Origin: Actinomycetota bacterium
GTDB lineage: Bacteria; Actinomycetota; Acidimicrobiia; Acidimicrobiales; JAMCPL01
Direction: 5' to 3'
Assembly: GCA_023379675.1 (NCBI GenBank)
Contig: JAMCPL010000010.1
Location: 51,021-115,020, forward strand
Length of the DNA: 64,000 nucleotides
A program made the translations under genes and the position numbers. This document shows, piece by piece, positions 1-64,000 of the stretch. The notes under the pieces were generated by a model, which had not been told where the DNA came from, did no database searches, and worked only from the letters and a program-made list of their open reading frames with translations. The stretch's first letter is position 1; every line of letters starts with the position of its first letter.

Positions 1-399
1 GGCGCTTCCTATACTACGGCCTATGGCAGGAAGAGTGATGATACCCTGCCCGATTCACTTGTCGTGAAACGCTCCAGGTTTACCGGCTGCAACGGGTACG
101 CGGGTAGGTGGATTGTGGCATTCGACGGTGTGGACAGCCGGACCTATGCGGAACGCCTGGTGGGGGCGGTACTCACTGCGCTGTCTGTGGAGAATCCGGG
201 AGGCCTCTGGGTGGACGATCTGGCAGGATGCACAGTGTACGATACGACTGGCAGGGTTGCCGGAAAGGTGGCCGCGATGCTCGTATACCCTGGTGGTGAC
301 CTGCTTGAATTGGAGGATGGGAAGATGGTGCCACTTGCCTTCGTGGTATCACATGAGGCTGGTAGGGTGGTGGTGGATGTGCCTGAGGGTCTGTTGTGA
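1..399 (+). CDS. rimM: 16S rRNA processing protein RimM (5' partial, frame open to window start)
   Basis: The C-terminal PRC-barrel-like sequence ..LWVDDLAGCTVYDTTGRVAGKV..VVVDVPEGLL is present. The frame has no stop back to position 1. The stop overlaps the trmD GTG start (GTGA), giving the canonical rimM-trmD-rplS order. Confidence 0.85.
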   Translation, partial: GASYTTAYGRKSDDTLPDSLVVKRSRFTGCNGYAGRWIVAFDGVDSRTYAERLVGAVLTALSVENPGGLWVDDLAGCTVYDTTGRVAGKVAAMLVYPGGDLLELEDGKMVPLAFVVSHEAGRVVVDVPEGLL

Positions 400-1145
400 A
401 GATTGACGTATTCACGATATTCCCGGAGATGCTATCCAGTTATCTCTCGTGGTCGCTGATCGGGCGTGCTCGAGCGCAGGGTCTGATCGATATTTCGGTA
501 CACGACATACGATCGTTTTCCGGTGACACCAGGCGGTCGGTGGACGGCAAGCCATTCGGGGGAGGAGCCGGTATGGTCATGTTGCCTGAACCGGTTTTCG
601 AGGCGGTGGAAGGCAGCCGGTGCACAAGGCCGCTGTTCCTGCTCGCTCCATCGGGTAAGGTATTTGACCAGGCAATGGCAACCGAGATGGCGAATCTCGG
701 ATCGTCGACCGATGGCGGGTTCTCCCTGTTGTGCGGACGCTACGAAGGAGTGGACCAGAGGGTGGCCGATTACCTTGCCGATGGTGAGATATCTGTTGGA
801 GACTATGTGATTTCGGGGGGGGAGCTTGCTGCACTTATTGTGATAGAGGCAACGTGCCGGCTTGTACCGGGGGTGATGGGGAACGACGCATCCGTTACGG
901 AAGAATCATTCAACGATGGATTACTTGAGTATCCCCAGTACTCCCATCCGCGGTCATTCAGAGGCTGGGAGGTACCGCCTGTGCTTCTGTCGGGCGATCA
1001 CAGGCGGATTGCGTCCTGGCGTAAGGCATGGCAGTTGAAGCTGACGATTGAGCGTAGGCCGGATCTTATCGAAGCTAGGGGTGGAGTCACTCCAGAGGAG
1101 AGAGAGATGATCACGTTGCTGGACTCAGGGCTCTTCAACCAGTAG
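396..1145 (+). CDS. trmD: tRNA (guanine37-N1)-methyltransferase TrmD
   Basis: MKIDVFTIFPEM.. N-terminus, GGGAGMVM SAM-binding loop, LLCGRYEGVDQRV, SGDHRRI. Length is 249 aa. Confidence 0.95.
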   Translation: MKIDVFTIFPEMLSSYLSWSLIGRARAQGLIDISVHDIRSFSGDTRRSVDGKPFGGGAGMVMLPEPVFEAVEGSRCTRPLFLLAPSGKVFDQAMATEMANLGSSTDGGFSLLCGRYEGVDQRVADYLADGEISVGDYVISGGELAALIVIEATCRLVPGVMGNDASVTEESFNDGLLEYPQYSHPRSFRGWEVPPVLLSGDHRRIASWRKAWQLKLTIERRPDLIEARGGVTPEEREMITLLDSGLFNQ

Positions 1146-1332
1146 GCGGCGAGACATCTGCTATAGTAAGAGGCTTAGCGGATAGGTTCCACGGTGAGTC
1201 CCACGGTGCTATGGCGTGTCGGCATGTGTAGTGCTGCCGGATTTGGGAGTGATGCCGGTGCAGCGCAGGCATGCCGCGGATTTACCAGATTTAACAACAA
1301 GTTGAGTATAGGTGTTTTGAGATGGAGATGAT

Positions 1333-1674
1333 ATGAACGCTACAGATATAATTGATCGTCAGGCGCTAAGGGGTGATATTCCCGATTTCGGTCCGGGAGA
1401 TACCCTGAAGGTCCACGTGAGGGTCGTGGAGGGTACGAGGGAACGTGTCCAGGTATTCCAGGGGGTTGTACTGAAACGCCAGGGGGCCGGCGCCAGGGAG
1501 ACCTTTACTGTGAGAAAGGTCAGTTTCCAGGTAGGTGTCGAGAGGACATTCCCTGTGCATTCTCCAGTGATTGCCAAGATTGAGGTAGTGTCGAGGGGCG
1601 ATGTGAGGCGTGCAAAGCTTTACTACTTGCGTGACCGGATCGGCAAAGCTGCAAAAGTAAAGGAGAAGCGCTGA
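1333..1674 (+). CDS. rplS: 50S ribosomal protein L19
   Basis: 113 aa with [45 protein letters not shown], a typical L19. A GAGATGGAG purine-rich tract lies upstream. Confidence 0.95.
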
Positions 1675-1691
1675 CCGGGACGTAGTTCCGG
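1675..1691 (+). terminator. Hairpin directly after the rplS stop (CCGGGAC-GTA-GTTCCGG)
   Basis: A 7-bp stem (one G-U pair) with a 3-nt loop begins 1 nt after the stop. There is no clear U-tract. It sits between convergent genes. Confidence 0.35.
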
Positions 1692-1728
1692 TAAGTAACA
1701 CGCCCAGTCTGATATACTTTCAAGGTGA

Positions 1729-2466
1729 TTAGGCTCCTGTGTGGACACGCCTGAAGCTTTCGGCGAAGCTTACTCCTACCTTCTGGCCTTCCCCTCGAGC
1801 TCTCTCCCTGATCAGGTCACCGATCCATTCTGTACCATCCACCTGGCTTTTCTGGCACTCTATCGATGCAACCTTTCTCGCTATACTTGCCGTGATGTCT
1901 ATCCATATGGATGGTTCCAGGGTTCCCGATAGGTAGGCATAATCCACCTGGTGTGGCTTGCCAGCTTCGGGGAAGTACAGAGGCATGGCTGCAGCCGGTG
2001 CAAGGGCATCCAGCGTGGCCATGCCAATTATGCGGTGGTCTCGATGGTTGATGTATTCCTCCCCGAACACGATTGCTGTTGGGTCGGGACAGAACACCAC
2101 TTCCGGCTGTACTTCCCTGATGCACCGGACCAGCTTGCTGACCAGATCGAGATTGTTCTCTATCTCACCGTCCGGATAGCCCAGCAGGCGGGGCGTATTG
2201 CAACCTATAACCTCTGCCGATCGTTCCGCTTCTTTTTTTCGAACGGCAGCCAGCTCTTGAGGATCAGCTGATGTGCTGTGAGATCCCTTTTCTCCTTCCG
2301 TGCAGATTACGATTTCCACGTTGCAGCTGGCTTCAGCCCAAAGTGCAAGAGTACCTGCACACGATATGAATGGATCATCAGGATGAGCATATATTGCAAG
2401 AGCTGTGCGTGGTATTTCCTGGATCGCTGAGGACGTTCCCGATGATTGAGCGGGCGGGGCCATCAC
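1729..2466 (-). CDS. PIG-L/LmbE family deacetylase
   Basis: AIYAHPDDPFISCAGTL.. (AHPDD motif) and HRDH are present. Length is 245 aa. The start overlaps the nrdR stop (ATGA), so the two are probably co-transcribed. Confidence 0.8.
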   Translation of the reverse strand: MMAPPAQSSGTSSAIQEIPRTALAIYAHPDDPFISCAGTLALWAEASCNVEIVICTEGEKGSHSTSADPQELAAVRKKEAERSAEVIGCNTPRLLGYPDGEIENNLDLVSKLVRCIREVQPEVVFCPDPTAIVFGEEYINHRDHRIIGMATLDALAPAAAMPLYFPEAGKPHQVDYAYLSGTLEPSIWIDITASIARKVASIECQKSQVDGTEWIGDLIRERARGEGQKVGVSFAESFRRVHTGA

Positions 2467-3116
2467 GTATCGTTTCCAGCTGGTTTGCCATGCCTAATGG
2501 TCCTGGATTCTGGTGTTTCGCCCTGCGGGTATTTCTTGCTGCCGCTCTGACCCTGCGTATCCCTGCCGCCCTGGCGGTAACGCTGCGTGTGGTGCTGCGC
2601 GTCATTGCTTCCGGAATCCCCGGGCTCCCTGGCATGTTCGCCGCTCGTGCCAGACCGCACGTGCCGGGTTTCTTTGATTAGTAGCCCGACCTCACGTTCG
2701 AAATCGCTGGGATTGGCGAAGTTCTTGTACACCGAGGCAAATCTCAGGTAAGCAACTTCGTCCAGTTCCCGTAGCCGATCCAGGACGGCGAGACCTATCT
2801 GGCTGAAACTGACTTCCTTGCCCGAAGTCTTCAACGATTCTTCGACCAGTTGCACCAGCCTGCCAATCTGCTCGGCACTAACCGGCCTGTTCTTTGTGGC
2901 CGCCCGGATCCCTCTGGCTACCTTGGCCGCTTCGAAGGGTTCTCTCGAGCCGGATCTCTTGATGACCCACAACGGGGCATCCTCCAGGCGTTCGTAAGTG
3001 GTGAACCGTCGCCGGCAGTTGAGGCATTCCCTCCGACGCCTGATGGATTCACCGTCGTCGGCCAGGCGGGAATCCACAACCTTGTCTTCCGAGTTCTGGC
3101 ACCATGGACATCGCAT
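2463..3116 (-). CDS. nrdR: Transcriptional repressor NrdR with an extended C-terminal tail
   Basis: MRCPWCQ..(x)..CLNCRRRFTTYER zinc ribbon followed by an ATP-cone (VIKRSGSREPF..VAYLRFASVYKNF). The start is taken at the MRCPWC Met (3116), not the ORF-track start at 3155. Confidence 0.9.
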   Translation of the reverse strand: MRCPWCQNSEDKVVDSRLADDGESIRRRRECLNCRRRFTTYERLEDAPLWVIKRSGSREPFEAAKVARGIRAATKNRPVSAEQIGRLVQLVEESLKTSGKEVSFSQIGLAVLDRLRELDEVAYLRFASVYKNFANPSDFEREVGLLIKETRHVRSGTSGEHAREPGDSGSNDAQHHTQRYRQGGRDTQGQSGSKKYPQGETPESRTIRHGKPAGNDT

Positions 3117-3206
3117 GTTAGCAGGATAGCTCGTTTTTCCGGTACCGTCGAGCAAGACGCAGGCCGGCAGGGAGGTTAGTCAATGTAAATATGCAAGAAT
3201 GTAGAC

Positions 3207-4088
3207 ATGGAGTTGGTGCTGGCAATCGATATTGGCGCTTCCAAGATATCCTGCGGGCTTGTAGATGCTGCCGGGACGGTGCTTACCGTGAGGCGAGTGA
3301 AGACGCCGGTGGATCGTGATGCCGATGGGGTTTTCGATGCGTTGCGTGGTGCGGTACGCGGGACGCTGCAAGATGGGGTTGTAGCAGGCCACCCTCCACC
3401 GGTGGCTTGCGGGGTTGGAAGCGTAGGCCCCATGGAGAGTGGTGGCGTAACGGTGTCTCCACTGAATATCCCGTCGTGGAGGGCTTTCCCTTTGCTTGCC
3501 AAGGTCGAGGACCTGATCGGGCTGCCTACGGCGATTGACAATGATGCCAAGGCGCTTGCACTTGGTGAGGGGTGGGTAGGAGGAGCCAGGGGTGTGATGG
3601 ATTACTTGTCCATGGTCGTTTCGACCGGAGTAGGTGGAGGCATCGTGCTCGGTGGTAAGCTCCTAAATGGTCACGGCGGCAATGCCGGGCACATAGGTCA
3701 TGTGATCGTGGTACCAGACGGCCGCCGGTGTACGTGCGGTGCTTACGGGTGCCTGGAAGCCGAGGCATCCGGCACGGCCATTCAAGCCATTACGGGACGG
3801 CATCCGAGCGAGGCTTCCGCCGGTATGATAGAGCGTACCGGCATGCTCGTCGGTTTGGCCGTGGCATCGGTAGCCAACTTGTTGGATTTGCAACTTTGCA
3901 CGATTGCCGGCTCGGTGGCGCTTGGTTATGGCAGGCGATTCTTCGATGCGGCTAATAGGGAATTGGCTGTCCGATCCCGTATCTCTTACGCTGCAAAGGC
4001 ACGGATCGAGCCGTGCGGTCTCGGTGCTGAGGGTCCACTCGTGGGCGCCGGTGCTGTAGGCTGGCGAGGAATCGGAAGGTTGATGTGA
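3207..4088 (+). CDS. ROK family sugar kinase (glucokinase-like)
   Basis: LAIDIGASKISCGLV N-terminal ATPase motif and the ROK zinc signature GHIGH..CTCGAYGCLEAEASG. Confidence 0.85.
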   Translation: MELVLAIDIGASKISCGLVDAAGTVLTVRRVKTPVDRDADGVFDALRGAVRGTLQDGVVAGHPPPVACGVGSVGPMESGGVTVSPLNIPSWRAFPLLAKVEDLIGLPTAIDNDAKALALGEGWVGGARGVMDYLSMVVSTGVGGGIVLGGKLLNGHGGNAGHIGHVIVVPDGRRCTCGAYGCLEAEASGTAIQAITGRHPSEASAGMIERTGMLVGLAVASVANLLDLQLCTIAGSVALGYGRRFFDAANRELAVRSRISYAAKARIEPCGLGAEGPLVGAGAVGWRGIGRLM

Positions 4089-4378
4089 ATGCGGTCAGGT
4101 TGCAAAGATCGGCGTCGGATGCGGTGATGTATGCCTCGATTGTCTTTGTTGCTCTTGCGGTACGACCCTGGTTATGGCCTATAGCGATACGTCAGGCATT
4201 TCGGATTTCACCGTCCCGCTGGTGGCTGAAAGTGCCGCCACTCCCTGGACCGGACTCTGGGTATATACGCATGAGGTCCATAATCGCTTATGGCGGCGAT
4301 GGTAGGCAGATTCCGGATGCTGGCGATATCGTGAGGTATATGGAGTGGTGCAGGGATGCCGGCCGTTACACCCGGTGA
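4085..4378 (+). CDS. Hypothetical small membrane-associated protein
   Basis: 97-aa ORF whose start overlaps the ROK stop (GTGA). It has one hydrophobic segment (VMYASIVFVALAV). No family was recognised. Confidence 0.4.
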   Translation: MNAVRLQRSASDAVMYASIVFVALAVRPWLWPIAIRQAFRISPSRWWLKVPPLPGPDSGYIRMRSIIAYGGDGRQIPDAGDIVRYMEWCRDAGRYTR

Positions 4379-4414
4379 GCAGGCCAGAGATCCGGTAGAT
4401 TTTCGTAGAGACGC

Positions 4415-5200
4415 TTGCGTGCCTTGAATATGTGGCAAGTGGTAGAGAGGCGGGGTTCTGCCGGGGCGCTTCATAAGATGTGGCCCGACCGCTACCAGCG
4501 TGCTTCGCGTACGGTGGCATTCAGCGAGGTGACCAACGAAGCCCTTGTCGTAGGTAGTATGCAGCCTCTCGCGGGTGAACAGCTCGACCTCCCTTCGGCA
4601 TCCGGCATGGGTAGGGAAGGGCATCCTGCTGATGCCAACCTGGATGTTACTCGTGCCAAGCCTGCCGGGATGAAATGTCCCCTGGAGGTGGTCAGGCGCC
4701 GTAGTGGCGGCGGGGCCGTCTACGTTGCTCCTGGGCAACAGCTCTGGGTGGATCTGTGGATTCCGAGGGATGATCCTCTTTTCGAAGAGGATGTCCTGCG
4801 AACATCAATATTGGCCGGGCGGGTGTGGGCTCGTGCCTTGGAGAAGCTGGGGGTGTCCAGAATAGAGATTCATGGAGGGCGGGTGGCGCTTGGGCGGTGG
4901 GGGGCTCTTGTGTGTTTTGCATCGCTCGGACCAGGTGAAGTGCTTACTGGCGGGCGCAAGTCAGTGGGTATAGCACAGCGCCGTGATAGAGATGGTGCGT
5001 GGCTCCAGACCATGCTCCCGCTTATATGGAATCCTGCCTATTGGGTTCCCAGCCTGACCTGTGCCGGCATGAGACAGGAGGATTCCAAGGCCCTAGAGCA
5101 ATGGCTTATGGATAACGTCGCTGGTCACATAGACAGTCCTCTTGGATCGATCGCACGTAACGCCCTGACGGATGCGATCGTTTCTCATCTCCCGCTGTAG
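4415..5200 (+). CDS. Lipoate-protein ligase family protein (BPL/LplA/LipB fold)
   Basis: VVRRRSGGGAVYVAPGQQLWVDLWIP and GRKSVGIAQRR are typical of the LplA-like catalytic domain. The true start is uncertain. Confidence 0.7.
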   Translation: MRALNMWQVVERRGSAGALHKMWPDRYQRASRTVAFSEVTNEALVVGSMQPLAGEQLDLPSASGMGREGHPADANLDVTRAKPAGMKCPLEVVRRRSGGGAVYVAPGQQLWVDLWIPRDDPLFEEDVLRTSILAGRVWARALEKLGVSRIEIHGGRVALGRWGALVCFASLGPGEVLTGGRKSVGIAQRRDRDGAWLQTMLPLIWNPAYWVPSLTCAGMRQEDSKALEQWLMDNVAGHIDSPLGSIARNALTDAIVSHLPL

Positions 5201-5568
5201 CGCGGGGTAGTGCAGGGTTGCACAAGTGAAAAGATATAAGTCGTGTTTCCCGCGAGTCATTCAGGTTGCCGGCAGGGCGGTGGACTTTGGCGGTGGCAGG
5301 TCGGTCTTAGATGCTCAACGGATAGGTATCTAGAGCTTGCCGGCCCCCAGCCGTCGCATCGCTGTGAAGTCGTGCGTTGTCCTTGCGCTCCGGCATGAAC
5401 AACGTGCTCCGCGATACCTGTCCCGCACCAGCCCACCGGACTGTTATGCTCCCCCGCCTTGTGCTGCTTGCCTGGCTAACCGGCTCACTTATCCAACCTG
5501 CCTATCTAATGAGTCTCTGAAGAATAATCGGCGAAAAAAAATGCCGGGTATCCACCTCTGGGGGGCAT

Positions 5569-5593
5569 AGTGGTGTAAAGTGGATTAAATTGG
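5569..5593 (+). promoter_or_regulatory. Putative MraZ operator: three direct pentamer repeats at 10-bp phasing
   Basis: AGTGG-N5-AGTGG-N5-ATTGG at 5569, 5579 and 5589, about 95-118 nt upstream of the mraZ ATG. MraZ operators in other bacteria are short GTGG/TGGG-type repeats with 10-bp periodicity. Confidence 0.55.
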
Positions 5594-5686
5594 AGCGCCA
5601 GGGAGGCGCACAGAGATAACTGCGAGGCAACTGCCTAATGTCGCCCTTGCTCCAAATGTGTATTACAGGATCGAGAGAAGGCTGAT

Positions 5687-6109
5687 ATGGAAGGTTTTTT
5701 TGGTCGTTATGACCATAGACTTGATGCCAAGGGGAGGTTGACCCTGCCTGCGCGCTTCAGCCCATCTTTTTCCGAAGGGGCTTTCCTATCTTCGTACTCC
5801 GATGGTTGCCTGGCTCTATGGACTCCTGTGGAGTTCGGTATCCGGATGAGAGAGATGCAGGAGAAAGCGTCCACTTCGGCAAAGTGGCGCAACCTGGTGC
5901 GCGTTTGGGCTGCCGGAACATATCAGGCTGAAAAGGATGCTCAGGCCAGGATCGTCATACCACCTCATCTACGTGCTTTTGCAGAGCTTGGGTCAGAGGT
6001 GGTCATTTCGGGGGTGATAGATCATGTGGAGATCTGGAATCCGGCTCGCTGGAGGGAGATGGAGGAGCCGCAAGAAAGGATGCTGGTTCTTGGCGAGGAG
6101 GCCATATGA
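5687..6109 (+). CDS. mraZ: Division/cell-wall cluster transcriptional regulator MraZ
   Basis: FGRYDHRLDAKGRLTLPARF plus a second SpoVT/AbrB-like repeat (KDAQARIVIPPHLR). Length is 140 aa. Confidence 0.95.
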   Translation: MEGFFGRYDHRLDAKGRLTLPARFSPSFSEGAFLSSYSDGCLALWTPVEFGIRMREMQEKASTSAKWRNLVRVWAAGTYQAEKDAQARIVIPPHLRAFAELGSEVVISGVIDHVEIWNPARWREMEEPQERMLVLGEEAI

Positions 6110-6128
6110 GTGTGGAGGGGCAGCCATC

Positions 6129-7091
6129 ATGAGTCCGGTATCCACCGGCAGGTATCACGAGCCCGTGATGGCTGGCACGGTTGTACGGCTTTTCCAGCCG
6201 GTGCCGGAAGGTGTCGTCGTTGATGCGACTATAGGTACCGGCGGTCATTCCGAGGCGTTGCTGGCTGCTTGCGATCAGGTGTCGGTGGCCGGTATTGACA
6301 GGGATGCCGAGGCGCTGGCTATTGCCCGGCTACGCTTGGCTCCGTTTGGGGACAGGGTCAAGCTCATCCACGGCAGGTTCTCGGATATGGAGAAGTTGCT
6401 GGTCACGAGTGGGATGGGCACGGATTCGATTTGCGGGGTGTTGCTGGATCTCGGTATCAGTTCGTTGCAGGTGGGGGAAGCATCCAGAGGATTTTCTTAC
6501 ATGGCGGATGGCCCTCTTGATATGCGGATGGATGCCAGCCAGGGCATGACTGCAGCAGACATTGTGAACGAGGAATCCGAACAATATCTGACAAAGATAT
6601 TCATTGACAATGGCGAGTACCGGAACGCGCGTAGGGTGGCAAAGGCTATCGTGTCATCCCGGCCACTACAGACTACCGGAGAGTTGGTACGGGTGATCAC
6701 TGGCGTGTCCACCGGTAGCATGTGGCGGAGAAAGGGCCACCCGGCGAAACGTTTTTTCCAGGCGTTGCGGACAATCGTCAATGAGGAACAGGCGGAACTC
6801 GCCGGTGTGCTGGATGATGCTGTCAAACTGCTCATGGCAGGCGGTCGTCTTGTCGTGATTTCATACCATTCCGGGGAGGACCAGGTAGTGAAGGAGTCCA
6901 TGGCCCGAGCGGTGAGCGGCGGATGCAAGTGCCTACCCCAGTTGCCCTGCCAATGCGGCGCAATTTCCCTGGGCCGGCTGGTATTCCGGGGAACTCGCAA
7001 GCCGCTGGATAAAGAGGTAGCGTTCAATCCACGTTCCAGGAGTGCTCGTCTGCGGGCGTTCGAGCGTGTACAGGTGGATGGACAGCCATGA
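6129..7091 (+). CDS. rsmH: 16S rRNA (cytosine1402-N4)-methyltransferase RsmH (MraW)
   Basis: YHEPVM, VDATIGTGGHSEALL, LLDLGISSLQ and SYHSGEDQVVK are present. The start is taken at the ATG at 6129, after the mraZ stop. Confidence 0.9.
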   Translation: MSPVSTGRYHEPVMAGTVVRLFQPVPEGVVVDATIGTGGHSEALLAACDQVSVAGIDRDAEALAIARLRLAPFGDRVKLIHGRFSDMEKLLVTSGMGTDSICGVLLDLGISSLQVGEASRGFSYMADGPLDMRMDASQGMTAADIVNEESEQYLTKIFIDNGEYRNARRVAKAIVSSRPLQTTGELVRVITGVSTGSMWRRKGHPAKRFFQALRTIVNEEQAELAGVLDDAVKLLMAGGRLVVISYHSGEDQVVKESMARAVSGGCKCLPQLPCQCGAISLGRLVFRGTRKPLDKEVAFNPRSRSARLRAFERVQVDGQP

Positions 7092-7807
7092 AGGCTCTTC
7101 CAGCTACGCGCCGTAAAGGGTGTACCACTGGAGCGCCCGCATCCACCCGGCACGTAGATCCTGCCGCCGTAGGGAGGAAGCCCAGACCAAGCCCTTCGCC
7201 CCAGCGACTTCCGAGAAAGGCGCCAGTCATTGCCCCGGCGACTTCCAAGCCCAAAAGGACGTTCCTGCCTGGCTGGTCCCTGATTGCTTGCGGGTGCCTG
7301 TTCCTGCTGCTCTGCGTAGTCGCGGTCCTGGCGGGGGCGGCACTGCTCACTTCCAGGCAGGTGGTGGTGGGAGAGCTGAAGAGCCGGCTGGCGTCGCAGC
7401 AGGCGCTCCGTAACGATCTGTCTACGGAATTGGGACTGCTCGGTCAGCCCGATCACCTACTTTCAAGGGCGCTTGCAGCAGGAGTCCCTGCAAGTCCAAC
7501 AGCAAATTCTACCGCGCACAGTGCCGTTCGCGGTGCTGCTGCAAATTCCCCTACGCATATCAGTGCTCATGCCGGTCAAAGCGCCATGGCTGCACCTCAG
7601 AAGTTTCCCCGTAGTAGCAGCGGGAGAATGGTGCAGGAGGGCACTCGGCAGGCAGCCCCCGCGAAAGAGGGCACTCCGCAGCAGGATGTTCCAGCTGGGA
7701 GTGCTACGCAGGGCAGTACCAACTCGGTATCTACGCCTTCTTCGGGCTTGCCATCCAGGCCAGCAGGTCATGGCGGCGCGACCCAAGGGAGATCAACGAG
7801 AGGATGA
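7088..7807 (+). CDS. FtsL-like septation protein (basic N-terminus, one TM, short coiled coil, Ser/Thr/Ala/Pro-rich tail)
   Basis: It lies between rsmH and ftsI. TM segment LIACGCLFLLLCVVAVLAGAALL is followed by VVVGELKSRLASQQALRNDL. There are ATGA overlaps at both ends. Confidence 0.55.
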   Translation: MKALPATRRKGCTTGAPASTRHVDPAAVGRKPRPSPSPQRLPRKAPVIAPATSKPKRTFLPGWSLIACGCLFLLLCVVAVLAGAALLTSRQVVVGELKSRLASQQALRNDLSTELGLLGQPDHLLSRALAAGVPASPTANSTAHSAVRGAAANSPTHISAHAGQSAMAAPQKFPRSSSGRMVQEGTRQAAPAKEGTPQQDVPAGSATQGSTNSVSTPSSGLPSRPAGHGGATQGRSTRG

Positions 7808-9945
7808 GTCGCTGGAAAGATGGAGATGGCCGTCGCCACCAGCAGGGGGAGCGGCATCCAGGCAATGGCACCGAAAGGCGGCGACCAGGAGAGGGCAATC
7901 CAGGGGCTCGGCGTTCCGGTGAGCGGCGAGTGAGTGAGCCTGGGGAGAGGGCGCAGGGGGCGCCGCAAGGTCATCCAGGGGCTCGCCGTCCTCGCCAGCG
8001 GCTGTTAAGCCACCGGCGGCAGAGGGTCCGGGGCCCTGGAGATGCTTCTCGCCGCCTCGCTCGTAGGAACGGTGTATCAGAGGCACGTTATGTATCTAGA
8101 ACCGGGTGTTCCGGCTACAATCCTACCTACAGGAGTCCACTTCCGAAGAGACGTATCGGAACTATTATTGCTGGCGTGCTGCTGACATTCGTAGTGATCC
8201 TGGTTCGCTTGACTTACGTTCAGGTGGTGGATGGTCCTAGCTATGCTGCTTATGGCAGGCAGGAGGTGGCTCAGCGCGTATATGTCCCGGCGCTCAGGGG
8301 ACCTATCTATGCTCGTGACGGCAGGCTGCTTGCCGAGTCCATCCAGCGCCAGCGACTTATAGCCGATCCATTTCTTATCCATCATCCCCGGCGTGACGCC
8401 AGCAAACTCGCGCCAATTCTCGGCATGCCGTCACATACACTTACCACCATGATGAGCAAAAGATCCGGTTATGTGATACTTGCACAGGACGTCGCCAATG
8501 CTACTGCAAACAAGGTAATGAACCTTGGGTTGGCAGGCATTACCACCCAGCCGGTGGAAGTCAGGATTTATCCACCAGGTTCACTCGCCCAGCCATTGAT
8601 AGGAACGGTGAACTGGAAAGGTCAGGGTGCCGCGGGGTTGGAATACCAGTACAATTCTCTACTATCAGGACATCCCGGATGGGAAAGCGTATCGTTCACT
8701 CCAGACGGGGTTCCGCTTCCTGGCGGGAACCGTACACTCATCCCAGCTGTGAACGGGACCGGCCTCGAACTTACCATTGACGAGCCGCTCCAGTATGCTA
8801 CCGAGGAGGCATTAGCGTCGGAGATCCAGAAGCAGCGTGCAACCGGGGGGACAGCGATCATAATGGATGTGCATACTGGTGCAGTACTGGCCATGGCAAG
8901 TCTCAGTGCAAATCCAAAGACTCGAACGGTAACGGAGTCACCTGTCAACCTGGCTACCAACTTGGTCTACGAGCCTGGATCGGTGTTCAAGATCGTTACC
9001 TTCTCGGCATCCCTGACAGACGGCATCATTACTCCCAATACCATGATCACCATCCCATCTTCGTTGGATATGGGAGGTTGGACGTTTCACGACGCGTGGT
9101 CGCATGGCGTGATCAAGTACAGCGCAACCCAGGTTATAGCTTATTCGTCAAATCTTGGTACGATTCTCATTACCGGGAGACTGGGCAAGTCAAGACTTGC
9201 CGCACAGATATCGGCTATGGGTTTTGGACAACCTACCGGCCTCCATTTCCCAGGCGCTTCGCCGGGATTGGTGAATCCACCTTCCCAATGGTCGGCGTCG
9301 GCGATGGGGTCTACGCCTATAGGAGAGGATACTGGAGTCACCCCGATGCAGTTGCTGGATGCTATGAACACTGTAGCCAATGGAGGGGTATTCGTGCCTC
9401 CCAGATTGGTTCGCGCCAGGATATCTCCCACTGGCAAGCTCATCAGCGTCCCGAGACCTCATACCCGGAGGGTATTCCCGCAAGGTGTTGCGAACGAACT
9501 GTCTACGATGCTCGAAAGGGTGGTCATGTATGGCACTGGCGTAAAGGCCGGAGTTCCCGGATACAACGTATCTGGAAAGACTGGCACCAGCAAGGTGTCC
9601 AGCCAGAACGGTGGAGGTTATGTGCAAGGCGCCTACTGGGGAACATTTTGCGGGTTCGTCCCGTCACAGGATCCGGCGCTTTCCGCCTGCGTAGTAATGG
9701 ACAGGCCGGACCAGTATTTCGGGGGATCAGCTGCAGCACCGGTATTTAGCCAGATCATGCAGTACGCGGTACATAGGTTCGGGATACCTCCGACTCCGGG
9801 TGGGGGGATCACTGGGGGAAAGTACCGTCCCATCGACTTCCCGTCTGCGGGCGGACCCAATCCCTATGATTACTTCAATCCCGTAGGCACGCTGAGGTCT
9901 CAAGTGAGCGCGGCGGTGGCCGGAAACGGAGCGAGGATCGGGTAG
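7804..9945 (+). CDS. ftsI: Penicillin-binding protein (FtsI-type class B transpeptidase) with an Arg-rich N-terminal extension
   Basis: SXXK (GSVFK), SXN (SSN) and KTG(T) (SGKTGTS) motifs, with TM IGTIIAGVLLTFVVILV. The true start may be internal. Confidence 0.88.
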   Translation: MSRWKDGDGRRHQQGERHPGNGTERRRPGEGNPGARRSGERRVSEPGERAQGAPQGHPGARRPRQRLLSHRRQRVRGPGDASRRLARRNGVSEARYVSRTGCSGYNPTYRSPLPKRRIGTIIAGVLLTFVVILVRLTYVQVVDGPSYAAYGRQEVAQRVYVPALRGPIYARDGRLLAESIQRQRLIADPFLIHHPRRDASKLAPILGMPSHTLTTMMSKRSGYVILAQDVANATANKVMNLGLAGITTQPVEVRIYPPGSLAQPLIGTVNWKGQGAAGLEYQYNSLLSGHPGWESVSFTPDGVPLPGGNRTLIPAVNGTGLELTIDEPLQYATEEALASEIQKQRATGGTAIIMDVHTGAVLAMASLSANPKTRTVTESPVNLATNLVYEPGSVFKIVTFSASLTDGIITPNTMITIPSSLDMGGWTFHDAWSHGVIKYSATQVIAYSSNLGTILITGRLGKSRLAAQISAMGFGQPTGLHFPGASPGLVNPPSQWSASAMGSTPIGEDTGVTPMQLLDAMNTVANGGVFVPPRLVRARISPTGKLISVPRPHTRRVFPQGVANELSTMLERVVMYGTGVKAGVPGYNVSGKTGTSKVSSQNGGGYVQGAYWGTFCGFVPSQDPALSACVVMDRPDQYFGGSAAAPVFSQIMQYAVHRFGIPPTPGGGITGGKYRPIDFPSAGGPNPYDYFNPVGTLRSQVSAAVAGNGARIG

Positions 9946-9982
9946 CGATGCCATCACTACATCCATTATCACTACATCCATC

Positions 9983-11656
9983 ATGCCAGTCTCATCGACG
10001 CGCGTGGAATATGTTCCGTCGGCGGCTGGGCATGATCGACGCGGGAGGCGATCGGCCGGGAAGCCTGCGGTGGCAATGCTGTTGAGCGGCCTTCTCGACG
10101 GGATCAGGCCGGTCGACATGGTAGGCGAAGTGTCAACAGCTCAAATATCGTCTGTATCATACGACTCGCGGGAAGCCTGCGATGGAGCTCTGTTCTGCTG
10201 CCTGGCTGGAACGCGTTACGATGGGCATGAGTTTGCGGGACGGGCGGTGTCGAATGGGGCGTCGGCCCTGCTGGTCGAGAGGCGCCTGGATATAGCAGTC
10301 CCTCAAATAGTTGTGGCACGAGGCACCGCTAGGGCGGCCATGGCGGTGATTGCCGCTAATTTTTATGGCAGACCCTCCGGATCCCTTGTCATGTCCGGGG
10401 TTACCGGTACCAACGGCAAGACGACGGTAGCTCATATGGTTGCGTCTATATTGCGTGCTGGCGGGTTGCGCACATCGGTCATCGGAACCCTGGGAGGCGG
10501 ACGGACTACCCCTGAGTCCACCGATCTACAGCGAAGCCTTGCACAAGCACGAGATTCCGGTTTCAAGGCCGTATCCATGGAAGTCTCATCCCATGGCATG
10601 GTACAGAATAGGGTGGATGCCATACGTTTCCAGGCGGCAGTGTTCACTAATCTCTCTCCCGAACACCTTGATTACCACAAGACGATGGATATGTATTTTG
10701 GAGCCAAGGCTGCGCTGTTTGTTCCGGAGAGAGTCGAGAACGCCATCATCAACGTTGACGATCCGTGGGGAAGGCTGCTCACGGAGAAGGTGTCCGGCGT
10801 GCCGGTGCTCCGGTACGGTGCAGATGAGGCATCCGAGGTGAGCCAAGATGAATATGGGAGTTCCTTTCGCTGGAGGGGTATGCAGGTAAGAATCCAGCTG
10901 GCAGGCAGGTATAATGTCCTCAATGCCATAGCCGCTGCCAACGCGGGCCTTGTACTCGGAGTGGACGAGGACGCGATAGCAGAGGGGCTTGACACGATGG
11001 AGCCCGTTCCGGGGCGGTTTGCCCTGTACCGGAGTCCTTCCGGCGGAGTCGTGGTGATAGATTACGCACACACTCCAGATGCTCTGGAAGCAGTCCTAAT
11101 GTCGGCTCGGGAGATCATGCACGAGCCGAGAGGGCGGCTTACATGTGTATTCGGCTGTGGGGGAGATAGAGATGCGAGCAAGAGGCCCCTGATGGGATCG
11201 GTGGCAGCGAGGCTGGCGGATAAGGTTGTGGTGACTTCCGACAACTCCAGAAATGAGGACCCGGTTGCAATTATGGACGAGATAGTATCGGGTATCGGCG
11301 CCGATGATCGTAAACGCCTAGTGGTGGAGATCAATCGCCGTAAAGCGATTGAGTTCGCCGTTGTGCAACTCCGGGATGGTGACGTAGTGGTGGTGGCAGG
11401 CAAGGGGCACGAAACCGTCATGGAGGCGGGCGGCAAGTGTGTACATTTCAGTGATGCCGAGGTGGTCACCGGATGCATGGCAGTGCTGGCTGGTCGCCAG
11501 GGAAACGTTCCTGGAGGGTCGTTGTCCGGTGATGCAGGCCGTTCCTGGGTAGTAGGTGCTGACCTGGGAGTAGGTACCGATCCGAGAGTAGGTGACTCCG
11601 GTAGGTCAATAGAGGGCGGCGCGGGTAGCACCGGAGGACTGGCATGCTCGGATTGA
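9983..11656 (+). CDS. murE: UDP-N-acetylmuramoyl-L-alanyl-D-glutamate--2,6-diaminopimelate ligase MurE
   Basis: DSREACDGALFCCLAGTRYDGHEF and GVTGTNGKTT are present, with TSDNSRNEDP in place of the DNPR motif. The start is uncertain (an alternative Met is at 10076). It has a Gly-rich C-terminal tail. Confidence 0.88.
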   Translation: MPVSSTRVEYVPSAAGHDRRGRRSAGKPAVAMLLSGLLDGIRPVDMVGEVSTAQISSVSYDSREACDGALFCCLAGTRYDGHEFAGRAVSNGASALLVERRLDIAVPQIVVARGTARAAMAVIAANFYGRPSGSLVMSGVTGTNGKTTVAHMVASILRAGGLRTSVIGTLGGGRTTPESTDLQRSLAQARDSGFKAVSMEVSSHGMVQNRVDAIRFQAAVFTNLSPEHLDYHKTMDMYFGAKAALFVPERVENAIINVDDPWGRLLTEKVSGVPVLRYGADEASEVSQDEYGSSFRWRGMQVRIQLAGRYNVLNAIAAANAGLVLGVDEDAIAEGLDTMEPVPGRFALYRSPSGGVVVIDYAHTPDALEAVLMSAREIMHEPRGRLTCVFGCGGDRDASKRPLMGSVAARLADKVVVTSDNSRNEDPVAIMDEIVSGIGADDRKRLVVEINRRKAIEFAVVQLRDGDVVVVAGKGHETVMEAGGKCVHFSDAEVVTGCMAVLAGRQGNVPGGSLSGDAGRSWVVGADLGVGTDPRVGDSGRSIEGGAGSTGGLACSD

Positions 11657-12687
11657 TGGTTGCCGGGGGCATGGCACTGATCGTTGCAGTGTTCTGTACA
11701 CCCGTTTTGCGGCGCTGGCTGGTGGCCAATTCAATAGGGCAGTACATACGGGATGACGGTCCAAGCATGCACAGGGCGAAGGAAGGCACCCCGACCATGG
11801 GCGGCATAGTACTATTCGCTGCGTTGTGTGTTGGCTACTTTGTAGCGCATATGATTACCTCTGTCCGGATGAGCGCCGATGGCGTGCTGGTTGTCGGGCT
11901 TGTAGTGGCCTTTGGTCTGATAGGGCTTATCGATGACTGGCTCAAGGTGCATAACAAAAGGAACCTTGGGCTGAACAAGCGGGCGAAATTTGCCAGCCAG
12001 GTGGCGGTAGCACTGCTGTTCGCGGTAGGGTCTGAGAAGTTTGGGCATGCAAGCACTTTTCTGTCTTTTACCCGATGGAACTCTACAGGGGTAAATCTGG
12101 GGTCTATAGGTTGGATCGTGTGGGTGGCATTGATCGTGGTCGGCTCTTCCAATGCTGTCAATCTAACCGATGGTCTCGATGGTCTTGCCGCAGGTTCGCT
12201 GGCGCTCGTCTTTGCGGTGCTTGCAATTATCGGGTATTGGCAGTTCAGGCATTTCAGCATATACAGAGTGTCTTACTCCCTGGACTTGAGCCTGGTTGCC
12301 GTCGCCCTTGCAGGGGCCTGCGTGGGATTTCTATGGTGGAACGCGGCGCCGGCGCGGATATTCATGGGCGATACCGGGTCACTGGCCATGGGAAGCGGGT
12401 TGGCGGGGATTGCCATACTCATGAATTTGCAGTTGTTGCTGCCGATCTTGGGCGGGCTGTTTGTCATAGTGACGCTTTCAGTCGTTGTTCAGGTGATCAG
12501 CTTTCGGATCTTCAAACGCAGGTTGCTGAAAATGGCTCCCCTCCATCACCACTTCGAACTTTCCGGTTGGCCGGAGTCCACGGTCATCGTGAGATTCTGG
12601 ATCATGGCGGGCCTTTTCGCCGCTTTTGGACTGGGACTTTTCTATGCTGACTACCTGTCGGTTACGAGGCTGTTGTCGAAGGCATGA
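11644..12687 (+). CDS. mraY: Phospho-N-acetylmuramoyl-pentapeptide transferase MraY
   Basis: HR.KEGTPTMGG, NAVNLTDGLDGLA, FMGDTGSLA and PLHHHFEL are present. Confidence 0.95.
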   Translation: MLGLMVAGGMALIVAVFCTPVLRRWLVANSIGQYIRDDGPSMHRAKEGTPTMGGIVLFAALCVGYFVAHMITSVRMSADGVLVVGLVVAFGLIGLIDDWLKVHNKRNLGLNKRAKFASQVAVALLFAVGSEKFGHASTFLSFTRWNSTGVNLGSIGWIVWVALIVVGSSNAVNLTDGLDGLAAGSLALVFAVLAIIGYWQFRHFSIYRVSYSLDLSLVAVALAGACVGFLWWNAAPARIFMGDTGSLAMGSGLAGIAILMNLQLLLPILGGLFVIVTLSVVVQVISFRIFKRRLLKMAPLHHHFELSGWPESTVIVRFWIMAGLFAAFGLGLFYADYLSVTRLLSKA

Positions 12688-12693
12688 AAAGGG

Positions 12694-14121
12694 ATGGAAA
12701 TGGCAGGTAATCATACAGGTGGTTATGTATTAGTATTTGGAGCTGGTGTCACCGGGCGTGCGGTGGTGGATATGCTCTTGTCAGAGGGACAGGACGTGGT
12801 GGTCGCGGACGATTCAGCAGTTCCCAGGCGCGCTGTGTTTGAACTTAACATGCCTGATGGGTATGCACGACCTGGTGGTGGCATACGGATAGTAAGGGCT
12901 CCCAGAAACCGAACGCTCGAGCGGCTTGTAGCTGGTGCTGATCGGGTGGTGGTGAGCCCGGGGGTACCTCGAAGCCATCCGATCCATCGGATGGCCGCAG
13001 GTAAGCTGACGAGCGAGGTCGGTCTTGCCAGGGCGCGTCTGCAGATTCCTTTTGTGGGCATCACCGGCACCAACGGAAAGACCACTGTAGTTACTCTGGT
13101 AGCATCTATGCTCGAAAAGTCGCACTTCAGGGTGGCAGCGGCAGGCAACATCGGATTACCACTGATTAGCGTCATCCACCGCTCGATTGACGTGGTGGTG
13201 GCCGAACTCTCGTCATTCCAGCTGGCAACGACCAGCGATCTTGCGCCCACTATAGGTGCATGGCTTAATTTTCAGCCTGATCACCTGGATTGGCACACGG
13301 ATATGAAGGATTACCGTCTCTCCAAGACAAGGATATGGGAAGGCGTTGGGCCAGGTTGCAAGGTGGTGGCGAACTGGAATGACGAGGTAGTGATGGAGGC
13401 GGCAAGGCAGGCAACTGGTACTACAGGCGCCGAACTGGTTGCATGGGGGGATGGTGACGGGAGCTGGCATCGTGAGGGTGACCTCATTATCTCTCCCGAT
13501 GGTGACACGCTGGTATCCATCCGGACGTTATATCGTAGCATGCCCCATGATGTGGATAACGCTCTTGCTGCACTTGCTGTTGCCACTAGTGCAGGTGCAA
13601 ACCTGGATGGCTGTGCCGAAGCACTGGCTGGCTTCAACGGGTTACCGCACCGGGTGGAGTTGGTTGCCGATATCCAAGGAGTTCGCTACCTGGATGATTC
13701 CAAATCCACGACACCCAGTTCGACTGCTGCGGCTCTCGCTGGCATGGAAGATAGCAGTGCTGTGCTGATTGCTGGGGGGCGCAACAAGGGCTTGGACCTT
13801 GGAACACTGCGTTCCTGCGCGGATACGCTGAAGGCTGTAGTTGCCATAGGCGAGGACGCTCATGAAGTGATGGCCGCGCTGGAAACACTGTGTCCTGTCA
13901 AAGTTGCGGGGTCTATGGATGAGGCGGTGGCGCTGGCCACAGGTTTTGCCGATCGGGGAGATTCTGTCATTCTATCGCCGGCTTGTGCGTCGTACGATTG
14001 GTACGGTTCGTATGCTTCACGGGGTGACGATTTCCGGCGGTGCGTGCTCGAGCTGCAGGGCACTCACGTGTTTGGTGAGGATCCCAACCGTGGTGTGACA
14101 AATGTACCAGGAGGTGGGTGA
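12694..14121 (+). CDS. murD: UDP-N-acetylmuramoylalanine--D-glutamate ligase MurD
   Basis: VFGAGVTGRA Rossmann motif, GITGTNGKTT, GLPHRVE and DDSKSTTP are present. Confidence 0.92.
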   Translation: MEMAGNHTGGYVLVFGAGVTGRAVVDMLLSEGQDVVVADDSAVPRRAVFELNMPDGYARPGGGIRIVRAPRNRTLERLVAGADRVVVSPGVPRSHPIHRMAAGKLTSEVGLARARLQIPFVGITGTNGKTTVVTLVASMLEKSHFRVAAAGNIGLPLISVIHRSIDVVVAELSSFQLATTSDLAPTIGAWLNFQPDHLDWHTDMKDYRLSKTRIWEGVGPGCKVVANWNDEVVMEAARQATGTTGAELVAWGDGDGSWHREGDLIISPDGDTLVSIRTLYRSMPHDVDNALAALAVATSAGANLDGCAEALAGFNGLPHRVELVADIQGVRYLDDSKSTTPSSTAAALAGMEDSSAVLIAGGRNKGLDLGTLRSCADTLKAVVAIGEDAHEVMAALETLCPVKVAGSMDEAVALATGFADRGDSVILSPACASYDWYGSYASRGDDFRRCVLELQGTHVFGEDPNRGVTNVPGGG

Positions 14122-15326
14122 ACTATATGTCTAATCTTATGTCGAGGCTTATGTCAAAAATAAGACCAACTGCTGGGATAGTAGCTTGTGTTGCACTCCT
14201 GCTTGGTGTAGGTGTTGTGATGGTGCTTGCTTCCTCGCCTTACAGCTCGCTCGTCACCTATGGGTCGGTATGGTCAGTTTTCGAGCATCAGGTGGCATGG
14301 ATCCTGCTGGGGACTGTGGCGTTTGTAGCTGCGGCCATGGTGCCCACTTCGTTCATAAGAAAGCTGCGTTATCCCATGCTCGCCGTCGCGCTTGGCCTTC
14401 TGGTCGCGGTGCTTGTGCCGGGGATCGGTCATAGCGTATCCGGGTCCAGCCGCTGGTTGGGATTCGGACCAGTTACTATCCAGCCGTCCGAAATAATGAA
14501 GTTTGTTTGGTGCGTATTTGCTGCGGATCTCCTGGATCGCCGCGTAGGGGAGGATTGGCGTCCAAGGGACGCGCTGATCCCGCTGCTTTCCTTCCTTGCA
14601 GTAAGTTGCGCTCTTATCGTCAAACAGCCTGATCTTGGTACGACAATAGTGATTGTATGCATAACGATTGCAATGATGGTGACTTCAGGACTATCTCTAC
14701 CAGTGGTGCTGGAAGTTACACTGGGGTTGCTTGGCATCGGTGCCGGCCTGGCATTTGCAGCGCCTTACAGGCGTGCGCGGCTGCTCTCTTTTATCCATCC
14801 ATTTGCGCACGAGTACAGTTCCGGTTACCAGGTGGTGCAGTCGTTGATCAGCCTTGGTACGGGTGGTGTAAGTGGGGTCGGACTGGGGCGTGGCTCTGCG
14901 CAGTGGGGCTTCCTGCCACATGCCCATACTGATTTCATTTTCTCGATCATAGGTGAGCAGGCGGGGCTTGTGGGCACAGTGTTGGTGGTGGTGCTCATAT
15001 TCGCGTTGCTGGGCATGGGCATACGGGTTGTTGCCGCAGCGTCCGGTAAGTTTGAATCATTGCTGGCCGTTGGCATCACCTGCTGGCTGGCGGCAGAATC
15101 TATTATCAACATAGGCGCCACACTTGGATTGCTCCCAGTGACCGGGATACCCTTGCCGCTTGTGTCTTATGGTGGCTCCTCCATGTTGATTACTATGGCG
15201 GCGATCGGGGTGTTGCTGCGCATTGCAATAGATGCCGAGAGGGGTCTCACGGTTATCGAAGGAGGTCTGGCACGGAGCAGCAGGCATCCGGTGTACGGGA
15301 GACCAATGGGTCATGTCAATAGCTGA
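14118..15326 (+). CDS. ftsW: Peptidoglycan glycosyltransferase FtsW (SEDS family)
   Basis: Multi-TM protein with IQPSEIMKF, TDFIFSIIGEQAG and PVTGIPLPLVSYGGSS. Confidence 0.9.
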   Translation: MNYMSNLMSRLMSKIRPTAGIVACVALLLGVGVVMVLASSPYSSLVTYGSVWSVFEHQVAWILLGTVAFVAAAMVPTSFIRKLRYPMLAVALGLLVAVLVPGIGHSVSGSSRWLGFGPVTIQPSEIMKFVWCVFAADLLDRRVGEDWRPRDALIPLLSFLAVSCALIVKQPDLGTTIVIVCITIAMMVTSGLSLPVVLEVTLGLLGIGAGLAFAAPYRRARLLSFIHPFAHEYSSGYQVVQSLISLGTGGVSGVGLGRGSAQWGFLPHAHTDFIFSIIGEQAGLVGTVLVVVLIFALLGMGIRVVAAASGKFESLLAVGITCWLAAESIINIGATLGLLPVTGIPLPLVSYGGSSMLITMAAIGVLLRIAIDAERGLTVIEGGLARSSRHPVYGRPMGHVNS

Positions 15327-15431
15327 GTATGGACATATATGTGATGTGTGCCAGCAACGGTATGCAGAGGATGCTGGCCATATCAGGGTAGCCTGCCTTT
15401 CTCTCGTACTACCAGCGCTGGGGAACGAGGT

Positions 15432-16667
15432 ATGACTGACCGTGCCGGTGGCCAGCATGCTGGCTTTCGTAGAAGGTATTTTGCCCTGGTTGCGGGCGGC
15501 GGGACGGCGGGTCATGCCAAGCCTGCCCTAGAACTGGCTCGGGAATTGGCCAGGCGCCATCCACCCGATTGCGTGGCGTTGGTTGGCGGAAGGCGGGGGC
15601 TCGAGAGAAAGGTATGGGAGCCGTCGGGAATGGAGGCGTTTTACCTGCCGGGTCGCGGGATGCCACGTATTTCGCGTACAGCTTCATGGACTGGTATTTG
15701 GGGTTACATATCCGAGATGGTGGTATTTTCTGCTGAACTCGCAATGGCTATGGCCGGATCTGCCGTGCTCGTGGCGAGGAAAAGGCCTGCTGTAGTAGTG
15801 GTATTTGGCGGTTATAGTGCCGTGGCGCCGGCTCTAGCGGCGGTTGCGATGAGGATCCCCCTGGTGGTTGCCAACGTAGATGCCGTGGCGGGTCGTTCCA
15901 ACCAGATACTTGCCAGACTGGCCAAGGCCTCGGGAGTGGCGTGGCCGGGGACGGGGCTCCCGCGGGAGGTTGTCACGGGTGCGCCGGTAAGTCGATCCAT
16001 CGTCGAGGCAGGCCGTTCCAGGCGCTCTGCTGGCGCCAGTGCCGAGAGTGATGCTGCCCGGAGAGAACTGGGTATTCCCGAAGGCAGGTTTGTAGTACTG
16101 GCAGTGGGAGGCTCGCTCGGAGCGCGCAGGCTCAACGAACTAGTGCTGGATATTGCATCCGCCTGGTCCTCCAGGGCAGATGTTGCGATATATCATATCG
16201 TAGGTGACAGGTACCTCGCTTGGGCTCAGACTCGTGCCATGGAACTGGGGTTGCCGGGCACTGGCGATGACCATGCGGACGGGGGAACTGGCATAGCGTA
16301 TGTACAGGTAGGCTACGAGTCGCGGATGGATAGAGCCTACCTGGCTGCCGATCTTGCCATCTGCAGATCAGGCGCCATCACGGTTTCTGAGTTGGCTGCA
16401 GCCATCTTGCCAGCAGTTTTGGTACCCCTTCCTGGTGCTCCGTCGGCCCATCAGGAGGTGAATGCCCGCGTGCTCGCATCCCGGGATGCAGCTGTCATGG
16501 TAAGCGAAGACGGGCTGTCTGTGGAGAAGCTGAGATATGAATTGGAGCGCCTGATGGGTGATGAAGCCAGGCTGGACGGGATGGCCGCAAAGCTGTCCAG
16601 CCTATTTTCTGAGAACGCTACGCTGAGGTTGGCTGATCTGGTGGAGAAGTATGCCAGGGCGAGTTGA
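15432..16667 (+). CDS. murG: Undecaprenyldiphospho-muramoylpentapeptide beta-N-acetylglucosaminyltransferase MurG
   Basis: LVAGGGTAGHAKPAL and SRSGAITVSELAA-like CRSGAITVSELAA are present. The start is taken at the ATG at 15432, preceded by GGAACGAGG. Confidence 0.88.
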   Translation: MTDRAGGQHAGFRRRYFALVAGGGTAGHAKPALELARELARRHPPDCVALVGGRRGLERKVWEPSGMEAFYLPGRGMPRISRTASWTGIWGYISEMVVFSAELAMAMAGSAVLVARKRPAVVVVFGGYSAVAPALAAVAMRIPLVVANVDAVAGRSNQILARLAKASGVAWPGTGLPREVVTGAPVSRSIVEAGRSRRSAGASAESDAARRELGIPEGRFVVLAVGGSLGARRLNELVLDIASAWSSRADVAIYHIVGDRYLAWAQTRAMELGLPGTGDDHADGGTGIAYVQVGYESRMDRAYLAADLAICRSGAITVSELAAAILPAVLVPLPGAPSAHQEVNARVLASRDAAVMVSEDGLSVEKLRYELERLMGDEARLDGMAAKLSSLFSENATLRLADLVEKYARAS

Positions 16668-18036
16668 TCTGTCGCACGCGCGTAGAGTGCACGTGATAGG
16701 TGCTGGGGGCGCAGGCATGAGCGCCATATCGACGGTACTGGCTGCTCGTGGCCATACTGTACATGGGAGCGATTTGAAGAGATCTGCCGTATCAGAGCGT
16801 TTGGAGGCTCTGGGCATACCGGTATCCATCGGCCACCGGGCAGAGAATGTCGGAGATGCCGATATGGTGGTAATTTCCACCGCTATTCCACGGAGCAATC
16901 CGGAACTGCAGTTTGCCATATCCACGGGTATAGAAGTATATTCGCGTGCCGATATGCTTGCTTCGCTGGTGAGTGATCGGCGAGTCATCGCGGTGTCTGG
17001 TACTCACGGAAAGACCACTACGACTTCCATGCTATCGCTTTGCCTGGTGGAAGCCGGTATGCACCCGTCGTTCCTGGTCGGAGGCGATATCAACGAGACG
17101 GGCACCAATGCAGTCTGGGACGAGGGCGAGTGGGTCGTGGTGGAGGCGGACGAAAGCGACGGAACGTTTCTGTCGCTCGACACAGAGGTGGCGGTAATCA
17201 CGAACATCGAACCAGACCACCTGGACCATTACGGCGATTTTGAGTCTTATGTGGCCGCCTTTGTCGATTTTGCATCCATGGCCAAGCGAGGCTTTGTGAC
17301 GAGTGCTGATAATGCGCGTGTCGCGGAGATTGCTCGTGATCTAGGCGGAGAATCGGTCGGCTTCGACAAAGGTGCGTCATGGCGCATAGTTGAAGCGACA
17401 ATAGGTGCCGATGGGTCTTCGTTCAGGCTATCCCATAAGGGAAGCCTTCCTACCGAGATGCAATACGTACCCGTTACGGGTGAGCACAACCTGCGTAACG
17501 GCGCGCTGGCGGCTGTGGCGGCCAACCGTGCAGGGGTATCGTTTGCCGCGACGAGCCGAGCTTTGGCACGATTCAGCGGTGTTGCCAGGCGTTTCGAGCA
17601 CCGTGGGAGCGCGCGAGGGATTACGTTTGTAGATGACTATGCCCATTTGCCTGGAGAGGTGGATGCTACCCTAAGGGCGGCAAGGTTGTTGGCCCCCAGG
17701 CGAATCGTGGCCGTTTTCCAGCCGCACAGGTACAGCCGTACCGCCGTGCTTGCCACCGATTTTGGCGATGCACTGGCCCTGGCGGATGTGGTGGTGGTAT
17801 TGGATGTCTACCCAGCGGGTGAACCAGTTCGCCCCGGAGTTACAGGGTGGTTGGTTGCTGATTCGGTCAATTTCTCGAATCCGGGACTTCCCGTGCACTA
17901 TGTCCCGCGCCGCAGCGATCTTCCTTCACTACTGAATGAGATATTATTGGAAGGCGATTTGTGTCTCACTATGGGTGCAGGCGACATAACCACCCTGGCG
18001 GACGAGATGTTGTTGCGCTGGGGGGAGGCCCGGTAG
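16651..18036 (+). CDS. murC: UDP-N-acetylmuramate--L-alanine ligase MurC
   Basis: VHVIGAGGAGMSAI, VSGTHGKTTTTSM and DDYAHLP are present. It overlaps the murG 3' end by 17 nt. Confidence 0.93.
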   Translation: MPGRVDLSHARRVHVIGAGGAGMSAISTVLAARGHTVHGSDLKRSAVSERLEALGIPVSIGHRAENVGDADMVVISTAIPRSNPELQFAISTGIEVYSRADMLASLVSDRRVIAVSGTHGKTTTTSMLSLCLVEAGMHPSFLVGGDINETGTNAVWDEGEWVVVEADESDGTFLSLDTEVAVITNIEPDHLDHYGDFESYVAAFVDFASMAKRGFVTSADNARVAEIARDLGGESVGFDKGASWRIVEATIGADGSSFRLSHKGSLPTEMQYVPVTGEHNLRNGALAAVAANRAGVSFAATSRALARFSGVARRFEHRGSARGITFVDDYAHLPGEVDATLRAARLLAPRRIVAVFQPHRYSRTAVLATDFGDALALADVVVVLDVYPAGEPVRPGVTGWLVADSVNFSNPGLPVHYVPRRSDLPSLLNEILLEGDLCLTMGAGDITTLADEMLLRWGEAR

Positions 18037-18065
18037 TAATAGCCCGAAGGCGGAGGTGGGTTATA

Positions 18066-19130
18066 GTGAATGCGATGGATCTCCACCAGAAGGACTTGCA
18101 GAAGGAGAGACTCCACGAGCAGCTGGCGTCTGCGTTCACGGAGCTATCGCGGGAGCTGAGCCCTCATGTACGGCAGAACTATGATATCGGCCATCTGACC
18201 ACATATCGTGTAGGGGGAGCAGCCGCTGTGTATGTGGTTGCGCAGTCGCTCGAGGATCTGGAGGTCATCTACCGCATACTCAATGTTATCGCCTACAGTG
18301 GCCCAATTCTGGTGCTCGGCAAGGGTTCCAATCTTCTTGTTGCAGATGGCGGATTTCCTGGCATAGCCGTGTCGTTGGGGGCAAGTTTTGGGCGTCTTGG
18401 AGTGCCCGGAGATTCGATACATGAAATCCTGCCTATGGCTGGATATGTTGGGCTCGAAAGCGGAACCGGGGTGCTGGTGAGGGCAGGCGGTATCCTTGCA
18501 TTGCCCGTTCTGGCAAGGAAGTGCGTCTCCGTAGGCCTGCTGGGGGCGGAGTGGTGCGTGGGGATACCTGGTTCCGTGGGAGGAGCGGTGAGGATGAACG
18601 CTGGAGGGCATGGTTCCGACATGGCCGGCATCTTGGCGGGTTGCACTGTCTTCAATCTTTCGAGCGGTCACTCAGAGTGGCGGAAGGTCGACGATCTTCA
18701 TTCCGCATACCGGTCGAGTGATATTCCTGCGGATGACGTCGTGCTTTTCGCTGACATGTTACTGGTTGCGGGCGACAGCCGGATGGGGCGGACACGCATT
18801 GCAGAGATAGTGCGATGGAGGAGGGAAAACCAGCCGGGAGGATCCAATGCAGGGTCGGTGTTCGTGAATCCACCGGAGGGGTCCGCTGGGATGCTCGTAG
18901 AGGAGGCTGGGATGAAGGGTGCACGTATAGGGACCGCGCAAGTGTCGGAGAAACATGGCAACTTCATACAAGTGGATGACGGTGGCTCGGCTAACGACGT
19001 ATACGAGCTGGTTTGCCGGGTGCGCGAGACAGTAAAAGATCGCTGCGGCGTGGAATTGAGAACAGAGTTGTGCCTCGTGGGGTTTGCTGACGACTTACCA
19101 GGTGTGCATCGTGTGAGTGACTCGCACTGA
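18066..19130 (+). CDS. murB: UDP-N-acetylenolpyruvoylglucosamine reductase MurB
   Basis: LTTYRVGGAAAVYV, GKGSNLLV, the FAD-binding fold and GSVFVNP are present. A GTG at 18066 is preceded by GGAGGTGGG. Confidence 0.88.
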   Translation: MNAMDLHQKDLQKERLHEQLASAFTELSRELSPHVRQNYDIGHLTTYRVGGAAAVYVVAQSLEDLEVIYRILNVIAYSGPILVLGKGSNLLVADGGFPGIAVSLGASFGRLGVPGDSIHEILPMAGYVGLESGTGVLVRAGGILALPVLARKCVSVGLLGAEWCVGIPGSVGGAVRMNAGGHGSDMAGILAGCTVFNLSSGHSEWRKVDDLHSAYRSSDIPADDVVLFADMLLVAGDSRMGRTRIAEIVRWRRENQPGGSNAGSVFVNPPEGSAGMLVEEAGMKGARIGTAQVSEKHGNFIQVDDGGSANDVYELVCRVRETVKDRCGVELRTELCLVGFADDLPGVHRVSDSH

Positions 19131-19341
19131 CGTTTTCCACCTTGACAAATGTCGTCGCCGGCTGCCGGATGTGCGCCATGCGGATTGCTACGACGTGTGC
19201 AGCTGGAGTTGTACATATTGTGGCAGGTAATTCCTATTTTTTGCCGTTTATGAATGGAAGCGGAAAAGAGGCTATAGTTGGTTTCAGGTATGATGCGCTC
19301 GAGCGTAGAGTCGCTTCGGGCATGAGGTTCAAGGAGAGGAT

Positions 19342-20469
19342 ATGGTGGCGTTGGAGTCTAACAATTACTACGCGCTGATCAAGGTTGCTGGTGTTGGAGG
19401 TGGTGGGGTTAACGCCGTCAATAGGATGATCGAAGCGGGCCTCAAAGGTGTCGAGTTCATTGCCATGAATACTGATGCCCAGGCATTGCTCATGAGTGAT
19501 GCCGATGTGAAGTTGACTATTGGGGGTGACCTCACCAGGGGCTTGGGGGCAGGCAGCAATCCAGAGATTGGGAGACAGGCTGCAGAGGATCATCGGGCGA
19601 ATATCGAAGAGGTGCTCAAGGGCGCTGACATGGTGTTCATTACGGCAGGCAAGGGTGGCGGGACCGGTACTGGAGCGGCGCCGGTGGTTGCAGAGATAGC
19701 GCGTTCGCTCGGAGCATTGACAATTGCAGTCGTGACGCGTCCATTCGGCTTTGAGGGAAGGAAGCGATCCACCCAGGCGGAACTGGGCATAGAGAAGCTG
19801 AGAGAGAAGGTCGATGCCATTATCGTCATACCCAACGACAGGCTGCTCACGGTGTCGAACGACAAGACGACCATGGTGGCTGCGTTCAGGGCAGCCGATG
19901 AGGTATTGCTCCAGGGAGTGCAAGGTATTACGGACCTGATTACGGTGCCTGGCCAGATCAACACTGACTTTGCAGATGTGCGTGCGGTGTTGGAGGGCGC
20001 GGGAACTGCAATCATGGGGATTGGCAGGTCTTCAGGCGAGGGCAGGGCCGTGAGCGCGGCTAGGGCGGCAATCACCAGCCCACTGCTGGAAGCCTCCATC
20101 GAGGGAGCACGAGGCATACTTGTCAATGTTGCCGGTGGTGCCGATATCGGCCTTTTCGAGGTCCATGAAGCAATGGAAATCATACACGCAGAAGCACATC
20201 CGGATGCCAATATCATCTTTGGCACAGTATTGGACGAGTCTATGGGTGATGAGGTGAGGATTACGGTTATAGCAGCTGGTTTCGAGAGATGGGAAGACGG
20301 ACGTCACCGGGGTGCGCAGGCACCGGTGCGTGCAGGTGAGCGGGTAGCGGCCAACGGATCGGATCCGAGCAATAATGGATCCGCTGGCATCTTCGATGAT
20401 CTTGGTGATGATGACCTCGATTTGAATCTGAGCGACGACGAATTCGATGTTCCCAGGTTCATGCGCTGA
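19342..20469 (+). CDS. ftsZ: Cell division GTPase FtsZ
   Basis: [35 protein letters not shown] and NTDFADV are present, with a C-terminal [11 protein letters not shown] peptide. Confidence 0.97.
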
Positions 20470-20560
20470 GACGGCTGAAACTGAGATCTGGGAGCGCATG
20501 GACAGCGCCCGTGCGGGCATTTTGGCAAAGGCGCCAGTGGGTCAGGTGTTCTGAACTTTC

Positions 20561-21241
20561 GTGATATACCTTGATTTCCAGGACACACCGGTCAAAGCAT
20601 GCTGGACTGGTGCCAGCGAAGGGGACCTGTCAGGGTTACCGGTTGGATCGCAGCGCAGTGAGATGTTGCGATGGCTGATCGGGGACAGGTCTTTGCTGAG
20701 GGTACTACAGGTGCATGGTTCGGTCGTGGTTACAGAGGAGGCGGTAGGCGGTCAGCCGTTACGGGTGCCAAGTGGAGATGCGATTGTAGCCACCGGTGCT
20801 GGTAGGTGCCTCGTGATCCTTACCGCTGATTGCATGCCGGTTGCCCTGGCGTCATCCGAGGGTATATATGGCGCGGTGCATGCTGGTTGGAGGGGCCTGA
20901 TGGCGGGGGTGCTGGAAAATGCAGTTGGTGCGATAAGGAGATACGGGGCGAGCAAGGTGTATGCCGCTGTAGGCCCAAGCATAGGCCCGTGCTGCTACGA
21001 GTTTTCGCAGGAGGGCGCAATGGCTGTTGCGGCCCGGTTCGGGATGGACGTCATGGCCACTAGCCATCGTGGTGCGATATCGCTCGATCTTGCCAGGGGA
21101 GCGGCAACGGCGCTTGAACGGGTCGGTGCAATTGTAACGTGGCAGGCCAATGAATGTACGGCATGCAGCGGTAAGTACTTTTCCTACAGATCGGGAGACC
21201 TGTCGTCGCGCCAAGCGATGTGTGTCTGGCGTGAGGATTGA
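20561..21241 (+). CDS. pgeF: Peptidoglycan editing factor PgeF (YfiH/DUF152 laccase-domain protein)
   Basis: QVHGSVVV, LTADCMPVAL, AVHAGWRGL and GPSIGPCCYEF are present. Confidence 0.85.
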   Translation: MIYLDFQDTPVKACWTGASEGDLSGLPVGSQRSEMLRWLIGDRSLLRVLQVHGSVVVTEEAVGGQPLRVPSGDAIVATGAGRCLVILTADCMPVALASSEGIYGAVHAGWRGLMAGVLENAVGAIRRYGASKVYAAVGPSIGPCCYEFSQEGAMAVAARFGMDVMATSHRGAISLDLARGAATALERVGAIVTWQANECTACSGKYFSYRSGDLSSRQAMCVWRED

Positions 21242-21245
21242 ACGG

Positions 21246-21995
21246 ATGGGGGCGCAACTACCGTTGCCAGCGGAGGGAAGGTCCGGGCATCAGCGGATCG
21301 CCTTGGAGGGCTTGGATGTTCTAACCGATGAGGTGAGATCGCGGCTTGCCGTAATTCGCAATAAAATATCCGATGCCGGTGGGGACGTAAGTCGTATCAC
21401 GATTGTTGCGGTTACCAAAGGATTTGGCCTCGTTGCGGTACGGGCGGCGCTCGGAGCGGGGCTGGTCAATATAGGGGAGAACTATGCTGCAGAGCTCATT
21501 CACAAGGCGGGGGAATTGAATGGCTTGGATGGCAGCGCCTGTCCACGATGGCATTTCATCGGTGCTGTGCAGCGAAGGCGCGTGGCAGCGCTGGGTAAGT
21601 ACGTGGATTGCTGGCAGTCTGTGGCAAGGGTGAGCGAGGGAGCGGCGATCGCGCGTTACCGGCCGGGAGCCAGGGTATTCGTGCAGGTGAACGCTGCGAG
21701 GATGGAGGGGCGTAATGGCTGCTTACCGGAGGATGCATGCGATCTGGTCAAAGAGCTGAGGGGATTGGGACTGCGAGTGGACGGGCTCATGACCATAGGT
21801 ATACAAGGCGATACTATCGCGACACACAATATATTCTCTGAAGTTAGGGACTTGGTCGATCGCTTGGAAGTGGCCGAAGTGTCCATAGGGATGACCGAAG
21901 ATCTGGAGACGGCGGTACGTGCCGGCTCCACCATGGTAAGGATCGGAAGGGGGCTTTTCGGAAATCGTGAAACAATCCACCACTCCGTCACGTGA
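21246..21995 (+). CDS. yggS: YggS family pyridoxal-phosphate homeostasis protein
   Basis: IVAVTKGF (PLP lysine), WHFIGAVQRRRV and LSIGMTEDLETAV-like EVSIGMTEDLETAV are present. The start is taken after the pgeF stop. Confidence 0.85.
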   Translation: MGAQLPLPAEGRSGHQRIALEGLDVLTDEVRSRLAVIRNKISDAGGDVSRITIVAVTKGFGLVAVRAALGAGLVNIGENYAAELIHKAGELNGLDGSACPRWHFIGAVQRRRVAALGKYVDCWQSVARVSEGAAIARYRPGARVFVQVNAARMEGRNGCLPEDACDLVKELRGLGLRVDGLMTIGIQGDTIATHNIFSEVRDLVDRLEVAEVSIGMTEDLETAVRAGSTMVRIGRGLFGNRETIHHSVT

Positions 21996-22028
21996 CTCGT
22001 GTATAGTTGTTGCGAAAAGGAGGTATAG

Positions 22029-22598
22029 ATGGCAGGTTCAGTCATGAAGAAGATGGCGTTCTATCTTGGGCTGACGGATGACGACTACGATGACCAAGAG
22101 AGTCTCCATGACAGCGAACAGGAGTTCAGCGATGGCGCTACAGCGGAGTTTTCCGGTAATACGGTCATCAGGCCCATCGGTAATGTGAGCAGGCAAGATG
22201 TACCGGAATACATGGATGGCGAGGATGAAGGCCCTAGGCGTGGCGGGCATAAGAGGGATCAGCACGTTACAGGCATCAGGCCACCGACGCCGCTACGTCC
22301 GATTGCGATGGAACCGGCCACTACGGAGTTTCTGGTTGTCCGCCCAGTGGAGTATGCAGATTCCAGGGTGGTGGCGGACCATGTGATGTCTCGCCAGCCT
22401 GTCATAATCAATTTGCAGACGGCGGAGCGGGATCTCATGCGGCGAATTATCGACACCTGCAACGGGGTGGCTTATGCTATAGGTGGTCGGTTGGACAAGG
22501 TGGCGGACCGGGTATTCCTGCTCACCCCTTCGAATATCAAGGTATCCGCGGCAGATCGTGAAAGGATCAAGGAAGACCAGCACCAGCAGGACGTGTGA
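22029..22598 (+). CDS. sepF: Cell division protein SepF
   Basis: N-terminal MKKMAFYLGL amphipathic helix and a C-terminal SepF core (VVRPVEYADSRVVADHVMSRQPVIINL..RRIIDTCNGVAYAIGGRLDKVADRVFLLTP). Confidence 0.92.
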   Translation: MAGSVMKKMAFYLGLTDDDYDDQESLHDSEQEFSDGATAEFSGNTVIRPIGNVSRQDVPEYMDGEDEGPRRGGHKRDQHVTGIRPPTPLRPIAMEPATTEFLVVRPVEYADSRVVADHVMSRQPVIINLQTAERDLMRRIIDTCNGVAYAIGGRLDKVADRVFLLTPSNIKVSAADRERIKEDQHQQDV

Positions 22599-22787
22599 CC
22601 TATGTTCAGTTATCGCTCTACCTGATCTGGATGTGCATGACCGTTACAGATGGGGCGAGATTCTGAGCGAAGTGCAAGCGCGGTGGTGCAATGGAGGTGG
22701 ATGTTACTCTACTGTCGCATAATATTCCGGGTGTCTATTCCTGGCGGTGAATGACGCTCGGCAGTTACCGGTACTAAGCTGATTTCT

Positions 22788-23057
22788 GTGGGAATTAAAG
22801 AAATACTTGTATTCTTGGTGGAAGCTTACATCGTGGTGCTGATCCTGAGGGCAGTATTGTCGTGGTTCCCCGTGCATCCGGGGTCACCTATAGGAGGGAT
22901 TTCACGGGCGCTGGAGTCCATCACAGAGCCGGTGCTGGCACCAGTCAGGAGAGTCATCCCGCCAATGTCCGCCGGAGGCATGGGAATCGATCTGTCCTTT
23001 ATTATTGTCCTGTTGCTCTTGCAGGTGGTTGCCATTCCGATTATACGGGCGCTGTAG
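22788..23057 (+). CDS. YggT family membrane protein
   Basis: 89 aa with IVVLILRAVLSWFP..ITEPVLAPVRRVIPP..GIDLSFIIVLL. It sits in the conserved position between sepF and divIVA. Confidence 0.85.
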   Translation: MGIKEILVFLVEAYIVVLILRAVLSWFPVHPGSPIGGISRALESITEPVLAPVRRVIPPMSAGGMGIDLSFIIVLLLLQVVAIPIIRAL

Positions 23058-23196
23058 AGATGGCTGGGTGACGGATAGGCACAAGTCGGACTGGCGTCCA
23101 GGTCAAGCTATCCCATTAGAGTACTTTAGGGCAGTTGGGTGGTGGAAAAGTACAAGTATCCACCACTTGTACCCTTGGAGTGGATAGTCTATTTAC

Positions 23197-24069
23197 ATGA
23201 CTATGGAAGACGTATCAAACGAGCCAGTGCCCGAGCAGGCCGGTAAGATCACGAGCATACGTACTGTGGAATTTCGCCAGGCTTTGCGCGGCTACAACAT
23301 CGACGATGTGGATGAATACCTCGAACAGCTGGCAGTGGAGGCAGATGCTGTTTTCGAGCGGATCAGGCAGCTTACCGAGCAGCTTGGTCATGCTAATGTC
23401 AGGGCGAGCCAGCTGGAGAGTGGTGCCGTTGTCCAGATGCAGGAAGCATCGAACCAGGTTGAGGCTGCCGCCGGCGCGCTCAATGACAGTACGGTCGAGT
23501 CGCTCCAAAATACGCTTATCCTGGCTCAGAAATTTGTGGATCAGACTCATGCTGAAGCCCAGGAACAAGCACGCAGCGTAATTGCTGCTGCTGAGAGCCG
23601 AGCCCAAGAAGTGCTTGAAAAAGCTGATGCCGAGGCGAAGAGGATGGTGGCAGAGACCGAGGGGCGCGTGAAGCAGGAAGTTGCTCGCTTGGAGCAGGTA
23701 CGCTCGAAGCTGGTAGGAGAGGTCGAGGCGGTTGCACGGTATCTTGATGGCGAGCGAACCAGGTTGCGCGGGGCGTTGACTGAAATGGTGGCATGGGTGG
23801 ACGAGCAGTTCAATCCTGCTGCTGCGGTGCTGAGCCAGCCCGCTGACCAGCGTGCGATGCCTGGCGCCGGCTCCTTGAGCCGGCCTGCCAGCGAATCCGT
23901 AAGTCCGGGAAGGGAGGATGGGTTACGGGGTGGCACCAGAAACGATGGCACCCGGATGACCGGAGCCGGGAGCAATGGAGCCGGGAGCAGTGGGACACAC
24001 GGCGATGGTGAGGATGTAGGCAGTATCGGGACAGGTGTCACTGACCCGGCAGGCCGGTCTACGGTTTGA
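23197..24069 (+). CDS. divIVA: DivIVA/Wag31 family coiled-coil protein
   Basis: I.TVEFRQALRGYNIDDVDEYLEQL DivIVA N-domain, followed by a long coiled coil and a Gly/Ser-rich tail. Confidence 0.9.
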   Translation: MTMEDVSNEPVPEQAGKITSIRTVEFRQALRGYNIDDVDEYLEQLAVEADAVFERIRQLTEQLGHANVRASQLESGAVVQMQEASNQVEAAAGALNDSTVESLQNTLILAQKFVDQTHAEAQEQARSVIAAAESRAQEVLEKADAEAKRMVAETEGRVKQEVARLEQVRSKLVGEVEAVARYLDGERTRLRGALTEMVAWVDEQFNPAAAVLSQPADQRAMPGAGSLSRPASESVSPGREDGLRGGTRNDGTRMTGAGSNGAGSSGTHGDGEDVGSIGTGVTDPAGRSTV

Positions 24070-24164
24070 GGCTGTGTCGGACTTTGATGACCCGTTGAAT
24101 CTATTTTCTTGATGGAAGTAATGACCTGTAAATAACTGCCTGGCGAGCGGAAGGTACAGGAATA

Positions 24165-27100
24165 TCAGAGTGAATGGCGTCGTATCGCAATGGTTATAGT
24201 GTTGCCATCGGGAAGTGTAACGGTTTCGACATACGTATCTGGACTTAGCGCAGTCTGGTTGCTGATTTCGTTGCCAGCAGAGTCCCGGAGGTGCATTTCG
24301 AGCGATTGTGTCTGTTCTCTTACGTAGCTGCTATTATCGTTGACCGCTTGAATAATGGTTCCGGGCAGGGTCAGGCCGAGTATGATCCTGTCGGATATGT
24401 CCAGACCGGCGTTTCTTCTGGCTTGCTGTACCAGGCGTACGACATCTCGGGCAGTTCCTTCGCGAGCTAGGTTGTCATTGATCGCGAGATCAAGGACAAC
24501 CACACCGGCATTTCCCGGCAGAGCGCGTCCGTTCTGCTCATTGAGCGGCACAAGATCGAGCGAGTACTCTCCTTGCTCCAGTGCGGTACCGTCCACTTCT
24601 ACAGAATTGCCGTCCCCGAGATGCCATTTACCCTCTTTGGCCGCGCGGATGACATGCTGGGTTTTCGGGCCGAGCCGAGGACCCAGGGAGGCTGGGATGG
24701 TGGTCAGCTTCAACCGTGCCCAGGGTGTGTAATCATTGCTAAATACCACTTTCTTGACGTTCAGTTCTTCTGCGATGACGTCCTTGTACTCTTCGAGCGC
24801 CGAGGTGTCGGCAGTTGCTACCGTCAGCGTCGATAGCGGCAGCCTTGCTCTGATTCCATTTGCCTTGCGGATGCCATGGGCTGCTGAGCAGATATCACGG
24901 ACCCTGTCCATGGCGGAATTGAGTACCGGGTCGAATGGCAGATCGCCTGGGTGTGGCCAGGTTGCAAGATGCACGCTTTGCTCGCCAGTAAGACCCATAT
25001 AGATGTGTTCCGAAACCAGGGGCAGCAGTGGTGCAGATAATCTCACCAGTACCGTGAGGACGGTGTGCAGGGTGTTGTAAGCATCCGCTTTGTCCTGCTC
25101 TACCACCTCGGATCCGTCACGGGCCATCCAGAAGCGATCACGGCTTCTACGGATGTACCAGTTGTCCAGTATCTCGACGAATGATGTTATAGCGTGGCAT
25201 GCGGCTGCAAGATCGTATTGCTCCATGTACGCAGTGAGTTGCATGGTCAAGTTGGCCGTTTTGGACAAGATATAACGATCGAGTACTTTTGTCGAGTTTA
25301 CGGAGAATTCACCACGCATCTTATCCGCGTTGGCATACAGCGACAGGAAGTACCAGGCATTCCATATTGGATTGATGGCAAGCCTGACCGTGTCGGCGAT
25401 TGCCATTTCCTGGACGACGAGGTCCTGCCCTCTGAGTACGGGTGAAGACAGCAGGAACCATCGCATTGCATCCGCACCGAATCTGCTGAAGATTTCCTCA
25501 GGTTCGGGATAGTTGGACAGCCGCTTGGACATCTTTCGCCCGTCATTTCCCAGGATTACCCCGTGGGCTATGCATGTCTTGAAAGCCGGCTTGTCGAATA
25601 GAGCGACAGCGAGCACATGCAAGGTATAGAACCATCCCCTTGTCTGGGCGACATATTCGACGACGAAGTCAGATGGGAAATGATTCTCAAACCATGACGC
25701 TCTCTCGAAGGGATAGTGGACCTGTGCAAATGGCATGGAACCGGACTCGAACCAGCAGTCGAGCACATCCGGTACCCTGCGCATGGTGGACTTTCCTGAA
25801 GGGTCATCCGGGTTGGGACGCGTCAGGCTATCTATCTCTGGGAGATGCAAGTCGTCTGGACGGCGTCCAAAGTCAGCCTCCAGCTCGTCCAGGCTGCCAT
25901 ATACGTCCACCCTGGGATAGTGCGGGTCGTCGCTTTTCCAGACAGGTATAGGCGATCCCCAGAAACGGTTGCGACTGATGGACCAGTCCCTGGCTCCCTC
26001 CAACCACTTGCCGAATGCTCCATGCTGTATATGTGATGGAACCCAGTGGATTTCCTCATTTCTCGCCAGCAGCCTATCCTTGATGGCTGTTACATTGACA
26101 AACCATGAGCTCACAGCTTTGTACACGAGTGGAGTGTCTGTCCTCCAGCAGTGGGGGTAGCTATGCTCGTAGCGTTCACTCCGAGCCAGGACACCTTTGG
26201 CGGCAAGGTCGTGAACAATTTTCTCATTTGCTTCGAATACCTGCAGTCCCTCATAGGGAGGTACTTCTGAAGTGAACCTGCCTCTTTCGTCCATGGGACA
26301 GACGGTTGCAATACCTTCTCTGGAGCAGGCTTCGTAATCGTCCTCTCCGAAGCCGGGGGCCAGATGGACAATGCCGGTACCGTCATCGGTTGTTACGAAA
26401 TCTGCCGTTATTATCCGGAAGGCATTGGGGGTTTCAGAGAAGAAGTCGAACAGCGGGCGGTAGCTGCGCCCGGCAAGCTGCTCACCGGTCATGTAAGCTA
26501 CCGGCGCCTGCTCACCTATTATATCGCTGTAAGCATCAGCCCTGGCAACTGCGATTAGGGTAGGTGTGCCGGCGGATCCATCCAGCATGTATGCCCCGTA
26601 GACAGTGCTGGAACCTACTGCAAGAGCCAGGTTGGATGGCAGGGTCCATGGAGTGGTCGTCCATACCAGCAGCTTTAGTTCGCCTGCCAGGAGGTCGGCT
26701 TCATTGGTGGTGGTATTGGTGGTGGTATTGGTGGTGGTCTCTCCGCCGGCTTGGCGACTTCTATCTTCGATGCCAGGGATTTCTGCAAGGTGATTGCTCA
26801 GGTTGTGGTGATGCGTACCCCTGGCTTGTGCCACTTCCTTGCTCGGATGATCCGGCGCAGGATGGACCGTGAAGGCCACCGTGACAGCGGGATCAATCCT
26901 CGGACGGTAAGAGTCGTCCTGGCGTGTTTCGAAATTCGAGAGAGGAGTCTCGCATTCCCAGCAGTAAGGCAATACCCTTTCGCTTTCGTACAGCAACCCC
27001 ATGTCATGCAGTCGCTTGAATGCCCACATTACGCTTTCCATGTATGTGACGTCCATGGTTCTATAGGCATTCTCGAAATCGACCCATCTGGCCTGCCTGT

Positions 27101-27533
27101 GTACGTAACGTTCCCAGGCATCGGTAGTGTCCTGGACCAGGGAGCGGCAGTGAGCGTTGAAGCGATCCACTCCGAAGTCGTGTATCGCAACCTTGCCCGA
27201 TACGCCGAGGTCTTTTTCTGTAGCCATTTCAGCGGGAAGACCATGGCAGTCCCATCCGAAACGGCGATCGACCCTCTTGCCTCGCATGGTCCAGAAGCGT
27301 GGTATGGCGTCTTTTACAAACCCGGTGAGCAGATGCCCGTAATGGGGGAGACCGTTGGCAAATGGGGGTCCGTCGTAGAAGATGAACTCTCCATCTTCGG
27401 GAGGATGTGCATTCAACGTTTTCTCAAATGTTTGGTTGGCATCCCAGTACGAGAGCACTTCCTCCTCTATAAGGGGATAACTCGGCTGCTGGCTAACCTG
27501 GGGATAGGGATTATATTGTGTATTTTCTGACAT
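24165..27533 (-). CDS. ileS: Isoleucine--tRNA ligase, long (type 2) form
   Basis: MSENTQYNPYPQV.. start with FYDGPPFANGLPHYGHLLTG (HIGH), WTTTPWTLPSN (editing domain) and GRKMSKRLSNYP (KMSKS). The start is taken at the ATG at 27533; the in-frame ORF upstream to 28208 is treated as antisense shadow. Confidence 0.93.
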   Translation of the reverse strand: MSENTQYNPYPQVSQQPSYPLIEEEVLSYWDANQTFEKTLNAHPPEDGEFIFYDGPPFANGLPHYGHLLTGFVKDAIPRFWTMRGKRVDRRFGWDCHGLPAEMATEKDLGVSGKVAIHDFGVDRFNAHCRSLVQDTTDAWERYVHRQARWVDFENAYRTMDVTYMESVMWAFKRLHDMGLLYESERVLPYCWECETPLSNFETRQDDSYRPRIDPAVTVAFTVHPAPDHPSKEVAQARGTHHHNLSNHLAEIPGIEDRSRQAGGETTTNTTTNTTTNEADLLAGELKLLVWTTTPWTLPSNLALAVGSSTVYGAYMLDGSAGTPTLIAVARADAYSDIIGEQAPVAYMTGEQLAGRSYRPLFDFFSETPNAFRIITADFVTTDDGTGIVHLAPGFGEDDYEACSREGIATVCPMDERGRFTSEVPPYEGLQVFEANEKIVHDLAAKGVLARSERYEHSYPHCWRTDTPLVYKAVSSWFVNVTAIKDRLLARNEEIHWVPSHIQHGAFGKWLEGARDWSISRNRFWGSPIPVWKSDDPHYPRVDVYGSLDELEADFGRRPDDLHLPEIDSLTRPNPDDPSGKSTMRRVPDVLDCWFESGSMPFAQVHYPFERASWFENHFPSDFVVEYVAQTRGWFYTLHVLAVALFDKPAFKTCIAHGVILGNDGRKMSKRLSNYPEPEEIFSRFGADAMRWFLLSSPVLRGQDLVVQEMAIADTVRLAINPIWNAWYFLSLYANADKMRGEFSVNSTKVLDRYILSKTANLTMQLTAYMEQYDLAAACHAITSFVEILDNWYIRRSRDRFWMARDGSEVVEQDKADAYNTLHTVLTVLVRLSAPLLPLVSEHIYMGLTGEQSVHLATWPHPGDLPFDPVLNSAMDRVRDICSAAHGIRKANGIRARLPLSTLTVATADTSALEEYKDVIAEELNVKKVVFSNDYTPWARLKLTTIPASLGPRLGPKTQHVIRAAKEGKWHLGDGNSVEVDGTALEQGEYSLDLVPLNEQNGRALPGNAGVVVLDLAINDNLAREGTARDVVRLVQQARRNAGLDISDRIILGLTLPGTIIQAVNDNSSYVREQTQSLEMHLRDSAGNEISNQTALSPDTYVETVTLPDGNTITIAIRRHSL

Positions 27534-27675
27534 AATGATTATTAAGTAAGGCGTCCTTCCACTACGGGTATTGTATGCTGTTTTGCAGCCTTCGTGCCAC
27601 ATGGTATCGTGACTGAACGTGACTGAACGTATTGGTATACACTTTGGCACTGCGGCAGCATGAAAAGGAGGAAAT

Positions 27676-28659
27676 ATGACGAAGAGTGCAGGGAAGAGCG
27701 TGAAGCCGAAGGCGCCACCCGGTAACCTAAAGCCGAAAACAGGTACAAAAGAGGCGCTGGGCACGCACTCTCGGCAAGGGCCAGGGGATGGCACCAAAGG
27801 CGCCCCCAAGACGCTGGCGAAAAGTATGGCGAAGCCGGTGTCCAAGCCCGCAGCTAAGCCTGCCGCCAGAGTACCTGTTGGACCAGTGGCGAAGGGTGCG
27901 GTGGCAATCTCGGCTGCAAGAAAGCCCGCAGCCAACAAGTTGACCGCCATGCCAGCTAGAGATGTATCCAAGGCGCCGGCGAAGGTGGGGTCCAGGGTGA
28001 TAGGTAAACTTCCTTCTGGAAAGACCTCCGCCAGTGCTGTATCGAAGGAGACGGGTAAATCCAGGTCCACCGCTCCTGGCAAACGTGGCTCTGGCACTGG
28101 CTCTGGCTCTGGCTCTGGCTCTGGCAAGGCCCTGATAGCTGCCGCCGCGATACCGGCCGCAAAATCTTCCACAAGATCTAGCCGCAGGGCCACCACGTCC
28201 ACTACCAAGGCCGCCTCGCGGGCTCGCCTGCCCGGGGAGAGCAGAGCACTGCCGGCGCGGCGCTCTTCGGAAACGGCGTCCTATGTATCGGATGTGAAAT
28301 TCTTAGAGGAAATGCGTGAGGCGTTGCTCAAAGAGCGTACGATTTACGAGGAACAGGTCGAGGCACTGAAAGACGAGGCCGAGTCGCTTGCCTTGGAGCG
28401 CGAACCTGGAGATGTGCAATTTGACGAGGAGTCGGGTGAGGGTGGTACGGCGTCGCTGGAGCGAGAACTCGATCTGTCGCTGTCCGCCCAGGCGCTTGAA
28501 GCCATACACTTGATAGATGATGCACTGGATGGCATTGATAAAGGTACTTACGGTCTGTGTGACTCATGCCACAAGCCCATATCCAAGGCTAGGCTCAGGG
28601 CACTTCCGTATGCGCGGCTGTGTATAGAATGCAAGAGTGGTGGCCTACACAGGCATTGA
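27676..28659 (+). CDS. DksA/TraR C4 zinc-finger protein fused to a ~200-aa Lys/Ala/Pro-rich histone-tail-like N-terminus
   Basis: The AAGGAGG RBS lies 5 nt before the ATG. The C-terminus reads GTYGLCDSCHKPISKARLRALPYARLCIECK (CxxC..CxxC). The N-terminus has KPKAPPGNLKPK..AKPVSKPAAKPAA.. and GSGTGSGSGSGSG. It sits in the conserved ileS-(dksA-like)-lspA-rluD position. Confidence 0.8.
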   Translation: MTKSAGKSVKPKAPPGNLKPKTGTKEALGTHSRQGPGDGTKGAPKTLAKSMAKPVSKPAAKPAARVPVGPVAKGAVAISAARKPAANKLTAMPARDVSKAPAKVGSRVIGKLPSGKTSASAVSKETGKSRSTAPGKRGSGTGSGSGSGSGKALIAAAAIPAAKSSTRSSRRATTSTTKAASRARLPGESRALPARRSSETASYVSDVKFLEEMREALLKERTIYEEQVEALKDEAESLALEREPGDVQFDEESGEGGTASLERELDLSLSAQALEAIHLIDDALDGIDKGTYGLCDSCHKPISKARLRALPYARLCIECKSGGLHRH

Positions 28660-28706
28660 GTAATAGGCATGCATCTTCGGCATCCGAACGGGCGCACGCT
28701 GGTCAA

Positions 28707-29270
28707 GTGCGTCACGGGGGGCGCCTGTGCGTCTCTGCAAGAGCCAGGTGTCTTGCGGTTGCGGTGCTGACGGCGTCAATAGTGATTGTGGTAGATCAGG
28801 TGGCCACATCGTGGGCGCTCGCGCGGTTGGCGAAAGGGCCAATTCACATCGTGGGGCCGTTAAATCTACAACTTGTGATGAATACGGGCTTTTCATTCGG
28901 CATTGCAAGAGGGAACTCCCCCGTGATAGCCGTGGTGGCAGGCATACTGGTCGTCATCTTGATATGGGCGGTGACCAGGGCGCGTACAGTTCCGCTTGCT
29001 TTAGCATACGGGATGATCATAGGCGGGGCGGTGGGCAATCTGGCCGATCGCCTGTTCCGGGGAAATCATGGCGCCGTAGCAGACTTCATCAGCTTGAAGC
29101 ACGGACCTACATTCAACATTGCCGATGCCTGTATTGACATTGGTGGATTACTGGCGGTGATCATCTGGACGAGGCGATCGCTGATGGAGTCCTCCCATGT
29201 AACTGTTGGGGATGCAACCGCCGATCAGGACAGGGACGAGGATAGGGATGGCGGCAATTGGCCGGATTGA
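28707..29270 (+). CDS. lspA: Lipoprotein signal peptidase (signal peptidase II)
   Basis: VMNTGFSFGI, GGAVGNLADRL and FNIADACIDIG are present. The start is uncertain: the ORF track begins at 28620, overlapping the previous gene, and the GTG at 28707 was chosen. Confidence 0.85.
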   Translation: MRHGGRLCVSARARCLAVAVLTASIVIVVDQVATSWALARLAKGPIHIVGPLNLQLVMNTGFSFGIARGNSPVIAVVAGILVVILIWAVTRARTVPLALAYGMIIGGAVGNLADRLFRGNHGAVADFISLKHGPTFNIADACIDIGGLLAVIIWTRRSLMESSHVTVGDATADQDRDEDRDGGNWPD

Positions 29271-30361
29271 TCGAGCAACGACCTGTGTCATCTCTTACCA
29301 GGTCATTCTGTGTTCCGGCCGCTCTGGCCGGCGAGCGGGTGGACAGGGCTATATCGCTTGTACTGGACATGCCGCGGGCCAGAGTCAGTTCGCTTGTAGC
29401 TTCGGGGAAAGTCATGGTGGATGGCGCGCCTCCTGTACAGCGCAGCAAGCCGCTGGTCGAGGGACAGGTTGTAGAAGTGATGGTAGGGGAGTACGCGCCG
29501 GATGTTGCCATAGCGGATAGCACGGTAGTTTTCAAGGTAGTGTATGCCGACGAGTGGATCGCAGTCATTGACAAGCCAGCAGGACTTGTGGTACATCACG
29601 GTGCTGCTCACTCGGGCGGTACGCTGGTGGATGGCCTCCTTTCGAAGTTCCCGGGACTCGGGCAATTGGCAGCCACGGGTGCGATGGATGCTGCACGACC
29701 AGGCATAGTTCACCGGTTGGATAGGGAGACATCCGGTCTGATGGTGGTAGGGCTGACCCCCCAGGCATTCAGTGTTTTGAGCGCAGCGATGACTGCGAGG
29801 CAGGTTGAACGGCGCTATACGACCCTGGTGTCTGGCACCGTGCCTGAAGCTCGGGGAAGTGTAGATGCTCCGGTAGGAAGGATGCCGGGTAACCCCACCA
29901 GCATGGGGGTAACTGCCACTGGCAGGCATGCCGTTACGCATTACACCGTGCAAGCTCGCTTTGCCAGGCCGGTAGAGACCAGCCTGCTCAATGTACGCCT
30001 GGAAACCGGCAGGACCCATCAGATACGTGTGCATATGTCCTCGATCGGACATCCTGTTATAGGCGATACCCGTTACAAAGGACCTTCATGGAAGTCGCTT
30101 GGATTGGGCGGTGGTCTTATCGCTGAGGTCCAGGCTGGGGAAGGTGTGGATGAGGCTGATCCGGGGACTGGGGCCGTGGATGGCGACTCACCTGTGCCTC
30201 TTGGCGAGTGGCGCATTTTCCTTCATGCATGCAGGCTGTCGCTGGAGCATCCTGTTACCGGTAGGCACATGGAGTGGCAGTCGTCCCTTCCCTCCGAGTT
30301 GGCGAACGTCCTGCAGCGGCTGGAATCAGCCTGCAATCCTGCCGGCAAGTGCCACGCGTGA
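29258..30361 (+). CDS. rluD: RluA/RluD family 23S rRNA pseudouridine synthase
   Basis: N-terminal S4 domain (RVDRAISLVLDMPRARVSSLVASGKVMVDG) with HRLDRETSGLMVV and THQIRVHMSSIGHPVIGD. There is an acidic Gly-rich insertion near the C-terminus. Confidence 0.9.
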   Translation: MAGLIEQRPVSSLTRSFCVPAALAGERVDRAISLVLDMPRARVSSLVASGKVMVDGAPPVQRSKPLVEGQVVEVMVGEYAPDVAIADSTVVFKVVYADEWIAVIDKPAGLVVHHGAAHSGGTLVDGLLSKFPGLGQLAATGAMDAARPGIVHRLDRETSGLMVVGLTPQAFSVLSAAMTARQVERRYTTLVSGTVPEARGSVDAPVGRMPGNPTSMGVTATGRHAVTHYTVQARFARPVETSLLNVRLETGRTHQIRVHMSSIGHPVIGDTRYKGPSWKSLGLGGGLIAEVQAGEGVDEADPGTGAVDGDSPVPLGEWRIFLHACRLSLEHPVTGRHMEWQSSLPSELANVLQRLESACNPAGKCHA

Positions 30362-31092
30362 AGAGATACCGAGCTTGGCATAGACGTTGTTCAAGTGATA
30401 TTCCACCGTTTTGACACTTGCGCTCTTGCTCGTGCAATTTTGGTGTCCGTCCTCGTGCAGTTAACCTGTCCGCCAGCTTGCAGGTCGAGATGACCATTGA
30501 GTGGTGGCTGACTCATGCTGTATGTATGAACGGTTGCCGAGAACATCACACTTTGAGAAGAGGTGTTGACTCTCACGAATATCGTAGGCGGATGCCAGAA
30601 TCTCGAGAAACGCCTCCGGCCGGAAGCAAGGCGCGCTTGGCTGTTCGACTGGAGGGCCCTCACCACTTCGCTGGGTCTCAGTGTTCGGACTCTCTTGCGA
30701 TCTATCATAATAGCCTGCTCAGCAGGCATGAGTTGCAGCACTGACGGGTAGCAGAGAAGTTTGCCGTCAGATTCGATAACACGGAGGTTCGATGCCTCCG
30801 CGAGTTCGATCAGCTCTCTGGCGTATTCACCCGATTCCATCCAGGACCTGATATCGAAATCCGCTCGCGCAACGAGTTCACTTGCCCTCTGGTACAGATC
30901 TGCGAGCTGGTCTCTGACGGCCGCGATGGAAGCAGTCAATTCAGACTGGTTCCCTTTCGCGCTTGCTCCTTGCGCCTTTCTGGCGACCGCTATTGCGGCT
31001 TGCATGCCCTTGGTCAAGGTTACGGTCTCGCGATTGAGACGTTCAAGTTCGGCTTCATAACCTGCCGGTGCGCTTGCCCGGTCGCTCACCAT
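30326..31092 (-). pseudogene. Decayed regulator gene: a 233-aa ORF (30391..31092) plus an out-of-frame LuxR/GerE HTH remnant (30326..30460)
   Basis: The N-terminal ~150 aa look protein-like, with a coiled coil. The last ~80 aa of that frame look like noise. A different frame reads ..SASVKTVEYHLNNVYAKLGISSRVALAGRIAG*, a strong GerE-type recognition-helix signature, but it is cut by a TAA at 30461-30463. The remnant overlaps the rluD 3' end convergently by 36 nt. Confidence 0.5.
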
Positions 31093-31123
31093 CGTCTCCT
31101 TTTCGTAAGTTCCCTACAGATCG

Positions 31124-32530
31124 TTGTGGAAGTGCCTATACATCGACTCGACTCCTGCTGTACTGTCTATATGTGGCACAACGAGCCGGACCGGATATCG
31201 CATGGACATGAATGGCAAGGACGTACCTGCTAGCAAGATCGGTCCACGAGGGTCCGGCATACGAGCATTGAGCCAGGGCGGGCACGATAGCCCCCACGAT
31301 AGCCCCGTTGCCGGCGTATCACCAGGATCAGCCGAGCGCAATACGCGGCGACAGGAATGGTCTTGGAGGCATCATGTTTCGTCACCGCGGACTGTTGCTG
31401 GCGCGGCATATGCCAAGCTCCGGGCAAGGCGGTGGGAAGTGGCTGTGTATGCCGGCTCTCGCTTGCTGATTCTATGGGTTGCCCTGGCTGAGGCCATAGT
31501 GATGCATACGTCTCTCGGCTCTGAACTTTCGAACTGGGACGGAGTGTGGTACCTGGCCATTGTACATCACGGCTATCCTGCTCACGTGCCTGCGGGCCAG
31601 TCAACTCTCGGATTCCTGCCTGTATACCCGTTACTGATCCTGATCGTGTCACGCCTGACCTTCACGTCGCCTCTGATCGCGGGGCTTGTTGTATCTGGGG
31701 TGGCCGGATTTGTGACAGTTGTGCTGGTGGAGAGCCTGGTGAATAGATGGTGGGGGAAGGATGCCAGCAAGTGGGCCGTCATCATTCTGTGCCTGTTCCC
31801 GGGTTCCATCGTATTCTCCATGGTCTACCCTGAGGGCCTTACTGCAGCTCTCGGCGCAGGCTGCCTCTTGGCTCTTGCGAAACGTCGCTGGGTGGTGGCC
31901 GGAATCAGCGCCGCACTGGCGGGAGTTGTCGAACCCGTCGGACTGGTGGCCATACCTGTGTGCATCCTCGTAGCCTGCATGATATATTTTGGCGACGCCG
32001 TCAATCGCAAAGAGGCAAAGCGAAGTATGCTGGCGCCCGGTATCGCCCCATTGGGCATCGGCGGATTTGCGCTTTTTCTCTGGATATGGACGGGAACTCC
32101 GTTTGCCACGCTTGACGCGCAGGCATCTGGGTGGCACCAGTCAGGGAACCCTATCGCTCTGATTGCCCAGATTCTTTCGGGGGTCGCGTCCAACCCTGCC
32201 AGGTTCCTATCGCACCATGCCATCAACCTTGACTTCGTCAATGGGCTGGTTGGAGCTGTTTTCTTGGTAATGGCGCTGGTCCTGCTGTGGCACCGCCTAC
32301 CGGCATTACCCATTGAAGTGTTTGCCTGGGTTGCCGGAATAGGGTTACTTACGCTGTGGTCGATACGTACGCCGCCGAATGCTCGCATGCTGATAGTTGC
32401 TTTTCCTGCCATAGTGGTGTGGGCGGATCATCTCGAAGGGAAGTCGTTGAAGGTGTTTACCACCGTGGAAGTGGTCCTTCTTGCAGGCATGAGTGCGCTT
32501 ACCTTTCATGGCCGGTTGCTGTCTCCATGA
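31124..32530 (+). CDS. Integral membrane GT-C type glycosyl/mannosyltransferase (PIG-V/DUF2029-like)
   Basis: Polytopic membrane protein with SNWDGVWYLAIVHHGY....LGFLPVYPLL, a motif typical of mannosyltransferase-2-like GT-C enzymes. The true start is probably internal. Confidence 0.6.
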   Translation: MWKCLYIDSTPAVLSICGTTSRTGYRMDMNGKDVPASKIGPRGSGIRALSQGGHDSPHDSPVAGVSPGSAERNTRRQEWSWRHHVSSPRTVAGAAYAKLRARRWEVAVYAGSRLLILWVALAEAIVMHTSLGSELSNWDGVWYLAIVHHGYPAHVPAGQSTLGFLPVYPLLILIVSRLTFTSPLIAGLVVSGVAGFVTVVLVESLVNRWWGKDASKWAVIILCLFPGSIVFSMVYPEGLTAALGAGCLLALAKRRWVVAGISAALAGVVEPVGLVAIPVCILVACMIYFGDAVNRKEAKRSMLAPGIAPLGIGGFALFLWIWTGTPFATLDAQASGWHQSGNPIALIAQILSGVASNPARFLSHHAINLDFVNGLVGAVFLVMALVLLWHRLPALPIEVFAWVAGIGLLTLWSIRTPPNARMLIVAFPAIVVWADHLEGKSLKVFTTVEVVLLAGMSALTFHGRLLSP

Positions 32531-32595
32531 GTTGGGCTAGTATTAGCTGTAAGTGAAAGCCAGCCTGATGAACGGTCTGGCTGAAAGGACTTGTT

Positions 32596-33609
32596 ATGCG
32601 TGCTGTATTATTGGAGTCTACAGGGCCTGTCGACTCGCCGGTACTAAGACTGGCGGAAGTGGAAAAGCCGGATCCTGGTCCAGGGGAAGTCGTGATCAAG
32701 GTATCCACCTGCGGAGTCTGCCATTCGAACCTCCATATGATAGAGGGTGACTGGGTGGGGAATGGGGTGCCGGCGTTCATGCCCATTATTCCGGGACATG
32801 AGGTCATGGGTACCGTAGACACCTTGGGAACAGGCGTTGACTGGCTGCATACCGGCCAGCGTGTAGGCGTCCAGCCGCTGTGGACTACTTGCGGCAGGTG
32901 CGAGTACTGCCTGACCGGGCGCGAGGAACTCTGCCAGAGCAAGGATATTACGGGCGAGACCGTGAATGGAGGTTATGCAGACTATATGCTTGCAAAGGCA
33001 CTGCACTGCTATCCTGTACCTGACGAGATAGATGACGTGGAGGCGGCTCCTCTCTTTTGTCCAGGCATCACGGCATACAGCGCCGTTTCGAGAGCGCGCT
33101 TGGCTCCAGGACGTACCGTAGGGGTATTCGGCATTGGTGGAGTTGGCCATATGGTATTGCAATTTGCTCGACTTACGGGAGCTGAGGTGATTGCGGTGAC
33201 TCGTAGCGCGGTGCATGGTGGCATTGCAGGCGACCTGGGAGCAGACCGGGTGGTCGATGCCGCGAGCGTGGATCCAGTCCGTGCCTTGAAGGAGGTTGGC
33301 GGGGTCGACTCTAGTATAGTGTTCGCTCCCGCGAGTGACGTGGTGCAGCAGGCCGTAGAAGCCACAAAGCCTGGGGGTACAATTGTAGTGGGAGTGTCCG
33401 CCGATATCAGCCATTTTGCGTTCGCCGACGAGAAGAGGATTGTTGGGTCCGTGATCGGGCCTAGGCAGGGAATGATGGAAGTCCTGGCGCTTGCGGCTGC
33501 TGGAAAGGTGAAGCCTGTGTGCGATACATTTGCGTTGGAGGATGCTCCTGACGTGCTTTTGAGATTGAAGCATGGAGAGATACGGGCAAGGGCGGTTTTG
33601 AAAATATGA
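32596..33609 (+). CDS. Zinc-dependent alcohol dehydrogenase (MDR family)
   Basis: CGVCHSNLH, PGHEVMGTV, the structural-zinc Cys cluster CGRCEYCLTGREELC and GIGGVGHM are present. Confidence 0.9.
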   Translation: MRAVLLESTGPVDSPVLRLAEVEKPDPGPGEVVIKVSTCGVCHSNLHMIEGDWVGNGVPAFMPIIPGHEVMGTVDTLGTGVDWLHTGQRVGVQPLWTTCGRCEYCLTGREELCQSKDITGETVNGGYADYMLAKALHCYPVPDEIDDVEAAPLFCPGITAYSAVSRARLAPGRTVGVFGIGGVGHMVLQFARLTGAEVIAVTRSAVHGGIAGDLGADRVVDAASVDPVRALKEVGGVDSSIVFAPASDVVQQAVEATKPGGTIVVGVSADISHFAFADEKRIVGSVIGPRQGMMEVLALAAAGKVKPVCDTFALEDAPDVLLRLKHGEIRARAVLKI

Positions 33610-33837
33610 TTGCCGGGTCGCAGGTGGCGGGTGGCGGGTGGCGGACGTATCTCGGTACAAGTGCATTAGGCCTGCCAGCTCGGAATAGCGATGATCGAGG
33701 TCTGGACGGTGTGAGCAGCCTTCATACAGGTAACACGCAGCGTGCGCACATGTAAGATTGCGTAGAAGCTGCCTAAGTAGACGTAACCCAAGTAGACGCA
33801 GACATGGGGGTACAGGACGGCAATACAGGACGGTAAT

Positions 33838-34860
33838 ATGGCATCTAATCGTAGAGTCAAGCTGGTGAACATAGGTAAATTGATTGTCGAATCCGAAGAC
33901 ATGCCTGTACCTGGCGTAAACGAGTATCTTGTCAAGATCAGTTCTGTAGGGGTGTGTGGTTCTGATGTCCACTACTTCGAGCACGGCAGGATAGGCAATT
34001 TTGTGGTGGAGTCTCCGCTTGTACTTGGTCACGAAGCTTCGGGCGTGATTGTAGGAGCAGGGCCGGGTACCGACCAGGACAGGGTCGGCCATAGGGTGGC
34101 CATCGAGCCGGGGGTACCATGCGGTCGTTGCAAGCAGTGTAGGACGGGTAGGTACAATCTTTGCCCGTCTGTCCGTTTTCTGGCTACGCCTCCTATCGAC
34201 GGTGCGTTTTCAGACTATATCGTCCATAATGGTGATTTCCTCCATGATATCCCTGATGGCATGAGCGATGATCAGGCGGCCTTATGCGAGCCGCTTTCGG
34301 TTGGGATATGGGCCAACCGACGTGCTGACGTTTCTCCGGGGGATCGCATACTTGTGACAGGTTGCGGTCCGATTGGCTTGATGGTGGCGCAGGTGTCACG
34401 AGCGCGAGGTGCCCGCGTCATCCTTAGCGATATAATACCGTCGAGGCTGAACGCTGCCAGAACTCTCGGCTTTGATGAACTGCATGATGCTGCATCCGCA
34501 CCGATAGAAGAATCCGGGATTACGGCCGACGTTCTAATGGAATGCACCGGCGTAGCGGACGTAGCTTTTCGTTCCATCTCAGTACTGGCTCCTGCCGGCC
34601 GAGCTGTGCTGGTGGGAATGTCGCCTGAGAAGGATCAGGCGCTTCCGGTGGCGACTATACAAGTAAGGGAAATCGTGCTCACCGGGGTATTCCGGTATGC
34701 CAACACCTATCCCGTCGCAATCGAACTATTCGAGCGTGGCATGATCCAAATTGATCCATTGGTCGGGGCGAAGTATGGTCTTGATGATGTGGCTGCTGCG
34801 CTCAGAGCATCGAGAGAAGATCCAGCGTGCATAAAGCCAATGGTCGTTCCATCGCTATAG
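33838..34860 (+). CDS. Sorbitol/xylitol/L-threonine dehydrogenase-like MDR oxidoreductase
   Basis: VGVCGSDVHYFEHGRIG, LGHEASGVIV, CGRCKQCRTGRYNLC and GCGPIGLM are present. Confidence 0.88.
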   Translation: MASNRRVKLVNIGKLIVESEDMPVPGVNEYLVKISSVGVCGSDVHYFEHGRIGNFVVESPLVLGHEASGVIVGAGPGTDQDRVGHRVAIEPGVPCGRCKQCRTGRYNLCPSVRFLATPPIDGAFSDYIVHNGDFLHDIPDGMSDDQAALCEPLSVGIWANRRADVSPGDRILVTGCGPIGLMVAQVSRARGARVILSDIIPSRLNAARTLGFDELHDAASAPIEESGITADVLMECTGVADVAFRSISVLAPAGRAVLVGMSPEKDQALPVATIQVREIVLTGVFRYANTYPVAIELFERGMIQIDPLVGAKYGLDDVAAALRASREDPACIKPMVVPSL

Positions 34861-35059
34861 AGGTGCTTTGCGGTCGCAGAACAGCGGTCAGTTGCTTTAC
34901 AAATTATTTCCATGATGTATTCGCGAACGCGGCCAGGCACATCGCAGGGGCGTATCCGGCGATAGCCACTCCGGATGTCCGGCGGATTGCGGATGAACAG
35001 GAATCATAGATGAGAACAGCTCACTGTTGGCGGAACTTGCTGATCAGAGGGACGAGCAT

Positions 35060-36544
35060 ATGGGAGTGATCGCAGGGGTCGATTCTTCCACTCAGTCGAC
35101 CAAGGTCGAGCTGAGAGACCTGGATACAGGAGAGGTGGTTGGGCAGGGCAGGGCAGGGCATTCGCCTGTCTCGCCGCCGGTATCGGAGCAGGATCCACAG
35201 GAGTGGTGGGTTGCATTCAATAAAGCGTTTGCTGGTGCTCTGTCGGACAGTGCTTCGAGAGGAAATAGGGCGGTGATGGCCAGGGATATTGATGCGATAT
35301 CCATTGGTGGACAGCAGCACGGGTTGGTCATTCTCGACTCTTCGGGAAATACGATTCGCCCGGCCAAGCTGTGGAACGATACGGAATCAGCAAAGGATGC
35401 CGACGATCTACGTGGCAAGCTGAGGGAGGGGGACTACGAGTGGGCCAGGGCTTGCGGTAGCGTTCCGGTTGCAGCATTGACTATATCAAAACTGGCCTGG
35501 CTCGAGCGAAATGAACCCGATTCGTTTTCCCGCGTGGCAAAGATATTGCTGCCGCATGACTGGTTGACGTACAAGTTGACGGGCAGATTCTGTACTGACA
35601 GGGGTGATGCTTCCGGTACGGGCTACTGGTCTCCGAGCGAGGGAAGGTGGCGTTTCGATCTGCTGTCCCTCGTGGATCCGGACATGGATTGGCCCGCACT
35701 GGTTCCGGAGGTGCTTGGACCGCTGGAAGCTGCAGGCGATTGGAATGGCATTACCGTAGGACCGGGCACTGGCGACAACATGGCATCAGCGCTAGGCATA
35801 GGGCTGGCACCCGGTGACATGGCAATTTCACTCGGTACCTCAGGCACCGCTTTTACCGTGTCGGAGGTACCTGTATGTGATCCGTCAGGATACGTCTCCG
35901 GCTTTGCTGATGCAACGGGTAGGTACTTGCCACTTGCCTGCACGCTGAATGCAACCAAGGTGACTGACACGTTTGGGGCGCTACTGTCGATGAATCGTGA
36001 TGCGATGTCTAATGCAGCGTTGGGTGAATCGCTTGGATCCGGCGGGCTGGTGGTGGTCCCATACTTCGATGGAGAGCGTACTCCGAACAGACCTCGTGCC
36101 CACGGTGCAGTAGTGGGACTATCCAGCGGGGTGAGCGCCTCCAGGCTCGCTAGGGCGGCATTTGAAGGTGTCGTATGCAGCATACTCGACGCAATGGATC
36201 ATTTGCCGGATATAAGTGGATCGCTGTTCCTTGTAGGTGGTGGATCCCGCTCGCGGGCCTACCAGCAGGTGGTTGCTGATCTGGCGGAGATGGCGGTGAC
36301 TGTCAGCAGTGAGCCGGAAACGGTTGCTGCCGGCGCTTGCGTGCAGGCTGCCTCGGTGGTTGCAGCGTGCCACATGAGCCAGGTGATCGAGGGATGGGGG
36401 CTGAGGAAAGGCTCACTCGTGCCACCTGGAGGCGGGACATCAGGCCGGAGTGATTCCGTGCGGGGGGTGACTGCGCAGGAGGTAAGGGAGGGGTTCAGGC
36501 GAGTTGCATCCTCTGACGTGTGGGATATTTCTCGAGGTGCTTGA
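35060..36544 (+). CDS. xylB: Xylulokinase (FGGY family)
   Basis: GVDSSTQSTKVELRD, LWNDTES and LVGGGSRSRAYQQVVADL are present. The start is taken at the ATG at 35060, preceded by GAGGGA. Confidence 0.85.
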   Translation: MGVIAGVDSSTQSTKVELRDLDTGEVVGQGRAGHSPVSPPVSEQDPQEWWVAFNKAFAGALSDSASRGNRAVMARDIDAISIGGQQHGLVILDSSGNTIRPAKLWNDTESAKDADDLRGKLREGDYEWARACGSVPVAALTISKLAWLERNEPDSFSRVAKILLPHDWLTYKLTGRFCTDRGDASGTGYWSPSEGRWRFDLLSLVDPDMDWPALVPEVLGPLEAAGDWNGITVGPGTGDNMASALGIGLAPGDMAISLGTSGTAFTVSEVPVCDPSGYVSGFADATGRYLPLACTLNATKVTDTFGALLSMNRDAMSNAALGESLGSGGLVVVPYFDGERTPNRPRAHGAVVGLSSGVSASRLARAAFEGVVCSILDAMDHLPDISGSLFLVGGGSRSRAYQQVVADLAEMAVTVSSEPETVAAGACVQAASVVAACHMSQVIEGWGLRKGSLVPPGGGTSGRSDSVRGVTAQEVREGFRRVASSDVWDISRGA

Positions 36545-37281
36545 CATCGGGCCGACTTTTATTGCGCGGCGACCTGAGTGAGGCCAGCGGGTACAGGGTG
36601 ATCAGCGAATCCTTGGCGCGAGGTCTATCTTTTACTGCCGTGTTTGCCGCCAACGACTTAATGGCCATAGGAGCCATGTCGGCACTGAGGAATGCAGGTT
36701 CGGTCGTGCCCGAGGACGTGTCTGTCGCCGGATTCGACGATATCACTATTGCAGCCTACGTGTCTCCAGGCCTAACTACGATTCACCAGCCAGTGGATCT
36801 CATGGGGGCTGTTGCAGCTGAAGTCGCTATAGCCGAGCTGGAAGGCAGGTACCGGCGTAGCTCTGCCGGTTCGCGTAGGCGGTCGGTTGCCAGCGGAGAG
36901 GAGAGCGCAACGCGCGAGCAGAGTATGCGAGCGCCGGTTTCGGTGGCCGGTAAGGCACCTAAGGGTGCCGGTCGATCTGATGCCATGTATCGAGATCGTA
37001 GGCCGAGCAGGCTATCGTCAGTGGAGCCTGGCGGTGATCTTTCCAGTAATCAGCTGCAATCTATACTGTCCAGGGGTCTGGCATATGAATCCTGGCTTGA
37101 TGGACGTAGGGTTATCACGTTCAACGGATCGCTTGTCGTACGTGGTTCCACCTCGGCTGCCAATACCAGGAGAGCGTTGCCTAGAACTGCCGGGGTCGCT
37201 CCTGGAATAGCGAGCAGTGTTCAGGGTCTCCACCGCCAGTATCGGGGCGAGAGACGTCCTGTTGCAGGAGCCGTAGATTGA
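36520..37281 (+). pseudogene. 5'-truncated LacI-family regulator remnant (no HTH and no first half of the sugar-binding domain)
   Basis: GDLSEASGYRV..FTAVFAANDLMAIGAMSALRNAGSVVPEDVSVAGFDDITIAAYVSPGLTTIHQP matches only the C-terminal subdomain of LacI/GalR proteins. The LacI-like end LVVRGSTS is present. The ORF begins inside the xylB 3' end. Confidence 0.6.
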
Positions 37282-38273
37282 AGCCAATTGTAGTGCTTGG
37301 CAGCATCAACCAGGACATGATAATACGGGTACCTGACTTACCTATGCCTGGTGAAACTGTTCTGGGCAGATCGCTGGAGATCCGGCCAGGCGGCAAAGGA
37401 GCCAACCAGGCGGTGGCGGCATCCCTGCTCGGTGGCCGGGTGTTCCTTACCGGCATGGTCGGCGATGATGGTGCGGGCAATCAGATGATCACCCAGATAG
37501 CGAGTAGGGGTGTAGATATATCCATGGTTACTGTGGCTTCCGGCAGGCTTACGGGGATTGCAACAATACTTGTCGATGATCATGGTGAGAATATGATAGC
37601 GGTCGCCCCTGGCGCGAACAGTGAGGTCGGTACCGGCCATATCAAGCTGGCTGCCGACATACTGGCACTGGAAGGGGGTGTGGCGGTTGCGCAAATGGAA
37701 GTGCCCGAAAAGACCGTAACAGCTGCAGTGCACGAGTTTCGTGAGATGGATGGCGTTGTAACCATGCTCAATCCATCCCCTGTCTCTGGCGTGTCGCCGG
37801 AGGCATTGAATGGCGTGGATATTATCGTGGTGAATGAAGTGGAAGCAGGACAGCTTGCCCGGAGTGCGAGGATGGTCGAGTCATATTCACAGGCACTCGA
37901 TGCCGCAGCAGTTGTCGCATCCTATGGCATCAGGACAGTCATCGTTACGCTTGGTCGGCTGGGTGCGGTGATGTACGACGATGGAGACACCATTGCGGTC
38001 GAGCCGCCACCAGTGGAAGCTGTGGATACCACGGGGGCGGGTGACGCTTTCATGGGGGCGCTTTCCGTTGGTGTGTCGAGCGGGTGGACCATGGAGAGGT
38101 CGTTCGATTTTGCCGTCCGTGCGAGCGCCATAGCCACTACGCGGCCAGGCACGCAGGACGCACTGCCATCGATTCACGATATCATGGATGTAGAGGCAGA
38201 GTTGCCGGTGATATCCAGGCATTCAAGCTCCATCAGGCTATCAGGAGAGGAAGTGGGTGGAAATGGCGACTGA
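37278..38273 (+). CDS. rbsK: Ribokinase (PfkB family)
   Basis: VVLGSINQDMI, PGGKGANQAVAA and DTTGAGDAFMGAL are present. Confidence 0.9.
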   Translation: MKPIVVLGSINQDMIIRVPDLPMPGETVLGRSLEIRPGGKGANQAVAASLLGGRVFLTGMVGDDGAGNQMITQIASRGVDISMVTVASGRLTGIATILVDDHGENMIAVAPGANSEVGTGHIKLAADILALEGGVAVAQMEVPEKTVTAAVHEFREMDGVVTMLNPSPVSGVSPEALNGVDIIVVNEVEAGQLARSARMVESYSQALDAAAVVASYGIRTVIVTLGRLGAVMYDDGDTIAVEPPPVEAVDTTGAGDAFMGALSVGVSSGWTMERSFDFAVRASAIATTRPGTQDALPSIHDIMDVEAELPVISRHSSSIRLSGEEVGGNGD

Positions 38274-38931
38274 CCGAGATATTGCGGTGCAACTATCCCA
38301 GACACCGGCGGAAGTCGCAGGCAGGAAAGCTCCAGGCCATCAGGGAACTGCACCGCTGCTGTCGGTGGAACATCTCGTAAAAAATTTCGGTCCAGTTCGT
38401 GCGGTGGATGGCGTAAGCCTGGATTTCTACGAGGGCGAGGTACTCGGTCTGGTGGGGGATAATGGAGCCGGTAAATCCACGCTGTTGTCACTCCTGACGG
38501 GATATAACCATGCGGACAGCGGTGTTTTCCGGTACCGCGGGAAGCTGGTTACCCACACCTCGCCTTCGACGTCCCGCAAATCCCTGAAGATTGAAATGAT
38601 CTACCAGCATTTGGACCTGGCCCCGGACCTTACTGTCTGGCAGAACCTCTTCCTCGCTGAGGAGAAGAGGAGATTCAAGGTACTGCTGGACAAGCGGTCC
38701 ATGAGACATCGTGCGGCTCAGGTGCTTGAAGAGTTGGCATCCAAGATAAGGCCGGACGATCTTGTGGGCGCCCTTTCCGGCGGTGAGCAGCAGGTAGTGG
38801 CCATTGCACGTGCTCTACTGTTTGGATCATTCCGACGATGTCTTGGAGGATATGATCGTCACCAATATAGCCGGAACGCTCTGGCCGGTGCGGGCCGCGG
38901 TGCGGCATTTTACCGGGCATGGCGGGGGTGA
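38257..38931 (+). pseudogene. 3'-truncated sugar ABC transporter ATP-binding gene (RbsA-like N-terminal half)
   Basis: Walker A GDNGAGKST, the Q-loop and the signature LSGGEQQVVAIARALLFG are present. Homology then stops: there is no Walker B/DEPT, and the rest of the ORF looks like noise. Confidence 0.6.
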
Positions 38932-39253
38932 CATAGTCATCGTTGCGTCAGTGGCAGGCCTGCGTGGCGGCGGCAATGAGGCTGTGTATGCCTCCACGAA
39001 ATTCGCTCAGGTCGGCTTGGCCGGTTCGCTTGACAGGGAGTTACGCGAAAATGGAATACGAGTAAGCGCGATCTGCCCGGCAGGTGTAACTACTGAGTTT
39101 GCACTCGGCCTTGGTCGAACTGCTGGAGATCCGTCCCTGGACGAATTACTGCGACCGGAAGACGTTGCTCACGCGATCGTAACGGTGCTGGAACAGCCCA
39201 GGTGCCTGCGCACGACCCTCTGGACCATGTGGTCCATGACCGAGCAAAGTTAG
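38804..39253 (+). pseudogene. 5'-truncated short-chain dehydrogenase remnant (C-terminal ~140 aa only)
   Basis: LDHSDDVLEDMIVTNIAGTLW, the VASVAG motif and the catalytic YASTKFA (YxxxK) are present. There is no N-terminal TGxxxGIG Rossmann motif. The frame begins at the point where ABC homology ends. Confidence 0.6.
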
Positions 39254-39280
39254 CTCCTTGGCAAAGTGCTGGTAACGGAA

Positions 39281-40123
39281 TCAGGCGGCCCGGTATGCCT
39301 CGGCCAGGGCAGGCAAGGTAGCTAAAGACTGCAGAGCTCTGGCTTCGAGCGCCCTCACGCGGCGGACTCCCATGCCCAGTTCACGTGCGCACTTTTGTAG
39401 TGATGCAGGCTTTCCTCCATCAAGTGCAAATCGCAGGGTGATCACGCGCTGTTCAAGATCAGGGAGATTCTTGACTGCTTTCTTTATCTCATCGCACAAG
39501 ATTTGCATCTCTACACTTTCTTCGAAATCGCTCGACTCCTTATCTTTCAAGAGATCGCCTATAGTGGTGCCGGTGTCCTCGCCGGTAGGCTGATCGAGGC
39601 TTGCAACCACTTTGGCCAAGCTGGTGAAGCGGCTGACTTGCTCGACGCTCTGGCCGGTTTCCAGGGCCAGGTAGTCCACGGAGGGCTTTTCCTGGCCACC
39701 TGCAGTAAGATCCCAAGATGCCCTCTCGATCCTGTGCGCCTGCTCTGCCACCTCCATAGGAAGGCGGATGGCGTTTGCCTGGCTTTGTATCGCCCGTTGC
39801 AAGGACTGGCGGATCCACCAGCTGGCATAAGTGGAAAATTTGAATCCTCGCATGAAGTCGAATTTTTCTACGGCTCTCATCAGGCCAAAAGTGCCTTCTT
39901 GAATAAGATCTGCCAGCTCCACGCCCCGGTTCTGATACCTTCGTGCCCAGTGGATCACCAGCCTGATATTTGCCTCGACCATTTTGGTACGTGCATCTTC
40001 ATCACCAAGTGTCACCCTACGAGCTAACTCGGTTTGCTCTGCAGCACTTGGCATTGGGTGGCGGTCAAGAGTTTCCAGGAAAGTGTGCAGGGTATCTACT
40101 GTTCCCGTATGCTGTGTATTCAT
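39281..40123 (-). CDS. RNA polymerase sigma-70 family factor (group 2-like, no region 1.1)
   Basis: [46 protein letters not shown] (region 2) and a region 4 HTH ([23 protein letters not shown]) are present. Confidence 0.9.
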
Positions 40124-40266
40124 CTTTTATGTAACTGTCTCCTCGCTATTGCGGCTCACTGGACGTACTCCTATCCAGGGCCCTTGTGCCGTTCCTATAT
40201 CTATACAACGCCGGAATGCCTGCAGTAATTCCCGCTGGAGGCGTGTTGCATTGCTATAGTGGAGTC

Positions 40267-40845
40267 ATGATGCGGAAACACGTGACAATCGATAATCTTT
40301 CTGGTAAGGAGAGCATGGAGTCAGGAGGGAGGCCGGATCGCGGCCCAGGCATGCTCGAGACCGGTTCGGTCCTAGGCGGCGCTAGCGGTAGCGCTGCGAG
40401 TAGCGACACAGGCGGCGGCGGTGATGATCAGCCACCTGCCACAGAGACGGTAGGCCAGCCTGCCAAGGTCATGAGGATCGGGATGATGGTCAGGCAGTTG
40501 CTGGAAGAGGTACGCCAGGCACCGCTCGACGAAGCCAGCAGGGTGCGGATGAAGGAGATATATGAGACCTCTGTCGCTGAGCTGGCTGGAGCTCTGAGTC
40601 CCGAGCTCTCCGAGGAACTTGATCGCCTGTCCATACCTTTCGAGGGGACCGCACCCTCGGAGGCTGAGCTTCGGGTGGCTCAGGCTCAGCTTGTGGGGTG
40701 GCTGGAAGGGCTCTTTCATGGCATCCAGGCCACGCTGGTAGCCCAGCAGATGGCCGCCAGGGCTCAGCTGGAGGAGATGCGGAGCCGGGAGCTGCCCTCT
40801 GGCATGCAGGACACCGTTGCGCATAGACCGGGCACCTATCTCTGA
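40267..40845 (+). CDS. bpa: Bacterial proteasome activator Bpa/PafE-like (DUF2587)
   Basis: AKVMRIGMMVRQLLEEVR..LDEASR.R..EIYETS..EL...LSPEL..EL..L.....PSEAELR.AQAQLVGWLEGLFHGIQ with a C-terminal ..PGTYL* (compare the GQYL 20S-docking motif). The start is uncertain (ORF track 40186). Confidence 0.75.
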   Translation: MMRKHVTIDNLSGKESMESGGRPDRGPGMLETGSVLGGASGSAASSDTGGGGDDQPPATETVGQPAKVMRIGMMVRQLLEEVRQAPLDEASRVRMKEIYETSVAELAGALSPELSEELDRLSIPFEGTAPSEAELRVAQAQLVGWLEGLFHGIQATLVAQQMAARAQLEEMRSRELPSGMQDTVAHRPGTYL

Positions 40846-40896
40846 TCTTTCGCTATCTCTGATCTTTCGCTATCTCTGACCTTTCCCTATCTCGAG
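40837..40896 (+). repeat. 17-nt tandem repeat x3.5 (TATCTCTGATCTTTCGC) beginning inside the last bpa codons
   Basis: Units lie at 40837-40853, 40854-40870 and 40871-40887 (2 mismatches), with a partial unit at 40888-40896. The first unit contains TAT CTC TGA, which encodes Y-L-stop of bpa. Confidence 0.9.
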
Positions 40897-40938
40897 TCGT
40901 AATTCATCGTCTGCGGACTTGAACCCGTACGCGAGGCC

Positions 40939-41047
40939 ACACGATCTGTTTTGTAGCTTCAAGAGCCATTGCGCCGGTGAAATTGTTTGATGAGGTGGGT
41001 CGCATATACTACACGATCCGTTTTGTAGCTTCAAGAGCCATTGCGCC
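40939..41047. repeat. Repeat-spacer-repeat unit 1: 37-nt direct repeat x2 (1 mismatch) with a 35-nt spacer
   Basis: ACACGATC[T/C]GTTTTGTAGCTTCAAGAGCCATTGCGCC occurs at 40939-40975 and 41011-41047. The spacer is GGTGAAATTGTTTGATGAGGTGGGTCGCATATACT. Confidence 0.9.
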
Positions 41048-41188
41048 AGGTGCATCGTGTCGCTTGACGACCGAGGATGCGTCGGGACGTGGGTTGTGCT
41101 AATGATTGTAACCATAGGCCGCGACCACCGGCGAACCGGCTCCGTGGTCTGCATGGCGCACCACTACTAGTGATAGAGGAGGTCCATA

Positions 41189-44100
41189 TTGAGCGGTACG
41201 AAGTCATTTGTGCACTTGCATACTCATACTGAATTTTCCATGCTGGACGGCGCGTCCAGGATCGATGATCTCATTGATGCATGCTTGGCGGACCGCCAGC
41301 CGGCAATCGCCATCACTGATCATGGGAACCTGTACGGGGTTCTCGACTTTTATGAAGCATGCAGGAATAAAGGCATAAAGCCGATCATCGGCCTGGAGGC
41401 ATACATGGCCGCTGAATCCCGCTTCGAGCGGCCTGTTGCCAGAGGTAGGCTGGACGATGACATGGGTGGGGAATCGGAGAAGGGTTCCAAGGTCTACTAC
41501 CACCTCATAGTATTGGCGGAGACATCCGCCGGCTACAAAAATCTCATGAAGATAGCCTCCTATGGTTCCGTGGACGGTGGTTACTACTATAAGCCCCGGA
41601 TCGATTGGGAAATACTGGAGACATTCCACGAAGGCCTGAACGTCACTACGGCGTGCCTGGGAGGGCTCGTGCCACAGGCGCTGATTGCGGAAGATACCCA
41701 GAGGGCCGAGAAGCTGGCAGGCCGTTTACAGGACATCTTCGGGAAAGATCACTTTTTTGTCGAGATACAGGACCATGGGATTGCCGATCAGCGCCGTATC
41801 TTGCCTGCCCTGGTCAAGCTTGCCCGCAAACTGGATGCTCCGCTTGTCGCTACCAATGATAGCCACTACATACATAGGGAAGACGCGTTGGCTCATGATG
41901 CCCTGCTCTGCATACAGACGCGCAAACCCAAGGACGATCCAAGCCGGCTCAAGTTCGAAGGCACCGAGCATTACCTGAAAACGAACCAAGAGATGCGTGA
42001 CGTTTTCCGGGAATTTCCTGATGCATGCGACAATACCATCGAGATCGCCGAACGCACTCATGTGGAGATCGACTTCGGTTATGACGCGCTGCCGGAGTAT
42101 CCTCTCCCCTCGCATATTACCGTCTCCATGCCGGGTGCCTCGTACAAGGAGCGTGGCGATGCATATTTGAAACAGGTCGCTTACGAGGGCGCGGAGAAAC
42201 GGTACGGCTCACCGCTGGAGGAACATGTGAATCAGCGGATTTCTTATGAATTGTCAGTGATCTCGCAGATGGGGTTTTCCTCGTATTTCTTGATTGTGGC
42301 GGACCTGGTGGATCATGCCAAGAAGTCCGGCATCAGGGTAGGTCCGGGCCGTGGGTCGGCGGCGGGGTGCTGCGTGGCATATTGCCTTGGGATAGTGGAA
42401 CTGGATCCCATTCGCTACGATCTTCTGTTCGAGCGGTTTCTCAACCCTGGGCGCAAGCAGATGCCCGATATCGATATGGATTTTGACGAGCGCTACCGTG
42501 GCGAGATGATCAATTATGCCGCCAGGCGTTACGGAGAGGACCATGTTGCCCAGATCATTACGTTTTCCACCATAAAGGCCAGGGCTGCGGTGAGGGACGC
42601 TGCAAGGGTGCTTGGCTATCCATATGTGGTGGGCGACAAGATCGCAAAGGCGATGCCTCCTCTGGTCATGGGCCGCGATACGCCACTGAAGGCCTGTTTC
42701 GAAAATGTGCCGGGTCATGAGGACGGGTACAGGGTTGCGGGCGATCTACGAGAGATGTACGAGACGGACGAGGATGTAAAGCAGGTGGTGGATGTCGCAC
42801 GCGGGCTGGAGGGATTGCGTCGCCAGGACAGCATACATGCAGCGGCGGTGGTGATCACCCGTGAGTCGCTTATGGAATATCTTCCCGTACAGCGCAAGCC
42901 TGAGCAGGGAAGGGACTTGTCTGAAGCTCCTTTGGTTACGCAGTACGAGATGCACGGGGTGGAGAAATTAGGGCTCTTGAAGATGGACTTTCTGGGTCTG
43001 CGCAATCTTTCCGTGATAACGCGTGCCATTGAAATCATTGAACAGTCCACAGGAGAAGAAGTCGACATCGACAAGGTGCCATTGGATGACACCGAGGTCT
43101 ATTCCATGCTATGCAAGGGAAACTCTATAGGTATATTCCAGCTGGAAGGCAGCCAGATGCGTAGCTTGATGAGGTCGCTGCAGCCTACCTGTTTCGACGA
43201 CATCGCGGCCCTGGTGGCTCTTTACAGGCCTGGCCCGATGGCAGCCAATATGCATCGTGACTATGCAGACAGGAAAAATGGTCGTGCTCCGATCACGTAC
43301 CTACATGATGACCTCGAACCAATATTGAAAGATACTTACGGCTTGATGATCTATCAGGAGTCGGTGATGAGGGTGGCACAGCGTTTTGCCGGCTACAGCC
43401 TCGAGGAGGCGGACAATCTGCGCAAGGCATGTGGCAAGAAAGATCGTGACCTGATTGCCAAGGAACGAGATAAGTTTGTCTCGGGATGTGTGGAGAGCGG
43501 GTACGGGGAAAAGCTTGGCACCCAGTTGTTCGACATCATAGAGCCATTTGCCGATTATGCATTCAACAAGTCCCACTCGTATGGCTACGGGCTTATAGCG
43601 TATCAGAATGCCTGGTTGAAGGTGCATTACCCGGTGGAGTACATGTGTGCCCTGCTGTCATCGGTGAGAGACGATAAGGATAAGACCGCCGTTTACCTGT
43701 CGGAGTGCAAGTCCATGAATATCGAGGTACTGGTGCCCGATGTCAATCGGTCTCAGGTGGACTTCACCCCGCTGCATCAGGGAGGGGAGGACTGCATACT
43801 CTTTGGATTGGCGGCCGTACGCAACGTAGGTACCTCTATTGTAGAGAAGATCATCGAGACGCGTGATCAAGGCGGTGCATTCCAGGATTTCCATGACTTC
43901 TGCACGAGGGTGCCGCAGGCTGTGTTGGGACAGAAGCCGCTGCAGTCGTTGATCCTCGCGGGTGCTTTCGATTCACTTGGGCATAAGAGAAAGGGCTTGC
44001 TCGACAGTGCAGAGGCCATCTCCAGGCAGGTACAGTTAAGGCGGAAGGAAGAGGAAGCGGGAGTGATGACCCTCTTTACGATGTTGGAGGAGAACGGGGC

Positions 44101-44800
44101 GGGGGGAGGTGGCGCGCATGAACCTAAGTCGATGGAGATACCGGATGTCGAGATGGGGATCAGTGAAAAGCTGGCTCGCGAGAAGGAGATGCTTGGACTT
44201 TACGTGAGCGGGCATCCGCTGGATGGTTTCGAGAGAGCGGTAAGGGCGGCGGCCGGCATGAGTATAGCCGATCTGATCCTTCCCATCCTGACCGGTGATG
44301 AGGACCTCGCGCAGGCACGCGAAGGCATAACGGTCACATTGTGTGGTGTTGTTACCTCCACGAAACCCAGACGTACCAAGAAAGGCGATCCGATGATGAC
44401 CTTTATCCTTGATGACACCACCGCCTCCATAGAGGTGACGGCTTTCTCCAAGGCGCTGGAGACATCACAGATTGATGTGGTGGATGACAGGATACTGCTG
44501 GTCAAGGGTCGGCTGGATACTCGTGATGATGAGCCGAAAGTGATTGCGATCTCGTTGTCGGATCCACAGTTGCGTCCCGCCGATCGTGATCTGCACATAA
44601 GCATTCCAGGTGAACTTTTGGATCGTTCCAGGGTTGAACAACTGCAGAAGCTGTTGGCTGGTTATCCTGGAGAAGAGAGGGTGGTGGTTACCGCTGGCGA
44701 GAGGACGTTCAGATTGCCGCCATCGGTCAAGGTCGATTCCAGGAGAGGTCTGCTGGCTGAGCTCAGAGAACTGTTCGGCGATTCGATAAAGGTGGCCTAA
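41189..44800 (+). CDS. dnaE: DNA polymerase III alpha subunit
   Basis: PHP domain FVHLHTHTEFSMLDGA with GLLKMDFLGLRNL, FNKSHSYGYG and an OB-fold C-terminus. The TTG start is preceded by GGAGG. Length is 1203 aa. Confidence 0.95.
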   Translation: MSGTKSFVHLHTHTEFSMLDGASRIDDLIDACLADRQPAIAITDHGNLYGVLDFYEACRNKGIKPIIGLEAYMAAESRFERPVARGRLDDDMGGESEKGSKVYYHLIVLAETSAGYKNLMKIASYGSVDGGYYYKPRIDWEILETFHEGLNVTTACLGGLVPQALIAEDTQRAEKLAGRLQDIFGKDHFFVEIQDHGIADQRRILPALVKLARKLDAPLVATNDSHYIHREDALAHDALLCIQTRKPKDDPSRLKFEGTEHYLKTNQEMRDVFREFPDACDNTIEIAERTHVEIDFGYDALPEYPLPSHITVSMPGASYKERGDAYLKQVAYEGAEKRYGSPLEEHVNQRISYELSVISQMGFSSYFLIVADLVDHAKKSGIRVGPGRGSAAGCCVAYCLGIVELDPIRYDLLFERFLNPGRKQMPDIDMDFDERYRGEMINYAARRYGEDHVAQIITFSTIKARAAVRDAARVLGYPYVVGDKIAKAMPPLVMGRDTPLKACFENVPGHEDGYRVAGDLREMYETDEDVKQVVDVARGLEGLRRQDSIHAAAVVITRESLMEYLPVQRKPEQGRDLSEAPLVTQYEMHGVEKLGLLKMDFLGLRNLSVITRAIEIIEQSTGEEVDIDKVPLDDTEVYSMLCKGNSIGIFQLEGSQMRSLMRSLQPTCFDDIAALVALYRPGPMAANMHRDYADRKNGRAPITYLHDDLEPILKDTYGLMIYQESVMRVAQRFAGYSLEEADNLRKACGKKDRDLIAKERDKFVSGCVESGYGEKLGTQLFDIIEPFADYAFNKSHSYGYGLIAYQNAWLKVHYPVEYMCALLSSVRDDKDKTAVYLSECKSMNIEVLVPDVNRSQVDFTPLHQGGEDCILFGLAAVRNVGTSIVEKIIETRDQGGAFQDFHDFCTRVPQAVLGQKPLQSLILAGAFDSLGHKRKGLLDSAEAISRQVQLRRKEEEAGVMTLFTMLEENGAGGGGAHEPKSMEIPDVEMGISEKLAREKEMLGLYVSGHPLDGFERAVRAAAGMSIADLILPILTGDEDLAQAREGITVTLCGVVTSTKPRRTKKGDPMMTFILDDTTASIEVTAFSKALETSQIDVVDDRILLVKGRLDTRDDEPKVIAISLSDPQLRPADRDLHISIPGELLDRSRVEQLQKLLAGYPGEERVVVTAGERTFRLPPSVKVDSRRGLLAELRELFGDSIKVA

Positions 44801-44830
44801 CCGTGTGCCGGTTCAGGTCGAATGTGCCAG

Positions 44831-44855
44831 CCGGATGCCGTCCATGGGCATCCGG
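44831..44855 (+). terminator. 9-bp GC-rich hairpin downstream of dnaE (CCGGATGCC-N7-GGCATCCGG)
   Basis: It is a perfect inverted repeat 31 nt after the dnaE stop. It has no U-tract, as in I-shaped actinobacterial terminators. Confidence 0.4.
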
Positions 44856-44983
44856 TGCGGCTGGGGGCGTGGACCCGTGCGCCGGGTTCTGCCGTCCGGC
44901 GCAGGTCAGGACCGATGGAGTACGCAAGCTGGACGGGTGACTTGGTTCTGGGTACCAGAGGCGTGATAAGCTGTTAGTGGAGA

Positions 44984-45682
44984 GTGGTTATGGGATTTGA
45001 AGTTGACACAAGAGATTGTTCCATCCTGAGTGATTCCGAGTTCGAGGCCATGGCTGAGCTGGCAGGTGGAAGAGCTGGATTGTTCGATATAGGGTTTCTT
45101 TCTAAGCAGAGGGACGAGTGGGTGCTGGTCTGTACGGTGAAGGAAGGCTCGAAGTTGAGGGCTTATTCCTTTTTCACCCTCGAAAGGATTGGTGGTACAC
45201 CAGCAGTGCTGATCGGTGTGGCCGATAGCGACGGAACCGGGAAGTCTGCAAAGGCGGTGGATCTGCTGCTGGCGGAGCACTTCAGAAAGGCGGTACTGGC
45301 CTTTCCCGACGAAGACGTGCTGGTGTGCGGGATGGCGATCTTTCCTGCCGTATACTCGGTGTTCGGCGGTCTGAACGATGTCGTTCCAAGACCTGGATAC
45401 AAGCCGACTGGCGAGGAAAGAGCGTGGGCTAGGCGTATTGCAAGACGGTTCAGCGCCGATGGCCAGATAGATGACAGGAACTTCGTGTTGAACTGCGGTG
45501 GTCGGCCCACTACGGGTGTGCTCAATCTGGGGAAGAGCCGTACAGGCGAGGAACCGGACCATGACATCATGTCGCTTTTTGGAGGGATAGATCATGCTTC
45601 TGGCGATAGGATTGTGGTGTGCGGGTGGGCCATGGCGGAAGATCTCGCATCGGGGGCGTTGCTCAAGAGGCCAAGCGGGTAG
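44984..45682 (+). CDS. Hypothetical protein (232 aa)
   Basis: Long ORF with a GGAGAG-like purine tract upstream. No family was recognised. An equally long antisense ORF (44906..45595) makes the strand less certain. Confidence 0.45.
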   Translation: MVMGFEVDTRDCSILSDSEFEAMAELAGGRAGLFDIGFLSKQRDEWVLVCTVKEGSKLRAYSFFTLERIGGTPAVLIGVADSDGTGKSAKAVDLLLAEHFRKAVLAFPDEDVLVCGMAIFPAVYSVFGGLNDVVPRPGYKPTGEERAWARRIARRFSADGQIDDRNFVLNCGGRPTTGVLNLGKSRTGEEPDHDIMSLFGGIDHASGDRIVVCGWAMAEDLASGALLKRPSG

Positions 45683-45696
45683 TCACGCTCTAAGCC

Positions 45697-45805
45697 GTCG
45701 TGCCAGTGTGTGTTTCCACGGGTGCCAGAAGCCTGCGTTCCTGAGGTTGCTCTGTTCACCGAATCGGTGTCGTGCCAGTGTGTGTTTCCACGGGTGCCAG
45801 AAGCC
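45697..45805. repeat. Repeat-spacer-repeat unit 2: perfect 37-nt direct repeat x2 with a 35-nt spacer
   Basis: GTCGTGCCAGTGTGTGTTTCCACGGGTGCCAGAAGCC occurs at 45697-45733 and 45769-45805. The spacer is TGCGTTCCTGAGGTTGCTCTGTTCACCGAATCGGT. Confidence 0.92.
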
Positions 45806-45894
45806 CCAGGAATGTGCAGGCAAGCTGTTGCAGGAGTGGTGTACCGGTGGGTTGGATTGTACAGCGAGGCATCAGGCGCGTCACAGTATCCTGT

Positions 45895-46647
45895 TCAAGG
45901 ACGGGGGATCAACATTGCCAGAGTCTTGTAACAATGGCCGTCATGTGGTGCGTCCAAGGCCACCAGCAGGCAATAGGGGCGAAATCCTATTGCTTCCTCG
46001 AGTTCCTTGGCTTGGAGCGTTCCGCTCTTGGTCATGCTGAGGATGCGTTGCAGATTTCTGCTGGAGACCGGCATTATTGTGTCCACCGTACCGGAGGTCA
46101 GCCTTGCCCATGATGAGCCGTCGTCCCGTAGGAACAATAATATATGGTCCACCTTCTTGATCAGGGCGACCGATGGGTGTTGCCCGTTGAAATCCCAATA
46201 CGGTGCGGACCAGCCTGGGAATCCGAGCAAGTTCTTCGGGAGGGGGGTCGCAATCTCCTTCAGCAGCATCCGGGCGAATCGGGCCGCCAGGAAGCCATGC
46301 AGCTGGGGAGTACCGGTAACGGTGATGGCGTCTGGAAATGCTGGATCCTCGGCACTTGTTTCTGTGGAGCACTCCGCCGACAGGACGTCAAACGACTTCT
46401 CTTCCTGGGTGGGAGCTGTTTCGACATCTGGCGACATACCGGCTTGCTGGCTGGTGTTACCGCCTATATGAGCAATGTTATCATTCATATAACGATCATC
46501 TCGTAGTCGTATCATGCTATGCCTGTAGGGGTCGATTCCTATGACATCATTGCCAACGTCGGCAAGGAACACGACAACTTGCTGACCAGAGAGTTTTGAG
46601 CGGAGAGAACGCAGGCGCCTACCCGTGAGTGGCCTGGATCTCTTCAA
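45895..46647 (-). CDS. Hypothetical protein (250 aa), possibly DNA-binding
   Basis: The N-terminal LTGRRLRSLRSKLSGQQ.. segment is faintly XRE-HTH-like, followed by an acidic Ser/Thr linker and a C-terminal globular part. No family was recognised. Confidence 0.5.
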   Translation of the reverse strand: MKRSRPLTGRRLRSLRSKLSGQQVVVFLADVGNDVIGIDPYRHSMIRLRDDRYMNDNIAHIGGNTSQQAGMSPDVETAPTQEEKSFDVLSAECSTETSAEDPAFPDAITVTGTPQLHGFLAARFARMLLKEIATPLPKNLLGFPGWSAPYWDFNGQHPSVALIKKVDHILLFLRDDGSSWARLTSGTVDTIMPVSSRNLQRILSMTKSGTLQAKELEEAIGFRPYCLLVALDAPHDGHCYKTLAMLIPRP

Positions 46648-46837
46648 GCGTGATGCCTTTCAAGTGGCGGTTGGCTGGACATGTGCAATTCCCATGTATG
46701 CATGTGCGCCATTATACTCATGCCCGGCGTGCGCTTGCTACCCGGTGCCGACGCAGGCGATGTCGAGGGAGCGCCATTATGCTCATGCCAGCTGCTTGTT
46801 TAGCGCAATGAACCTCAATATTGCTATGATTGTAGGG

Positions 46838-47611
46838 ATGGAGATCAGACTTGATGGGAAGGTTGCCCTGGTTACCGGCGGTTCCAGGGGTATCGGGTTT
46901 GCCATAGCATCCAGGCTTGTGGAAGCAGGAGCAGATGTGATGATCACCTCGCGCAAGGCTGATGCGTTGGCTGCCGCAGCCGGCAGGTTGGCTGCATCAA
47001 ACCGGAGGGTGGAGTGGATGACGGCTCATGCAGGAGACCCTCGCCAGGCAGCAGGGTGTGTCAAGGAAACTATTTGCAGGCTTGGAAGCGTCGACATCCT
47101 CGTGAACAACGCTGCCACCAATCCGTACTTCGGGCATATCATGGACATTGACGAGAGGATGGCCTCGAAGACCGTCGAAGTCAATCAGCAGGGGCTTCTC
47201 ATGTGGTCAAAGTTTGCCTGGCATGAATGGATGGAGGAGAACGGTGGCTGTATTTTGAATATGGCATCCGTGGGTGGCCTAGAGGTGGAGCCTGCCATAG
47301 GCTGGTACAACGTCACCAAGGCGGCCGTCGTCCACCTCACGCGCCAGATGGCATATGAGATGTCGCCAGGCGTCAGGGTCAATGCATTGGCGCCCGGATT
47401 GGTGAAGACCGACTTCGCCAGGATGCTTTGGGATGGTTCGCACGGGGATGCCATTGCAGGAAACTTGCCATTGCAACGACTTGGCGAACCTGACGACATC
47501 GCTAGGCTGGCTCTGTTTGTCGTGTCGGATGCCGCTTCGTGGATTACCGGCAATGTCTTTGTCATCGACGGGGGGGCAATGGTAATGCCTGGCGGGGGCA
47601 TCAGCCGATGA
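46838..47611 (+). CDS. Short-chain dehydrogenase/reductase (FabG-like)
   Basis: KVALVTGGSRGIGFAIA, NNAA and YNVTKAAVVHLTR (YxxxK) are present. The start is taken at MEIRLDGK (46838) rather than ORF-track 46625. Confidence 0.88.
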   Translation: MEIRLDGKVALVTGGSRGIGFAIASRLVEAGADVMITSRKADALAAAAGRLAASNRRVEWMTAHAGDPRQAAGCVKETICRLGSVDILVNNAATNPYFGHIMDIDERMASKTVEVNQQGLLMWSKFAWHEWMEENGGCILNMASVGGLEVEPAIGWYNVTKAAVVHLTRQMAYEMSPGVRVNALAPGLVKTDFARMLWDGSHGDAIAGNLPLQRLGEPDDIARLALFVVSDAASWITGNVFVIDGGAMVMPGGGISR

Positions 47612-47709
47612 TGCTGCTTGCTCGCAGATGGCGGTTCCAGTGTAGCGGCTACGCTGGAAAGAGGGATGCCAAGCGAGCCAAGAAGTCGGCATGGAGCCGT
47701 GGCAGGGCG

Positions 47710-48138
47710 CTACTGGCCACGGGCTTTTTTCACCATATCAGCCAGCGTGAAGGAGGCGAGGTGGTCATGCATGTGCCTTCCTACATCCTGCCATACCGCC
47801 AGCAAGACACATTGTCCCTCGTGTTCGCAGGCTCCGTCCTCGTGAGGTTGTCCGAAATCACCAGCAGTGATCGGCCCGTCGACAGCACTTACCACCTGTG
47901 CAAGAGTGATGTCTTCCGGTGGATGTCCAAGGACATATCCACCGCCTATCCCTCGCTTGGATCGGACCAGGCCGGCTCCCTTCAATGACAGTAGTATCTG
48001 CTCCAGATATGGTTGTGGTAAGCCGGTACGCTCGGCGATGTCCTTTACCGATGTCGGCCCGGTCTCGTCTGAGTGCAGCGCCAGGGAGAGAAGGGCCCTG
48101 CTTGCATAGTCGCCTCGTGTCGAAACTCTCACACTCAA
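47710..48138 (-). CDS. Rrf2 family transcriptional regulator
   Basis: RVSTRGDYASRALLSLA.....TSVKDIAERTGLPQPYLEQILLSLKGAGLVRSKRGIGGGYVL matches the family. Confidence 0.92.
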   Translation of the reverse strand: MSVRVSTRGDYASRALLSLALHSDETGPTSVKDIAERTGLPQPYLEQILLSLKGAGLVRSKRGIGGGYVLGHPPEDITLAQVVSAVDGPITAGDFGQPHEDGACEHEGQCVLLAVWQDVGRHMHDHLASFTLADMVKKARGQ

Positions 48139-48154
48139 ATGTTACTTCCCTGGC

Positions 48155-49405
48155 GTGGTGCTCATGAACACTATCGACAAAGATCCCGTGCTGCCTATTT
48201 ATAGTGGGGCATGCATATGCAATGTCATGCCGGTCATTACGGGCATACTGGCTGCCGGAAACGGCGCAGGAGGGATTGACGGTGCCGGTGGTGGGCAGCA
48301 GAGAGTGCTTGCCACGAGCTCGCCACTATATCGTGACGGTAATAGTAGTGACCCGTCGTTGGATGATGGCGATACGCCCGACTGGGTACCGTCATGCCTC
48401 TCCGAGGCTAGGCAGATTGCCGTACTCGTGGTCGATGGTCTTGGATGGCTTCAAATGCAACGGTACGAATCGCCGGAGACGTTAATAGAGATGGAAGGTG
48501 GGTGGATCACATCGGTGGCGCCCACCACTACTGCAGCGGCACTGACATCACTTACTACCGGGCTGCCCCCGAGCGTACATGGAATGGTCGGCTACCGGAT
48601 GAAGGTGCGGCGACATGACACCGACGATGTGCTCAACGCACTACGATGGAGGACGGAGTCTGGAGGTGATGCGAGAACCGAAGTAAGGCCGAGAGAGTTC
48701 CAGCCAGCTGCGCCATTCGGTGGCAAGAGCGTGCCGGTGGTGGCAAGAGCGGACCTGTGTGGCACTGGTTTCACGGCAGCTCATCTCTACGGATCCCGTC
48801 ATATATCCTGGAAAGCGCCGTCCTCGATCCCGGTGGAAGTGGAGAGGCTGCTGAAGTCAGGCGAACCTCTTACATATATATATTACGATGGTGTGGACAG
48901 GGTTGCGCATGCTTACGGGCTCGGAGATCATTATGAGGCGGAACTGGGGTATGTGGACGACCTTATTGCGGGTATACTTGAAGTGCTGCCTGATGGTGCC
49001 GCCCTAGTGGTTACCGCCGACCACGGGCAGGTACATATGGATGGACCTGCCATCGAGATGGATCCGTCCATCTTGGAGATGGTTAACCTGATATCAGGTG
49101 AAGGCAGGTTTCGCTGGTTGCATTGCAAGGGCGAGGTGCTGCCGGATCTACTGGAAGCCGCAGAGTACATTTACGGCGATCTGGCATGGGTTTGCAGCCG
49201 TACCCAGATCATGGATGAGGCATGGATGGGGCAAGGCATGGCGGCAGCGGTGGCGGAACGATTGGGCGACATTGCGCTGGTTGCCAGGGAACCGGTTGCG
49301 TTCATGGATCCTGCGGATGTCGGTGAGAGTAGGTTGAAAGCCAGGCACGGCTCTCTTACTCGTGAAGAGATCATGGTGCCTTTTGTGGCTTACCTGAATG
49401 GCTGA
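48155..49405 (+). CDS. Alkaline-phosphatase superfamily protein (type I phosphodiesterase/nucleotide pyrophosphatase-like)
   Basis: VVDGLGW..SVAPTTTAAALTSLTTGLPPSVHGMVGY and YYDGVDRVAHAYG..VVTADHGQV are metal-site motifs of the AlkP/PglZ-type fold. Confidence 0.7.
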   Translation: MVLMNTIDKDPVLPIYSGACICNVMPVITGILAAGNGAGGIDGAGGGQQRVLATSSPLYRDGNSSDPSLDDGDTPDWVPSCLSEARQIAVLVVDGLGWLQMQRYESPETLIEMEGGWITSVAPTTTAAALTSLTTGLPPSVHGMVGYRMKVRRHDTDDVLNALRWRTESGGDARTEVRPREFQPAAPFGGKSVPVVARADLCGTGFTAAHLYGSRHISWKAPSSIPVEVERLLKSGEPLTYIYYDGVDRVAHAYGLGDHYEAELGYVDDLIAGILEVLPDGAALVVTADHGQVHMDGPAIEMDPSILEMVNLISGEGRFRWLHCKGEVLPDLLEAAEYIYGDLAWVCSRTQIMDEAWMGQGMAAAVAERLGDIALVAREPVAFMDPADVGESRLKARHGSLTREEIMVPFVAYLNG

Positions 49406-49486
49406 GCATGTTAGTGGCTGAGCATGTTCCTTCTCGTATCCGTACACCCGACGTTCACGCCACGCATAGGTATCCCCGCCGGATGT

Positions 49487-52195
49487 TTACGCAGATGGCT
49501 GCCCACCATCGTTTTCCTGGGCTGGGGCAATCCCGTAATGCCTCCATGTGGATGAGCGTGAGGGCAGATCATCCGCTTGTGGCTCCGGGCTGTAGGTTGC
49601 CTGCCCGTGCGATGCCCGGTCGGATGCTTGGCTGCGGAATGTATCGACCATCTTGAGCATGGCATGCACATCCACAGGCTTGGTCATGTACCTGCAAGCA
49701 CCCTGGCTGATCAGGCGTTCCAGGCTGCCTGGCGTCGCGTCGGCAGACACAATGACCACCGGTGTGCCTGAGAGGTCGCCTCCAGCAGTGATCTCACGTA
49801 GCACGTCCTCGCCGGACATATCTTCGAGATGCAAATCGAGAAGGATCAGATCAGGATGGTACTGGCGAGCGATATCGATTCCCAGCCTCCCGAGCGCCGC
49901 AGGGATGAGCCTGATCGAAGGTCGCTTGGAGAGTATCTCTTCCATGAGCCTTGCGCTTGCAACGTTATCCTCTATGTACAACACAGTGAAGAGCCGCTCG
50001 GCCTCGCTACCCGTTGCTGCGGATTCCGGGCTACCTGCAGGTTGCATTTCGGTGCCCGCGTTTCCGGAGTCGAGGACGGCATCCGCTGCCTGCGAACCGC
50101 TGGTAATTCCTGCTTCCATGGGGTCGCCGGCAGGATTTTCGTTCGAACCTGCAGAGGCGGTACTCTCGTTCACGGACACCTCCACGCAAAATGTACTTCC
50201 CTTGGCGGGCTCGCTGGTGACCGTGATGGTACCTCCCATCGCCTCCACGAGCCTTCTGGTGAGGGCAAGGCCAATCCCCGTACCAGGTATCGATGTGCTG
50301 TCCGCGCTCAGCCTGGTAAATGGCGTGAATATGGCTTCCAGCGCATTGGCCGGGATGCCCCTTCCGGTATCGACTACGGATATCCTGACGGTACGTCCCC
50401 TATCGCATTGCTGTTGCTCCAGATTGACCATGACGCTTCCTCCTTTTATGTTGTATTTGATGGCGTTGTCCAGAAGGTTCAGCAGCACCTGCATCAGCCG
50501 CTGGCTGTCTGCCTTTACGGCCAGGTAATTTCCCACATCGTTACGATTGAACGCCAGTGAAACATTACTGGTGAATGCCAGCGGGGAGATGATGTCCATT
50601 GCTTCACGAATACTTGGCACTACCATGACCGGTTCGATGGAAAGGCTGAGGCGTCCGGCTTCGACGCGTGCGAGATCAAGCACTTCGTTGATCAGCGATA
50701 GCAGGTGCTTACCGCCTTTTTCGATCTGGACGACATATTCGCGGATCTGATCGGGAATCTCGTCCATCTTGATAAGTTGGCTGAAGCCGAGGATGGAGTT
50801 CAGCGGGGTGCGGAGTTCATGACTCATCCTGGACAGGAACTCCGACTTTGCCTGGTTTGCTTTGTCCGCTTCCTGCTTTGCCGATTTGAGCTCATCTTCT
50901 TTCGTCACCTGATCTGATATGTCCCGCGCGGCGGTGACCGTGCCGACGACCCTGCCGTCCTTGCTGGTCAGCGGCCTGCACCGTATCTCGTAGGTTTTGA
51001 CTTCCCCAGTTTTCCCACGTGCCCGAACCCTCATAGGTAAGGACGCGGTGCGCGGCGAGGCAATGGTGGTCGCTTGCAGTTCGAGTGAGGGCCGGCGGTC
51101 CTCCGGCAGGACATGTTGGAAGTTGCACATCAGCTCTCTTGCCCTATCCATAGTGATACCAAGTGAGCGTTCCACCTCCGGGCTTACCCTGATCACCTTG
51201 CCGGCCGTATCCCTCAGGGTGATGATGTCGGGGACGGCCTCGAATATGGAACTTATGAGGCGCTCACGGTCAAGGATTTCGTCCCTCTGGTCGCGCAAGC
51301 TCTTTTCCCGGTGGCGAAGCTCCTGCGAGGCTTCCTTCAACCCAGCGGCGATTTGCCCGATCTCGTCCTTGCCAACGGGTAGGTCCGTCAGCTCCTCTCC
51401 CTTGTGCAGGCGGAGAGACGCCATCTCAATTGCTGTCAATCTCTTGGACACTCCCGATGATATTATCAGCATTACCACTACGCCGCCTATGATGGCTATC
51501 AGCACAGCGGCAAGGGACACAGATCCACCGGCATCGTGCCGCGCCGCCAGCGTTGCCTTTGCATTTGACATTATGCCGTTCTCATTACTGATGAAGCGCC
51601 TGACCGTGGATTCTGCCGACGTTATCCCTCCAAACACTCCTGCAAGTAGGTGTCGTACCGGGCCAGGTAGGGATACCGATGAATGGCTGGATCCTGTGGA
51701 GGGTCCTGTGGAGCCGCTCAGCGAGGCTACATCGGAGGTAAGCGCGGCCAGCTTGGACAGTACGGATGACAATTGCCCAGAGAGGGCGCCTGCCATGGCA
51801 ATTGCTCTGGGGTGGTGATCAGACAAGGATTGGAGATTTCTTACGTTGGCTGTGATGTCGATGCGTTCAGCGCGGATGTCCGCGAGGGCCGCCATGACGG
51901 TCTGGCGACCAGTGGTGGCGTGAGGCGTACTCCCAAGAGGCTGGGCCAGCTTTACCAGTATCTGTCCCAGATCCGATTCGGCGTCATGAGCCTCATTCTC
52001 GGCCCTGATCGTGTTGTCGTAAGCCGATTGTGCACTTGCGATGGACGGATTGACTGCGAAGCCAGCCAATGCCAGATAGCCGACGAGTATGAGCAATGGC
52101 ACTCCAACCACCACGCTGGCCTTGTACTTTATCTTGAGATCCCGTGTCAGCCGGGAAGGAGCGAAAGGGAACTTGCGGCCTGACGAACTGGTCAT
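49487..52195 (-). CDS. Hybrid sensor histidine kinase/response regulator (TM-sensor, HAMP, PAS, HisKA, HATPase, REC)
   Basis: H-box FLSRMSHELRTPLNSILGF, N-box LLNLLDNAIKY, G-boxes DTGRGIP and GTGIGLAL, and a C-terminal receiver (VLYIEDN..DLILLDLHLEDMSG..TKP) are present. Confidence 0.9.
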   Translation of the reverse strand: MTSSSGRKFPFAPSRLTRDLKIKYKASVVVGVPLLILVGYLALAGFAVNPSIASAQSAYDNTIRAENEAHDAESDLGQILVKLAQPLGSTPHATTGRQTVMAALADIRAERIDITANVRNLQSLSDHHPRAIAMAGALSGQLSSVLSKLAALTSDVASLSGSTGPSTGSSHSSVSLPGPVRHLLAGVFGGITSAESTVRRFISNENGIMSNAKATLAARHDAGGSVSLAAVLIAIIGGVVVMLIISSGVSKRLTAIEMASLRLHKGEELTDLPVGKDEIGQIAAGLKEASQELRHREKSLRDQRDEILDRERLISSIFEAVPDIITLRDTAGKVIRVSPEVERSLGITMDRARELMCNFQHVLPEDRRPSLELQATTIASPRTASLPMRVRARGKTGEVKTYEIRCRPLTSKDGRVVGTVTAARDISDQVTKEDELKSAKQEADKANQAKSEFLSRMSHELRTPLNSILGFSQLIKMDEIPDQIREYVVQIEKGGKHLLSLINEVLDLARVEAGRLSLSIEPVMVVPSIREAMDIISPLAFTSNVSLAFNRNDVGNYLAVKADSQRLMQVLLNLLDNAIKYNIKGGSVMVNLEQQQCDRGRTVRISVVDTGRGIPANALEAIFTPFTRLSADSTSIPGTGIGLALTRRLVEAMGGTITVTSEPAKGSTFCVEVSVNESTASAGSNENPAGDPMEAGITSGSQAADAVLDSGNAGTEMQPAGSPESAATGSEAERLFTVLYIEDNVASARLMEEILSKRPSIRLIPAALGRLGIDIARQYHPDLILLDLHLEDMSGEDVLREITAGGDLSGTPVVIVSADATPGSLERLISQGACRYMTKPVDVHAMLKMVDTFRSQASDRASHGQATYSPEPQADDLPSRSSTWRHYGIAPAQENDGGQPSA

Positions 52196-52387
52196 CGTGC
52201 CGTTTTCTTACAACAGACCACTCGTATTACCATATTGCCCCAATCCGTTCCATAGGCGCTCCGGGACAGCCCAATGATCAACCCTCGAAACCATCCAGGA
52301 AGCCATATCCAGTATTCTCAGTATAGCCCTGGTGGCACAGGTTTGCTTGCAATGTGAATAGCTGATCACAATTTGTGCCGTAATGCC

Positions 52388-52499
52388 GAAGTGGCGGTCT
52401 ACACGGGTTCGACACCTTCAGGCCCCAAAGGGTCTAACGGGAATCTTGGACCAATCGACTCATGAAGTGGCGGTCTACACGGGTTCGACACCTTCAGGC
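52388..52499. repeat. Repeat-spacer-repeat unit 3: perfect 36-nt direct repeat x2 with a 40-nt spacer; one copy covers the LysR stop codon
   Basis: GAAGTGGCGGTCTACACGGGTTCGACACCTTCAGGC occurs at 52388-52423 and 52464-52499. The spacer is CCCAAAGGGTCTAACGGGAATCTTGGACCAATCGACTCAT. Confidence 0.92.
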
Positions 52500-53398
52500 A
52501 TAGGTTGCCCATGTTTGGCTGTTCTCGTCACTTCTTGCAGTGAGGCGATTGCCGCCTTGGCCGATGCCGACGGTATGCTCCGCGATCGGCGGGCTATCCC
52601 GACTTCACGAGTGGCTATGCCGTCTACCTTTACCAGCCTGACGCGATCTTTTAGATGGAATGGGACCGCACTGGTGGGCAACAGGGCAAATCCGTTACCG
52701 TCGAAGGCGAGCGATGCTATCAGGCGTATCCCGTCCAACTCGGCGGCAGCCTTTAGACTGACACCGTGAGACATTGCCGCCTGGTCCAGTTCGTTACGGA
52801 ATGTGGTTCCAGGCGCTGGCAGCAGCAGTTCGAGGTGGGCCAGATCGGCCATCTGGATTGAGTCCATGCCCGGAACTGGATCCGCGTCACGCGGTACCAC
52901 GAGGTTGATTTCTTCTGTGAAGAGGGGGGTGGCGGTCAACTCCTTGCTGGTTACCGGGAGCGTCATGACAGCAAAGTCCAGCCTACCTGTAATCAGGAGC
53001 TGGCTGAGGGTGTTACTGGTTCCGTCATGTATCACCAAACGAATGGCAGGGTGAGCCCGTTTCAGGGTGGCATGCAGCCTTGGCGTGATCCATCGTGCCG
53101 TGGTACCTATCATGCCGATCCGTACGGTACCGGACAGTTCTGCCTTCAGCGCGCCTATGTCGTCCCATATGGCTTCCATCTCTCCGAGCATCCTGTACGC
53201 GCGGGCGGCAACCGCTTCACCTTCTGGGGTGAGATCCGACGTCGATCTATCGATGAGTACCGTCCCAAGCTCGTTCTCCAGCTTTGTCACGTGTGCTGAG
53301 ATATTTGATTGGACTGTTCCAAGCAAGTCCGCTGCGCTGGAAAAGGAACCTTTTTCATGTACCGCCAGTAGGGCTCGTAGCTGTTTTATATCCATCAC
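52475..53398 (-). CDS. LysR family transcriptional regulator
   Basis: MDIKQLRALLAVHEKGSFSSAADLLGTVQSNISAHVTKLENELG HTH followed by a LysR substrate-binding domain. Confidence 0.92.
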   Translation of the reverse strand: MMDIKQLRALLAVHEKGSFSSAADLLGTVQSNISAHVTKLENELGTVLIDRSTSDLTPEGEAVAARAYRMLGEMEAIWDDIGALKAELSGTVRIGMIGTTARWITPRLHATLKRAHPAIRLVIHDGTSNTLSQLLITGRLDFAVMTLPVTSKELTATPLFTEEINLVVPRDADPVPGMDSIQMADLAHLELLLPAPGTTFRNELDQAAMSHGVSLKAAAELDGIRLIASLAFDGNGFALLPTSAVPFHLKDRVRLVKVDGIATREVGIARRSRSIPSASAKAAIASLQEVTRTAKHGQPMPEGVEPV

Positions 53399-53670
53399 TT
53401 ATTATGATATCAAGTATCTATAGTAGCTGCTTGACAGATTGAGGCATAAGGTACATAATATTTACATAGATAGCAGGAGCTGGATACCCCCTCTCCGTTT
53501 CCTGGCTATACAGATGGAGAAGTCGAGCGCCCCCCCTTGGCTTCTCCATCGCTATTTTGGCGGAGATCTACTTTCCATACTGTACAGCGCTAGCGGTTTC
53601 ACCGCGTATGCCGCACATGCCGGTCGTCGGGTGTGTCATTATTTGTAGGATAAAATAGTTTAGCTATAAT

Positions 53671-54375
53671 ATGTCCATGGTGAGGAACTCCAGAGCTACT
53701 GGCGGCGGCGCTGTGAGTGGCGGCAACGGCATGTACGGAGGTGAAGACGGCACCGAACACGGCTGCATGGCCGAGGGTGGCGGCAGCATTGGCGTCAAGG
53801 GTGGCGGCCAACCCATCAGTGATGAAAGTGGAGGCAGTGGCATGGACACGGATATGCCACGACGGCATGCCGGTGAGTACCCAGCCGGCATCGTGCATGA
53901 CGGTAATGGCGACGTGTCTACTGAGGCAGTCGATATATTTCTTCTGATAGTGCATCTGGCCAGAGGGCTACGATGGCACGGTTCGCAGATGCCTGAGGAT
54001 CTCCGCACGATGGTGAGAAATGCAGGATTGGCTCCAAGGCACATCACTGCCCTTGTGCAGATAGCAGCGGCAGGGGAGATGAGCGTGAGTCTACTGGCGG
54101 ATAGGCTGGGGGTCGCCCTGACCACTGCCAGCCTACTTGCTTCTCAGCTGGCTTCGCAGGGATTGGTGGAGCGAAAAGAGGATCCTGAGGATCATCGGCG
54201 TACATTGATACGGATTCCCGAGCGATTCGATGACATCACATCTGGCATGTTCAAGGGGCTCCTGGAACCTATAGAGCAGGTGCTCGCTTCCATCAGTGCA
54301 CAGGACCGCGGCGTGCTCGAATCTGCATTGCGGAAGTTGGTCGAGGCAGTGACTGCGGCTGCATGTGGACCGTAG
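53671..54375 (+). CDS. MarR family transcriptional regulator (Gly-rich N-terminal extension; start uncertain)
   Basis: LAPRHITALVQIAAAGEMSVSLLADRLGVALTTASLLASQLASQGLVERKEDPEDHRRTLIRI is a winged HTH. An internal Met at 53842 is an alternative start. Confidence 0.8.
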   Translation: MSMVRNSRATGGGAVSGGNGMYGGEDGTEHGCMAEGGGSIGVKGGGQPISDESGGSGMDTDMPRRHAGEYPAGIVHDGNGDVSTEAVDIFLLIVHLARGLRWHGSQMPEDLRTMVRNAGLAPRHITALVQIAAAGEMSVSLLADRLGVALTTASLLASQLASQGLVERKEDPEDHRRTLIRIPERFDDITSGMFKGLLEPIEQVLASISAQDRGVLESALRKLVEAVTAAACGP

Positions 54376-54410
54376 GGTGAATCTACCTCACAAGTGGAGG
54401 GTACATCGTT

Positions 54411-55295
54411 GTGCGTGGTGCATGGGAATGGAGGATGGCTGGCCAGCCGCTGCGGGAGTGCTGTAACGGAGCGGCTACTATGGGTACCGTGAAACGCATA
54501 CCTTCCACGGACCCAGCCAGACCGGCTGCAGGTTTACGCGATACCGCAGAGAGGCGAAGCCGGCCTGCGCAATCTTACAGGATTGATTTCAAACTTCCAG
54601 CGGAAGTCGAGGAGGAGATTGCTGGGCTTACCGCCAGTAAGGAATCCACTACCAGGGAGAGGATACTCGATATGCTGGCAAGGGCGGCGCGGGCATATGA
54701 CAGGGGATATTTTAAGGAATCGTTGCAGTATGCCGGCAAGGTGCTGAGGCAGTTGCCCGCTTCTGCGTCTGCACGCGAACTCGCCGGTCTCTCCTATTAC
54801 GGTCTTGGCAAATGGCACGAGGCATCGACACGGTTGCAGTGGGTGGTCGATTCGACTGGGGATATGAGCCAGGTTCCGGCTCTGATGGATTGCCACAGGG
54901 CAATGGGCAACTACAGTAAGGTTGCTGATCTGTACGATTTACTTCGCCGGTCATCACCTCTGCCCGAGGTGCTCGCAGAGGGACGTATAGTTGCCGCGGA
55001 GGCGCTCGCAGATGAGGGCAGGATCATAGAGGGGATAGAGTTACTCGAACGGGCCGGTGTACGTAAGCTGATCCGCAACCCCAAGGAGAGGCATTACAGG
55101 CAGTGGTACGTCCTTGGTGATCTCTACGAGAAGGCTGAGCATATCGCCACGGCAAGGCTCATGTTCAAGCGGGTGAGCGAGTGCGATGGCGGTGCAACGG
55201 ATGCAAAGGAGAGGCTCGACTTCATAGGGGGGAATGAGGTTCCCAGGCGACAGCGTCACCGTAGTTCAAGCGCCAGAGTGACAATGCCAGAGTGA
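54411..55295 (+). CDS. Tetratricopeptide-repeat protein
   Basis: TPR-like helices (AYDRGYFKESLQYAGKVL, GLGKWHEASTRLQWVV, MGNYSKVADLYDLL and others) with a basic C-terminus. The start is uncertain. Confidence 0.6.
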   Translation: MRGAWEWRMAGQPLRECCNGAATMGTVKRIPSTDPARPAAGLRDTAERRSRPAQSYRIDFKLPAEVEEEIAGLTASKESTTRERILDMLARAARAYDRGYFKESLQYAGKVLRQLPASASARELAGLSYYGLGKWHEASTRLQWVVDSTGDMSQVPALMDCHRAMGNYSKVADLYDLLRRSSPLPEVLAEGRIVAAEALADEGRIIEGIELLERAGVRKLIRNPKERHYRQWYVLGDLYEKAEHIATARLMFKRVSECDGGATDAKERLDFIGGNEVPRRQRHRSSSARVTMPE

Positions 55296-55490
55296 CGGCA
55301 CTATAGTGATGAGTGGCGTCCGTGATTGTAGCGACCGGACAGGACAGTGCGAGCTTGGTCGTGGTCATGGAAGGAGTTGAGCCTTTTAAGTGACGCTATG
55401 CGACAGGGCTGTGGGTGCGGGCTGTTGAATGGCCTTGCGGCCGGTGTGGTCGTATAGACGGGAAAAGACTGGAGAAGGAGGAAAGTGCAG

Positions 55491-56579
55491 ATGTTCGGAG
55501 TACCCAGTACGGGAAATGTCACAAGTATGGTGGATTTGGAGGCGCTACTTGGTGCGGATGCCGAGGACCTGCTGAGCCATACCTGCAAGGGTATTCCTAA
55601 AGAGATGCTGGAGTTGCCAGGGCCGGATTACCTGGACAGAGTGATGTCGGTCAGTGACCGTAACGCAACCGTCCTACGCAATCTGGGCACGCTCTATTCG
55701 CATGGCAACCTTGGAGGGACGGGATACTTGTCCATTCTCCCGGTGGATCAGGGCATCGAGCACTCAGCTGCAGCGAGCTTTTCAAAGAATCCCGCGTATT
55801 TCGATCCGTTCAAACTCTGCGAGCTGGCCGTGGAAGGGGGTTGCTCCGGTATCGCAACCACCCTAGGAGTGCTTGGCATGACTGCGAGGAAGTATGTCCA
55901 CAAGATACCATTTATAGTCAAGCTCAACCACAATGATCTGCTCGTCTACCCCAACCGGTACGATCAGATCATGTTCGCGTCGGTTCGTCAGGCCGCGGAT
56001 CTGGGTGCGGTGGGTGTCGGTGCTACGATATACTTTGGGTCGGAGGAGTCCTCGCGGCAGCTACAGGAGGTGTCAAGTGCGTTTGCCGAGGCTCATAGGA
56101 TGGGAATGTTTACCGTGCTGTGGTGCTACCTACGTAACAACGCGTTCAAGACGCCGGACGCGGATTACCATGTCGCAGCCGATCTCACCGGGCAGGCCAA
56201 TCACATTGGTGTGACCTTGGAGGCAGATCTGATAAAACAGAAACAGCCTGAGCTGAACGGTGGCTATACGGCGTTGCACTTCGGCAAGACCGATCCTCTT
56301 GTATACGATACCCTTGCCACGGATCATCCCGTGGATCTTACCCGTTGGCAGGTGGTCAACTGCTATTCAGGTCGTATCGGGCTGATCAATTCCGGTGGTG
56401 AGTCAAAGGGGGACACTGATCTGGCACAGGCCGTGCGAACAGCTGTCATTAACAAGCGAGCCGGTGGGACCGGGCTCATTGTAGGGCGGAAATCCTTCCA
56501 GCGTCCCATGGATGAAGGAGTGAAGCTGCTCCACGCCATCCAGGGTGTCTTTGCTGACTCCCGGATCACCATAGCCTGA
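55491..56579 (+). CDS. fbaB: Class I fructose-bisphosphate aldolase (FbaB/DhnA type)
   Basis: It is close to the E. coli FbaB pattern ([17 protein letters not shown]...[47 protein letters not shown]). The start is taken at the ATG at 55491, 8 nt after GGAGGA. Confidence 0.88.
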
Positions 56580-56595
56580 CGTACTTCGGTCTGCT

Positions 56596-56711
56596 GCGGC
56601 CATTATGCCGCAGCCCGGTGTCTTTACCAGCACGCGGGCACGCCGGTCGTGAGCGCTACAATGCGATGTAATTAGGCGGCCATTATGCCGCAGCCCGGTG
56701 TCTTTACCAGC
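56596..56711. repeat. Repeat-spacer-repeat unit 4: perfect 36-nt direct repeat x2 with a 44-nt spacer; each copy carries a hairpin
   Basis: GCGGCCATTATGCCGCAGCCCGGTGTCTTTACCAGC occurs at 56596-56631 and 56676-56711. GCGGC-CATTAT-GCCGC forms a stem-loop. The first copy starts 17 nt after the fbaB stop. Confidence 0.92.
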
Positions 56712-56919
56712 TATCGGATCACCATAGTGTAGCGCGTAGAAAGCGTTAAGAAACCAGCTATTCGCGCTAACAACGCGTTAAAAGGCTTCCATTCCGGTAG
56801 CTACACGTGTATAACGGTGCATATGGTACTGATTGACGGATGCAGGCTATGACCTGGCCCGAGATATTACGGATAGTTCATGAGCTGCGGCATGGCGGCC
56901 GCAGCGGATCTGGAGAGTC

Positions 56920-58707
56920 ATGACCTGGCAGGGAGTACTCCAGATATTTGTTCTTATGGGGATAGCGGCCATCCTCGCACGAGTGGTCGGTGGCTACATG
57001 TTCCTGGTGCTTGCCAGGGAAGGTGATGTCAGGTCGGCGAGATCTACGGGTGCTGCCGGGCCTGTAGCTCATACCCCTCTGCTCGATACATGGATCGGGA
57101 CGATAAAGTCTGTACTGGATCGAGTCATCGAACCTGTTGAGCAGGGGATATACCGGATATGCGGGATCAATCCAGATCAGGAGATGCGCTGGACCACGTA
57201 CGCATTTGCATTGCTTGCCGTGAACCTTGTCGGGTTTGCAGTGCTTTTCGTTCTCCTAGGCCTTCAGCAGTGGCTGCCGCTCAATCCTGCCCATATGCCG
57301 AAGATCCCATTCTGGGTAAGCCTGAATACGGCAATCAGTTTCACGACCAATACCAACTGGCAGGCTTACGCAGGGGAGGCGACACTCAGCTACCTGAGCC
57401 AGGCGTGGCTCGTGGTCCAGCAGTTCCTTTCCCCAGTGACCGGCATATGCCTCTTCCTGGCTGTTGCAAGGGGATTCTCCAGGCACAGCACCAAGACGCT
57501 CGGCAACTTCTGGCGCGATTTTGTAAGGACCCTGCTATGGATCGCTGTTCCGGGTGCGATTATCGGCACCATCGTGCTCATAGCCCTTGGTTCCCCGCAG
57601 AACCTGCACGCTTACACTCATGTCACCACCATCCAGGGAGTGCATCAGACTATTGCACAGGGCCCGGTCGCCTCAATGACATCAATCATGCAACTCGGCA
57701 ACAATGGCGGCGGATTTTTCAATATGAATGCCGGCCAACCCTTCGCCGGTCCCAATGTGGCATCGTTGCTTTTCCAGCTGATACTTGGTTTTGCAGTTCC
57801 ATCTGGATGCATATATCTGTTTGGCAGGATGGTGGCCGACGTTCGCCAGGCATGGGCAATCTTTGCGGCGATGGCGATACTTTTTGTTGCAGGCGCGTTG
57901 GTGGTATATGCATTCGAAGCGGCGGGAAATCCGATAATCAATGCGCTGCATCTTGCAGGCCATGGAAACTGGGTGGGGAAGGAGAGCAGGTTTGGCATAG
58001 GATCTAGTTCACTGTTCGAGAACTCCACCACAACCATATCGTGGGGATCTACAGCCGCGGCAAATGACTCACTCACGCCCTTGGCGGGCTTGGTGTTGCT
58101 TTTCAATATGAAAACGGGCGAGGTCATCTTCGGATCCTGGGGGGCAGGGATGATCGGGATGCTTGCCTATGCGGTGCTTGCCGTCTTTCTTGCAGGCCTC
58201 ATGGTGGGACGTACGCCGGAGTACCTTGGCAAGAAGATCGAGTCGTTCGAGGTGAAAATGTCCGTGCTTGCAATGGTGGTACCCAGCTTCGTCATACTCA
58301 TTCTGGCTGCTACATCGGTGGTGATAGGTCCTGGGTTGGCCGGCATCTATAATCCGGGTCCGCACGGCCTCTCGGAGGTGCTATACGCCTTCAGCTCGGG
58401 CGTGGGCAACAACGGTTCGGCTTTTGGTGGCCTCAACGCGGCATCCCCCTGGTATGCGGCAACGGTGGGTATAGCCATGTTGCTGGGGCGCTATGCCATG
58501 TATATACCGCTGGTTGCTCTCGGCGGCTCTCTGGCGGCCAAGCAGAGAATTCCTGCCGGTGCCGGCACCTTTCCTACCCATACTCCACTCTTTGTGGGGT
58601 TGCTCATCGGGACGGTGGTCATTGTAGGAGCTCTCGTGTTCTTTCCGGCCCTTGCGCTCGGACCCATAGCCGAACAGGTGGCCATGCATGCAGGGAGGCT
58701 GTTCTGA
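56920..58707 (+). CDS. kdpA: Potassium-transporting ATPase subunit KdpA
   Basis: [47 protein letters not shown] and [11 protein letters not shown] align with E. coli KdpA from memory. Confidence 0.95.
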
Positions 58708-60815
58708 TGGGTGGCGACACGCTTACAGTGGTTGAGACCGGAGCCGGAGACCGGAGGCCCAAGCAGGAATCCTTCTGGACAAGGGAATCTGTGGTGCATG
58801 GGTTCAAGCAGGCTGTCGTCAAGCTCAACCCGTTGGACCTAATGCACAATCCGGTCATGTTTGCAGTGGAGGTGGGGGCAGCTCTTACTACTATCGACAC
58901 GTTGCGTTACCTGGTTGACGGGAACGCCACATCCCTCGCTTTTGTCGGGCAGATCACCATCTGGCTATGGCTCACCGTGCTGTTCGCAACGTTTGCAGAG
59001 GCAATGGCGGAGGGGAGGGGAGCGGCTCACGCCGAGTTCCTGCGCCAGTCCAGGACAGAGACGGTGGCACGTAAGGTCATGTCCGACGGGTCAATCCAGG
59101 ATATTCCAGCGACTGATCTCCAGAAGGGTGATGTCGTGGTCGTCTCGGCAGGGGAGGTGATTCCCGGCGATGGTGAGGTGAAGGAGGGAATTGCAGCGGT
59201 CGACGAGTCGGCCATCACCGGTGAGTCCGCTCCGGTAATCCGAGAGTCCGGCGGTGATCGTAGCGCTGTCACCGGTGGCACCAAAGTCATATCCGACGAG
59301 CTGCGGATAGAAATCACCGCAGGTAGGGGTGAGTCATTCCTGGACAAGATGATAGAGCTGATCGAGTCGGCCAAGCGCTATAAGACGCCCAACGAGATAG
59401 CGCTGGCGTTGCTGCTTGCTGGCTTGACTCTGATATTCCTGGTTGTGACTGTCACGCTGGAGCCCATGTCAGTATATGCAAAGTCCCCGGTTGGAATTAC
59501 TGTGCTCATAGCTCTCCTAGTGGCGCTCGCTCCGACCACAATAGGCGGCCTTCTCTCGGCTATCGGTATCTCTGGCATGAACAGGCTGTTCGAACGAAAC
59601 GTCCTTGCGCTGTCCGGTAGGGCCGTGGAGGCGGCAGGCGATGCTAATGTGATCATGCTCGACAAGACCGGAACGCTGACCATAGGCAATCGCCAGGCAA
59701 CAGAGTTCATACCTACATCGGGCATATCGGAGCGCGAGCTGGCTGAGGCCGCGCAACTGTCTTCACTGGCAGATGAGACCCCGGAAGGACGCTCCATTGT
59801 AGTGCTTGCGAAAGAGCGCTACGGGCTCAGGGAAGTGGATCTTCCGGAGAATGAGGTGGAGTTTGTCCCGTTCAGCGCCGAGACGCGCATGAGTGGTGTC
59901 AATTACAAGGGCAGGGAGATAAGAAAGGGCGCTGTCGATTCGGTGTGCAGCTGGACGGGATGCCAGACTGATACGGCCCTGGGGCTTGGCATAGATCGTA
60001 TAGCCAGATCGGGCGGTACGCCGTTACTGGTTTCGGAGGGCAAGAGGATACTTGGCGCTATACACCTGAAGGACGTGGTGAAGGAGGGGATCCACGAAAA
60101 GCTCAATGCTCTGCGTGAAGCCGGTATCAAGACGGTGATGATCACAGGAGACAACCCGGTTACCGCCGAAGCGATAGCAAAAGAGGTCGGAGTGGACGAC
60201 TTCCTCTCCGAGGCCACTCCCGAGAAGAAGATGGACTACGTGAGGCAGATGAAGGCTGAGGGGTACATGGTGGCCATGGTGGGCGATGGCACCAATGATG
60301 CTCCCGCGCTGGCCAATGCCGATGTTGCGGTTGCCATGAATACTGGCACCATGGCTGCCCGTGAGGCAGGCAACATGATCGATCTGGATTCCAATCCAAC
60401 CAAGCTGATAGAGATCGTAGAAGTCGGCAAGCAGATCCTCATAACCAGAGGTGCGTTGACCACGTTTTCCGTCACCAACGATATTGCGAAGTATTTTGCC
60501 ATCATACCTGCAATGTTCGTATCACTCTATATTGCCGGGCACAAGGCCGTCAGCCTGGGAGCGCTCAACATTATGCGCCTCACCTCACCCCAGACCGCCA
60601 TCCTTTCGGCGATCATCTTCAATGCGCTTATCATTCCCGTGCTCATACCACTGGCCCTCAAGGGGGTGAAATACCGTCCGTCGTCGGCGGCGGTACTGTT
60701 GCGCCGGAACTTGTTTGTCTATGGCCTAGGCGGTCTGATCGTGCCTTTCGTGGGGATAAAGCTTATAGATATGGTGGTTACGGCACTTCACCTGGTGTCT
60801 ACAACGGTGCATTGA
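58707..60815 (+). CDS. kdpB: Potassium-transporting P-type ATPase subunit KdpB
   Basis: [17 protein letters not shown] and [12 protein letters not shown] are present. Length is 702 aa. The start overlaps the kdpA stop (TGATG). Confidence 0.96.
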
Positions 60816-60855
60816 TGGTCGGCAGCGCGATTGGCAGCGTAGAAAGGAGAGTACG

Positions 60856-61536
60856 ATGACATCGAGAATGTTGTGGACCAGTACAAAACTCGTACTGCTG
60901 TCGTGTGTATTCCTTGGGATAGTGTACATGCTGGCGATGACCGGGTTTGCCGAGGTTGTATTTCCCAGCCAGGCCAACGGGAGCCTGGTGCACTATCATG
61001 GACACGTGGTCGGTTCCAAGCTGATTGGAGAGCAGTTTACCTCGGCGGGCTTTTTTCAGGGGAGGCCAAGCGCCACCTCGCCTGCCTACAACGCAGCGGA
61101 TTCCTCGGCATCGAATCTTGGTCCCACCAACAAGCTTCTCATAGGGCATGTAAAGGCTCGTATCCAGGCATTTCTGAAGGAAAATCCAGGGATCAAAGTC
61201 AACCAGATACCGCCCAGCCTCGTAGAGAGTTCCGACAGTGGTCTCGATCCTGACATTACGCCGGCAGACGCCTACGTGCAGGTTCCAAGAGTGGCAAGGG
61301 CTGACCATCTGCCACAGGCCACCGTTCGCAAGGTGATCTCTGAAAATATACATGGCAGGTTCCTCGGAATATTTGGCCACTCCTATGTGAATGTGCTCGA
61401 GATGAATCTGGCCCTGCTGAGGGCGCAATCCGCTACGGGCGTGAGCGCAGGTACGAGAACGCACGGTATCTCTGCACCTGCAACCGCACCTGGTCACGTT
61501 GACCCTGGTGCCGACCCAGGAGCGCGAAAGAGATGA
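60856..61536 (+). CDS. kdpC: Potassium-transporting ATPase subunit KdpC (with C-terminal extension)
   Basis: N-terminal TM with ..FPSQANGSLV.. and SGLDPDITPADAYVQVPRVA are present. Confidence 0.9.
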   Translation: MTSRMLWTSTKLVLLSCVFLGIVYMLAMTGFAEVVFPSQANGSLVHYHGHVVGSKLIGEQFTSAGFFQGRPSATSPAYNAADSSASNLGPTNKLLIGHVKARIQAFLKENPGIKVNQIPPSLVESSDSGLDPDITPADAYVQVPRVARADHLPQATVRKVISENIHGRFLGIFGHSYVNVLEMNLALLRAQSATGVSAGTRTHGISAPATAPGHVDPGADPGARKR

Positions 61537-61548
61537 AGGGTTGAGGAA

Positions 61549-61641
61549 ATGTACGTTGTCTATTACATACTTGCGATAGCGGCCATCGGTATGATCTTTT
61601 GGCTGTTTGTCGCTTATGCCAAGGGCATTGACAGGCTATGA
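61549..61641 (+). CDS. 30-aa hydrophobic micro-protein (KdpF-like paralogue)
   Basis: MYVVYYILAIAAIGMIFWLFVAYAKGIDRL. GAGGAA lies directly upstream. It starts 12 nt after the kdpC stop and ends ..GAC AGG CTA TGA, parallel to the next micro-ORF. Confidence 0.5.
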   Translation: MYVVYYILAIAAIGMIFWLFVAYAKGIDRL

Positions 61642-61702
61642 GCCAGGTCGGGCGCGTGATCGACATGTCCAGGGTTTCTGAGATCGTGAGGAGTGGTGGA
61701 CT

Positions 61703-61792
61703 GTGAGTGCATTTGAATGGATAGGGCTGGTGGTTAGCGTGGCGTTGCTCGTGTTCCTCTTCTATGCCATGCTCTTCCCTGACAAGCTATGA
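61703..61792 (+). CDS. kdpF: KdpF-like 29-aa single-TM peptide
   Basis: VSAFEWIGLVVSVALLVFLFYAMLFPDKL fits the KdpF pattern (hydrophobic helix then Y..L..P[ED][KR][FL]). GAGGAG lies 9 nt upstream of the GTG. Confidence 0.6.
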   Translation: MSAFEWIGLVVSVALLVFLFYAMLFPDKL

Positions 61793-61800
61793 TCTATTAG

Positions 61801-62220
61801 GTGGTTCAGCCAGGCATAAGAATAGGAGAAGCTGCCGCAAGAGCAGATGCCTCAGTAAGGACGCTGAGATATTACGAGGAGGTGGGCCTGCTCGAACCTT
61901 CTTCGCGCTCTGCCGGAGGGGAGCGGCGGTACAGCTACACTGATATAGAGAGAGTGCTGCGCATCAGGGAATTGAAGTCTCTCATGGGATTCAATCTGGA
62001 TGAGATAAAAAGCATTCTGGCTGCCGAGGATGAGTTGGCCGTACTCAAGGAAGAAGTGAATTCAGGCAGTGTCGAGGTACAGAGGCGCCGTGAGATACGC
62101 TTGGAGGCCATACGCATACTGGAGCGGGTACGGGAGAGGATAGCCGTGCAGGCAGGCCGGCTCAAAGTATTCGACGACGAGATTGCCCGTCGTATCGAAC
62201 GCATCCAGGCAAAGCTGTAA
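61801..62220 (+). CDS. MerR family transcriptional regulator
   Basis: IRIGEAAARADASVRTLRYYEEVGLLEPSSRSAGGERRYSYTDIERVLRIRELK followed by a coiled coil. Confidence 0.9.
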   Translation: MVQPGIRIGEAAARADASVRTLRYYEEVGLLEPSSRSAGGERRYSYTDIERVLRIRELKSLMGFNLDEIKSILAAEDELAVLKEEVNSGSVEVQRRREIRLEAIRILERVRERIAVQAGRLKVFDDEIARRIERIQAKL

Positions 62221-62290
62221 GTACCAGAAGCGCTGGGCGGGCATCCTCACCCATGGATACAAACCATGGGCTTGCGGGGCGAGGCTGGGG

Positions 62291-63751
62291 TCAGAAATGC
62301 AGATCGGAGAGTTCGGGCACTGTACGGCATGCCCTGTCACGTGCAGCCAGGAAGCGACCACGCCGCAGGGTGCGCTCATCATCGCTGTATCTGGGTTCCA
62401 TCACTTTTGCCGGGCGGTACAATTTCGCAAGGTCGTCCGTGTCACGCCATATACCTACAGCCATCCCTGCCAGCAAGCCAGCGCCGAGCGTGGTGGCCTC
62501 CGTAACCCGGGATACTTCCACAGGACGTCCAGACAGATCGGCCAGCATCTGGGCAAATATCTCGTTGGTGGACATGCCTCCATCCATCCTCACGGTAGGT
62601 ATCCTGAGACCTGTGTCCTGCTCGGCTGCATCGATCAGGTCCACGCCGCGATGAGCGATACCTTCCAGGACGGCCCGGACCATCTGAGCCTTGGTGGTTC
62701 CGCCCGTGACGCCGAAGAACGCTCCCCTGGCGCCGAAATCCCATACGGGCGTACCCAAACCCATGAGCGCCGGCACGAAGTATACGTCCCTCGTATCATT
62801 GCACGATGCAGCAGCGGTGGCGGATTCCTCCGGAGAGTCGATTAGACCGAGATCGTCGACGAGCCAGGTCACTGCCGCTCCCGCCGCAAGCATGAGAGCT
62901 TCCACTCCCCAGGTAAGTGCGGCATTGCGCTGCCAGGCAATTATTGGTATGGTAGCGCCCGCAGGCCCTGTGTAAGAGAACTGGGGGCGCATATCACCCG
63001 TGCAGCAGTCGAGCATTGCTCCGGTTCCAAATGTGATCTTCGCTGATCCGGCATGCGTGCAGCCCTGACCGGCCATGGATGCCTGCTGATCGCCGACCAT
63101 TGCCGTTACCGGAGGGCGACCTGGTAGGATCGAGGCGATACCCGCCACGCCGGAGGTGTCCACCACCTGCGGCAGGCAGCTCTCAGGTATCCGCAGCACT
63201 GACAGGAGATCTGCGTTCCAGCCCGTGCCGTCATCGCGCAAAAGAGCGGTCATGGCTGCATTGCTCGCGTCGGTCACATGGATGGCTCCAGCGGAAAGTT
63301 TCAGGGCAATCCAGGAATCCACCGTACCGAAACAGAGGTCCCTGGTTCTCTCCGGATCGACCGAGTCCATAATCGCCTCTACCTTTGTGGCCGAGGCGTT
63401 TGGCGGGACATGGTAGCCCATGCCTGCCAGTTCCACACACCTGAATACCGTGCGCAGGTCCTGCCATCCGATGGCGGGTGCAACCGGCTTGCTGGTTTTC
63501 CGGTCCCATACCACAGTCGTGGAGCGCTGGTTGGTGATGCCAACGGCTGCCACCGATCCGGCCTGCTGCAGCACTGAGATTGCCAGTTCCACGGCGTCAC
63601 GCGCAAGAGCTTCCGCATCCAGTTCGAGCATACCTGGTGCAGGTATGGCGGAAGCAAGCCTTTTTTGCTGGAGGTGCCCGACTTCACCTTCAGGCGTTAC
63701 GAGCCCGGCCCGTATAGAAGTGGTACCAACATCAATGACCAGTATGCTCAT
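62291..63751 (-). CDS. glpK: FGGY family carbohydrate kinase, glycerol-kinase-like
   Basis: ILVIDVGTTSIRAGLV, FGTVDSWIALKLSAGAIHVTDASNA, MDGGMSTNEIFAQMLADL and ATTLGAGLLAGMAVGIW are present. Confidence 0.75.
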   Translation of the reverse strand: MSILVIDVGTTSIRAGLVTPEGEVGHLQQKRLASAIPAPGMLELDAEALARDAVELAISVLQQAGSVAAVGITNQRSTTVVWDRKTSKPVAPAIGWQDLRTVFRCVELAGMGYHVPPNASATKVEAIMDSVDPERTRDLCFGTVDSWIALKLSAGAIHVTDASNAAMTALLRDDGTGWNADLLSVLRIPESCLPQVVDTSGVAGIASILPGRPPVTAMVGDQQASMAGQGCTHAGSAKITFGTGAMLDCCTGDMRPQFSYTGPAGATIPIIAWQRNAALTWGVEALMLAAGAAVTWLVDDLGLIDSPEESATAAASCNDTRDVYFVPALMGLGTPVWDFGARGAFFGVTGGTTKAQMVRAVLEGIAHRGVDLIDAAEQDTGLRIPTVRMDGGMSTNEIFAQMLADLSGRPVEVSRVTEATTLGAGLLAGMAVGIWRDTDDLAKLYRPAKVMEPRYSDDERTLRRGRFLAARDRACRTVPELSDLHF

Positions 63752-63755
63752 TTAC

Positions 63756-64000
63756 CTATCTTACCGTCTCATCTCCCACCGTCTCATCTCCCACCGTCTC
63801 ATCTCCCACTTGGCCGGAATCGTCAGACTTTCCCAGGAGAGCGATGATCATGGCATCGGCAGCCAGGAAGATCACAGCTATCCAGGTAAGGGTGCTTGCA
63901 GTGGCAAACTGGGGTGCCCAGCCTGCGCCAGGCAGGAAACGTTCCACGGCCTGGCGATAGACCATGTATGTCCCGGTTGCCACTACGGTCGTGAGGGCGG
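63756..64000 (-). CDS. Membrane protein, 5' partial (runs off window end), with a C-terminal (GDETV)x3 repeat
   Basis: The frame is open to position 64000. It has a hydrophobic segment LTWIAVIFLAADAMIIALLG. It ends 4 nt upstream of the glpK-like start, so the two may form an operon. Confidence 0.5.
   Translation of the reverse strand, partial: ALTTVVATGTYMVYRQAVERFLPGAGWAPQFATASTLTWIAVIFLAADAMIIALLGKSDDSGQVGDETVGDETVGDETVR

What the first reader, a model, noticed from the sequence alone, without database searches (positions are those of the whole stretch)
56596..56711. Unit 4 (fbaB-kdpA intergenic): perfect 36-nt repeat x2 with a 44-nt spacer, each copy carrying a terminator-like hairpin
GCGGCCATTATGCCGCAGCCCGGTGTCTTTACCAGC occurs at 56596-56631 and 56676-56711, with a period of 80 nt.

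Each copy contains GCGGC-CATTAT-GCCGC. In the first copy flanking bases extend the stem to 8 bp (GCTGCGGC/GCCGCAGC).

The unit could be a duplicated fbaB terminator. It also fits the same 36-nt duplication rule as the other three units, and palindromic targets are the sort of site a CRISPR integrase would favour.
Basis: partly seen in the sequence, partly recalled or inferred. Interest (0 to 1): 0.62.

Follow-up and report, generated by a model that had tools for sequence, protein, structure and literature searches.

The report
Spacer-like insert with 36-base target duplication
A 44-base piece of unrelated DNA was spliced in just behind the aldolase gene fbaB together with an exact 36-base copy of the landing site, on top of two older events of the same kind. 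It is one footprint of a recurrent process, resembling CRISPR spacer integration, that keeps adding roughly 72-80-base units to the chromosomes of these mine-waste actinobacteria.

Summary
The repeat is real: 36/36 identical copies lie at 56596-56631 and 56676-56711 around a unique 44-nt insert, with 0 matches in shuffles.

It is not a duplicated terminator. Sister genomes (89-92% nucleotide identity) carry one copy of the 36-mer and lack exactly these 80 nt, so this is an insertion with a 36-bp target duplication.

The target was itself an older footprint. A 35-37-nt hairpin insert ("H") is flanked by a 36-38-nt duplication of the fbaB tail. That event is present in the sister lineage and absent from a more distant relative. 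A third, older H insert duplicates the kdpA start.

H is a dispersed family. About 45 exact-core copies occur in one sister genome. Each is flanked by a copy of local sequence, with a period of 70-73. The H copy here carries a few bases of another H locus's flank, so inserts look like captured windows of donor DNA rather than elements with fixed ends.

The geometry matches off-target Cas1-Cas2 spacer integration by a 36-nt-repeat system. That is my best explanation, but the enzyme is inferred.

No donor for the 44-nt insert was found. One observation remains unexplained: in the sister genome, duplication length plus insert length is constant at 71.5 +/- 0.8.

The parts
55491..56579 (+). fbaB, a class I fructose-bisphosphate aldolase (DeoC/LacD family). 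Its native 3' end is kept intact by the left copy of the older duplication.
   Evidence: Pfam PF01791, E 3e-55. The exact protein is on record in several assemblies.
56544..56581 (+). Older event, left copy of the duplicated target (R1). It comprises the last 11 codons and stop of fbaB plus CG, 36-38 nt.
   Evidence: (family D3). In sister genomes the two copies are identical, 38/38.
56582..56616 (+). Older insert S1, a 35-nt (37 if CG is counted) member of the dispersed hairpin family H. The 8-bp stem GCTGCGGC/GCCGCAGC lies at 56593-56614.
   Evidence: Absent in L089, present in L086-L088, L090 and L115. The core is found about 45 times in MAG TL1-4.bin29. Its 5' bases match the local flank of the H array downstream of atpI.
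56596..56631 (+). Unit 4, left copy of the 36-nt target duplication (R2). It is made of the last 21 nt of S1 plus the first 15 nt of the older right-hand fbaB-tail copy.
56632..56675 (+). Unit 4 insert S2, 44 nt of unique sequence with no donor found.
   Evidence: Absent from all sister-lineage loci. No match in the window, the fetched loci, viral, metagenome, phage or plasmid collections, or a second read context.
56676..56711 (+). Unit 4, right copy of the 36-nt target duplication (R2). It carries only the 5-bp stem version of the hairpin.
56697..56734 (+). Older event, right (displaced) copy of the fbaB tail (R1'). It is in frame, ends in a TAG stop as in the outgroup L089, and differs from R1 at 7 of 36 positions.
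56849..56884 (+). Oldest event, left and diverged copy of the kdpA start (ATGACCTGGC...; 22/36 identical to 56920-56955). It opens a 24-codon upstream ORF that overlaps the kdpA ATG.
   Evidence: family D4. In L115 the same structure has a period of 71. It is not present in L089.
56885..56919 (-). Oldest insert, a family H hairpin in reverse orientation (hairpin GCTGCGGCATGGCGGCCGCAGC at 56884-56905).
   Evidence: In sister genomes this site is a reverse-complement match to the H core: 23/24 for the window's S1, and an exact-core hit on the minus strand in L115.
56920..58707 (+). kdpA. Its first 12 codons form the right copy of the oldest duplication.
   Evidence: Pfam PF03814, E 7e-204.

Best explanation
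Unit 4 is the scar of a recent DNA insertion. A 44-bp fragment of unrelated DNA was joined into staggered nicks 36 bp apart just downstream of fbaB. Gap filling then duplicated the 36-bp target.

The target was itself the product of an earlier event of the same kind: a 35-37-nt hairpin fragment H plus a 36-38-bp copy of the fbaB tail. A still older H insertion duplicated the kdpA start. The locus therefore grew stepwise, by +73 nt and then +80 nt behind fbaB, plus about 71 nt in front of kdpA.

The inserts are short captured windows of donor DNA. The H copy here carries bases from the flank of another H locus. Any sequence can be inserted, and the hairpin H is simply the commonest donor in the sister genome.

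The enzyme I think most likely is a Cas1-Cas2-type spacer integrase from a CRISPR system with about 36-nt repeats, acting outside its array (off-target, 'neo-CRISPR' integration).

Shown: the polarity of the change (insertion), the exact target duplication, the recurrence of such events, and the dispersed donors.
Inferred: the staggered-nick chemistry and the identity of the enzyme.
For: 1. Empty sites in a graded series (alignment):
   - L089 (fbaB 92% amino-acid identity) has no insert.
   - Five sister-lineage loci from independent assemblies (L086, L087, L088, L090, L115) have only the older event.
   - The window, L081, L082 and L083 have that event plus exactly 80 nt more.
2. Units 2 and 3 are also absent from the sister lineage. 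That lineage has its own H insertion (+73 nt) that the window lacks. The process therefore ran in both lineages after they split.
3. In the 64-kb window, the only direct repeats with a period of 40-120 nt are four units. Their duplications are 37, 37, 36 and 36 nt and their inserts 35, 35, 40 and 44 nt. Shuffles give none.
4. The sister genome TL1-4.bin29 holds about 45 H copies (47 pattern matches, 44 distinct contexts) and 6 non-H inserts. All are flanked by copies of local sequence, with periods of 69-73.
5. S1 shares the atpI-array locus's own flank bases, TTCTTC, ahead of H. The same donor context is visible in the window strain's metagenomes. This indicates capture of a window of donor DNA rather than an element with fixed ends.
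6. A roughly 36-bp duplication plus a 35-44-bp insert of arbitrary sequence is the repeat and spacer geometry of actinobacterial arrays. For example, M. tuberculosis has 36-bp repeats and 35-43-bp spacers (PMC5056196). Off-target Cas1-Cas2 integration that duplicates a repeat-length target is documented (Nivala et al. 2018, as cited in PMC6698737; in vitro off-target sites are shown in PMC6698737 itself).
Against: - No cas gene or CRISPR array was seen. I examined the window (about 35 ORFs by Pfam), the neighbourhood of the H array, and about 285 kb of the sister genome scanned for arrays.
- In the sister genome the duplication length is not fixed. It ranges 27-41 nt and trades off against insert length, so the sum is 71.5 +/- 0.8 (r = -0.98). 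The standard Cas1-Cas2 ruler model does not predict this.
- One hairpin is vastly over-represented among the inserts.
- I found no shared target motif by inspection of a handful of sites, and I did no formal motif analysis. I found no donor or PAM for S2.
- The second event did not reuse the register of the first, as array growth would.
Confidence: 0.55

Rival explanations
1. A Cas-independent, still unknown insertion machinery mobilises the small hairpin element H and makes long (about 30-40 bp) target duplications, comparable to MIRU or archaeal MJRE-type mini-elements. Unit 4 and the other non-hairpin inserts would be occasional mis-loaded substrates.
For: H dominates the inserts in TL1-4.bin29, with about 45 copies against 6 non-H in the same loci. 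H forms tandem arrays at gene ends, as MIRUs do. No cas genes were seen in any stretch examined. The constant sum of duplication and insert is not a known Cas1-Cas2 property. Earlier notes of this scan describe similar hairpin inserts in other lineages; these are leads only.
Against: H copies have no fixed ends. The conserved block is about 31 nt, and each insert is a differently placed window that can include another locus's flank. All four young events in the window lineage are non-H, mutually unrelated sequences. No transposase class is known to give 36-bp duplications.
Confidence: 0.25
2. A replication or repair template-switch adds a patch of fixed length, about 72 nt. The nascent strand copies a short stretch of another DNA molecule and then re-anneals upstream, recopying part of the local template.
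For: In TL1-4.bin29 the total added length is constant at 71.5 +/- 0.8, while its split between local copy and foreign part varies. The hairpin H could stall forks and act as a frequent switch template.
Against: Junctions show no microhomology requirement and have clean edges. The window-lineage events keep the duplication at 36-37 nt while the total varies over 72, 72, 76 and 80. No known polymerase pathway measures 72 nt.
Confidence: 0.12
3. The polarity is reversed. The repeat-insert-repeat form would be ancestral, and the sister lineage lost 80 nt by recombination between the two 36-nt repeats.
For: Two perfect 36-nt repeats can recombine and delete precisely. The two DR copies of the older event are identical in the sister lineage, which suggests recombination between such repeats does occur.
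Against: The outgroup L089 and all sister-lineage assemblies lack S2. The repeats are 36/36 identical although the lineages differ by about 10% in neighbouring DNA, so the duplication is younger than the split.
Confidence: 0.03
4. An ordinary tandem duplication of the fbaB terminator, or a functional two-repeat mini-CRISPR array.
For: Two hairpin-bearing repeats lie downstream of a gene. There is a sub-threshold Rfam hit of the hairpin to CRISPR-DR16, at 17.3 bits against a gathering score of 35, E = 0.46.
Against: The insert is unrelated to local sequence, and relatives show no homologous spacer. The scan finds no terminator. The repeat is a chimera of an older insert and the fbaB tail and occurs nowhere else. 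The Rfam hit is not reproduced on sister H copies. No leader or cas genes were seen.
Confidence: 0.03

Closest known systems
Off-target (non-canonical) Cas1-Cas2 spacer integration, 'neo-CRISPR' loci (Nivala, Shipman & Church 2018, Nat Microbiol 3:310, cited in PMC6698737 and PMC7054753; in vitro off-target sites of P. furiosus Cas1-Cas2, PMC6698737)
   Same: A spacer-sized piece of arbitrary DNA is inserted outside any array, with exact duplication of a repeat-length stretch of target. The result is a repeat-spacer-repeat unit, and empty sites are found in relatives.
   Different: Here there are dozens of natural events per genome, stacked events within one intergenic region, and one hairpin fragment as the dominant insert. 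In the sister genome the duplication length is variable and the sum of duplication and insert is constant. No Cas1-Cas2 or native array has yet been shown in these genomes. I could not read the Nivala paper itself (not held), so details of it come from my own knowledge.
Actinobacterial CRISPR arrays with 36-bp repeats, e.g. the M. tuberculosis DR locus (36-bp repeats, 35-43-bp spacers; PMC5056196)
   Same: The numbers match: 36-37 nt duplicated and 35-44 nt inserted.
   Different: The duplicated sequence here is local and differs at every site. There are only two copies, and no leader or cas neighbourhood.
MIRU, mycobacterial interspersed repetitive units (40-100-bp units at 41 mainly intergenic sites; PMC5056196, citing Supply et al. 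1997)
   Same: Small units at gene boundaries in Actinomycetota. Tandem copy-number arrays occur (the H arrays of 2 to at least 4 units, period 72-73). The units overlap stop or start codons of the flanking genes (fbaB tail, kdpA start).
   Different: No long target duplication or insertion mechanism is described for MIRUs. The insert of unit 4 is not a member of any repeat family.
REP/BIME and MITE-type small palindromic repeats (PMC2817692, PMC3184786)
   Same: H is a GC-rich stem-loop dispersed in about 45 copies.
   Different: REPs are mobilised by RAYT transposases without long target duplications. MITEs have terminal inverted repeats and 2-10-bp duplications. H copies have neither fixed ends nor TIRs, and each comes with a copy of about 36 nt of its target.

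Membership tests
Canonical CRISPR array | The same repeat sequence occurs three or more times or in other arrays, with unique spacers | tested here: not met
   There are only two copies. The 36-mer occurs nowhere else in the window or in 185,579 species genomes. It is a chimera of an older insert and the fbaB tail.
Canonical CRISPR array | Adjacent cas genes and a leader | tested here: not met
   The neighbours are a MarR-family regulator, a TPR protein, fbaB and kdpABC. About 35 window ORFs by Pfam show no cas gene.
Canonical CRISPR array | Match to a curated CRISPR repeat family | tested here: not met
   Rfam gives only CRISPR-DR16 at 17.3 bits against a gathering score of 35. The hit is not reproduced on sister copies.
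Off-target Cas1-Cas2 integration product (neo-CRISPR unit) | Exact direct duplication of the target flanking a spacer-sized, unrelated insert | tested here: met
   The repeats are 36/36 identical around a 44-nt insert with no local homology.
Off-target Cas1-Cas2 integration product (neo-CRISPR unit) | An unoccupied site with a single target copy in relatives | tested here: met
   Alignment A2. The same holds for units 2 and 3.
Off-target Cas1-Cas2 integration product (neo-CRISPR unit) | Duplication length equals the repeat length of a native CRISPR-Cas system in the same genome | not testable with these tools
No array was found in the roughly 350 kb of this clade that I could read.
Off-target Cas1-Cas2 integration product (neo-CRISPR unit) | Constant duplication length across events (a ruler) | tested here: inconclusive
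   In the window lineage the lengths are 36, 36, 36-38, 37 and 37. In the sister genome they range 27-41 with a constant sum of 71.5.
Off-target Cas1-Cas2 integration product (neo-CRISPR unit) | Target sites resemble the leader-repeat junction or repeat motifs | tested here: inconclusive
   The native repeat is unknown. I saw no common motif by inspection of the duplications. Targets are not structured (mean z = 0).
Intrinsic terminator (duplicated) | A GC-rich stem followed by a T-run, with homologous duplicated copies in relatives | tested here: not met
   The scan finds no terminator-like site. Relatives have one hairpin and no homologous spacer.
REP / MITE / MIRU-type dispersed repeat | The inserted sequence is a member of a multi-copy family | tested here: not met
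   This applies to the unit 4 insert S2, which has no second copy anywhere searched. The feature is met only for the older insert S1, family H, with about 45 copies.
REP / MITE / MIRU-type dispersed repeat | Fixed element ends or TIRs and a short (2-10 bp) target duplication | tested here: not met
   H inserts are variably placed windows around a conserved block of about 31 nt. The duplications are 27-41 nt.

The most novel reading that the evidence does not exclude
These Acidimicrobiia-like actinobacteria harbour a DNA-insertion process that has not been described. It adds quanta of about 72 bp, each made of a copy of the target plus a captured window of donor DNA. Its ruler measures the sum rather than the parts, and it may be Cas-independent. 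The process would amplify a hairpin into a MIRU-like repeat family, duplicate gene ends and starts without breaking the genes, and could be the unexplained origin of MIRU-type repeats in Actinomycetota.
Probability: 0.3. Interest if true: 0.9.

Novelty: new variant of a known kind. Interest (0 to 1): 0.7.

Why it matters
Natural off-target spacer integration has so far been reported as a handful of putative cases. In this clade the events are frequent, datable and still polymorphic between co-occurring strains, and this one intergenic region shows them stacked in a time-ordered series.

If the enzyme is Cas1-Cas2:
- CRISPR adaptation would be shown to be a significant mutagen and a source of new repeats, upstream ORFs and hairpins at gene boundaries.
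- It would offer a natural route to new arrays.

If the enzyme is not Cas1-Cas2, an unknown integrase with a 36/72-nt ruler awaits discovery. That would be of interest for DNA-recording tools.

Either way, the process offers a testable origin for MIRU-like minisatellites.

Tried and rejected
- **Donor of the 44-nt insert:** I found none in any of these searches.
  - BLAST against the window and all fetched loci.
  - An exact 24-mer in viral contigs and metagenome contigs. The metagenome collection evidently does not even hold the JGI contig that carries the unit.
  - Phage and plasmid collections, which gave only chance-level hits at E of about 2-9.
  - Read laying in 8 runs, which shows no second context for S2.
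  - The run index, which finds only runs that hold the unit itself.
- **Terminator reading:** rejected. There is no T-run, and the fold of the whole stretch is no better than shuffles (z = -0.33).
- **CRISPR repeat family:** only a sub-threshold, non-reproducible Rfam hit.
- **Hairpin array next to cas genes:** rejected. The array sits between atpI and atpB in a housekeeping block.
- **RNA evidence:** the only metatranscriptomes listed hold none of the words.
- **'Skips 153' joint in reads:** at first this looked like a fully empty site in a co-occurring strain. I rejected that reading. It is what a de Bruijn graph gives for the sister allele with two identical 36-nt copies, and the true alleles came from assembled contigs.
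- **A 'GCC|' motif before both nick sites of units 1-3:** it was not seen at the four sister-genome sites I inspected, so I dropped it.
- **Literature:** the Nivala 2018 paper is not held, and searches for MJRE and for the origin of MIRUs gave nothing usable.

Full report
**1. Observation**

The 36-mer GCGGCCATTATGCCGCAGCCCGGTGTCTTTACCAGC lies at 56596-56631 and again at 56676-56711. The copies are 36/36 identical and are separated by a unique 44-nt insert at 56632-56675.
- No match occurred in 100 shuffles.
- The bases just outside the copies differ, so the duplication is exactly 36 nt.
- The unit lies 17 nt after the fbaB stop (fbaB ends at 56579; Pfam DeoC family) and 209 nt before kdpA (starts at 56920).
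- It is not an assembly artefact. It is in two NCBI MAGs and a JGI contig, and in Logan unitigs of runs from three studies.
- In run X3, for example, the flanks have depth 297 and 507, the repeat-insert-repeat unitig 499, and the 36-mer unitig 1000.
- A scan of the 64-kb window for direct repeats with a period of 40-120 nt returns only four units and none in shuffles. They lie at 40939, 45697, 52388 and 56596, with duplications of 37, 37, 36 and 36 nt and inserts of 35, 35, 40 and 44 nt.

**2. A nested older event**

The last 11 codons and stop of fbaB (56544-56579) recur at 56697-56732. This second copy is 81% identical, in frame, and again ends in a stop (family D3).

If the 80 nt of unit 4 are removed, the two fbaB-tail copies are separated by 37 nt (56580-56616), which contain the 8-bp-stem hairpin. 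The unit 4 repeat is therefore a chimera of the last 21 nt of that older insert and the first 15 nt of the displaced fbaB tail.

**3. Relatives show the steps directly**

I used the members of the 90%-identity cluster of fbaB to fetch their contigs and aligned the intergenic regions.
- L089 (GCA_054636795, fbaB 92% amino-acid identity) has one fbaB tail running straight into the conserved downstream sequence, with no insert.
- L086 and L087 (two ENA assemblies), L088 (GCA_023489365), L090 (JGI) and L115 (MAG TL1-4.bin29) have the older event only. The tail is duplicated perfectly (38/38 if the shared CG is counted) around a 35-nt hairpin insert, with a period of 73.
- The window, L081, L082 and L083 have that event plus exactly 80 nt more.
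- The older insert differs at 4 of 37 positions between the two lineages. This is similar to the roughly 10% divergence of the neighbouring DNA, so the older event predates their split. The 36/36 identity of the unit 4 repeats shows that unit 4 is younger than the split.
- Units 2 and 3 are also missing from the sister lineage, as shown by BLAST blocks that overlap by one target copy.
- The sister lineage carries its own hairpin insertion (+73 nt) at the site corresponding to window 61627-61661, which the window lacks.
- Both alleles co-occur in runs X1 and X2. The sister type is at depth of about 18-21 and the window type at about 130-155.

**4. The hairpin is a dispersed family, H**

The core GCTGCGGCCAYTATGCCGCAGCCC occurs in only one of 185,579 species genomes. 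That genome is the sister MAG TL1-4.bin29, with 47 matches in 36 loci.
- Every copy is flanked by a direct copy of its own local sequence. The start-to-start period is 72 (23 cases), 71 (10), 73 (6), 70 (2) or 69 (1).
- Some loci are tandem arrays of two to at least four units (L094, L096, L112, L122, L124).
- The strongly conserved block is about 31 nt (TCY + core + GTG). Beyond it there are only subfamily-level similarities.
- One copy sits at the 3' end of a tRNA gene (L107).
- The sequence upstream of kdpA (56885-56919) is H in reverse orientation. It is flanked by a diverged duplication of the kdpA start (22/36 identical, first 10 nt identical, period 71). This is a third and oldest event in the same 340-nt intergenic region.

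**5. Inserts are captured windows of donor DNA**

The H array in L124 lies after atpI in a housekeeping block. Its local target ends in ...ATTTCTTC, as shown by the last copy running on into unique sequence.

The older insert at fbaB begins TTCTTTGGTCC in the sister lineage and TACTTCGGTCT in the window. It therefore carries 6-7 nt of that other locus's own flank ahead of H. The same donor context (...CAGGTATTT + 34 nt of the insert + TGCACTGG...) is present at genome-like depth in the window strain's metagenomes.

Other pairs of H copies share their extensions in the same way: L106/L107 at 11/11, L121/L123 at 13/14, and L109/L117 at 14/17.

Six further inserts in the sister genome's loci are not hairpins and are unrelated to one another, yet have the same architecture. 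The process therefore inserts arbitrary DNA of about 31-45 nt. H is simply the commonest source in that genome.

**6. What the unit is not**

- It is not a terminator duplication. The scan finds no stem plus T-run, the fold is no better than shuffles, and relatives have no homologous spacer.
- It is not a CRISPR array. There are two copies only, the repeat is made of local sequence, no cas genes appear among about 35 ORFs of this housekeeping region, and there is only a sub-threshold, non-reproducible Rfam hit.
- Targets are not preferentially palindromic. The mean folding z-score is 0 over 24 duplicated targets. Unit 4 contains a hairpin because it hit an older H insert.

**7. Mechanism**

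Steps that are shown:
- The change is an insertion (outgroup polarity).
- The target duplication is exact.
- Events recur in both lineages.
- Inserts have arbitrary content and are copied from donor loci.

Steps that are inferred:
- Two nicks staggered by about 36 bp.
- Joining of a short duplex.
- Gap filling.

The only enzymes known to insert arbitrary short DNA with a duplication this long are Cas1-Cas2 integrases. Off-target integration that duplicates a repeat-length target has been described in vivo and in vitro (Nivala et al. 2018, cited in PMC6698737; PMC6698737 itself). The 36/35-44 geometry matches actinobacterial arrays such as the M. tuberculosis DR locus, with 36-bp repeats and 35-43-bp spacers (PMC5056196). 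A hairpin that provokes breaks or fork stalling could plausibly be a hot spot for prespacer supply; this is inference. I give the insertion-with-target-duplication reading about 0.95, and the Cas1-Cas2 assignment about 0.5.

**8. What does not fit**

In the sister genome the duplication ranges 27-41 nt and the insert 31-45 nt, with clean edges. Their sum is 71.5 +/- 0.8 (r = -0.98, n = 27). The window-lineage events instead keep the duplication at 36-37 nt and let the insert vary.

One possible reconciliation is untested. The stagger would be fixed at 36 nt and the distance between the two attacking 3' ends also fixed at 36 nt, with extra unpaired donor bases retained at the expense of one target copy.

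Two alternatives follow. The ruler may belong to an unknown enzyme (rival 1), or to a repair pathway that adds a patch of fixed length (rival 2).

It is also unexplained why the older duplication is 38/38 identical in the sister lineage but 7/36 diverged here. Gene conversion, or expansion and contraction of the repeats, are candidates.

**9. Limits**

The presence of cas genes or a native array in this genome is therefore untested.
- The donor of the 44-nt insert was not found.
- Earlier notes of this scan on units 1-3 and on the sister genome's fbaB event reach similar readings. I treated them as leads. I re-derived the empty sites for units 2-4 and for the older event independently.

Noticed in passing
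window 56849-56955: A third, older insertion of the same hairpin family, in reverse orientation, duplicates the first 12 codons of kdpA. It creates a 24-codon upstream ORF ([24 protein letters not shown]) whose stop overlaps the kdpA ATG (ATGA). It could affect kdp translation.
   Followed up: partly
L091-L126 (MAG TL1-4.bin29): Constant-sum rule: target duplication (27-41 nt) plus insert (31-45 nt) equals 71.5 +/- 0.8, with r = -0.98. It holds for hairpin and non-hairpin inserts alike and is not predicted by any integrase model I know.
   Followed up: partly
L124 3680-4010 (minus strand): A tandem array of at least four hairpin units with a period of 73 lies directly after atpI, between atpI and atpB. 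It is the likely donor family of the insert behind fbaB. The array resembles a MIRU-VNTR locus.
   Followed up: partly
L107 about 3800-3900 (minus strand): A hairpin insert sits at the 3' end of a tRNA gene. The duplicated target begins GTTCGAATCCCTCCACCCCCA, which is the T-arm and acceptor end.
   Followed up: no
L127 16795-16889, site of window 62291: A 95-nt element with 22-bp terminal inverted repeats (CTAGTGGTCTGTCCCGCAAATA ... TATTTACGGGACAGATCACTAG) is present in the sister lineage and absent from the window. It looks like an ordinary MITE and is unrelated to the 36-nt-duplication events.
   Followed up: no
L127 1219-1380, site of window 46788: A 160-nt indel between the lineages, without flanking direct repeats.
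   Followed up: no
L089 4180-4296: The more distant relative has a different long hairpin (CGAGCATGCCAG...CTGGCATGCTCG) upstream of kdpA, with GATGGTTG recurring 69 nt apart. This may be another hairpin family inserted by the same process.
   Followed up: no
window 40840-40895: A 17-nt tandem repeat (CTCTGATCTTTCGCTAT, about 3 copies) lies just after the proteasome-activator (Bpa) gene and immediately upstream of unit 1.
   Followed up: no
L118 5870-6080; L103 5300-5560: A long (ACAATC)n microsatellite and a 28-nt tandem repeat, both interrupted by assembly gaps, in the sister genome.
   Followed up: no
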